Shown here one piece after another: positions 1 to 41,455 of a DNA stretch of 41,455 bases (the stretch's first letter is position 1; every line of letters starts with the position of its first letter). The position numbers and the translations under genes are program-made. This DNA comes from an uncultured Methanosarcinales archaeon (GTDB lineage: Archaea; Nanobdellota; Nanobdellia; Woesearchaeales; CAYPCY01). Under the pieces are notes generated by a model. The model did not search any database. It saw only the letters and a program-made list of their open reading frames with translations, and was not told the origin of the DNA. The stretch is from contig CAYPCY010000001.1 of assembly GCA_964409385.1 (NCBI GenBank), positions 1-41,455 on the forward strand, given 5' to 3'.

Positions 1-12
1 GATTTCTCCAAA

Positions 13-57
13 TTTTCCTCCTACGTCGGAAAACTTCGGATAATCGCGATGTTATGT
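13..57 (+). repeat. GC-richer hairpin ending in GTTATGT; possible right half of an attC-like site, truncated by the window edge
   Basis: TTTTCC(13-18)/GGAAAA(28-33) stem, followed by CTTCGGATAATCGCGAT and GTTATGT (51-57), which resembles the GTTRRRY core with one mismatch. The partner arm would lie outside the window. Confidence 0.3.
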
Positions 58-123
58 TCCTAAAATTAGACCTAAACTATTAGATCATAAGGCAGTTATT
101 AACGAATTAGAATTAAAATAATA

Positions 124-345
124 TTAAACAAATAATTCTAGTCTTTCTATTGATAGTTTTAAAGATTCATCCGTGTCTTTTTTAATTTGAGTTAGTAAAT
201 TTACTACTTCTTCAGCATCTTTCTTAGTGAATTCTTCAGGTTTTTTTGATTCAATAGATAGTATTTTTCTTACTCTAACTGAAATACCACCTATTGCACC
301 AGATATTTGTTTGCTCCTATATTCTGATGATAGTTTTTCTTCCAT
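124..345 (-). CDS. small hypothetical helical protein (73 aa)
   Basis: ORF with ATG, divergent from kae1, AT-rich TATA-like sequence upstream; no recognisable motif. Confidence 0.55.
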   Translation of the reverse strand: MEEKLSSEYRSKQISGAIGGISVRVRKILSIESKKPEEFTKKDAEEVVNLLTQIKKDTDESLKLSIERLELFV

Positions 346-418
346 ATTATTGTTTTAATCTGTACTTATTTAAATTTTACCATAAAGTATTTATTCTGTT
401 TATTGTTCTTTTTAGTTT

Positions 419-1399
419 ATGATTACTCTTGGTATTGAATCTACTGCTCATACTTTGGGCGTGGCCATTCTTAAAGATAAGACTATTTTAGCCAATGTTA
501 AGGATATTCATACTACTAAGAAGGGTGGTCTTATTCCTTTTAAGCTTGGTGAACATCATATTAATTGTTTTGATAATATTTTTATAGAAGCTTTAGAAAA
601 AGCCAGTATTAAACCAGAAATGATTGACTTGATTGCTTATTCTGAAAGTCCTGGTTTGGGTAATACTTTAAGGATTGGTGCTGCTTTTGCTAGAACTCTT
701 GCTATATTATTAGCTAAACCTTTAGTTCCAGTTAATCATTGTATTGCCCATTTAGAAATTGCTAGGTTGAGAACTAAAGCTAAAGATCCTGTTATGTTGT
801 ATGCTTCTGGTGCTAATACTCAAATTATTGCTTATGAATCGGGCAAATATAGAATTTTTGGTGAGACTCTTGACATGGGCGTGGGTAATTTTATTGATTC
901 TTTCGCGCGTGAGTTGGGTTTGGGTTTTCCTGGTGGCCCTCTGATAGAAAAATTAGCCATTAAGGGAAAATTTGTTGAGCTTCCCTATATTGTTAAGGGC
1001 ATGGATGTTTCTTTTAGTGGTTTGCATACTAAGCTTAAGCAATTAATTAAGAATAATAAAGATAACAGAGACCTTGCTTTTTCTATGCAAGAAATTGTTT
1101 TTGCAATGTTAGTTGAGGTTTCAGAAAGAGCAATGGCTCATACTGGTAAGAAAGAACTTGTTCTGGGTGGTGGTGTAGCCTGTAATAAGAGACTTCAAGA
1201 AATGTGCAGGAGAATGTGTATTGATAGGAATGCTAAATTTTTTGTTCCTGAAAATGAGTTTTTAGTTGATAATGCTGCCATGATTGGTTGGACTGGGTAT
1301 TTAATGTTTACTTCATCACATAATAATGTTATTAGCCCAGAACTTGCTGGTATTAATCCTTATAAGAGAACGGATGATGTTATAGTTAATTGGAGATAA
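419..1399 (+). CDS. kae1: KEOPS tRNA N6-threonylcarbamoyladenosine synthase Kae1/TsaD
   Basis: LGIESTAHT, PGLG, HCIAH metal motif, SGANTQ, GETLD, GGVACN, DNAAMI. Confidence 0.96.
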   Translation: MITLGIESTAHTLGVAILKDKTILANVKDIHTTKKGGLIPFKLGEHHINCFDNIFIEALEKASIKPEMIDLIAYSESPGLGNTLRIGAAFARTLAILLAKPLVPVNHCIAHLEIARLRTKAKDPVMLYASGANTQIIAYESGKYRIFGETLDMGVGNFIDSFARELGLGFPGGPLIEKLAIKGKFVELPYIVKGMDVSFSGLHTKLKQLIKNNKDNRDLAFSMQEIVFAMLVEVSERAMAHTGKKELVLGGGVACNKRLQEMCRRMCIDRNAKFFVPENEFLVDNAAMIGWTGYLMFTSSHNNVISPELAGINPYKRTDDVIVNWR

Positions 1400-1400
1400 T

Positions 1401-3254
1401 CTATTTTAGTTTTTTTAATATATTTGACTTTCCATTCCAATCTATTACTTCTTTTAATACTTGACTTATTTCTGTTACTGGTATTATTTTTATCTTTTTT
1501 GATTGTTCTTTACTAATTATTATATCTTCAATATTTGATTTTGGCACTATTACTTTTTTTATTCCTGCCTCTATTGCCGCTTCTATTTTTGAAGTTACTC
1601 CTCCTATTGGTAATACTTCTCCTCTCACGGATAATGATCCTGTCATTGCATATTCTTGTTTTATAGGTACTTTTTTAAGTGCTGAAATTATTGATGTAGC
1701 TACTGCAATACTTGCTGAATCACCTTCAACTCCTTCATATGTTTGTAAGAATTGAACAAAAATATCGTGTTTTTCTTTTATATCGTCTCCAAAGTATTTC
1801 TTTACTATTGCAGTAACATTTTTCACTGCTTCTTTTGCTATTTCTCCTAGTTTTCCTGTTGCTATTATTTCTGATATTTTTCCGCCAGGTGTTACTTCTG
1901 CTTCAATAGGCATTACAATTCCTGAAAAATTAATTGAATCTCCCATTACTGCTAATCCATTAACTCTACCAATTATTTTTCCCTTTGTTTTTATTACTTC
2001 ATATTCTTTCTTTCTTTCTATATACTTATCTGCCATTTGTTGTTCTAATGTTCTTGCTAATTTTTTTGCTTCTTCTATGTGTTTTACTTCTACAAATTTT
2101 GCTTTATGTTCTTGCGCAACATCTCCTGACGCTCTTATTATTCCACCTAATTCTCTTAGTCTTAAAGTTAGGTGGCCTTTTCGATTTGCTCTTTTTCTTG
2201 CTATTTCTACTAGATATTCTGCTGCTCTTCTTGAGAAGTGTGGTATTTTTTTGTCTTTTTCTACTTCTTGTGCTATGAATCTTGCTATTCTTAATCTGTT
2301 TTCTTTAGTATCTTCTATTGTTTCATTCATGAATATTTCATATCCATATCCTCTAATTCTTGATCTTAATGCTGGGTGCATATGTTGTACTGTTTCACTA
2401 TTTCCTGCAGCTACTAATATAAAATTGCAGGGCACAGCATCTGTTTTTACCATTGCGCCTGCTGATCTTTCTGATTGGCCTGTTATTGAATATTTTCCTT
2501 CTTGTAATGATGTTAGTAATTCTTGTTGTGTGTGTGGTTGTAATGTTCCTATTTCATCTATGAATAATACTCCCATGTTTGCCTTGTGTATCATTCCGGC
2601 TACTACTCTTTCATGTGCTGGTGTTCCTAATCCTCCTGTTTGGAATGGATCGTGAAGAACATCTCCTAATAATGCTCCTGCGTGAGCTCCTGTAGCATCA
2701 ATGAATGGAACTTTTTTCTTTCCATAATTATCAACTATTACTTTCGGAGATCTATTTCCTGTTAGTGTTTTTTTATTTATACTCATTGCCAGCATTAATC
2801 CAAATATTAGTATTATTCCTGATATTATGAATGCCGCGTATATTATGTCTGATATTTCTCCTGATTTCCACCAAAAATAGGGCATTATTCCTATTAATGC
2901 TGCTAGTATAAAATAGAATATTGTTTGTCCTTTGAATAAGCCAGTATTTTGAATTTTTGATTTTGTAATTATTTCTCTTCCTTGTCCTGCTTTTACAGTG
3001 CTTATTTTTGGATTATTTTCATCGTTAGGATTTTGGAATGACATAATATCCACTAGTTTTTCTTTAGGTAGTAATTCTGCTAATGCTAGTCCTAGCATTG
3101 ACTTTCCAGTTCCTGGTTCTCCTATTAATAGAACATGTCTTCTTTGCTTACTGGCCTTTTTTATTACTTCTACAGCTCCTTCTTGGCCAATTACTTGACC
3201 AACTATTTTTTTTGGAACTTTTATCTCTTTTGTTGATTTGAAAGTAAATTCCAT
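1401..3254 (-). CDS. lonB: archaeal membrane-anchored ATP-dependent Lon protease (LonB)
   Basis: Walker A GEPGTGKS, two-TM insertion in the AAA domain, Walker B LFIDE, catalytic EGDSAS and downstream Lys (GGVTSKI). Confidence 0.95.
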
Positions 3255-3346
3255 GTTATTTGTGTTTTCCTTTTCCTATTTATATCTTGTGAAATTTCCG
3301 GATTTTTATTGTGAAGTTTTATTTTAATTATTGGTTTTTTAAGTTT

Positions 3347-3628
3347 ATGGAAAAATTACTTTTTAGAATTTCTTTAGCTTCTGCAATTATTGGTTTATTT
3401 CTTCTTGTATTATTTAATTCAGAGTTAGAGTTTGATTTTGATTCTGATTATTTAAAGTTTGAAATTGTTAAAGTTAATTATTTTGGAAAATCTACTGTTA
3501 TAAAGGCAATACCTAAACAAATTATTAATATTGTTTATTTTGGAAATTTTAACTTTTCATCTTGTGTTCTTGCTTCTGGTAAGTTTGAAGAGTTTACTTT
3601 TTTGGCTAATTCTGTTAAGGATTGTTAG
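3347..3628 (+). CDS. small membrane-anchored hypothetical protein, possibly OB-fold-like
   Basis: ATG at 3347 in frame with ORF 3311; N-terminal hydrophobic helix followed by a beta-rich region. Confidence 0.5.
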   Translation: MEKLLFRISLASAIIGLFLLVLFNSELEFDFDSDYLKFEIVKVNYFGKSTVIKAIPKQIINIVYFGNFNFSSCVLASGKFEEFTFLANSVKDC

Positions 3629-3694
3629 TGAAGTCGGAAATTATTATCATTTTTTGCAGATTTTATTTTAAAAAATACTTTTTTGTTTTAACTT

Positions 3695-4885
3695 ATGTTA
3701 AATGTTTTTTTGGGTTTGATTGTTGGATTATTTTTTGGTGTTATTACTGGCCTTATTCCTGGATTACATACTAATACTATTTCTTTGATGCTTATTGGTT
3801 TTATTCCGAGATTTAATTTTTCTCCTGGTTTTACAGTATCTTTAATTATTTCTATGGCTCTTTCTAATAGTTTTTTATCTATTATTCCTTCAGTTTTTTT
3901 AGGTGCTCCTTCTGAAGGTAATGAGTTGACAGTTCTACCGGGTCATAGATTATTATTAAAAGGAAAGGGTTTAGAAGCAGTAAAATTAAACTTGTTCGGG
4001 TCAGTATTTGCATTAGTATCTAGTTCTTTATTATTAATTCCTTTAATTTTTGTTCTTCCATTTCTTTATCAATTATTAAAACCAAATATTTTCTTTGTTT
4101 TATTATCTATTTCTTTCTTTATGATTTTTAGAGAAAAGAATAAGATATTAGGTCTTCTTATTTTTTTATTATCTGGCACTCTTGGTTATTTTACTTTAGA
4201 ATCTAATGTTAATGAACCGTTTTTACCTTTACTAACTGGTTTTTTTGGAATTTCTACTTTATTAATTAGTATTAAAGAATTTAATTTCATTCCATTACAA
4301 GATTTTAATGCTAACCCTTCAACTTCTATTAAAGAATTCTTCAAAGTTGGTTTTATTGGTCAAATAAGTGGTTTTTTTATTTCAGTACTTCCTGGTATTG
4401 GAAGTTCAGTGGCAGCAATTGTTTCAATGAGGTTTGTGGGAAAGTCTGAGGATGCTTTTCTTATTCTTACAGGTTGTATTAATACTGCTAATTTTATTCT
4501 TTCATTAGTAACTTTTTACACTATAAACAAGGCAAGGAATGGTTCTATTATTGCTTTGAGAGAGATTTTTTCAAGTATTAGCTTGTATAATGTACTGTTT
4601 TTTTTAGGTATTATTTTAGTTTCGGGTTGTTTTGCTTTTTTTATTACTTTATGGATTTCCAAGTTTTTTTGTAAGTTTATTCAAAAAGTAAATTATAAAC
4701 GATTAGTAATATTTGTTATTTCATTTCTTGTTTTGCTTGTTATATTCTTTTCTGGAATTAAGGGTTTTTTTATTTTATTAATTGCTATTTGTATTGGTAT
4801 TACTCCTGCTCTCGGTCTTACTAGTAGAAGTTTGTGTATTGCTTGTATTTTATTTCCAGTAATGGTTTTTTTCTATAATTTTTGA
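3695..4885 (+). CDS. TctA-like (DUF112) tripartite tricarboxylate transporter family membrane protein
   Basis: GLIPGLH..., IPSVFLGAP, LPGHRLLLKGKG motifs and an internally repeated LPGIG; highly hydrophobic. Confidence 0.85.
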   Translation: MLNVFLGLIVGLFFGVITGLIPGLHTNTISLMLIGFIPRFNFSPGFTVSLIISMALSNSFLSIIPSVFLGAPSEGNELTVLPGHRLLLKGKGLEAVKLNLFGSVFALVSSSLLLIPLIFVLPFLYQLLKPNIFFVLLSISFFMIFREKNKILGLLIFLLSGTLGYFTLESNVNEPFLPLLTGFFGISTLLISIKEFNFIPLQDFNANPSTSIKEFFKVGFIGQISGFFISVLPGIGSSVAAIVSMRFVGKSEDAFLILTGCINTANFILSLVTFYTINKARNGSIIALREIFSSISLYNVLFFLGIILVSGCFAFFITLWISKFFCKFIQKVNYKRLVIFVISFLVLLVIFFSGIKGFFILLIAICIGITPALGLTSRSLCIACILFPVMVFFYNF

Positions 4886-4944
4886 ACAATTTAAGTTTTA
4901 TTTTTTTTATTAGAATCAAAACTTTTAAATAATGCTTAGTTCTA

Positions 4945-6711
4945 TTGTTTATTGTGAGGGTTAGAAACTTATTTACTTTATTATTATTGTTTTTGATTAA
5001 TTTGTTTACTGTTATTGCTATTGATCCTTTTTCTCCGTTGTTTGGATTGACTTCTCTGGCTGATTTGTATGCTTTTGCTCCTGGTTTTATTGATTCTATA
5101 TTATATTTAGTATTTTTTGTTAGTTTGAGCTTGTTTGCTCTTACTAAGTTTTATAGGGATAAGTGGGATGGAATTAATAAGGAAGGTAAGACTGTTGCTG
5201 TTGTTTTGGGTATTGTTCTTGCAATATCTGCTAGTATTTGGAGTAGTAATTCTGGTTTTAGTCTTGCTAGTTTGAGTTTCCTTGCTGCTTTTGTGTTTTT
5301 AGGTTTTATTTTTCTTTTCTTACATTATATTCTTAAGATGTTTCTTGGTAGGAATGCTAAATTTGCTACTTACATTCTTGTTTATTTCATTGCTTTCTTA
5401 ACTTTTCCTGCATTTGGTGATTGGCTTAATAATAATGCTGGTTGGTTGATGATTATTTTATCTTTATTATTTTTGATTTCGTTAATTGCTTTAATTACTG
5501 CTTTTGTTAGGGGATTTGGTTTTGGTGGTTCTAGAAGTTCTGGTATGGGTGGTGGCTTTGGTCCTGGTCCACATGATGATTTTCATGATGATCATGATAT
5601 TGACGATAGTAGGAGAAATAGGGAAACTGATGTTAGGGATGATGAAGATTTAGATATTGATAGAGAACCTGGAGAAGAAGGGGGAACGTCTGAAGGAACT
5701 GATGAAGAACCGGGTGGATCTGAAACTTCTGATGAAGGTGGAGAGTCAGAAAGTCCTGGTAGAGAAGAAGAAGCATTAGAAACTCCTGAAGGGGAAGAAG
5801 GAGAAACACCTAGAGAACCTGAAAATGTAGATGATTTAGATGAAGAAAAGAAAATTGAGGAAGAATTGTCTGATTTGGGAAAACTTTTAAAGAAACCTTT
5901 AAGGATTCCTGCAAGGAAAAAGTTGAAATCTTTGAATGTTGGACAGTTTGCTTCTGATTTTGTTTTTTCTAAACCTCCTAAACTTGGAAAAGAATTTTCT
6001 ATTAGAATTCCTGCAATTATTAAACATTTAGATGAGTTAAGAGTTAAACTTAATAGAGAAAACTATCAAAGAACACATCCTGATAAATTTAAGGAGTTTG
6101 AAGATTCTTATAAAAAAATTAAGAAGGCGGAGCCTAGAATTAACAATTTAAAAAGAATTATTGGCGATCTTAAAACTGCAGAGGATGACAGAACTATTAT
6201 TAGGTATGCTAAGGGTGCTTATCTTGATATTAAAGAAATTATTAAAACAAATAAACTTAAAACTTTAGATAAACAATTCGAGTTAATTTTCAAAAGGGGT
6301 CATTCTAATAGTAAAAGATTGAATCAACTTGTTTGGAAGAAGATTGGTCATTTAAATTCTGAAAAGAATAATGAATTTCTTGCATCTTCTGATAATGAAA
6401 AAATATCAGTTCTTAATGAAATAAAAGCTAAACTTGAGGATATGGATGTTCTTGAAAAAGAATTCACTAAATTATATGAAGAACATGCAGAAATTCAAGA
6501 TATTAAATTGATTAGTGGTAGAACTTGGAAGAAATTATTTCAAGATCCTAAAAAGTTATCTTTTATTATGGAAAATGCTAATAGGTTTGCAACTGGTAGA
6601 ATTTCTAGACTTTTCAAATTCTTTGATATTGCTTATAAGGGTGCTTTGAATTTAGATATTGAATTAAGAGAGATTCAAAAAGTAATTAAAGAAATTAGAA
6701 AGGATATATAG
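4945..6711 (+). CDS. multi-TM membrane protein with Gly linker, acidic low-complexity region and basic helical C-terminal domain (paralog of 13347..15197)
   Basis: Signal-like start plus about 5 TM segments; shares IDSILYLVFF and GKT.AVVLGI.LAI.ASIWS with 13347..15197; start codon uncertain (TTG/GTG). Confidence 0.8.
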   Translation: MFIVRVRNLFTLLLLFLINLFTVIAIDPFSPLFGLTSLADLYAFAPGFIDSILYLVFFVSLSLFALTKFYRDKWDGINKEGKTVAVVLGIVLAISASIWSSNSGFSLASLSFLAAFVFLGFIFLFLHYILKMFLGRNAKFATYILVYFIAFLTFPAFGDWLNNNAGWLMIILSLLFLISLIALITAFVRGFGFGGSRSSGMGGGFGPGPHDDFHDDHDIDDSRRNRETDVRDDEDLDIDREPGEEGGTSEGTDEEPGGSETSDEGGESESPGREEEALETPEGEEGETPREPENVDDLDEEKKIEEELSDLGKLLKKPLRIPARKKLKSLNVGQFASDFVFSKPPKLGKEFSIRIPAIIKHLDELRVKLNRENYQRTHPDKFKEFEDSYKKIKKAEPRINNLKRIIGDLKTAEDDRTIIRYAKGAYLDIKEIIKTNKLKTLDKQFELIFKRGHSNSKRLNQLVWKKIGHLNSEKNNEFLASSDNEKISVLNEIKAKLEDMDVLEKEFTKLYEEHAEIQDIKLISGRTWKKLFQDPKKLSFIMENANRFATGRISRLFKFFDIAYKGALNLDIELREIQKVIKEIRKDI

Positions 6712-6730
6712 AAACGAAGTTTCTTGTATC
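6703..6730. terminator. short hairpin between convergent genes
   Basis: AGAAAC-GAA-GTTTCT (6710-6724) with imperfect GATA/TATC extension. Confidence 0.3.
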
Positions 6731-6758
6731 TCTTAGAAATTTTATTTCAAAGAGACTT

Positions 6759-7574
6759 CTAGACTAGTGGATTTCTTCCACCGTATAATGCTTTGAACTT
6801 TCCTTTCTCAAATACTAGTGAGAATATGTCTGTATTAATTTGTGTGGCTCTCATTTTGACTACTGCTATTTGTCTTATTACTTTTCTTTCAAACTCTTTC
6901 ATTTCTAGCATTATTATCCCATCTGATAAATAATCTTCAATTCCATATTCTGAAAATTTTGATTTGTCAGTTGGCATTTCTGATACTAGGTATGAAGTAA
7001 CTTGAAAATCTCTTAATCTTTCAAACATATGATATAGTTTTGTTCTTGAATCAGTATAGGTTGATAATACATATAATGCGTTTAGGCTGTCTAGAGCAAA
7101 TAATTCTATGTTTAACTCTTTCTTAGCCACTTTAAGAATATTAAACACTACAGTTAACCAATCTCCTCCTTCTCCTACTTTTGTGCCTCTAAGCTCTTTT
7201 CTTAACGCTCCAAGGTCTGATATTATTATAGTTCCTTTTTTAGAGTTTTTAGTATTCTTCATTATTTCTTTAAATCTGGATACTTTACTACCTATAATTT
7301 CTATATTTACTTCTTCTAGATCATAGTCTAAATTTGCCATGTGTTTCATTAATGATGTTGCTGATTGTTCTAAACTAATGTATAAAGAATTTTTCCCTTG
7401 TTTTGCTTCATTATATATATTATTGAATACTAATGAGGATTTCATTGATCCTGAAGTTCCTGCTACTAGTATTACATGTCCTTCAGGAATTCCTCCTTCT
7501 ATTTGAGAATCTAGGCCGTCGACATGTAGTGGAACCCTTACTATTTCTTTTTTGTTTATTATGTTTTCAGCCAT
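6759..7574 (-). CDS. KaiC/RAD55-like RecA-superfamily ATPase
   Basis: GLDSQIEGGIP, variant Walker A GTSGSMKS, YISLEQ, Walker B ALDSL, DGII...VVKMRAT. Confidence 0.88.
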   Translation of the reverse strand: MAENIINKKEIVRVPLHVDGLDSQIEGGIPEGHVILVAGTSGSMKSSLVFNNIYNEAKQGKNSLYISLEQSATSLMKHMANLDYDLEEVNIEIIGSKVSRFKEIMKNTKNSKKGTIIISDLGALRKELRGTKVGEGGDWLTVVFNILKVAKKELNIELFALDSLNALYVLSTYTDSRTKLYHMFERLRDFQVTSYLVSEMPTDKSKFSEYGIEDYLSDGIIMLEMKEFERKVIRQIAVVKMRATQINTDIFSLVFEKGKFKALYGGRNPLV

Positions 7575-8746
7575 GACTCCAAACCTCTTTTTTTAATTTT
7601 TAACTTTTGTACTTCGCCTTTCTTTGTTGCTACAATAATTTTTGAATCCTTGCTTGAAATTAATCCTATACCCACAACCATTCCTTTCGTATCAAACTCC
7701 ATAAGTTTCTTTCCTACAAACTCTCCTGGTTCTGAAGTTATTAATTCTGAATAACTTCCTGGTTGTGTAGTTGCTGTTGATATTCCAGGAACATAATCTA
7801 GTATGAATGATCCTTCCGAATCTAGAATATAAATTTTTTGGTCGTAACTTCCTATTATTACTTCTTTCTTTCCATCATTATTAATATCTGTTGTTATTGG
7901 TTTTGAAACAATCCAAAAATCTGTTTGGAAACTCCATTCTTTTTTTCCATTATTATCCAGTACATATAAATTATTATCTAATGATCCGAAAATTATTTCT
8001 TTCTTACCATTATTATTAATATCTTCAATTACTACTTCTGAAACTATTGGTCCTTCAGTTTCATAATTCCACATTTGTTTTCCGTTAATGCTTAGACAAT
8101 AAAGTTTTTTGTCTGTACTTCCTATAAATAATCTTTCAATTCCATTAATTTTTGAACTTGCACCTTTAGAAACTACTTTTCCTCCAGTTTGAAACTTCCA
8201 TTTTTCTTTTCCATTTATTGTGTATGCGTGTATCATTCCATTATTGCTGCCGAAGACTATGTAATTATTGAATATTATGGGGCTTGATTCTATTGGTGAA
8301 TTAACATTCACTGACCATTTTTCTTTTCCGTTCTTGTATGCTTTTAATTGACCATTAATTGTGGTTAGGAATATAGTATTTTTATAATATAATGGCGTGC
8401 TTTTTATTTCTGAATTTATATTTATATCCCATATTTTTTTATAGTTTGAATTAAAGCAGACTAATCGTCCTGTATTAAAACAAAATAACATTTTATTATC
8501 TGTGATTATTGGATTTGAAAAGACTGCTGATGCTTCTTCTTCATAAAATAAGGATTCTACTTCATCTCTTGTCTTTTTCCCTGAAAATTTAAGTTTTACT
8601 TCTGCATTCCCGTCTAAAACATAAATTGTTCCATTCTTTGTTCCAAAAAGGATTATTTTCCTGTCTTTTTCTAGATTTCCAACTAGTATTGATGATGAAA
8701 TTTCAGAATTAGCATTAAAACTCCACTCCTCTTCTAACTTTCCCAT
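7559..8746 (-). CDS. PQQ-like beta-propeller protein with FG-GAP-like repeats
   Basis: Repeated GKEKW.F.T / SSP / GS.D..LY.L motifs and DINN.GKKE(I/V)I repeats; overlaps the ATPase start by 16 nt. Confidence 0.85.
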   Translation of the reverse strand: MGKLEEEWSFNANSEISSSILVGNLEKDRKIILFGTKNGTIYVLDGNAEVKLKFSGKKTRDEVESLFYEEEASAVFSNPIITDNKMLFCFNTGRLVCFNSNYKKIWDININSEIKSTPLYYKNTIFLTTINGQLKAYKNGKEKWSVNVNSPIESSPIIFNNYIVFGSNNGMIHAYTINGKEKWKFQTGGKVVSKGASSKINGIERLFIGSTDKKLYCLSINGKQMWNYETEGPIVSEVVIEDINNNGKKEIIFGSLDNNLYVLDNNGKKEWSFQTDFWIVSKPITTDINNDGKKEVIIGSYDQKIYILDSEGSFILDYVPGISTATTQPGSYSELITSEPGEFVGKKLMEFDTKGMVVGIGLISSKDSKIIVATKKGEVQKLKIKKRGLESWLKT

Positions 8747-8845
8747 ACTTTAGTTTCTTTTTATAAATTATTTAAAAGTTTCGAAATTCAAAAATGTTCT
8801 ATTTTCGAAACAAAAATTATTTAAAGTTAGATTTTACTTTTTAGC

Positions 8846-10108
8846 TTGATGAAAGAATCTTCTAGGCTTAACTCAATATTTTCGTTTAAAGAATTTTTTG
8901 ATAGGATTGGTTTTGGTAGTGGTAGTCAACAATTTATCAATATATTATTTTTTATTATTGGTGCTGCTCCTTGGCTAGTTTTTTTCATTAATTCATTCAG
9001 AGTTGTTTTTTCCACTGTTATATCTTCTTTTTTCAAAAGTATTAATTTATTAAAAGGTATTTCTAAGTCTTTTATTTCATTTAGTGGGTTCATTTATGGT
9101 TTTAGTTTTTTAGGTATTGCATTTGCTACGCTTATTAAGTCTTTACCATTATTCATTCTTTCTTTATTTATTGGAACGGTTGGTGTTGTTGCTTACGGGG
9201 ATAGTTATAATTCACTAGTAAGGTCTAAATTGCCAAAGGAGAAAAGAAATTTATTCTTGAGAAAAATTGGCAAGCTTGGTGTTTTATTAACTGCTTTCGG
9301 AATTATTATTGCAGGTTATTTAATGGATCTTATTCCTATTTTTGGTAGTTCCCTTACTATTTTGGGTATTGAATTTACTGGTTATGGTTATTTATTTGTG
9401 TTTGAGATTACTGCTATTTCGTTTATTATTTCTGGTTACGCACTTTCTTTTTTGAAAGAGGATAAGAAGATTGGTTTGAGAAAAACTAGTTTGATTTTAC
9501 AATCTCACTTTGAAAAATTAGTTTCTTCTTGTAAAGAATTATTTTCTAATAAGGTTTTATTAATGCTTACTTTTGCTGGTTCATTAACTGCTTTTGCTCA
9601 AACATTGGCTAATTCTTTTTATGGAATTTATATTTACAAATTTTTTGGTAATAGTTTTTTAACTGTTGCTTTAGTTTTATTATTTGGCTTGTTTGGTGCT
9701 CCTTTCGGTTTGGGTTTGGGAAAGTTTTTTTCTAGAAAGGTTGGTGTTTTTCCATTATTAGTGTTTGGTTCTTTATTATTGGCGATTACTCCTTTCACTT
9801 ATTATTTTTCCACTAATATTTTCTTAATTGCATTTGCTACTTTTATTGGTTTTATGGGTGGCTCTATAATTGGTGTATCTTCAAGTATTTTATCTTCTAA
9901 ACTACTTCCTGAATTTGAAAAGAAGAATTTTTATGATACTAGTAGTGTTATGATGATTATTCCTTATTTTTTATTTATTCCTTTAGGAAGCTTTTTATTA
10001 GTTAATTCTCAGTTTAAAATTGCTTTTTTAATAGCTAGTTTGTTACTTATTGTTTTTGTTGCGCCTATTTATCTTATATTGCTTATTTCATACTCAAAAT
10101 ATAATTAA
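8846..10108 (+). CDS. MFS-like transporter
   Basis: About 12 TM segments in two halves, LP.EKR..F loop, G.F..KVG motif in the second half. Confidence 0.75.
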   Translation: MMKESSRLNSIFSFKEFFDRIGFGSGSQQFINILFFIIGAAPWLVFFINSFRVVFSTVISSFFKSINLLKGISKSFISFSGFIYGFSFLGIAFATLIKSLPLFILSLFIGTVGVVAYGDSYNSLVRSKLPKEKRNLFLRKIGKLGVLLTAFGIIIAGYLMDLIPIFGSSLTILGIEFTGYGYLFVFEITAISFIISGYALSFLKEDKKIGLRKTSLILQSHFEKLVSSCKELFSNKVLLMLTFAGSLTAFAQTLANSFYGIYIYKFFGNSFLTVALVLLFGLFGAPFGLGLGKFFSRKVGVFPLLVFGSLLLAITPFTYYFSTNIFLIAFATFIGFMGGSIIGVSSSILSSKLLPEFEKKNFYDTSSVMMIIPYFLFIPLGSFLLVNSQFKIAFLIASLLLIVFVAPIYLILLISYSKYN

Positions 10109-10139
10109 ATTTATAAAGGGTTTTCAGTTCTTTTTTTTC

Positions 10140-10394
10140 ATGGATGGTATTATTTCAAACTTTAGAATGAACAGGCATTCTCACTCTAGTAATCAAATGA
10201 TTGTTATTGTTGGTTCTATTGCTAATAAGGATACTGCTTCTAAACTTACTGGTAAGAAAGTTACTTTTAACACTGGTAAGAAGGATATTGAGGGCGAAGT
10301 TACTGGTGCGCATGGTAATAAGGGTGCTGTTAAGGTTAGATTCTCTCAGGGTATGCCTGGCCAAGCTATTGGTCAGAAAGTTAAGATTAATTAA
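10140..10394 (+). CDS. rpl35ae: 50S ribosomal protein L35Ae
   Basis: GKKV...G.V...HGNKGAVKVRF..GMPGQAIG..V; true start ATG 10140 with TTTATAAA box upstream. Confidence 0.92.
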   Translation: MDGIISNFRMNRHSHSSNQMIVIVGSIANKDTASKLTGKKVTFNTGKKDIEGEVTGAHGNKGAVKVRFSQGMPGQAIGQKVKIN

Positions 10395-10395
10395 T

Positions 10396-11709
10396 TTATT
10401 TCTTTAGAAAACTAAATAGGCTTTTCTTTTGTACTTTTTCTTTTGCTAATTCATTTATTTCCTGGAGTATTTTTGTTTTTTCTCCTGGGAATTTTGAGTC
10501 ATTTATTGTTTGTGCTGCTTTTGTTGATTGTGTGTATATAATTAGTTTTTCTTGGTCTGTTATGTCTAAACTTTTTACTATTTTTAGTAATTGATTAACT
10601 TGCGGATTGTCTGGAGATTTTATTATTATATTACTTAGATCGTCTGCTATTGCTTTTATTGAATTATCATTTGACACTTTATATTCTGTTAATTCTTTCA
10701 TATAATCTACTGCTTTATTATAATCATGTTGGTTTGCATAATGTTGTGCGTGTTTTTCTATTTGTTGTGGTACGAATTTTTTAAAACTAATTATATGTTG
10801 GTAAACATCAAAGTGATAATTTAAACTATCATTTGTTATGTTTTCGAATAGGTCTTGTAAATGTTGATAATCTTGTACCTTTACCGTTTTTGTTGAGTCA
10901 TACTTTGCAAGATCTGTCATTCTAGTTAGGATTTCATTAAATAAACTGGTTGTTTCGCTCTTAAAGTCTGATTGTCTGTGTGAAATATCTTTGTTTACTG
11001 ATCTTAGTACATTGTCTAAATAGTTTACGAAGTTTGTTAAGTAGGCTATATCTTTTGCTTGAACTTTTGAGGCCATAGTCACATTTTGATTGTTTATTGT
11101 TGATTGATGTGCAGTTAGTATTTTCATACTATTTGCAATTTTTGTCATTGTAAAATCTTCAATTTTTTGTTTTAGTTTCTTTACTGATGGTGTTTTCATT
11201 TGTTTAATTGCTTTTTTCATGTTTTCTTCTGCATATTTGAAGTCATTAGTTTCTAATGCATTATCTGCTGCTATAATTAATGCTCTTATTGTTGACACGT
11301 CTTGGTTTATTGCTCTCCAGTCATTGTATACTTTTAGTAGGTTATCTGTTTTAGTGTCTACTGAGATTTCTGATAGTGCGTTCCTGAAGTCTTTTAGTAG
11401 TGAGTCTACTTCATTAGTTTTGTCTTCTTGTGAGAATATTGAAATTTCTAAAGAGTCTGATAATGCAAGAAAATCCTGGATTTTCTTCATTGTTTCTTCT
11501 TCTGCTTTCTTTTCTGTTGTTATTACTTGTGTTACTTGTTTAGGATTTTTATAATTGTATTTTGAAAGGTCTGCATTTTTCATTTGTGGCCAGAATTGAA
11601 ATGTTGCCAATCCCATTATTAGCGCAGCTGCAAATGCTTTGTTTGTGACTGTTTTCTTCACGGTTTGTAGCCCGTCTAGGAGCATATCCCTGAATTCTCC
11701 GTATGCCAT
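10396..11709 (-). CDS. hypothetical alpha-helical protein with N-terminal TM/signal and amphipathic C-terminal tail
   Basis: 437-aa ORF; hydrophobic AFAAALIMGLATFQFW; ends KKSLFSFLKK. Confidence 0.75.
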   Translation of the reverse strand: MAYGEFRDMLLDGLQTVKKTVTNKAFAAALIMGLATFQFWPQMKNADLSKYNYKNPKQVTQVITTEKKAEEETMKKIQDFLALSDSLEISIFSQEDKTNEVDSLLKDFRNALSEISVDTKTDNLLKVYNDWRAINQDVSTIRALIIAADNALETNDFKYAEENMKKAIKQMKTPSVKKLKQKIEDFTMTKIANSMKILTAHQSTINNQNVTMASKVQAKDIAYLTNFVNYLDNVLRSVNKDISHRQSDFKSETTSLFNEILTRMTDLAKYDSTKTVKVQDYQHLQDLFENITNDSLNYHFDVYQHIISFKKFVPQQIEKHAQHYANQHDYNKAVDYMKELTEYKVSNDNSIKAIADDLSNIIIKSPDNPQVNQLLKIVKSLDITDQEKLIIYTQSTKAAQTINDSKFPGEKTKILQEINELAKEKVQKKSLFSFLKK

Positions 11710-11710
11710 T

Positions 11711-13255
11711 TTATCTTTTTAGAAATGAGAAGAATCCTTTCTTCTTTGTTATTTTTTTCTCGTATTCTATGATTTTTTCTTCTATTGTTGTTTTAGAGTC
11801 GCTGTCTTGTTGTACTTTTAATGCATCTTTTGCATATTTTATTATTACTTTCTTGTTTTCTTTTGATAAGTCACTGTCTGAAACGTCTTCGAATAAGTTC
11901 CATACGTCTGAGTATGTACTGTCTGAATTTTGTGTTATTAGTATTCCTATTTTCTTTCCTAATGTTTTTGCTATGTCTTTTTCTGCATCATTCACTTCTA
12001 ACTTTAGATTTTTGTGTAATTCTTTTGTTTCTTTTAATAGTTTTATTGCTGTTTTTCCATCTATTTTTATTTGTTCTATTCTGTTTAGACTGTCTAAGTC
12101 TGCAGTTACTAGTTTTTCTGCTTCTACTATTCTTAATAATGCTATGTTCTTGCTTGTTTTTAGGATTTCAGGAGTGCTTGTTTTCATAAAACTTCTTGCT
12201 ATGCTTAAGTATTCTTCAGAATTATCGTATGAGAATCCTTCTGCTGATTTTACGGCTGAATTTAAGAGTGATTTTTGAAGATTTTCTTTTGCAAAATTCA
12301 TTTTTGTTATCATATTGTTTCCTAGATAATTCTTGAATGATGCAATCATATTATATGCTTCTATGGCATCTTTAAATTGTGCTTGTGGCTTTTGTCCTAT
12401 TGAGAAGTTAGTGTCTGCATATTGTACTAGCTTGTTAGTGTATGCCATCATTGATCCTAGTATTGAGTTTATTTCTGTTTTAAGATCACTTATTGCTGCA
12501 TCGTGATATGGGTTTTGAACATCTTTGACTGGTAGTAAGCTCATAATTTCTGTAAGGTTGTAATAAACCTTTTTTATATCGTCATGATTTAATTGTGGTG
12601 TGGTCATATGATCTATTATTTTTAGTACGTCTTGGAATTGTAAGAATGCATATTTTGCCAGGCCTTCGTCTTCATCACTTATTAAGAATGTTTTATTTAT
12701 TAAGTCTATATCTCCCTTGTCTATATGTTTCATTGCTAAATCTTTTTTTACGCTTTGAAAATTGTCTTGGATTTGTTTTCTTAAATCTAGTAAATGGTCT
12801 ACTTGGTCATGAACTATTTTTTGTTGTTTTGCAAATTCTACATCTTTCATTGCTAGCGCGACTGAATCCATCACTGCTAATTCTTTATCTATATTTTTCT
12901 TTAGTGTTATTACATCAACAGTGTCTGGAGTTGATATGACCATTGAGATGTGTTTTCCTAACGATTCTATTCCTTTTTCTATTGTTGTTTCTGTCTTGTC
13001 TCTTAGGTTGTTTATTGTTTGTATATCTACTTTGTTTTGTGTCTGGTCCATTACATATTCTGTTTTTGCTTTTGTTAATTGAGTGTCTAAATCTGCTGCT
13101 TTTTTGAAGAATGTGCTTGGTGTTTGTGCGGATAGTGCTGATGATATTGCTACTAATCCTGCTAGTGTTAAAACTCTTGCTCTTTTTGAGAAACTTTTTT
13201 TTGTTGCATATATTAAATTTGTGAAAGAATCTTTTATTTTTGGTAGTTTTTTCAT
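11711..13255 (-). CDS. hypothetical alpha-helical protein with signal peptide and amphipathic C-terminal tail
   Basis: 514-aa ORF; GAGGT ribosome-binding site upstream; VLTLAGLVAISSALSA signal-like segment; ends KKGFFSFLKR; 1 nt from the next gene. Confidence 0.78.
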   Translation of the reverse strand: MKKLPKIKDSFTNLIYATKKSFSKRARVLTLAGLVAISSALSAQTPSTFFKKAADLDTQLTKAKTEYVMDQTQNKVDIQTINNLRDKTETTIEKGIESLGKHISMVISTPDTVDVITLKKNIDKELAVMDSVALAMKDVEFAKQQKIVHDQVDHLLDLRKQIQDNFQSVKKDLAMKHIDKGDIDLINKTFLISDEDEGLAKYAFLQFQDVLKIIDHMTTPQLNHDDIKKVYYNLTEIMSLLPVKDVQNPYHDAAISDLKTEINSILGSMMAYTNKLVQYADTNFSIGQKPQAQFKDAIEAYNMIASFKNYLGNNMITKMNFAKENLQKSLLNSAVKSAEGFSYDNSEEYLSIARSFMKTSTPEILKTSKNIALLRIVEAEKLVTADLDSLNRIEQIKIDGKTAIKLLKETKELHKNLKLEVNDAEKDIAKTLGKKIGILITQNSDSTYSDVWNLFEDVSDSDLSKENKKVIIKYAKDALKVQQDSDSKTTIEEKIIEYEKKITKKKGFFSFLKR

Positions 13256-13346
13256 GTGTATACCTCTTTAACTTAATTTTCCTTCTTTTACTATTTAAAA
13301 TCTTCGTTTTAGTAAAGTTTATATAGATTTAATTTAGAATCTAATT

Positions 13347-15197
13347 ATGAATAAATTTATCATTCCTTTTTTTGTTTTTTTAATTACTATTTTTACTTCT
13401 TTAGCATTAAGTCCTTTTGAACCTTTGTTTGGGAGTGCTTCTGGACTTGGAGATATTTATTCCAGGGCGCCTGCTCTTATTGATTCTATTTTGTATTTGG
13501 TGTTTTTTATTAGTTTGTGCTTGTTTTCTTTGGAGAAGGTTTTTTCTAAGGGTGGTGAGGTTAACAAGTATGGTAAGACTATTGCTGTTGTTTTGGGTAT
13601 TGCTCTTGCTATAGCAGCTAGTATTTGGAGTACTGTTACTGGTTTTAATCTTGCTAATTTTGGTTGGTTGGCGGGAATGTTGTTTATTGGTTTTATTTTT
13701 GCTGCTGTTTTTAAGATTGTTAAGGTTTTAGGTGGTAATAATAGGAAGGCTGAGGCTGTTGCTTATGTTATTATTTACTTTTGTGCTTTTTGGGTGTTTC
13801 CTGTAGTTGCTGAATTACTTGCTAAGATTCCTTGGTTGACTTTAATTTTTAGTTTATTGTTTGTTATTGCTTTGTTGTATTTGTTTACCAGTATTTTTTC
13901 TAAGATTAAACTTGCTGGTGGTGGTTCTGGAAGTTCTGGTGGGGGAGTTAGTAAACCTAGAGAGAAGAAGCCTGGTTGGACTAGTAAGGCTAAATTATGG
14001 TTTAATAAAAGGGGAGTTAGTAAAGTCAGTGATGAGATTAAGTCTATAGAGAATAGGTTTGATAGAAAAGAGAAAAGAAGTATTAAAGAAATAACAGATA
14101 GTATTAATAGTCTTACGAAGACTGGTAAACAAATTATTGAGGTTAAGGATGCACTTTCTAGGTTAGAATCTAGTTCTGATATTGATGATAATATTAGGAA
14201 GGAAATTGATGATCTTAAGAAAGAATTGGATTCTTTGGATGCTGACAGGACTAAATTATCTTTAAGGATTAGTGAAGAATTGAAGGAACTTGGAGATTTG
14301 GAAGCTACTAAGATTAAGGTTTATCAGGAAGAGTATGAACATGTTAAGAAGAGTTTAGATGAGTTAATTAAGGGTCTTGAGAAAGAGGGTAATGCTCTTA
14401 GTGATGATATTGGTAACATAAGTCTTCCTAAAGGTTCTAATCCTGAACTTGTTGAAGCGAGAAAGGATATTCTTGAGTTATTAACTAGTGCTAATTCATT
14501 ACTTGAAGAGAAGAAGTCTAAGATTGATGAGATTAATCATAAGTTGTTATATGTTGTTGGTCAGGAGAATGAGACTAGGGATAAGTTGAAGATTGCTCAG
14601 ACTCTTTGGGATAAGATTAAAGTAGATAAGGAGATGACTAAGGATCAATTAAAGGTTATTAATGAATTAGGGGAGAAGTTTGTTGAAATTAATTTTGATG
14701 AAACTGAACAAGACAAGTATATTAGTAATGTTGCTAAGTATATTAAAGGGTTTGAGGAAGAACTTAATAAGGTGAAGACTGATTATTTTGATAAGGTTAG
14801 AAAGAGTATTGGTGAGTTGAATAAAGCTGTTAGTACTCCTGTTGAAGGGGTTAAGGAAGAAAAAGGAAAAACGTCTAAAACAACTAAGGAAGAATCAATT
14901 TCTAAGAATGAGTTTGCTGAAAAAATCAGAATTGGTTTCGAAACTTTAGGGTTGATTAATGCAACTATTAAATTTTTAAAATCTAGTGTGGTATCTGAGC
15001 CTGAAGCTTCGAAAAAAGGCAGTATTTCAAAAGAAAAATTTGATGATTTAAATGATAAAAAAGACAGATATGAAAAAAAATTAACTGAAATGCAAACTTC
15101 TGATTCTGTCAATGAGAAAGAAGTAACAGAACTAATACAATCCATTGAAAGATTATATACTAATTGTATTAATCTTAAAAAAATACATTCTGAATAA
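13347..15197 (+). CDS. multi-TM membrane protein with Gly linker and long coiled-coil C-terminus (paralog of 4945..6711)
   Basis: Shared N-terminal ~190-aa TM domain, GGGSGSSGGG linker, ~400 aa of K/E-rich heptad-like sequence. Confidence 0.82.
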   Translation: MNKFIIPFFVFLITIFTSLALSPFEPLFGSASGLGDIYSRAPALIDSILYLVFFISLCLFSLEKVFSKGGEVNKYGKTIAVVLGIALAIAASIWSTVTGFNLANFGWLAGMLFIGFIFAAVFKIVKVLGGNNRKAEAVAYVIIYFCAFWVFPVVAELLAKIPWLTLIFSLLFVIALLYLFTSIFSKIKLAGGGSGSSGGGVSKPREKKPGWTSKAKLWFNKRGVSKVSDEIKSIENRFDRKEKRSIKEITDSINSLTKTGKQIIEVKDALSRLESSSDIDDNIRKEIDDLKKELDSLDADRTKLSLRISEELKELGDLEATKIKVYQEEYEHVKKSLDELIKGLEKEGNALSDDIGNISLPKGSNPELVEARKDILELLTSANSLLEEKKSKIDEINHKLLYVVGQENETRDKLKIAQTLWDKIKVDKEMTKDQLKVINELGEKFVEINFDETEQDKYISNVAKYIKGFEEELNKVKTDYFDKVRKSIGELNKAVSTPVEGVKEEKGKTSKTTKEESISKNEFAEKIRIGFETLGLINATIKFLKSSVVSEPEASKKGSISKEKFDDLNDKKDRYEKKLTEMQTSDSVNEKEVTELIQSIERLYTNCINLKKIHSE

Positions 15198-15355
15198 TTT
15201 TTTTTATTTTTTTCTTGTTTTATATTGGTTTACCAATAAAATAAAACTTTTAGTTTTTAACAAAAACTTATAAACAAACTATAAAATATTATAGGATTCC
15301 CAATAAATGAAACAAAAACAATCAATTTTTTAAAAACATAAAACAATAAACTAAC

Positions 15356-15520
15356 ATGAAAGAAATAATATATGAACCAATACACTATGACAGTTTAAAG
15401 GCCTTCTGTGATCTTTACAATTTACAAGACATTAAAGAAGAAGAGTTAATAGAAATGATTGAGGAATTCAATACTTTAGTAATGAAAGGACAATTAGAAG
15501 ATCTGCTAGATTCTGATTAA
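15356..15520 (+). CDS. small acidic protein (54 aa), absent from the ORF track
   Basis: MKEIIYEPIHYDSLKAFCDLYNLQDIKEEELIEMIEEFNTLVMKGQLEDLLDSD*, read manually. Confidence 0.55.
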   Translation: MKEIIYEPIHYDSLKAFCDLYNLQDIKEEELIEMIEEFNTLVMKGQLEDLLDSD

Positions 15521-15552
15521 AAACTACTTTTTTCTAACAAAACAACAAAGTA

Positions 15553-15560
15553 TTTATAAA
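15553..15560 (+). promoter_or_regulatory. TATA box of the recombinase gene
   Basis: TTTATAAA ending 32 nt upstream of ATG 15592, with an A-rich BRE-like stretch before it. Confidence 0.6.
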
Positions 15561-15564
15561 GAAA

Positions 15565-15592
15565 CATTCGTATAATGTATATTATACGAACA
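15565..15592. other. dif: dif-like tyrosine-recombinase site (11-6-11)
   Basis: CATTCGTATAA-TGTATA-TTATACGAACA; perfect 9-bp inverted arms; ATAA-TGTATA-TTAT core as in E. coli dif; abuts the recombinase ATG. Confidence 0.8.
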
Positions 15593-16386
15593 TGTTAGCT
15601 AAATTAAAGACAGAATTAGCCTTGAGAGGCTTTTCTGACCAAACAAAAAAGACATATTATAGACTTAATAAGAAATTCTTAGCTTTAGCTAAATTAAATG
15701 AAGAACAAATCAATGAAGAGATTATAAAGAAATACCTGGCCTATTTAATACAAAAAGGCCTTTCACCAAGGTCTTTAGCTTTAGAGAAGGCCGCTTTACT
15801 ATTCTATTATAATGAAGTCTTAGAAAGAAACTATAAAAAAATTAAAACTCCTAAGATTCCTAAATCATTACCTACAGTATTGACTAAAGAAGAAGTTAAA
15901 CTAATGTTTAATGCTTCAAGTACTAAGAAAAGCAAACTAATCTTAGAATTATTATATTCCTCAGGATTAAGAGTTTCCGAACTTACTAAACTAAAAAAGG
16001 AAGATATAGACTTTGAGAATGATACTGCATGGGTTAGATATGGTAAAGGTGGAAAAGATAGACTAATAATACTATCTAAAAAATTAAATCAAAGACTAAA
16101 AGTTTTAAGCGGGAATATATATATTTTTGAATACAAAAACAAGCCTATTTCAGAACGTAACATACAGTTAATAGTTAGCAGAACAGCAAAAAAAACAAGA
16201 ATAAATAAGAAAGTAACACCGCATACTTTAAGACATAGTTTTGCCACTCACCTACTCGACGAAGGTGCAGATATCAGAGTAATTCAAGAGCTTTTAGGAC
16301 ACGAAAACTTACAAACCACCCAAATATATACTCATATATCAACAGAGGCTAAAAAACGAATTAAAAACCCACTTGATACATTATAA
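15592..16386 (+). CDS. xerA: XerA/XerC-D family tyrosine recombinase with N-terminal SAM-like domain
   Basis: SGLRVSEL (R), GKGGKDR (K), HTLRHSFATH, LLGH, TTQIYTH (Y); no integron-integrase insertion seen. Confidence 0.85.
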   Translation: MLAKLKTELALRGFSDQTKKTYYRLNKKFLALAKLNEEQINEEIIKKYLAYLIQKGLSPRSLALEKAALLFYYNEVLERNYKKIKTPKIPKSLPTVLTKEEVKLMFNASSTKKSKLILELLYSSGLRVSELTKLKKEDIDFENDTAWVRYGKGGKDRLIILSKKLNQRLKVLSGNIYIFEYKNKPISERNIQLIVSRTAKKTRINKKVTPHTLRHSFATHLLDEGADIRVIQELLGHENLQTTQIYTHISTEAKKRIKNPLDTL

Positions 16387-16406
16387 AACAACCAGTAACA
16401 GCAACG

Positions 16407-16480
16407 ATATATATTGGTAATACAATCTATTGTATAAACTATATATAGTTAATCCTATTAATAGGAAAACCGATATATTT
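16407..16480. repeat. array of five palindromic CNAT-NN-ATNG boxes with exact 16-bp period
   Basis: ATATATATTG(16407), CAATCTATTG(16423), CTATATATAG(16439), CTATTAATAG(16455), CGATATATTT(16471); the middle three extend to 14-16-bp palindromes. Confidence 0.72.
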
Positions 16481-16511
16481 AAATACTAAAAAGATTTTAA
16501 AAAACAATAAA

Positions 16512-16826
16512 ATGAAGAATTCAAAATATATGGAATTGAAAGGTTTTTTATCCTTTTTAATACTTCACGAGCTGAGCAAACACCGTCACTGTGGAGATGA
16601 TTTAGCCATAAAGATAGGTAAGAGAAAAAAAGGAAAATTAACCCCTGGAACTATATACCCAGCACTAAAAGATTTAAGAAATTCAAAATTAATCAAGTAC
16701 AAGAAGCATGGTAGAAAAAAGGTTTATCAATTAACCGATTCTGGAACTAAAGAGTTAAAGTTATTATATTCTAATTTCAGTAATTATTTTTTTGGATTAA
16801 AACATAAAATTAGAAGGAAGAATTAA
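16512..16826 (+). CDS. PadR family transcriptional regulator
   Basis: L.FLIL.EL...G..L, PGTIYPALKDL, RKKVYQLT..G wHTH signature. Confidence 0.9.
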   Translation: MKNSKYMELKGFLSFLILHELSKHRHCGDDLAIKIGKRKKGKLTPGTIYPALKDLRNSKLIKYKKHGRKKVYQLTDSGTKELKLLYSNFSNYFFGLKHKIRRKN

Positions 16827-17322
16827 CTAATGTTTTAGCTAAAGAACTATTAATACCAACCACATTCTCTCTAGTCTGTAAATCTTTAAATTTCAAGTCT
16901 AAATGTAATTTAATACTCCCATTATAAATTTGTTTTAAAACAGGAATTCCCTTCAAAACAATATTATCAACAGTATCCTCCACCAAATCATAAGTATAAG
17001 CTAACTTCCTAGCCAGTTCCTCAATAGAAACACCCGAATCATTAGAATACAATATTAAAAACACTTCCTGCTCTTTAGGAGTTAAATGAATCTTCTTAAT
17101 ATCAGAATTACCAAATAATTTAGTATCAATAAAATCCAACCTTTCAGAAATTTTATCTAATTTCTTCTCTAATTCGCACAAAAATTCATAATTACCCTGA
17201 ATCTCATTAGTATTCCTGTTTATAGCATCTAAATGATCATCAAACTCTTCCTTTATTGCCTTAAAGATCCTTTTTGAATCTTCAGAAGTTAATTCGTCTA
17301 TGTTAATCACCCAACTATTCAT
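16810..17322 (-). CDS. coiled-coil plus winged-HTH hypothetical protein
   Basis: N-terminal heptad region; LTPKEQEVFLILY...SIEELARKL HTH-like C-terminal domain. Confidence 0.7.
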   Translation of the reverse strand: MNSWVINIDELTSEDSKRIFKAIKEEFDDHLDAINRNTNEIQGNYEFLCELEKKLDKISERLDFIDTKLFGNSDIKKIHLTPKEQEVFLILYSNDSGVSIEELARKLAYTYDLVEDTVDNIVLKGIPVLKQIYNGSIKLHLDLKFKDLQTRENVVGINSSLAKTLVNSSF

Positions 17323-17387
17323 TTGAATAAATGTTTAAAAATATTTCTATAACAAGATTTAATTATTACCTATAATTAAAAAAATAA

Positions 17388-17969
17388 ATGAACAAGAAAC
17401 AATTAGCGATTAAACTTTCAAAATTAGAACAATTAAAAGAACATAATCAAAAACTAGAACAATACACTACACCAAGCGAAACAGCAGCTTCAATATTATG
17501 GCATGCTTTCATGAATAATAACATAAAAAATAAAACAATAGCAGATCTTGGATGTGGATCAGGCATTCTAGGCAAAGGAGCTTTACTCTTAGGCGCTAAA
17601 ACAGTTTATTTCATAGATATAGATGAAAAAGCCATAAAAACAGCTAAAAACAATTCTAAAGAAGGAATTTTCATAAACAAAGACATTTCATTATTTAATG
17701 AAAAAGTAGACACCATAATCCAAAATCCACCCTTTGGAACTATTAATAAACATATAGATCAACAATTCCTAAATAAAGCATTCAAACTATCAAAAAACAT
17801 TTACTCAATCCATAAAACTTCCACAAAACCATTTCTTGAAAAACTAGCAAGAAAACACAATTTTAAAGTTCAAAGTACCGACTTTTTATTCAGAATACCC
17901 AATGTTCTAGAAAAACACAAGAAAAAAGCAGTATTCATTGAAACCTCATTATTCATTTTTAAACAGTAA
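17388..17969 (+). CDS. METTL5-family N6-adenine RNA methyltransferase
   Basis: LEQYTTP, ADLGCGSG SAM motif, QNPPFG. Confidence 0.92.
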   Translation: MNKKQLAIKLSKLEQLKEHNQKLEQYTTPSETAASILWHAFMNNNIKNKTIADLGCGSGILGKGALLLGAKTVYFIDIDEKAIKTAKNNSKEGIFINKDISLFNEKVDTIIQNPPFGTINKHIDQQFLNKAFKLSKNIYSIHKTSTKPFLEKLARKHNFKVQSTDFLFRIPNVLEKHKKKAVFIETSLFIFKQ

Positions 17970-18001
17970 ACTATATAAACCAAGTTTTTTTCCAGTCTTT
18001 C

Positions 18002-18274
18002 ATGGAACTTAACATTCTCGAGAATAAAAAGACAAGAATGGTTTTTGAATTAAAAGGAGAAGATCACACATTCTGTAACGTGTTAAAAGAAGAACTTCTA
18101 ACTAATAAAAAAGTTGAAATAGCAACTTACGCAATCACTCATCCTCTAATACGAATTCCAAAGTTCATAATTGAAACTACTGATTCTGAAACCCCAAAGA
18201 AAGCATTAGACAAAGCAGTAATTTCACTTAAAAAAAGAAATGATGAATTCTTAAAAATAGTTAAAAAAGTTTAG
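18002..18274 (+). CDS. rpoL: DNA-directed RNA polymerase subunit L (Rpo11)
   Basis: GEDHTFCNVL...A.Y.I.HPL. Confidence 0.95.
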   Translation: MELNILENKKTRMVFELKGEDHTFCNVLKEELLTNKKVEIATYAITHPLIRIPKFIIETTDSETPKKALDKAVISLKKRNDEFLKIVKKV

Positions 18275-18316
18275 AACAACAAAACTTATATATATTAATT
18301 ATTCTAATTCTTGACT

Positions 18317-19459
18317 ATGGTAGTTACTCCTTGGGAAGTTAAAGGAACAATAGATTACAACAAACTAATTAAAGAATTTGGAGTTTCTAAAATAGATAAT
18401 AAATTAATAAAAAGTATTCACGCACAAGCAAAAAAACAAGGATTGAAAAAACATCATTTTCTTAGAAGAAACATTTTCTTTGCACATCGTGACTTGAACT
18501 GGTTACTTGAAGAATATAATAAAGGAAACAAGTTCTTTCTTTATACTGGAAGAGCACCCTCTGGCAAGATTCATTTAGGACATTTAATTCCTTGGATGTT
18601 TACTAAATGGTTACAAGATGTTTACAAAGTAGAATTATGGTTTCAATTTCCAGACGAGGAAAAATTCTTGTTCAAAAAAAATCTAACTATGGAGGAGACA
18701 GAAAAATATACTACTGATAATATGCTTGATATTATTGCTTTAGGATTCGACCCTAAACTAACACATTTTATTATTGATACTAAACATGCAAGTTTAATGT
18801 ATAAAGAAGCAATTAAGATAGCCAAGAAAATTACATTTTCCACAGTAAAGTCTTCTTTCGGATTTAAAAACGATCAAAATATCGGTGCAATATTCTATAC
18901 TGCAATGCAAGCAGTACCAACCATTCTTCCTTCAATAATTAAAGGGAAAAAGATTCCTTGTTTAATTCCCCACGCAATCGATCAAGACCCTCATTTTAGA
19001 GTTTCTAGAGATGTAATCAGAAAGTTAGGCTATCACAATCCTGCATCAATACAATGTAGATTCCTACCAGGATTAGGAGGTCTTAAAGAAGATGGTAAAA
19101 TGTCCTCATCTGGAAAATATAATAGTTCAATACATACAACTGATGATCATAAAACTGTAAAGAAAAAAATTAACAAATACGCATTCTCAGGAGGACAATC
19201 TACTATAGAAGAGCACAGAAAATTAGGTGGTAATCCTGACATTGATGTTTCTTACCAATGGCTTACTTTCTTTGAAGAAGATGATAAAAAACTAGAAAAA
19301 ATATATAATAATTACAAGTCAGGGAAACTTCTTTCTGGTGAACTAAAAAAAATATTAATTAATAAAATAAATAAATTCTTAGAACATCATCAGAAAGAAC
19401 GGGAAAAGGCAAAGAAAAAAATTAATAATTTCATCTACAAACCTCAAATTTTTAAATGA
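18317..19459 (+). CDS. trpS: tryptophan--tRNA ligase (archaeal/eukaryotic type)
   Basis: VTPWEV..DY.KLI.EFG, YTGRAPS, HLGH, DQDPHFR, KMSSS; ATG 18317 preferred over TTG 18311. Confidence 0.96.
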   Translation: MVVTPWEVKGTIDYNKLIKEFGVSKIDNKLIKSIHAQAKKQGLKKHHFLRRNIFFAHRDLNWLLEEYNKGNKFFLYTGRAPSGKIHLGHLIPWMFTKWLQDVYKVELWFQFPDEEKFLFKKNLTMEETEKYTTDNMLDIIALGFDPKLTHFIIDTKHASLMYKEAIKIAKKITFSTVKSSFGFKNDQNIGAIFYTAMQAVPTILPSIIKGKKIPCLIPHAIDQDPHFRVSRDVIRKLGYHNPASIQCRFLPGLGGLKEDGKMSSSGKYNSSIHTTDDHKTVKKKINKYAFSGGQSTIEEHRKLGGNPDIDVSYQWLTFFEEDDKKLEKIYNNYKSGKLLSGELKKILINKINKFLEHHQKEREKAKKKINNFIYKPQIFK

Positions 19460-19478
19460 GACCTTAATCTTAACTATT

Positions 19479-20063
19479 ATGAAAATATTAGCGTTTACTG
19501 ATATTCACAGTAGCAAGAAATACATTGATGAAGTTAGAAAGAAAGCTAAAGAAGCAGACTTACTAGTTTGTGCTGGAGACATTACAGTATTTGAACAAGA
19601 CATTGAACATGTTATTGAAGAATTAAATAATCTTGGCAAGAAACTCTTATTAATTCATGGAAATCATGAGGATTCAACACTTGTTGAAGTTTTATGCAAG
19701 AATAAAAAAAATATTGTTTTTATGCATAAGAAAGTTTTTGAATATGAAGGAATAACATTTTTAGGATTTGGAGGTGGAGGATTTAGTCGAAGAGAACAAG
19801 AATTTGAAACTTGGATAAACTCATTAAATCTTAACAACAAAAAAATAGTTTTTATTCACCACGCACCACCATTTGGAACAATCCTGGATTTCTTTGGAGA
19901 TGAACATCATGGTTGTGACTCTTACAAAAAATTTATTTTAAATTTCCAACCAATAATTTCAATTAGTGGACATTTTCATGAAACTTTTGGATTTAAAGAA
20001 AGTGTTAATAATACTTTAATGATCAATCCTGGACCTAAAGGAGAATTACTTGAAATAAAATGA
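19479..20063 (+). CDS. calcineurin-like metallophosphoesterase
   Basis: TDIH, AGD, GNHE, HHAPP, SGHFHE, NPG. Confidence 0.92.
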   Translation: MKILAFTDIHSSKKYIDEVRKKAKEADLLVCAGDITVFEQDIEHVIEELNNLGKKLLLIHGNHEDSTLVEVLCKNKKNIVFMHKKVFEYEGITFLGFGGGGFSRREQEFETWINSLNLNNKKIVFIHHAPPFGTILDFFGDEHHGCDSYKKFILNFQPIISISGHFHETFGFKESVNNTLMINPGPKGELLEIK

Positions 20064-20512
20064 TAGATTTTAAAGAGGCATTAAAAAAACTAGAAGAAAA
20101 TAAAATTTTCAAAGAAGAAAAAGGAATTTTAAGTCATGCATTCATAATGCCACCAAGTGAGGAATGGCAATTAGGATTTTATAACAAAAAAACAGATAAA
20201 GTAATCACTTACTTCATGAACGAAACAATAGAGAAAAGCCCGCCAACAGAGGTTATGAAAGAAAATCCTATTAATAAAATTAATATTTCTAAAGTTGAAA
20301 TTTCCTTAGAAGAAGCTTTAAAATTTGCTGAGGAAGAAACAGATTCTGAAATAAATAAGAAAATTGTTATATTACAAAATCTTGATATAGGCCAAATTTG
20401 GAACATAACTTTCTTGACAAAAGATTTCAAAGTGGTTAATTTTAAGATTGATTCTGAAAGCAAAAAAATTATTAAAAAAACTGACAATTCAATTTTTGAT
20501 TTCAAAGCTTGA
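20060..20512 (+). CDS. conserved hypothetical protein (PepSY-like C-terminus)
   Basis: WQLGFY; ISLEEAL..A...IWNITF...KIDS; ATGA-coupled to the upstream gene. Confidence 0.65.
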   Translation: MIDFKEALKKLEENKIFKEEKGILSHAFIMPPSEEWQLGFYNKKTDKVITYFMNETIEKSPPTEVMKENPINKINISKVEISLEEALKFAEEETDSEINKKIVILQNLDIGQIWNITFLTKDFKVVNFKIDSESKKIIKKTDNSIFDFKA

Positions 20513-20634
20513 AAACTATATTTTTGATATCAACATTATTTATATATCAGAAGTTTTTTATTCTAGAACATGGATATAAGTTACGAAGCAATGAGAAAAA
20601 GCAAGAAGCTTAAAGAGTTTTTTGAAGACTAAAA

Positions 20635-21300
20635 ATGCAAGCTTATATTGGAGGACTTCTTCAAAATAATAAAAGTATATGGAAAGATCATAATTCTTTA
20701 ATAGTATATTTTGCAGGTTCTAATTATAATTGTGACTTCTTTAACAATTCCCAATTCAAGAATCAAAAGAAAGAATTTCTCACAGATATTTCAATAATAA
20801 AAAAAGAAATTAGAAAATGTTCTCATATTATAGATGCTGTTGTTTTTTCAGGAGGAGAACCAACCCTACAAAAAGAACCATTAATAGACCTCTTAAAATT
20901 TTGCAAGAAAGAAAAACTAAAAACATTAGTTATTACCAATGCTACTAAAAACTTAGAGGAAATCTCTGAACTTTCAACAATCAGAATAGTAATACCTGCA
21001 CCTTTAGACTCTGATTGGAAATTCCTAGTTAAGTTCTCAGGATATTTTGTTAATGAAGAAGAAATCAAGAAGAATATTATAAATTCAATAAATAAAAATG
21101 ACGAATTTTATACTAGTTTAATTCCTGGAATTATCTTCAGGAAAGAACAATTTTTACTAATAGAAAACTTACTACCTGAAAATTCAAATTGGATAATTAA
21201 AATAAAAAAAGATAAGAATCTACCCTCAGAAGAATATGTTAATAATTTAGTGAATGAACTGAAAAAATTTAAAAAGATTAATATTACCCTGCTTAATTAA
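20635..21300 (+). CDS. degenerate radical-SAM activating-enzyme-like protein (NrdG/PflA-like)
   Basis: FSGGEPTLQ and TN motifs present, but CxxxCxxC is replaced by SNYNCDFF. Confidence 0.72.
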   Translation: MQAYIGGLLQNNKSIWKDHNSLIVYFAGSNYNCDFFNNSQFKNQKKEFLTDISIIKKEIRKCSHIIDAVVFSGGEPTLQKEPLIDLLKFCKKEKLKTLVITNATKNLEEISELSTIRIVIPAPLDSDWKFLVKFSGYFVNEEEIKKNIINSINKNDEFYTSLIPGIIFRKEQFLLIENLLPENSNWIIKIKKDKNLPSEEYVNNLVNELKKFKKINITLLN

Positions 21301-21842
21301 TGTTAAAAAGATTATTATTACTAACAATATTATTAGGTGGTTGTATGAATGAAGAAATTATTGTTTTAGAAACTAACAAGGGAAATATTGAAATTCTTTT
21401 AGATAGGGAACAATCCCCAGAAACTGTTGAAAATTTTTTATCCTATGCAGATTCAAAATTTTTTGAAAATACTGTATTTCACAGAGTAATTCCTGGTTTT
21501 ATGATTCAAGGAGGAGGATTTACTACTGAAGGTATTCAAAAGACAACTAATCCTCCTATTAAACTAGAATCAAACAATGGATTAACCAATGCTAACGGAA
21601 CTGTTGCCATGGCAAGAACTAACGATCCTGATTCAGCAACTAGTCAATTTTTTATTAATGTTGCAGATAATAAATTTTTAGATTACACTTCACCATCCAA
21701 TCCAGGATATGCAGTTTTTGGAAAAGTCATTAATGGAATGGAAATTGTTTCTGAAATTGAAAGTGTAGAAACAACAACTAAAGGATTCAATCAAGACTGG
21801 CCAGTAGAAGACATAATTATTCTAAAAGTTTACAAAAAATGA
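21300..21842 (+). CDS. cyclophilin-type peptidyl-prolyl isomerase, likely exported
   Basis: FHRVIPGFMIQGGG, AMART..PDSATSQFFIN, YAVFGKV; N-terminal LLGGC lipobox-like signal. Confidence 0.95.
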   Translation: MLKRLLLLTILLGGCMNEEIIVLETNKGNIEILLDREQSPETVENFLSYADSKFFENTVFHRVIPGFMIQGGGFTTEGIQKTTNPPIKLESNNGLTNANGTVAMARTNDPDSATSQFFINVADNKFLDYTSPSNPGYAVFGKVINGMEIVSEIESVETTTKGFNQDWPVEDIIILKVYKK

Positions 21843-22036
21843 ATGAAACAATATCTCACCCAGTACTTCAAGCAATAACTAATTTGATGAGTTTTGTGAG
21901 TGTAACTATAGGTGGCATTTTTGGTTTATACCTAATTTTAGTTTTTTTAAGATGGAGAGAATCATTAGCTGTTAAAAAAATGCTTAATAATATCCATAAA
22001 GAATTAAAAAAATTAAATAAGAATCATCCTAAATAA
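21839..22036 (+). CDS. small single-TM protein
   Basis: ORF coupled to the PPIase stop; GGIFGLYLILVFLRWRE. Confidence 0.6.
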   Translation: MNETISHPVLQAITNLMSFVSVTIGGIFGLYLILVFLRWRESLAVKKMLNNIHKELKKLNKNHPK

Positions 22037-22725
22037 CTTAATGATTTTTTATCAGAAGCTTCCACAGCATTATTACTTTCTTTCAACAATTTTTGAAGTT
22101 TCTTCTCAAAATTCTCTGCTTGTTTTATCAAGGGCTTATAATCAACATTCAAGCCTAAATAATTATCCAATACTTCTATAACTTTTGCCGCAGCCTTACT
22201 ATCAGGTAAAGCACTATGTGTTTCTGCAAATATACAATTTATATCTTTAGTTTTTAACATCATAGCAGAAGTAACTCCAACAACTACACTCTCATCAATC
22301 GGAGACAAATTTAGTTTTTTTAGATTATCATTTCCATAATAAAACAATTTAGCCTGACTTCCTGATTCTAAAGGTAATTGTGCGTTAACACCTTCAACAC
22401 TTATTATTTCTTTAGCCTTCAAAGTTTTAGCCATTTCAAGAATAGCATCTGCAATAGCCCATTCTTTTCCTTTCATTGTTAAAATAGTTTGTAAAATTAT
22501 CAAATTATATTTTTTAGAATAATAAACAGCCATAGGCTTCAATAATTCTCCCTTGTGTATTGTTACTAATGCTGGAAGATCGTCATATTCAAACTCTCCT
22601 ATTAATTCACAATCTAAATTTTCAGTTAAAAATTGAGTTACTATAGTTCCCACAAGACCAAAGCCTGGAAATCCTTCAATAATTATTGGTTTTTGCGGTT
22701 TCTTACTTAAATTAATTTTCATCAA
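22024..22725 (-). CDS. PAC2 family proteasome assembly chaperone
   Basis: IEGFPGFGLVG.I, PDSKAAA, L..QAE..E. Confidence 0.9.
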   Translation of the reverse strand: MMKINLSKKPQKPIIIEGFPGFGLVGTIVTQFLTENLDCELIGEFEYDDLPALVTIHKGELLKPMAVYYSKKYNLIILQTILTMKGKEWAIADAILEMAKTLKAKEIISVEGVNAQLPLESGSQAKLFYYGNDNLKKLNLSPIDESVVVGVTSAMMLKTKDINCIFAETHSALPDSKAAAKVIEVLDNYLGLNVDYKPLIKQAENFEKKLQKLLKESNNAVEASDKKSLSYLG

Positions 22726-22762
22726 GATTACTTCCTAAAATTCAATATATAAAACTTTTCTT

Positions 22763-23437
22763 TTATTTTCCAAACCTTCTTTCTCTAGACTCATACTCTT
22801 CAATCACATTCTGAAAATCTTCCTTGGAAAAATCAGGCCACATAACATCAAGAAAAAACAATTCTGAATATACTGATTGCCAAGTTAAGAAATTACTGAG
22901 TCTTCTCTCACCACCAGTTCTTATTATAATATCAGGTTGAGAATCTAAATACAAATATTTTGAAAAGGTCTTAACATCTATATCTTCAATATTTTCATTC
23001 AATACTTTCTTAACAGCATCAATAATTTCCTCCTGACCTCCATAACCCAAACAAATATTCACTTTATACTTATCAAAAGATTTAGTTTTCATCATTAAAT
23101 CATTCATTAAATCCCTTAACTTTTCTGAAAATGAACTTAATTTTCCAACAAATTTAATTTTTACCTTATTATCTTTAAGTTCCTCGAACTTTTCATTCAA
23201 TAATTCACTCATTAAATTACCAAATATTTTCATTAGAAAATCAAATTCTTCCTTAGGTCTATTAAAATTTTGTATAGAAAATGCATAGAATGTAACTTCT
23301 TCAATACCTGAATCCCTAGTCCATTCAAGAACATCTTTTAACTTTTCAGCACCCTTTCTATGACCTTCCCAAGGTTTTTTTAATAATGATTTCGCATACC
23401 TTCTATTACCATCCATTATGAATGCTACATGTTTCAT
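22763..23437 (-). CDS. uppS: cis-prenyltransferase (polyprenyl diphosphate synthase)
   Basis: HVAFIMDGNRR, YAFS.QNF.R, YGG, IRTGGERRLSNFL.WQ, RRFG. Confidence 0.96.
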   Translation of the reverse strand: MKHVAFIMDGNRRYAKSLLKKPWEGHRKGAEKLKDVLEWTRDSGIEEVTFYAFSIQNFNRPKEEFDFLMKIFGNLMSELLNEKFEELKDNKVKIKFVGKLSSFSEKLRDLMNDLMMKTKSFDKYKVNICLGYGGQEEIIDAVKKVLNENIEDIDVKTFSKYLYLDSQPDIIIRTGGERRLSNFLTWQSVYSELFFLDVMWPDFSKEDFQNVIEEYESRERRFGK

Positions 23438-23570
23438 TTCCTAAAACGAATAGTTAAACACTTTTATATTTTTTGAATAGTTTGATTAATTCCCTTGACC
23501 AATAAATTTATAAAAGAAATAATTTTCCCTGAAATTAGACCCATTTTCACTACTTTGGTAGGAGGGATTT

Positions 23571-24224
23571 ATGAACAAAGAACAATTCAAGAAGATTATT
23601 GAAAAATTACTAGATAATTCTCCTAAGAAGAAGTTCGATCAATCTGTTGAACTAATTTTTAGTTTTAAAGATTTAAACTTAAAAAAACCCGAAGAACAAC
23701 TTGATTATTTCATCAAATTACCCCATGGTTTAGGGAAGAAATTCAAAATTTGTGCATTAGTATCTACTGAATTAGAAGATGATGCAAAGAAAATTTGTGA
23801 TACTTCAATTCTAGCAAAAGATTTTCCAAAATATCAAAAAGATATTAAAAGCATTAAAAAACTTGCTTCAACACACAAATTCTTCATTGCACAAGCAAAT
23901 ATTATGCAGGATGTAGCTAAAGTATTCGGTAGAACTCTAGGACCAAGATCTAAAATGCCAAACCCTAAAGGTGGTTGTGTAGTTCCTCCAAAAACAGCAT
24001 TAAAACCACTTTATGAAAAACTCCAAGATACTATTCATGTTAAGGCAAAAGAACAACCAGTTTTTCAATCATTAATAGGAAAACAATCTCAAAAAGTTGA
24101 AGAACTTGCTAATAATGCTGCTTCACTATATGATTCTGTTATTCATCATTTACCCAAAGAAGCTAATAATCTAAAATCAGTCTATATTAAATTAACAATG
24201 TCAAAACCGGTTAAGATAGTTTAA
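23571..24224 (+). CDS. rpl1: 50S ribosomal protein L1
   Basis: KFDQSVEL, LPHG, GRTLGPRSKMP, KLTMSKP; GGAGG ribosome-binding site. Confidence 0.95.
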   Translation: MNKEQFKKIIEKLLDNSPKKKFDQSVELIFSFKDLNLKKPEEQLDYFIKLPHGLGKKFKICALVSTELEDDAKKICDTSILAKDFPKYQKDIKSIKKLASTHKFFIAQANIMQDVAKVFGRTLGPRSKMPNPKGGCVVPPKTALKPLYEKLQDTIHVKAKEQPVFQSLIGKQSQKVEELANNAASLYDSVIHHLPKEANNLKSVYIKLTMSKPVKIV

Positions 24225-24225
24225 A

Positions 24226-25179
24226 ATGAAAAATATTGAAATAAAGAAGAATAAAGTAAAAGAATTTACTGAGTTATTAGATTCTTACCCAATATTAGGT
24301 ATTGTTAATGTTGATTCTCTTCCTGCAAAACAATTACAAAATATGAGAAGTAAACTTAGAGGAAAAGTTCTTCTTAAAATGACTAAAGTAAGATTATTAA
24401 AAAAAGCTATTGAACAATCCAAAAAATCAAATATTAAAGATCTTGAGAAATACTTGGACGGTATGGTTATGGTTCTTTTCAGTAAAGAAAATCCTTTCTC
24501 ATTATTTAAAGTTCTTAAAAAGAATAAATCTTCAGCACCTGCAAAGGCTGGACAGAAGGCTCCTAAAGACATTCTAGTTTCTAAAGGAGGAACTAATTTA
24601 CCACCAGGACCTATGATTAGTCAACTTTCAAATGTTGGAATTAAGACTGGGGTTGAAAATGGTAAGATAGCAATTAAGGAAGACTGTATAGTTGCTAAAG
24701 AAGGAGATGAAATTTCACAACCTTTAGCTGAAGTTCTTACAAGACTTGAAATCGAACCTATGGAGATAGGACTAAACTTAAGTGCAGTTTACGAAAATGG
24801 AGAAATATTAACTAAATCAGTTCTAGACATTGATGAAGAAGCTTACTTGAATAACTTATCTACAGCATTCAATGATTCTTTCGCTCTTGCGATGGAGATT
24901 GGTTTTGCAACTAAAGAAACAGTCACTAAATTAATAGAAAAAGCATATAGAGAAGCAATTATTTTAGGAATTGAAAAAACAATATTAGAACCTGAATTAA
25001 TTAAAGAATTATTACAAAAAATACATCAAGAATCAAGCTCACTTTATAATAAAATAAACAAGATTGAAACCCCGAAAGAACAAGAACCTTCCAATAAAGA
25101 AGATGAAAAACCTACAGAAACTAAGGAAGAAGAAAAACCTACTGATACAGCAGCTGGTTTAGGGGCTTTATTCGGATAA
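24226..25179 (+). CDS. rplP0: 50S ribosomal protein L10/P0
   Basis: QLQ.MR..LRG, NPFSLFK, APAKAG, T..PPGP, C-terminal AGLGALFG. Confidence 0.95.
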
Positions 25180-25193
25180 ATGGAGGCATCAAA

Positions 25194-25505
25194 ATGGAAT
25201 ATATATACGCGGCTATGCTTTTACACAAAGCAGGCAAGGAAGTAACAGAAGCGAATGTTAAGAAAGTCCTCGAAGCTGCCGGCGTTAAGGCTGATACTGC
25301 AAGAATTAAGGCTTTGACAGTAGCTTTAGAAGGAGTTAACATTGATGATGTTGTAAAGAATGCTCCAGTAGCAACTGCTGCACCCGCTGCAGCTTCCGCA
25401 ACTGAAGCTTCAGAAGCAACTGAAGAGAAGAAAGAAGAAAAGAAAGAAGATGATAAAAAAACCGATGAGGAAGCGGCTGCTGGTATGGGCGCTCTTTTCG
25501 GTTAA
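25194..25505 (+). CDS. rpl12p: 50S ribosomal protein L12/P1
   Basis: [11 protein letters not shown], Ala-rich hinge, GMGALFG. Confidence 0.97.
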
Positions 25506-25528
25506 TTCTTTTTTCTTTTTTTAATTAT

Positions 25529-26347
25529 GTGAGGATTATGCCAGAAAACTTTAATAAATTAAGAGAACAACTTTTAGCTATTTCTAAAAAGAAAGATAAA
25601 GCTTTTAAAAAAAGAGCAAGGACTAAAAAAGAAATTAGAGAGACTTTCAACCTAATAAAAGAAAAAAAGGGAGAAAGAGATTCTTACAATAAAGAAGTTA
25701 AGGAATTAAAAGAAAAAAGAAACATTCTTAATTCAAGAACAAAAGAACTTTCTAAAATTGTTAAATCATTCAAGGATGATTTGAAAACAGTAGATACTAA
25801 AATCAATCCTAGAGAATTACTTAGAACTATTGAAAAACTTGACTTGCAAATTGAAACTGAAGTAATTCCTTACGAAAAAGAAAAAGAGTTAATGAAACAA
25901 ATTAAAGATTTAAATGCTCAACTTGGAAAAATGAAAGATAAAGCAGAAAAATTCAAAGAGCATGATTCAAGCATTAAAGAATTGAGAAAAGTAAGAACTG
26001 AAAGTAATAACATTCACAAGAAGTTTATTAGCTTAACCAAGAAAAGTCAAGAATGTCATGAAATTATGATTTCTAACCTGAAACAAATTGATAATTTAAA
26101 AAAAACAGAAAAAGAAACAGAAAAAGAATTCGAAAGTATAAAAGAAGAATTTGATAATATTTCTAAAAAAGTAGGTGCAGAAGTAACCAATAATATTCAA
26201 AAAACACAAAAGAAAAAAACACAAAAGAAAAAGATAGAATCTAAAATACTAAAGAAAAGTAAGGAAGAAGTCGAACAGAAAATCAAAAAGAAAGAAAAAC
26301 TTACTACAGAAGACCTTATTGCATTCCAAAGCGAAGCAAAACTATAA
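25529..26347 (+). CDS. conserved archaeal coiled-coil protein
   Basis: RD.YN.EVKELKEKR, IETEV....EKEL...I, KLTTEDL..FQ. Confidence 0.75.
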   Translation: MRIMPENFNKLREQLLAISKKKDKAFKKRARTKKEIRETFNLIKEKKGERDSYNKEVKELKEKRNILNSRTKELSKIVKSFKDDLKTVDTKINPRELLRTIEKLDLQIETEVIPYEKEKELMKQIKDLNAQLGKMKDKAEKFKEHDSSIKELRKVRTESNNIHKKFISLTKKSQECHEIMISNLKQIDNLKKTEKETEKEFESIKEEFDNISKKVGAEVTNNIQKTQKKKTQKKKIESKILKKSKEEVEQKIKKKEKLTTEDLIAFQSEAKL

Positions 26348-26370
26348 AAACAAACTTCATAATCTAAAAT

Positions 26371-26492
26371 CCATTACCGAGATCGCATACATAACACCTG
26401 ATGTGTTGGTCGCGATTCGTCAGATAATTCACTCACATTCACTCTTGCCGAGATCGCATACTTAGTAATCAAAGATTACTGGTCGCAATCTC
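26371..26492 (+). repeat. two tandem hairpin units each beginning with the 5' end of tRNA-Ser
   Basis: CCGAGATCGCATA at 26377, 26448 and 26521 (the tRNA); the first two continue C..hairpin..TGGTCGC(G/A)AT. Confidence 0.8.
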
Positions 26493-26519
26493 TAAATAAA
26501 AACAAAAAAAACAACCATT

Positions 26520-26600
26520 GCCGAGATCGCATAGTGGTATTGCGTCAGCCTGCTAAGCTGATTCCTTCGGGAAGCCTGGGTTCGAATCCCAGTCTCGGCG
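26520..26600 (+). tRNA. tRNA-Ser(GCT)
   Basis: Acceptor GCCGAGA/TCTCGGC, anticodon arm TCAGC-CTGCTAA-GCTGA, long variable arm TTCCTTCGGGAA, T-loop TTCGAAT, discriminator G, no encoded CCA. Confidence 0.96.
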
Positions 26601-26606
26601 TAGAAC

Positions 26607-26762
26607 TTACAATTTCTTTATTATCCTTTCAACAAACGCATCATATTGGATTTCTGCTGCGAACATTTGAAACTCTTGAGGCATTTTCTCCATTGCCTTT
26701 ACTTCTTCCAAATGTTTTTTTAAAACGCTTTTTATTAAGGATTTCTCATCATTAGTTAACAT
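26607..26762 (-). CDS. small hypothetical helical protein (51 aa), absent from the ORF track
   Basis: MLTNDEKSLIKSVLKKHLEEVKAMEKMPQEFQMFAAEIQYDAFVERIIKKL*, convergent on the tRNA. Confidence 0.6.
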   Translation of the reverse strand: MLTNDEKSLIKSVLKKHLEEVKAMEKMPQEFQMFAAEIQYDAFVERIIKKL

Positions 26763-26842
26763 AAGTAATTAATTAATAGTTTAATATTTAATATTATCTA
26801 TTTCAGCGAAATGTTTTTATAATAATTAAAATTAAAAAGTGT

Positions 26843-28270
26843 ATGAAAGACAAAGGTATTACTATTACTAAAGAGAAAGACATGCCTGAATGGTATTCTC
26901 AAGTTGCTTTAAAGTCTAAACTTGCTGATTATTCTAGAGTTAAGGGCACAATGGTTATTAGACCTTATGGTTTTGCTATTTGGCAGAAGATACAGGATGA
27001 ATTCAATAAATTAATATCCAAAAACAATGTTGAGAATGCTTATTTTCCTTTATTCATTCCAGAAAGTTTTTTCAAGAAAGAAGCTGAACATGCTAAAGGT
27101 TTCTCTCCTGAAGTTGCTTGGATAGGGAAAAAAACCAAGGATAAGGAAAGAATTGCTATAAGACCTACTTCTGAAACGATAATGTATGATTCTTATAGTA
27201 GATGGATTAGGAGTTGGAGGGATCTTCCTTTAAAGATTAATCAATGGTGTAATGTTGTCCGTTGGGAAGTTAGTGATGTTAAATTATTTTTAAGATCTAG
27301 AGAGTTTTTATGGCAGGAGGGACATTGTGTTTATGAAACTGAGAAAGAGTGTGAAACAGAAACATTACATTATTTGAATCTTTACAAGAAAATTTCTGAA
27401 GAGTTATTAGCCGTTCCTGCTCTTTTAGGCAAAAAGACAGAAAAAGAAAAGTTCGCTGGTGCTAAAACTACTTACACCATAGAAACATTTACTGAAGAAG
27501 GTAAAGCTTTACAACTAGCAACATCTCATAATTTAGGTCAGAGTTTTGCAAAGGGTTTTAACATCAAATTTAAAGGCAGGGATGACAAAACTCATCTTCC
27601 TTGGCAGAACTCTTGGGGGTTTTCAACAAGGCTTATAGGGGCTTTAATAATGGCTCATAGTGATAATAAGGGTTTAGTTCTTCCTCCAAGCATTGCTCCT
27701 AATCAAATAGTTATAATTCCAATACTAAAAAAAGACTCTCAAAATGAAGTCTTGAAGAAAGCAAGACAATTAAAGGCTAAACTTAAAAAATATAGAGTTT
27801 TACTTGATGACAATACTTCTTACTCTTCTGGTTGGAAATTTAACGAGTATGAACTTCAAGGTGTTCCTTTAAGGATTGAAATAGGACCTAAAGATATTAA
27901 GAAGAAACAAGTTGTTATTGCAAGAAGAGACAATAGTAAAAAAGAATTTATTAAAGAAGCAACATTATCAAAAACAATAGAGAAAACATTAATTAATATA
28001 CAATCAGAACTTTTCAAAAAAGCAAATAAATTCCTTAAATCATCAATAATAGATGCTAAAACTTGGAATGACTTTAAAAAATTAGTAAAAGAAAAAAAAT
28101 TAATTAAAGCTTCTTTTTGTGGTAGACCTTCTTGCGAAGAAGAAATAAAATTTAAAACTGCAGGAATTACTTCAAGACTTGAATTATTAAACGAAAAAAA
28201 GCCTAAAGGAAAATGTATTAATTGTGATAAATTAGCAAATCAAAAAGTTATTTTTGGCAAAACCTATTAA
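26843..28270 (+). CDS. proS: proline--tRNA ligase (archaeal/eukaryotic type)
   Basis: RPTSET, NQW.NVVRWE, FLRSREFLWQEGH, SWG.STR, C-terminal Cys-containing domain ending FGKTY. Confidence 0.97.
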   Translation: MKDKGITITKEKDMPEWYSQVALKSKLADYSRVKGTMVIRPYGFAIWQKIQDEFNKLISKNNVENAYFPLFIPESFFKKEAEHAKGFSPEVAWIGKKTKDKERIAIRPTSETIMYDSYSRWIRSWRDLPLKINQWCNVVRWEVSDVKLFLRSREFLWQEGHCVYETEKECETETLHYLNLYKKISEELLAVPALLGKKTEKEKFAGAKTTYTIETFTEEGKALQLATSHNLGQSFAKGFNIKFKGRDDKTHLPWQNSWGFSTRLIGALIMAHSDNKGLVLPPSIAPNQIVIIPILKKDSQNEVLKKARQLKAKLKKYRVLLDDNTSYSSGWKFNEYELQGVPLRIEIGPKDIKKKQVVIARRDNSKKEFIKEATLSKTIEKTLINIQSELFKKANKFLKSSIIDAKTWNDFKKLVKEKKLIKASFCGRPSCEEEIKFKTAGITSRLELLNEKKPKGKCINCDKLANQKVIFGKTY

Positions 28271-28271
28271 A

Positions 28272-30119
28272 ATGAAAATTTTTCTCATATTAATTTTATT
28301 AATACCATTAGTTTTTGCAGACGAAATTTTAACTTCAGAATCAGCAATTTTAGAATATGAAGTTTCTACCAGTGTTGAAATAGTTCCAGAATCTGAAAAT
28401 TTCTTTATTGATTCACTAACTCTTGATCTTTATTGGCTTCCTAAAGAATCTTTCAGACAGGAGATTTTAGAACTTAATACTAATCCAGAAGCTTTCATTT
28501 CGGACTCTGCCAAATTTATTTTCAATAATCCTGGATTGAATAATGAAATTTTCTTAATTTCTAAAGTAAAAACTCATAATTCCAGAAAAAGAATAACTTC
28601 AAGAATTGATTATCCTCTAAATTTAGAAGCAGAATTTTTTCCTTATGTGGAAGAACAAGAAATTATTGATTTTAGTCCAGAAATTTTAATTACTGCTACA
28701 AGTCTTAAAAGAGAAAGTTCTGATTTATATGAACTTGTTGTAGAAACTGCAAAGTGGGTTCGAAATAATGTTGAGTATGATCTTTCAACATTAAATGTTG
28801 AAGCATCTATTCCCTCTTCTAATGTTTTAATATCAAAAAATGGTGTTTGTGACGAAATTACTAGTTTATTCATATCATTATTAAGAGCTAATGGTATTCC
28901 TTCTAGGTTTATCTCAGGATTTTCATATACTAATCTTGATGATTTTGATAACAATTGGCAACCTCACGGTTGGGCAGAAGTTTATTTTCCTGGATTTGGC
29001 TGGGTGCCTTTCGATGTTACTTATGGTGAATATGGTTTTTTAGATTCTGGTCATATTAAACTTTCTGAAACATTAGATGCTAAAGGTCTTTCAGTATTGT
29101 ACGAATCTAGAGGTTTTAGTTATACTACTAATACTGAAAATCCTAATTTTGACATTGAAATTTTAAGTCTTGGAAATAGTTCTGACTTAAGTATTGATTT
29201 TTCAATTAGTGTTGCTGAACCAATGGTAGGATTTGGATCAGAGAATCTTTTAGAATTGCACTTTTCCAACAACAATAATTATTATATTGCTGGATCCGTT
29301 AATTTAGGAAGAACAGAACAATTAAATTTTAGTAATTATGATATTGACTTTTTATTAAAACCTTTTGAAGAAAAAACAATGAATATTATTATCGAAACTC
29401 CTAATAATTTAGATTCTTCATTCCAATATACTTTTCCAATACTTGCTGTTTTAGATGGAATTTATTTTAATACAAGTTTTAAATCAAAAGTTAATGAACA
29501 AATTTTTGAATTTTCTGAAGAAGAAGCTGAACTAAAAGGTTTTTTTTCTTGCATATATTCTAATTCAGTAATGTTTAATGTTGATACTTTAATAAATTGC
29601 CAATCAGACTTTACAGGAACTTTTTGTTTGAACAATTTATGTAATAAAGAAGGAATTTTTAATATAAGTTTTGAAAATCCGGGCATTTCAAGTTTCATAA
29701 TTTATTTTAATAACAGCATAATTTCAGATAGTATTCCCATAAGTATTGCAGTTTTAGATTTTCCAAATATTTCAATATTTAATATTTCATATCCTGAAAC
29801 AATTAATTTTTCTGAAGTTTTTGATATTGAAATAACAGTTAATAAAAATTCTGTTTCAAAAGCAGAATCTGCTTTTTTAACTATTGAAAACATATTTTCT
29901 AAACAAGAATTTGATTTAAATCCTGAAGGACATAATCTTTTAATTAATGTCGATCCTTCAAACTTAGGATTCACTAATACTTTCAAAATTGAATTATTCC
30001 AAGATGATGAATTAGTTGATTCAAAAACAATTACTATAAAAACAAAAACAAAATTTTTTGAAAAAATCAGACTTTTACTAAATGTTTTAGGAATTAAAAT
30101 TTATAATATGTTTTCTTAG
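28272..30119 (+). CDS. exported transglutaminase-like domain protein
   Basis: Signal peptide from ATG 28272; GVCDE, LRA.GIP.R, HGWAEVY, W.PFD.T (Cys-His-Asp). Confidence 0.88.
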   Translation: MKIFLILILLIPLVFADEILTSESAILEYEVSTSVEIVPESENFFIDSLTLDLYWLPKESFRQEILELNTNPEAFISDSAKFIFNNPGLNNEIFLISKVKTHNSRKRITSRIDYPLNLEAEFFPYVEEQEIIDFSPEILITATSLKRESSDLYELVVETAKWVRNNVEYDLSTLNVEASIPSSNVLISKNGVCDEITSLFISLLRANGIPSRFISGFSYTNLDDFDNNWQPHGWAEVYFPGFGWVPFDVTYGEYGFLDSGHIKLSETLDAKGLSVLYESRGFSYTTNTENPNFDIEILSLGNSSDLSIDFSISVAEPMVGFGSENLLELHFSNNNNYYIAGSVNLGRTEQLNFSNYDIDFLLKPFEEKTMNIIIETPNNLDSSFQYTFPILAVLDGIYFNTSFKSKVNEQIFEFSEEEAELKGFFSCIYSNSVMFNVDTLINCQSDFTGTFCLNNLCNKEGIFNISFENPGISSFIIYFNNSIISDSIPISIAVLDFPNISIFNISYPETINFSEVFDIEITVNKNSVSKAESAFLTIENIFSKQEFDLNPEGHNLLINVDPSNLGFTNTFKIELFQDDELVDSKTITIKTKTKFFEKIRLLLNVLGIKIYNMFS

Positions 30120-30154
30120 TAAGCTTTTTATACTTTCCTACAAAAACTTCTATT

Positions 30155-31732
30155 ATGAATGTAAAAACGGTAAATCTTCAAGGAAAATCTGAATATTCTT
30201 TTTTTCTAATTCATGGATATACAGGAAGTATAACTGATTTTAATGGATTAGAACATTATCTAAATAAAAAGTTTAATACCAGTGTAAAAATTATATTAAT
30301 GAAAGGTCATGGAACTGAAGTTTCAAATCTTAAAGGATTATATTATTCTGATTTTCTTAATCAAATAGAAGAAGAGTTTAAAAAAGAATTAAAAAAAGGT
30401 AAAAAAATTATTCTCGGAGGGATTAGTTTTGGTGGACATTTAGCCTTAAAACTTGCTAGTAAATATCAAGTTTCAGGAGTTTTTACTATTGCACCAACCA
30501 TAAAATTTAAATTTCCTTTTAATATTCCTAAAATTAAATTACTAGGTAAATTTAAAAAACATTGGAAGAAAAGATTAACTAAAAAAGAGAGAATATTAAG
30601 AGAAGGAACATTTCATTATTCACATATGCCAGTATATGGATTAGATTTAATTTCTGAAGCTAATAAAGATATCTTTCCTGTATTAAAAAAAATAACTTGT
30701 CCTTGCTTAAGTATTTCATCAGTTTATGACCCTTTGATTAATTTTGAAAGTAGCTTGATAATTCATAAACTTGTCAATTCTAAAATTAATTATTTAAACC
30801 TTATAGATACTACTCAACATAATTATTTCTTTTCAGATGACAAAAATAAAGTTTTTTATTCTATTAAACAATTTTATGAAAGCATTCTTAACAAAAAATA
30901 TGAAAAGGTAGCAGCCATAGTTCCTGCTTTTAATGAAGGTGAAAGAATTGGAAATGTTTTAAGAGTTTTAACTAAATCAAAAATTGTTGATGAAGTTATA
31001 GTTGTTGATGATGGTAGTTCTGACAATACTGAAAACGAAGCTAGAAAATTCAATGTTACATTCTTAAAAAATTCTAGAAACAAAGGTAAGGCATATTCTA
31101 TGGAAAGAGGAGTTAAAAAATCAAAAGCGGACATAATATTTTTTTGTGATGCTGATCTTAAAGGGTTAAAAGAATCAACAATTAACTCAATAATTAAACC
31201 AGTGATTAATAATGAGGTTGAAATGTTCATAGGATTAAGATTTAACAAGATGCAAAGAGCAGTCAAAGCATTCGCTTTACTATCTGGAGAAAGAGCATTA
31301 ACTAGAAAATTATGGGATGAGCTTCCAAAATTTTACAAAAACAAATTCAGGATTGAAACAGGACTTAATCTTTACGCAAAATATTATGGTAAAGGATATT
31401 CTTACAAATTATTCAAAGATTATTTTCAAACCTTAAAAGAAGAAAAATATGGGTTTTTCAAAGGAACAACAAGAAGATGGAATATGAATTTTGATGTTAG
31501 TATTGCCTTTTTATATTTTCAAATTTTTGAAATTCCAAAAACTATTATGAGAATAAGACTTTCAATTTTAGGATTACTATTAAGCAGTTTTATTTTTTAT
31601 TATAGCTTTCTTTTTTCATCTTATACATTCATAATTTTAGTCTTTGGAAGTACCTATTATTTAATCAAAAACACGTATATTTTAATAAATAGTTTGAGAC
31701 TGAAAAAACTTCTTTATTCTAATAAAGTTTAA
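30155..31732 (+). CDS. alpha/beta-hydrolase fused to GT2 glycosyltransferase with C-terminal TM helices
   Basis: IHGYTG, GISFGG nucleophile elbow; then VPAFNE, VDDGSSD, CDAD; hydrophobic tail. Confidence 0.85.
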   Translation: MNVKTVNLQGKSEYSFFLIHGYTGSITDFNGLEHYLNKKFNTSVKIILMKGHGTEVSNLKGLYYSDFLNQIEEEFKKELKKGKKIILGGISFGGHLALKLASKYQVSGVFTIAPTIKFKFPFNIPKIKLLGKFKKHWKKRLTKKERILREGTFHYSHMPVYGLDLISEANKDIFPVLKKITCPCLSISSVYDPLINFESSLIIHKLVNSKINYLNLIDTTQHNYFFSDDKNKVFYSIKQFYESILNKKYEKVAAIVPAFNEGERIGNVLRVLTKSKIVDEVIVVDDGSSDNTENEARKFNVTFLKNSRNKGKAYSMERGVKKSKADIIFFCDADLKGLKESTINSIIKPVINNEVEMFIGLRFNKMQRAVKAFALLSGERALTRKLWDELPKFYKNKFRIETGLNLYAKYYGKGYSYKLFKDYFQTLKEEKYGFFKGTTRRWNMNFDVSIAFLYFQIFEIPKTIMRIRLSILGLLLSSFIFYYSFLFSSYTFIILVFGSTYYLIKNTYILINSLRLKKLLYSNKV

Positions 31733-31757
31733 ATAGTAGTTCTCCAGTCCATTCAAT

Positions 31758-33530
31758 ATGCAACTTTCCACATTAGTTTTAGATTCTTCCGCTTTAATAG
31801 AAGGGTCTTTATCTAAAAAGTTAAACAATAAAGATCTCAGAATAAAAAAATTAATAATTCCTGAATTTGTAATTTTTGAATTAGAAAATCTTGCTAATAA
31901 CAATATTGAAAAAGGTTTTTTAGGTATTGATGAATTAAAAGTTTTAAGAGAGCTTTCTTTGAAGCAAAAGTTTGAAATTTCTTTCTTCAAAAATAATTTT
32001 AGAATTTTTAATAAAGAACAATCATATTCTGAAATAATAAATATTGCATTTGAAGAAGATGCTGCATTAATGACAAATAATAAAGTTCAATATTTAATTT
32101 CTGAAGCTAAAGGTATAAAAACAATATATAGTCATTTGAAAGAGGGAAAAGAAATTCCAATAGCTAAATATTTTGATACTACAACAATGTCTGTTCATCT
32201 TAAAGAAAATACTTTTCCTTCTGCAAAGAAGGGAAGACCTGGAGAGTGGACTTTTGAACTTATAGGTAAAAAAAAATTATCTAGAGATGATTTGAGAGAT
32301 TTGGCTAAAAAACTTGTTGAATTCGCAGGTTTAGTAAAGGAAGGTTTTATTGAATTAGAAAGGCCAGGATCTACTATTCTTCAGATTGAAAATTATAGGA
32401 TTGTTATTACCAAACCTCCATTTTCTGATGGTTGGGAAATTACTGCTGTAAGGCCTGTTAAGAGACTTTCTCTTCCTGAATATAATTTATCAGAGAAATT
32501 AAGTTTAAGACTTAAGGAGCAAGCAGAGGGTATTCTTATTGCAGGTGCGCCTGGACAAGGTAAGAGTACTTTTGCTCAGGCGTTAGCCGAATTTTATCTT
32601 GGACAAAAGAAAATCATAAAAACTGTTGAAGCACCAAGAGATTTAGTTCTTCCTGATGAAATAACACAGTTTGCAATAAGTCATGGTTCTTCAGAAGAAA
32701 TTCATGACATTTTACTTCTTAGTAGACCAGATTACACAATTTATGATGAAATGAGAAATACTAACGATTTTCTTTTATTTTCTGATTTGAGACTTTCAGG
32801 AGTAGGAATGATTGGTGTTATTCACGCAACACAAGCCATTGATGCTATTCAAAGATTTATTGGTCGTCTTGAATTAGGAGTCATACCTCATATTGTAGAT
32901 ACTGTAGTTTTCATTAATGCTGGAGAGGTTGAGAAAGTTTTTGCATTAAAAATAGAAGTTAAAGTTCCTTCAGGAATGACAGAAGCAGACTTGGCAAGAC
33001 CGATTGTTACAGTAACCGATTTTGAATCAGGAAAATTAGAATTTGAAATTTATTCATATGGTGAAGAAACAGTAGTTGTGCCAGTAACTAAAAAGAACAA
33101 AAGTCCTTTACATGGATTGGCAGCAGATTCGATCAAAAAAGAATTTTTAAGATATTCTAAAAATATTTCGGTTGATTTATCTTCAAACAATAAAGCTATT
33201 GTTTATGTTCCAGAATCTTTAAAGGCACAAATTATAGGAAAGCAAGGATCTAATATAGAATCTATTGAGAAAAAACTCGGAATTGGAATTGATATAAAAA
33301 CAAAAAAGGATTCAGAATCTATTCCTTTCGACATACTTATTTCCAAAGGACATATTAAACTTTTTACAGACTTAGTTAATACTAGTATAAATATTTATGT
33401 CGATGACGATTTTTTAATGACAACTAAAATAAGCAAGAAAGGACAAGTTAATATTAAGAGAAGTAATGCATTGGCTAAAGTTTTGATAAATGCTGAAAAG
33501 GAAGGTAAAAAGATAGATCTTAAAATTTAG
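31758..33530 (+). CDS. PINA: PIN-domain/ATPase/KH-domain protein
   Basis: VLDSS PIN start, GAPGQGKST, LL.RPDYTIYDEMR, DLARP, KH motif IIGKQG.NI. Confidence 0.9.
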   Translation: MQLSTLVLDSSALIEGSLSKKLNNKDLRIKKLIIPEFVIFELENLANNNIEKGFLGIDELKVLRELSLKQKFEISFFKNNFRIFNKEQSYSEIINIAFEEDAALMTNNKVQYLISEAKGIKTIYSHLKEGKEIPIAKYFDTTTMSVHLKENTFPSAKKGRPGEWTFELIGKKKLSRDDLRDLAKKLVEFAGLVKEGFIELERPGSTILQIENYRIVITKPPFSDGWEITAVRPVKRLSLPEYNLSEKLSLRLKEQAEGILIAGAPGQGKSTFAQALAEFYLGQKKIIKTVEAPRDLVLPDEITQFAISHGSSEEIHDILLLSRPDYTIYDEMRNTNDFLLFSDLRLSGVGMIGVIHATQAIDAIQRFIGRLELGVIPHIVDTVVFINAGEVEKVFALKIEVKVPSGMTEADLARPIVTVTDFESGKLEFEIYSYGEETVVVPVTKKNKSPLHGLAADSIKKEFLRYSKNISVDLSSNNKAIVYVPESLKAQIIGKQGSNIESIEKKLGIGIDIKTKKDSESIPFDILISKGHIKLFTDLVNTSINIYVDDDFLMTTKISKKGQVNIKRSNALAKVLINAEKEGKKIDLKI

Positions 33531-33816
33531 TTTTTTTCTTAATTTGAAAATCAAGCGCATTTAATGCTTGTTTTACTGCTTGTAATGGACCAAATTCCCT
33601 TATATTACTATAATAATATTTGTTTGCAGTAGTAAGATTAATTTTTACTCTTGAAAGATTCTGTCCCTTGAAAGATCTCTGCCTAATTCCTAAATTTATT
33701 ATTGCTTCAGAATTTTGATCTTGTTTTTCTAAAAATTTTTGAATATAGAACTCAAATTTTTTACTCTCATAACCAGTTAGTTTATCTATATCTCCTGTTA
33801 GTCTAAAATTCATCAT
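33520..33816 (-). CDS. hypothetical protein, possible HPF/RaiA-like fold
   Basis: Beta-alpha-beta-beta-beta-alpha-like pattern ending AVKQALNALDFQIKK; ATG at 33816 or 33813. Confidence 0.5.
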   Translation of the reverse strand: MMNFRLTGDIDKLTGYESKKFEFYIQKFLEKQDQNSEAIINLGIRQRSFKGQNLSRVKINLTTANKYYYSNIREFGPLQAVKQALNALDFQIKKKTKF

Positions 33817-33851
33817 TATAAAAAAAAAAGAAAATAAATAAGCCAAAAGGC

Positions 33852-34211
33852 TTATTTAGCTTTTGCCAGCTGCAATACTTCTTCTAATGCAATTACTATT
33901 GTCGCTGGTACTATAAATGCTAGCATTTGTTGGAAAATTCCACTAAGGTATACACCAATATAATGTACACCTTCTAATCCTAGCTTGTCAGCGCCGAAAC
34001 TAGCTACTAACACCATTATAGTTGCTGTCAACAAAAAGTCCTTTGTGTCTTTACCAGTTACGTTAATAAATCCAACCAGTAATCCTGCAACTACTAGCAA
34101 TGATGTTAACCACGCAACAGTATTTGCATCAAGGTTTGCTGATGCTAATCCTAAAAGGATCGCAACTACTACTCCCACTATAAATGCATAGTGTCCTACT
34201 TTTTTCTTCAT
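33852..34211 (-). CDS. small 4-TM membrane protein (paralog of 34225..34560)
   Basis: G.YAFIVG, GLLVGFINV..K, GAGGTGA ribosome-binding site. Confidence 0.8.
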   Translation of the reverse strand: MKKKVGHYAFIVGVVVAILLGLASANLDANTVAWLTSLLVVAGLLVGFINVTGKDTKDFLLTATIMVLVASFGADKLGLEGVHYIGVYLSGIFQQMLAFIVPATIVIALEEVLQLAKAK

Positions 34212-34224
34212 AAAATCACCTCGT

Positions 34225-34560
34225 TTATTTTGAAATATTGTAGAGTGCTTTAAGTGATACTACTGCTGCTCCAGAAGCAACAAAAGTAACTATGTAAGTA
34301 ACAAATGACGTTAGGAAATAAATACTTTCAAATATTGTGTTAAAACTCAAATAGATTAATATCCAAGTCATTGATGAAATTAAATATAAACTAATTTCCT
34401 TATCAGAAACATTCAAAAAACCTATTATTAAACCTATAATCCCTAGAAACCAAAAAATATTATTATTTGTAGAATTTGGTGTAACAAACGCCGCTATAAG
34501 GGCAAGAAGAAGCCCGACAACAAATGAGTACGCACCAATTTTTCCCCACATTCTAGTCAT
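34225..34560 (-). CDS. small 4-TM membrane protein (paralog of 33852..34211)
   Basis: G.YSFVVG, GLIIGFLNV..K, AGGTGA ribosome-binding site. Confidence 0.8.
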   Translation of the reverse strand: MTRMWGKIGAYSFVVGLLLALIAAFVTPNSTNNNIFWFLGIIGLIIGFLNVSDKEISLYLISSMTWILIYLSFNTIFESIYFLTSFVTYIVTFVASGAAVVSLKALYNISK

Positions 34561-34597
34561 TAAATCACCTTGATTAATCTAATTTATTGAAGTGAAC

Positions 34598-35227
34598 CTA
34601 TTTAAATTTTTTGTTTTTAATAAAAAACTTCCAAATATGTTTTTCTGAAAAGTAAAATAAACCGAATGCTATAAAATATGCTCCAAACACATCAATTGAA
34701 TAATGAACTTTCATTAATATAACAGTTAATGCCATTATTATAGACATTATTAAAAAAAAAAATTTCAATTTTTTATCTTTCACAAATAAATAACCTAAAA
34801 ATGGAACTGCAACATGTCCTGATGGAAACAAATCTTTTGTTAAATAATAATGACTAAATAATCCCATAACTGCATGATCATCTATTCTTATTACAGGAGC
34901 TCCTAAGTGAGTTATTGAAAAGAAAAAAGCTCTAATTAATTTAAATAAGGCCATAGTTACAGTGAATGCAGGCAACATGATAGGTTCTTTTATTATAAAA
35001 TATAAACTTAAACTTGTTATAATAAGCAAAAAACCTATTGTTGCTAAAAAATTAAGGTCATATGTAGGTAATAAATCATGAAGCAAATCTCCACTAGGAT
35101 TTGTTTGTTGTGATTCTGCATAAAAGCCAGCAACTTTAATCAAAATCATTGCAATTACAAGAATTATAACACTAATAAACAATTTTATAGAATAGTCCTT
35201 ATCTTTTAGTAGATTTAAAATTTCCAT
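34598..35227 (-). CDS. PAP2-superfamily membrane phosphatase/phosphotransferase (sphingomyelin-synthase-like motifs)
   Basis: DLLHDLLP, DLFPSGH, HYSIDV. Confidence 0.85.
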   Translation of the reverse strand: MEILNLLKDKDYSIKLFISVIILVIAMILIKVAGFYAESQQTNPSGDLLHDLLPTYDLNFLATIGFLLIITSLSLYFIIKEPIMLPAFTVTMALFKLIRAFFFSITHLGAPVIRIDDHAVMGLFSHYYLTKDLFPSGHVAVPFLGYLFVKDKKLKFFFLIMSIIMALTVILMKVHYSIDVFGAYFIAFGLFYFSEKHIWKFFIKNKKFK

Positions 35228-35303
35228 TTAAAAAAAAGAATTGTTTAAGTTTAAATATTTTTTTAAGAAAAATTAATATAATATTTAACAAAGTTTATAT
35301 TAT

Positions 35304-35979
35304 GTGAAAAAAATAATATTAGCAGGTTTACTCTCAGGAATTTTAAGCGCGGAATCATATAATTTGTATTCTTACTTTAACAGTCACATAGGAACTGTCC
35401 AAATTGATACTACTAAAAATTCAGAAGATTTAGAAATTAAATTAGAAATTCCACTTATCCCTGATAATTTTTACAAAGCAGGAATTATAGATTTTTCAAT
35501 TAAGAAAAAATTTGGGTTTCATAAAATAAATGATTCTACTTATATAGAAATTCTTCAGGATGAAGCATTTACTTATTTATTTTCTAATTCGAGTTGGAAT
35601 CTTACTTCATATAAAGGAAATAGAGAAGAGAAAAAAATTCTTGTTGGAACTTCTTATGAAAGTAATACTTTAGTCGATGTTATTAGAACTGAATTGACAG
35701 GAACTCACAAAAGAAAATTTGAAATTTTTATTGGAGGACTAAAATATCTTATTGAATTACCAGAATTTAGTGAAAAAAAATGGTTTTAAAAAATTAGATT
35801 TTAATGTACAGGGATTTTATAGATGGAATGAAAATTCTTGGATTTCTTACGAAAATGATGTTGATGTTCCTTTTGGGAACATTAGTGTTTTCTTTAAGGG
35901 TTTTGAAGCCATAAAAGCAAGTGGTGAGATTAAAATTTTGTTTTTTCCGATTGATTTTTATATCGAAAAGCAGAAATAA
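35304..35979 (+). pseudogene. exported hypothetical protein split by an apparent frameshift in an A8 run
   Basis: ORFs 35304..35789 and 35752..35979 join in frame if one A is removed from A8 at 35773-35780. Confidence 0.55.
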
Positions 35980-36038
35980 TATTAAAATTCCGAAAACTTT
36001 ATAAATGACTTTTTTAATATAAATCTTACTTCTTTTAT

Positions 36039-36578
36039 TTGAAAAAAAAAAGAAATCCCACCATGGAACAAGAAACTCAACTTATCTCTCTTGCGATGAA
36101 AGAGAAGGAAATTGAAGAAATAGTAGGTTCTCACTCTCTACAAATAGTTAAATACTTAGAAGGAAAACAAGATATTTCTGAATTTAAGATTGCTGAAGAT
36201 TTAAAAATTGAAATTCATGCAATTAGAAATTTATTATACAATCTTCATGGTAATAATTTAGTAACATACATTAGGAAAAAAGACAGAATTAAAGGATGGT
36301 ATATAAGTTATTGGACTTTAAACCTAACAAGATTTAAAGAAATGTTACCTTTAGTAAGAAAAACAAACCTAGAGCAAATCAGAAAAAGACTATTAAATGA
36401 AGAAAAAAATCAATTCTATCTTTGTAAAAACATGTGTTCAAGAATGAATTTTGAGTCTGCTATGGATTTAAACTTCAAATGTCATGAATGTGGAGAATTA
36501 ATGAATTTTCAGGATAATACTAGAACCATAGAATTTTTAAACAATAAAATTTCTGAATTAGAAACACAAATTGCATAA
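36039..36578 (+). CDS. tfe: transcription factor E (TFIIE alpha)
   Basis: IAE.L......IRNLLYNL...NLV, KD..KGWY..YW, zinc ribbon C...C / FKCHECG; start may be ATG 36063. Confidence 0.9.
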   Translation: MKKKRNPTMEQETQLISLAMKEKEIEEIVGSHSLQIVKYLEGKQDISEFKIAEDLKIEIHAIRNLLYNLHGNNLVTYIRKKDRIKGWYISYWTLNLTRFKEMLPLVRKTNLEQIRKRLLNEEKNQFYLCKNMCSRMNFESAMDLNFKCHECGELMNFQDNTRTIEFLNNKISELETQIA

Positions 36579-36612
36579 AAACTTATTTAAACAATAATGC
36601 ATTTTTTATATT

Positions 36613-37683
36613 ATGTCCTTATTTAAAGAGATTTTATCTTCAGAAGAAACTATTTTTAAAAATGAGAATGCTCTTGATTTTGACTTTATTCCTAAAATTC
36701 TTCCATTTAGAGAAAAAGAACAAAAGGAAATTGCATTTTCCATATCACCTTTAATTAATGGAAGGGATGGAAGAAATCTATTTATACATGGAAATCCTGG
36801 AATAGGAAAAACAGCAGCTTCTAAATTTGTTCTTAGAGATTTAGAAAACGAAACTGAAGATATTTTAATAATTTATATAAATTGTTGGCAAAAAAATACT
36901 AGTTTCAAAGTAATTCAAGAAGCTTGTCATCGATTAGGGTATAAATTAACACATAATAAAAAAACTGATGAACTAATGAAAGTTTTAGCGGGTATGATTA
37001 ATAAAAAATCTGCAGTTATAATTCTTGATGAAGTTGATAAATTAGATGATAATAATGTATTATATATGTTTCTTGAGGATTTATATAAGAAATCTTTAAT
37101 TTCAATCACAAACTTTGAATCATGGATTTCAAATCTTGATAAAAGAATTAGGAGTAGATTTAATCCTCAAATACTTAAATTTAAATCTTATAATTATGAC
37201 GAAACATTTAGAATTCTTTCTGAACGTGCAAAATATGCTTTTTTTGAAAATGTAATTTCTGAACAACTTATAGAGTTAATATCTAAAAAATCATTTCAAT
37301 TAAAGGATATACGTTCTGGAATATATTTGTTGAAACAGGCAGGATTAAACGCTGAAGCTCGATCTTCAAGAACTATTAATGATAAAGATGTTAATAAAGC
37401 AATATTAAATATCCGAGAATTTTCAACTAAAAATAAAGAGATTTTACAAGATGAGGAAAAACTTCTTCTTAGTATTATAAAAGAAAATTCTGGTTTAAAA
37501 ATGGGCGAACTTTTTGTGTTATATCAAGAACAGGGAGGTAAAGGCGTTTATAAGACATTTCAAAGACTTATTGAACAGCTTGATTCTAATAGATTTATAA
37601 CAACAAATAAAATGTCATTTGGTAAAAAAGGAAATACAAAAATAGTAAAATATAGTGGTCTTAAAAAACTTAGCGACTACTAA
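36613..37683 (+). CDS. cdc6: Orc1/Cdc6 family AAA+ protein
   Basis: P..LPFRE, GNPGIGKT, YINC, ILDEVD, RIRSR, IL.ER, DIR; C-terminal wHTH. Confidence 0.92.
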   Translation: MSLFKEILSSEETIFKNENALDFDFIPKILPFREKEQKEIAFSISPLINGRDGRNLFIHGNPGIGKTAASKFVLRDLENETEDILIIYINCWQKNTSFKVIQEACHRLGYKLTHNKKTDELMKVLAGMINKKSAVIILDEVDKLDDNNVLYMFLEDLYKKSLISITNFESWISNLDKRIRSRFNPQILKFKSYNYDETFRILSERAKYAFFENVISEQLIELISKKSFQLKDIRSGIYLLKQAGLNAEARSSRTINDKDVNKAILNIREFSTKNKEILQDEEKLLLSIIKENSGLKMGELFVLYQEQGGKGVYKTFQRLIEQLDSNRFITTNKMSFGKKGNTKIVKYSGLKKLSDY

Positions 37684-37796
37684 ATTTTTCCTAAATTTGC
37701 CTTTCTGACTGATTGCTGCCACAAAAATTCATTCATGAAATCAATTCTGTGCTTATAATCTTCCCATTCAACAAATATTTTCTTAAATTTTAGCAT
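37680..37796 (-). CDS. microprotein (38 aa)
   Basis: MLKFKKIFVEWEDYKHRIDFMNEFLWQQSVRKANLGKI* with GGGGTGA ribosome-binding site. Confidence 0.5.
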   Translation of the reverse strand: MLKFKKIFVEWEDYKHRIDFMNEFLWQQSVRKANLGKI

Positions 37797-37908
37797 AATC
37801 TTCACCCCCTAAATATCCTTTCATGAATGCTTCTTCCTCACTACTAATTTCGTCATTTTCTAACAAAATATCTACATATCCTTCATTATAAATTTCATAT
37901 TCTCTCAT
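37783..37908 (-). CDS. acidic microprotein (41 aa)
   Basis: MREYEIYNEGYVDILLENDEISSEEEAFMKGYLGGEDYAKI* with GAGGTGA ribosome-binding site. Confidence 0.65.
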   Translation of the reverse strand: MREYEIYNEGYVDILLENDEISSEEEAFMKGYLGGEDYAKI

Positions 37909-37909
37909 T

Positions 37910-37981
37910 TCATTCACCTCTAGTTGTTGTTTTTATTTGGTCAAAAAACAACTTTTCAATGTACTCATTTGTCAAATTCAT
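37910..37981 (-). CDS. microprotein (23 aa)
   Basis: MNLTNEYIEKLFFDQIKTTTRGE* with GAGGTGA ribosome-binding site. Confidence 0.45.
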   Translation of the reverse strand: MNLTNEYIEKLFFDQIKTTTRGE

Positions 37982-38060
37982 TTTTTCACCTCAAGAAGAA
38001 TTTAGCATTTTTGTTTTAAATAGTCTATGCGGGTGAATGTCCAGTGCAAATTAGAAATAA

Positions 38061-38567
38061 TTAAGCCTTATTCAATTTAGTATGAGTTTGATGTGCATGC
38101 TTGTAAAGTAAATGTTCTATTTTATCAGGATTTTTTATATAGTAAAGAGTCAAATCAGGAGCTTTATTTTCTGCAGTGTGAACAATAACATCTCCAGCAT
38201 TACAAATTCTATCCCATACTGATACATCTGTTGTTATGTTTGTTATTCTTGTATATGATACTGAAAACTTTTTTTTAACTAAAAATTTAAACTCACTTGT
38301 TAAATGTGTTTTATAAAAATAATATGTCGTAAATGAAAGTATGAATATTTTATAACTAAGTAACAAAATAGTGAATAAAAATACTATGCTAGCAAGCCAA
38401 AATATTAAAGTTCCAATACTTATTTCAAAGAAACCCATACTTTTAATAATCAATAAAAAGAAAAATAAAACTATTGATATCAATCCTAATTTAATGATAT
38501 ATTTAAGAAATACAAGTAATAATGCATTTATAATATTTGGTTTTATAGTAAACTCTGGTTTTTCCAT
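38061..38567 (-). CDS. membrane protein with bacterial PH (bPH_2-like) domain
   Basis: Two TM helices, then V.Y.RI.NI....S.WDRI...GD..V.TA. Confidence 0.78.
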   Translation of the reverse strand: MEKPEFTIKPNIINALLLVFLKYIIKLGLISIVLFFFLLIIKSMGFFEISIGTLIFWLASIVFLFTILLLSYKIFILSFTTYYFYKTHLTSEFKFLVKKKFSVSYTRITNITTDVSVWDRICNAGDVIVHTAENKAPDLTLYYIKNPDKIEHLLYKHAHQTHTKLNKA

Positions 38568-38617
38568 ATTTTTTCTAGTGAGTTTTTATTTATTAAACCT
38601 TTTATTTTATTATTGAA

Positions 38618-39064
38618 TTATTTCAAAGTATCAGCTATCGCCCCACTTAAAGATGCAGGAAATGAAACTATTACTGTTCTCTTAAATGCTACAATAAAAT
38701 CAGTAGTCCATGGTGTTTTCTGAATTACAGTTAATAATATTGCTACAATCAAAAAAGACAATAAATAAGTTGATATTACTCTTGAAACATAAAATCCCAT
38801 ATAATGATGTAATTTATCTTTATAATAATGAAAATAAGTGAATATAGATATAAAAATAAAAGACAAAATCATCAAAGCCAAAATATTAAATATTGGAAGT
38901 AATTGCCCTAATCTCCAAGTCTCTTCAGTCAATGCTACTGGTATTGCAAGTATTGAAGCTCCAACAAGAACTTGCATCATATCTTTTGCTGTAAATTCTA
39001 CTTTTATATGTTCTGATAATTTATTTAGTATATGTAAATTCTCTCGTTTACTTAACTTCGACAT
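38618..39064 (-). CDS. DUF2391-like membrane protein
   Basis: D.MQVLVGA.ILAIP...TEETW, FPAS..GAIAD. Confidence 0.75.
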   Translation of the reverse strand: MSKLSKRENLHILNKLSEHIKVEFTAKDMMQVLVGASILAIPVALTEETWRLGQLLPIFNILALMILSFIFISIFTYFHYYKDKLHHYMGFYVSRVISTYLLSFLIVAILLTVIQKTPWTTDFIVAFKRTVIVSFPASLSGAIADTLK

Positions 39065-39085
39065 ATATTTAGTTTTCGAAAGATA

Positions 39086-39628
39086 CTATTTAAATTTTTT
39101 GTGAGTTATAAGAACAAGTAATAATATTGTTATAGATACTACTAACGACATAAAGGGCATTGTAATAAATCCTAAATAAGTAAAGTATCTTGCTGTGCAA
39201 TCTACCACTCCTTGCACACAAACGCTTGAAACAGCTCCTAATTGGGTTATATAGTGATATCCTGAAATCAAAATTGAACCAATACTGAAAGGTATTAAAT
39301 AATAAAATGAATCTTTTAATTTTTTTATTAGTGCTATTAATAATATTAATGCTTGTGGGTAAATAAAAATTCTTTGATACCAACATAAATCACAAGGAAT
39401 TAGAAGAAAATACTCAGAATAAATTAAACTTCCTAAAGATGCGGCAAAGGCAAGGAAAAAAGCAAGAAGAATCCCTTTTTTTCTAAAAAACAATAAAATT
39501 CCTGACAATTTTTTTGAACGTAATGTAATAAGAATTATTAAGAGAAAAATAACAATTAAATTTATTATTGTTCCTAAACTCGTCAGTTGATCAAATAATA
39601 CTCTCATTTTTTCAAACAATAGATCCAT
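39086..39628 (-). CDS. disulfide bond formation protein, DsbB/BdbC family
   Basis: GSL.YSE...PCDLCWYQRI..YP, second Cys pair C.....C, GFITMP. Confidence 0.92.
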   Translation of the reverse strand: MDLLFEKMRVLFDQLTSLGTIINLIVIFLLIILITLRSKKLSGILLFFRKKGILLAFFLAFAASLGSLIYSEYFLLIPCDLCWYQRIFIYPQALILLIALIKKLKDSFYYLIPFSIGSILISGYHYITQLGAVSSVCVQGVVDCTARYFTYLGFITMPFMSLVVSITILLLVLITHKKFK

Positions 39629-41455
39629 ATTTAAAATTTTTCCGGTTATAATAACCTACTATAAAATAAATTGTTGAAGTTATTAAAGTAATATAAATCC
39701 AATCAATTATTTGAATGGGAACAGTTCTAAAATAAGTATTTAATGGAGAATATACTACTGTTAATTGTATCATTACAGATATTAATAAAGAAGAAAATAA
39801 AAATTTGTTTTTTCTTATTGAAAATTTGAAATTCTCTGATTTTAATCCTGCCACATTGAATAATTGAAAGAATACTAAAGTGGTAAATGCTATTGTTCTT
39901 CCTTCATCATTAAATCCATAATTCCAATACATAAACAATGTTCCAATGCTTATTATTATACCAACTAATAGAATATGTTTAATCATTTTTTTGTCTATTA
40001 TTGGTTCTCTTTTGTTTCTTGGTTTTGTACTCATTAAGTATTTAGGATACTCATCCAGACTCAATGCAAAACTTGGTAAACCATCAGTAATTAAATTTAT
40101 CATTAGTATCTGAATAGCTATTAATGGCAGGGGCCATCCTAATAGAATTGCGATTAGAATTACTAGGATTTCTCCAGTGTTTGATGGAAGTAAATATTTT
40201 ACAAAATTTTTAATATTATTGTATATTCCTCTTCCGTGATTTATTGCTCTTACTATGCTTGAATAATTATCATCTAACAAGATCATATCTACTGATTCTT
40301 TAGAAACATCTGTTCCTGTAATGCCCATGGCGACTCCAATATCTGCTTTGGCTAATGCAGGCGCATCATTTATTCCATCTCCTGTTACTGCAACAATATT
40401 ACCTGCTTTTCTTAATTCATTTATTATTCTTAATTTGTGATTTGGTGTCACTCTAGCAAAAATATTTATTTTTTTCACTTGGTGCAATAATTCCAGATCA
40501 GACATTATTTCAACTTCATTACCTGTCAATACTCTTTTAAAACCAAGTCCTATCTCTTTAGCTATTGCTATTGCAGTCTGTTTATTATCTCCAGTTATCA
40601 TTATAGTTCTTATTCCTGCATCTTTTGCTTTACTAAGTGATTCTTTTATCTCATCTCTAGGAGGATCAATCATTGCTTGTATTCCTAGAAATATTAGTCC
40701 TGATTCATCATTTCTTGAATCTTTTGATTTGAAAGCAAAAGCTAAAACTCTTAATGCTTGTTTTGAAAATTCTTCTTCTTTTTTTAGAATTTTATTTTTC
40801 TGACTTACTTTTAAATTTTGAACTTTACCATTAACCATTATCCTACTGCATTTTTTCAGTAAGTTTTCTGTTGCCCCCTTAGTTAAAACAATTGTTTCAT
40901 TATGAAACTTGTTTATTGTAGTCATTAGTTTTCTTTCTGAATCAAATTCATATTCGTTTAATCTTATATGTTCTTTGTCAAGAATTTGTTTATTCAACCC
41001 ATATTTTGCTCCTGAAATTAGTAATGCTGCTTCTGTAGGGTCTCCTATTACTTTATCTTTTTGAAAGAAAGAATCATTATTTAGTATTCCGTTTAATAAC
41101 AACATATTAAGAGTTTCACTCCTGTATTCTTTAGTGTTAAAAAGTATTTTTCCTTCTTCAGAATATCCTGTTCCTGTTATTTCAATTTCGGTATTATCAA
41201 CAAAAAGTTTTTTTACTGTCATTTCATTCTTTGTTAAAGTTCCTGTTTTATCAGTACATATTACGTTGGTAGATCCTAATGTTTCTACAGCAGGCATTTT
41301 TCTTATAAGCACATTATTTTTTGCTAATTTATGAACTCCTAATGAGAAAGAGGCAGTTATTGCTGCGGGTAATCCTGATGGAATTCCAGCAACTGCCAAG
41401 GCTACTGCTATTAAGAAATAATTAAGAATTATTTCATTTGTTATACCTATTATAA
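39612..41455 (-). CDS. cation-transporting P-type ATPase (type IIA-like), 5' end outside the window
   Basis: DKTGTLT, GDPTE, KGA, DPPR, TGD, TGDGINDAPAL, SNTGE, NLITDG; frame open to the window edge. Confidence 0.93.
   Translation of the reverse strand, partial: IIGITNEIILNYFLIAVALAVAGIPSGLPAAITASFSLGVHKLAKNNVLIRKMPAVETLGSTNVICTDKTGTLTKNEMTVKKLFVDNTEIEITGTGYSEEGKILFNTKEYRSETLNMLLLNGILNNDSFFQKDKVIGDPTEAALLISGAKYGLNKQILDKEHIRLNEYEFDSERKLMTTINKFHNETIVLTKGATENLLKKCSRIMVNGKVQNLKVSQKNKILKKEEEFSKQALRVLAFAFKSKDSRNDESGLIFLGIQAMIDPPRDEIKESLSKAKDAGIRTIMITGDNKQTAIAIAKEIGLGFKRVLTGNEVEIMSDLELLHQVKKINIFARVTPNHKLRIINELRKAGNIVAVTGDGINDAPALAKADIGVAMGITGTDVSKESVDMILLDDNYSSIVRAINHGRGIYNNIKNFVKYLLPSNTGEILVILIAILLGWPLPLIAIQILMINLITDGLPSFALSLDEYPKYLMSTKPRNKREPIIDKKMIKHILLVGIIISIGTLFMYWNYGFNDEGRTIAFTTLVFFQLFNVAGLKSENFKFSIRKNKFLFSSLLISVMIQLTVVYSPLNTYFRTVPIQIIDWIYITLITSTIYFIVGYYNRKNFKYGSIV

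Follow-up and report, generated by a model that had tools for sequence, protein, structure and literature searches.

The xerA gene and an adjoining dif-type site

The window analysed here is a stretch of 41,455 nucleotides from contig CAYPCY010000001.1 (assembly GCA_964409385.1) of an uncultured archaeon that GTDB places in the Woesearchaeales (Nanobdellota; Nanobdellia). The source assembly, G000, has 797,906 bases in 15 contigs and is rated 100% complete; all copy counts given below cover assembled DNA. The window encodes a tyrosine recombinase which is immediately preceded by an inverted repeat and a TATA-box-like element. The features are:

15553..15560, + strand: TATA-box-like element TTTATAAA, starting 12 nt before the start of the site and 39 nt before the ATG
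15565..15575, no strand assigned: left arm CATTCGTATAA, presumed binding site of a XerA monomer; covaries with the right arm
15576..15581, no strand assigned: central region TGTATA, 6 bp, presumed region of strand exchange; same as the centre of E. coli dif
15582..15592, no strand assigned: right arm TTATACGAACA, holding the predicted transcription start at about 15583 (from the rule TATA start + 30)
15592..16386, + strand: xerA, tyrosine recombinase of 264 aa (NCBIfam NF040815, Pfam, P. abyssi XerA 4a8e)
16810..17322, - strand: gene for a 170-aa coiled-coil protein with a weak Pfam NPV_P10 match only

The ATG of xerA is the earliest start codon following an in-frame stop. The 264-aa product passed the NCBIfam equivalog model for archaeal XerA (NF040815, recomb_XerA_Arch) with 234.7 bits at a cut-off of 220, and it matched Pfam Phage_integrase (E = 7.2e-46) and the N-terminal SAM-like domain Phage_int_SAM_4. 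The closest solved structure was XerA from Pyrococcus abyssi (4a8e, E = 8.5e-51). By eye, the alignment with 4a8e showed the catalytic residues R, K, H-x-x-R, H and Y as well as the shared motifs GLRVSEL, GKGGKDR, HTLRHSFATH, LLGH and QIYTH. With the models for XerC, XerD, XerS and integron integrase the open reading frame remained below every cut-off; the XerS model NF003462 gave 79.2 bits where 267 are required. An integron integrase with an attI site was considered and rejected (TIGR02249, 201.9 vs 265 bits; NF011946, 122.9 vs 435 bits; no repeated sites in the window or the genome). This xerA is the one XerA-family gene of the assembly. RadA is also encoded (454 bits, cut-off 361), hence circular chromosomes can become dimeric through crossovers. 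For both XerA and the undecaprenyl-diphosphate synthase of the window, genomes of Candidatus Woesearchaeota and Nanoarchaeota gave the nearest named records.

The site at 15565-15592 reads CATTCGTATAA-TGTATA-TTATACGAACA, i.e. 28 bp in an 11-6-11 layout. The arms are perfectly complementary at the inner 9 of 11 positions, and the site ends at 15592 with the A of the xerA start codon. The window site has the 14-nt core ATAATGTATATTAT in common with E. coli dif as printed by Kono (2011, PMC3025954). Counted by hand against that printed sequence, 19 of the 28 positions are identical. The initial annotation of this DNA, made from the sequence by a model, had described two perfect 9-bp arms around a TGTATA centre, the core of E. 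coli dif, a location between TATA box and start codon and an overlap with the ATG. All of this was found at the positions listed above.

The site is unique in the genome

The 24-nt palindrome occurred once in the window whereas none was expected from 100 shuffles. In the whole assembly it was found at a single place with up to 3 mismatches, and a control pattern at none. When both strands of G000 were scored with a position weight matrix (described below), the window site obtained 35.6 bits and the runner-up 12.4. The site, which had been proposed to be single-copy, thus has no second copy in the assembly. The symmetry as such is less telling. G000 contains 8 perfect 9-6-9 inverted repeats, and the 3 on contig C1 compare with 2-6 in shuffled sequence. 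Because such repeats are common in a genome of 30% GC, the case rests on the dif-like sequence, the place of the site and its conservation beside xerA. Two other perfect 9-6-9 palindromes, TAAAACTTGTG...CAAGTTTTA, were near-identical to each other and lie on separate contigs (C1:313805 and C2:16245). They may represent a repeated regulatory or mobile motif.

Genomic neighbourhood

Around the site genes for RNA polymerase subunit L, a class I tRNA synthetase, a cyclophilin, the ribosomal proteins L1 and L10 and a KaiC-like ATPase are located. These are ordinary cellular housekeeping genes and nothing virus- or plasmid-like is among them. The gene for the 170-aa coiled-coil protein adjoins xerA in 6 loci of relatives, mostly in convergent orientation, and a methyltransferase gene is beside xerA in 2. 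A PadR-family gene follows xerA in the window; among the relatives' loci searched it was beside xerA in just 1.

Contigs over the site were obtained from four metagenomic DNA runs, one of which possibly is the source of the window. Those from the three further samples span the site and xerA with 0 differences, and no alternative joints at the site or xerA were detected in contigs of the four runs. RNA runs containing this DNA were not found. A second copy of the site bounding a mobile element, a possibility raised at the outset, was accordingly not encountered: G000 has none, the neighbours are housekeeping genes and the runs gave no alternative joints. A T-rich/AT-rich segment after the 616-aa open reading frame (15172-15266) is matched by numerous short metagenomic contigs that are unrelated and have loose ends; this is low-complexity sequence common to other organisms.

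The site is conserved upstream of xerA in relatives

We next turn to the relatives. The sample of the same order comprised 201 genomes, 80 of which had an ortholog at E ≤ 1e-55 (this tally includes three genomes flagged as unpublished). The best ortholog of each genome down to E = 1.4e-64 was taken; with G000 and the unpublished G182 left out this gave 53 loci, and 1.5-2 kb upstream of each gene was examined as far as the contig reached. For the position weight matrix, 30 sites having at most 3 arm mismatches served as input (consensus AGTTCGTATAA-TGTATA-TTATGCGAACT), and its threshold of 15 bits was calibrated on G000 only. A site of at least 15 bits was present within 2 kb upstream of xerA in 41 of the 53 same-order orthologs, a count which is partly circular since the matrix was seeded from the same loci. 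The distance was below 200 bp in 25 loci, 200-600 bp in 8 and 1.2-1.8 kb in another 8. Twelve loci had no full site in the DNA examined. Three of the latter had less than 800 bp of upstream sequence, one carried a variant with a 9-nt spacer, one a degenerate site, and two had one arm at the ATG.

A search that was independent of xerA was also carried out. Matches with at most 2 mismatches were located 36-326 bp upstream of xerA in G084, G177, G187, G140 and G103. At 3 mismatches the 24-nt pattern was no commoner in the 201 genomes than a reversed control, and 25 of 30 loci were without xerA. The looser search was rejected and matches with at most 2 mismatches alone were used as evidence. In other orders of the class, the site was upstream of xerA in 9 of the 20 best orthologs (22 genomes matched), in 6 of them within 150 bp. 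Conservation upstream of orthologs, on which the initial annotation had staked its reading, was thus borne out within the order (41/53) and in other orders of the class (9/20).

The arms of the site covary

An alignment of 45 sites was used in which each column of the left arm was paired with its mirror column on the right. In 42 cells both sides had changed. Shuffling yielded 19.1 (s.d. 4.0), and 0 of 500 shuffles reached the observed value; as the aligned sites are related, this shuffle count is not a probability. When the partner column was slid by 1-3 positions the signal was gone. Examples of covaried arms are TTCGGGTAA...TTACCCGAA and TTCGCACAA...TTGTGCGAA. The matrix scores columns independently and so did not select for arm covariation. 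Covariation of this kind would be expected if one protein reads both arms. Among the 45 aligned sites, TGTATA or the complementary TATACA was the commonest centre, and both orientations with respect to the gene occurred.

The site is placed in the predicted xerA promoter

The TATA box TTTATAAA ends 4 nt upstream of the site. To place it we used the genome itself as a reference. Upstream of 569 long open reading frames of G000, the position of exact TTTAWAWA 8-mers relative to the ATG had a sharp maximum at -30 and -31, with 47 and 18 cases, respectively. A peak of such sharpness indicates that mRNAs in G000 are mostly leaderless, with transcription starting some 30 nt downstream of the first base of the TATA box. 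For xerA the box begins at -39, compared to the modal -30/-31 of the genome. This predicts a transcription start at about 15583, i.e. position 19 of the site, and an atypical leader of about 9 nt. Relative to this predicted start the site spans about -19 to +9.

The arrangement recurs in relatives. We examined 27 proximal sites (that of the window, the 25 within 200 bp of xerA and one from G087). A TATA-like 8-mer ended 0-8 nt upstream in 22 of the 27, compared to 7.3% of 41,477 background anchors in the same regions. In these 22 the distance from box start to site start was 8-14 nt, so that the predicted transcription start falls at site positions 17-23 on the assumption that the rule derived from G000 (TATA start + 30) applies to other genomes. 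Thus, the spacing between TATA box and dif is conserved along with the site. In all of the 22 sites the box was on the side facing away from xerA, irrespective of the polarity of the centre. Such a constant placement is more in keeping with a promoter than with an accessory recombination sequence. The reverse order, with a TATA-like box directly after the site, was seen in five proximal cases and in one family belonging to another order. A scan for bacterial promoters and terminators showed no enrichment and is inapplicable to an archaeon. Archaeal repressors commonly bind just downstream of or over TATA/BRE and block the recruitment of polymerase.

Displaced sites, remnants and paralogs

In 8 of the 53 loci (L005, L010, L012, L072, L074, L077, L084 and L105) a full site was 1.2-1.75 kb upstream of xerA with unrelated genes in between. 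The cargo included a glutamate-dehydrogenase-like open reading frame in L010, and it differed between L005 and L072 which are from the same family. Proximal remnants at xerA were seen in L005, L071, L072, L075, L077, L081 and L084, often a TATA box with a single arm or a degenerate site. L078 had two strong sites 1.1 kb apart. The displaced full sites with their intervening genes look like cassette insertions at or near dif. A simple integration of an IMEX was considered where a full site was distal and a half site proximal, and was rejected: L005, L072, L077 and L084 do not fit since the TATA box stays with the proximal copy.

An open reading frame of about 80 aa with two hydrophobic segments was located between site and xerA in L067, L070, L076 and L085 (also in L044, L074 and L105). 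By eye, four of these open reading frames share a GxYNL...AYKLW/F-like pattern. Its product may be a conserved membrane partner that is co-transcribed with xerA.

XerA-like paralogs with 35-45% identity carried other palindromes upstream (L026, L027, L031, also L025 and L032; L018, L021, L022, L030 and L016). One class was ATATTAAGCGTA...TACGCTTAATAT, another had CACTGGACA-type repeats. For many of these lower-identity paralogs the contig ended 150-700 bp away, a hint that the DNA may be repeated or mobile.

Position relative to the replication origin

Location at the replication terminus, where forks converge, is among the traits that define dif. GC and AT skews of contig C1 were noisy and without a clear switch at the site, in a genome that is split into 15 contigs. 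We used closed genomes of relatives, with the position of the main orc1/cdc6 gene as a proxy for the origin. In G084 the site was 160 degrees away from this gene. In G157 xerA was at 147 degrees, with no full site within 2 kb, and in G016 a weaker site 1.27 kb upstream of xerA was at 92 degrees. For Thermococcales, 122-144 degrees are reported in a review (PMC5357621). In G000 the main Orc1/Cdc6 gene is on contig C4. A second Orc1/Cdc6 paralog is encoded in the window (36652-37647, + strand) 21 kb from the site; its 181.2 bits are at the family cut-off.

A probable linked module for dimer resolution

Very probably the neighbouring XerA has this site as its cognate dif-type target, and site and gene appear to form a vertically inherited chromosomal module. 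That XerA binds and recombines this site and serves in the resolution of chromosome dimers is, judged from sequence and comparative data, highly likely. Each 11-bp arm would be occupied by one XerA monomer. A dimeric chromosome would have two such sites, which would synapse and exchange strands at the edges of the 6-bp centre. The site fills the gap from the TATA box to the start codon; hence XerA on dif should limit its own synthesis. Bound XerA would hinder recruitment of RNA polymerase or opening of the promoter, and less XerA would be made. For such an autorepression, suggested by the geometry, we see about even chances. Points that weigh against the explanation are the 92 degrees in G016, the second Orc1/Cdc6 paralog 21 kb from the site, the 12 of 53 orthologs lacking a full site in the DNA examined and the atypical position of the xerA TATA box. 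The explanation as a whole, a dif-type site and an adjacent XerA as a linked module for chromosome-dimer resolution with a self-limiting promoter overlap, we consider probable.

Possibly the site is a genuine dif that overlaps the promoter without contributing to autoregulation. Linkage would then be kept by co-inheritance of enzyme and site, or as a guard against insertions: insertions at dif would sever xerA from its promoter and hence be selected against (put forward as a second hypothesis for difSL-xerS by Le Bourgeois et al., 2007). The same alternative has been published for XerS (PMC1914069), and it suits the observation that the arms drift along with the protein lineage. Genes are located between full site and xerA in 16 of the 53 orthologs, which means that the enzyme works without the overlap, and in some families the site is upstream of the TATA box. 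However, linkage alone needs no particular spacing, and that from TATA box to site is held at 8-14 nt in 22 of 27 cases. Also, in L005, L071, L072 and L077 the TATA box and one arm were kept in front of xerA, which looks like a retained operator. We regard an overlap devoid of regulation as rather unlikely.

Two further alternatives were considered. Many integration modules have a site directly 5' of the recombinase gene, and the window protein might be the integrase of a mobile element with the palindrome as its attP, attL or attR. The additional, lower-scoring XerA-like paralogs of relatives, often near contig ends, and the variable genes between site and xerA in some of them would suit an integrase. 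Yet a second copy of the site is absent throughout the assembly of G000, the gene is the sole XerA-family member of the genome and surpasses the XerA equivalog cut-off, its housekeeping neighbours are partly syntenic across families, 41 of 53 orthologous loci, from different families, have the pair, and the four metagenomic runs show no alternative joints. This renders a mobile-element integrase very improbable. Alternatively, the palindrome could be a hairpin or the operator of an unrelated factor, e.g. of the PadR family, and its likeness to dif a coincidence in AT-rich DNA. Eight perfect 9-6-9 inverted repeats do arise by chance in this genome and a PadR-family gene does follow xerA. Such a coincidence is hardly credible considering that the 11-6-11 geometry and the 14-nt core are those of E. 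coli dif (PMC3025954), that the centre is conserved as TGTATA or TATACA, and that the site tracks xerA (41 of 53 loci) and not PadR (1 of the relatives' loci).

A bolder reading, and a long shot, is that occupancy of the promoter licenses or blocks strand exchange by XerA and is the means by which these archaea, being without FtsK, control recombination, and that the dif-xerA junction is a class-wide insertion point for cassettes. TBP and TFB would bend the DNA right next to dif, and the bubble formed in transcription would coincide with the 6-bp crossover region. The TATA complex would then be an architectural accessory factor, like ArgR and PepA at cer, and the junction the archaeal counterpart of IMEX and pdif modules.

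The linked and possibly self-limiting dimer-resolution module, which we prefer, has several implications. It would provide a defined pair of recombinase and target for an uncultivated DPANN lineage. With promoter, operator and recombination site on one short fragment, the control of XerA without FtsK becomes directly testable. The naturally covarying pairs of arms and enzymes would constitute a set of orthogonal site-specific recombination systems, and the displaced and half sites of relatives may be taken as natural experiments on dif insertions.

Comparison with known systems

The archaeal XerA/dif systems of P. abyssi, the Thermococcales, Thermoplasma acidophilum and Sulfolobus solfataricus have a single XerA in common with the window. 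As here, the site is described as a single-copy, bacterial-dif-like sequence of 28 bp with two inverted 11-bp arms and a 6-bp centre (PMC2958812, PMC8371274). The difference is in the location. According to Cortez et al. (2010, PMC2958812) dif does not adjoin xerA in Thermococcales, whereas the window site is inside the xerA promoter. The same paper predicted Sulfolobus sites 'close to xerA' (PMC2958812), so part of the linkage may already have been published. The dif of S. solfataricus mapped by ChIP is located between SSO1161 and SSO1162, far from the xer gene SSO0375 (Duggin et al., 2010, PMC3020120). Unlike in Thermococcales and S. solfataricus, the linkage of site and xerA extends here over an order and a part of its class. 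That some archaea carry a xerA/dif module is mentioned in a review (Castillo et al., PMC5357621).

The XerS/difSL system of streptococci and lactococci resembles that of the window in having one recombinase with the site just upstream, kept as a module. The initial annotation had drawn this parallel to streptococcal XerS, correctly so as difSL is described immediately 5' of xerS (Le Bourgeois et al., 2007, PMC1914069). These authors speculated that difSL in or behind the promoter serves autoregulation or guards against dif insertions (PMC1914069). The systems differ in several respects. The window recombinase belongs to a different family (79.2 vs 267 bits with the XerS model). difSL is 31 bp long with an 11-bp centre (PMC5357621), the centre of the window site has 6 bp. 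XerS needs FtsK, and archaea are without FtsK (Badel et al., 2021, PMC8371274). Finally, the promoter element of the window is directly readable as an archaeal TATA box.

Tn3 and gamma-delta work in a similar manner: res overlaps the resolvase promoter so that the recombinase doubles as its own repressor. They are not homologous; the resolvase is a serine recombinase, res has three subsites and is on the transposon, and the process is cointegrate resolution. IMEX and the pdif modules of Acinetobacter are mobile DNA that exploits Xer sites. Some relatives show a likeness to them, i.e. a full site, genes and a degenerate site at xerA. The window itself is without such an insertion, and in four loci of relatives the TATA box is kept with the degenerate proximal copy.

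A literature search retrieved no paper that names both XerA and DPANN, and in the papers searched a TATA-embedded archaeal dif was not found described. The proposed pairing of site and recombinase has strong support from a single XerA, a unique site, conservation at orthologs, covarying arms and a housekeeping context. Novelty could be claimed in part only because a xerA/dif module and the idea of autoregulation are already in print (PMC5357621, PMC1914069). The new element, as predicted from the sequences, is that in much of a DPANN class dif has a fixed place within the core promoter of xerA. By every testable feature the window system is a member of the XerA/dif group; it would function like XerS/difSL while being outside of the XerS family.
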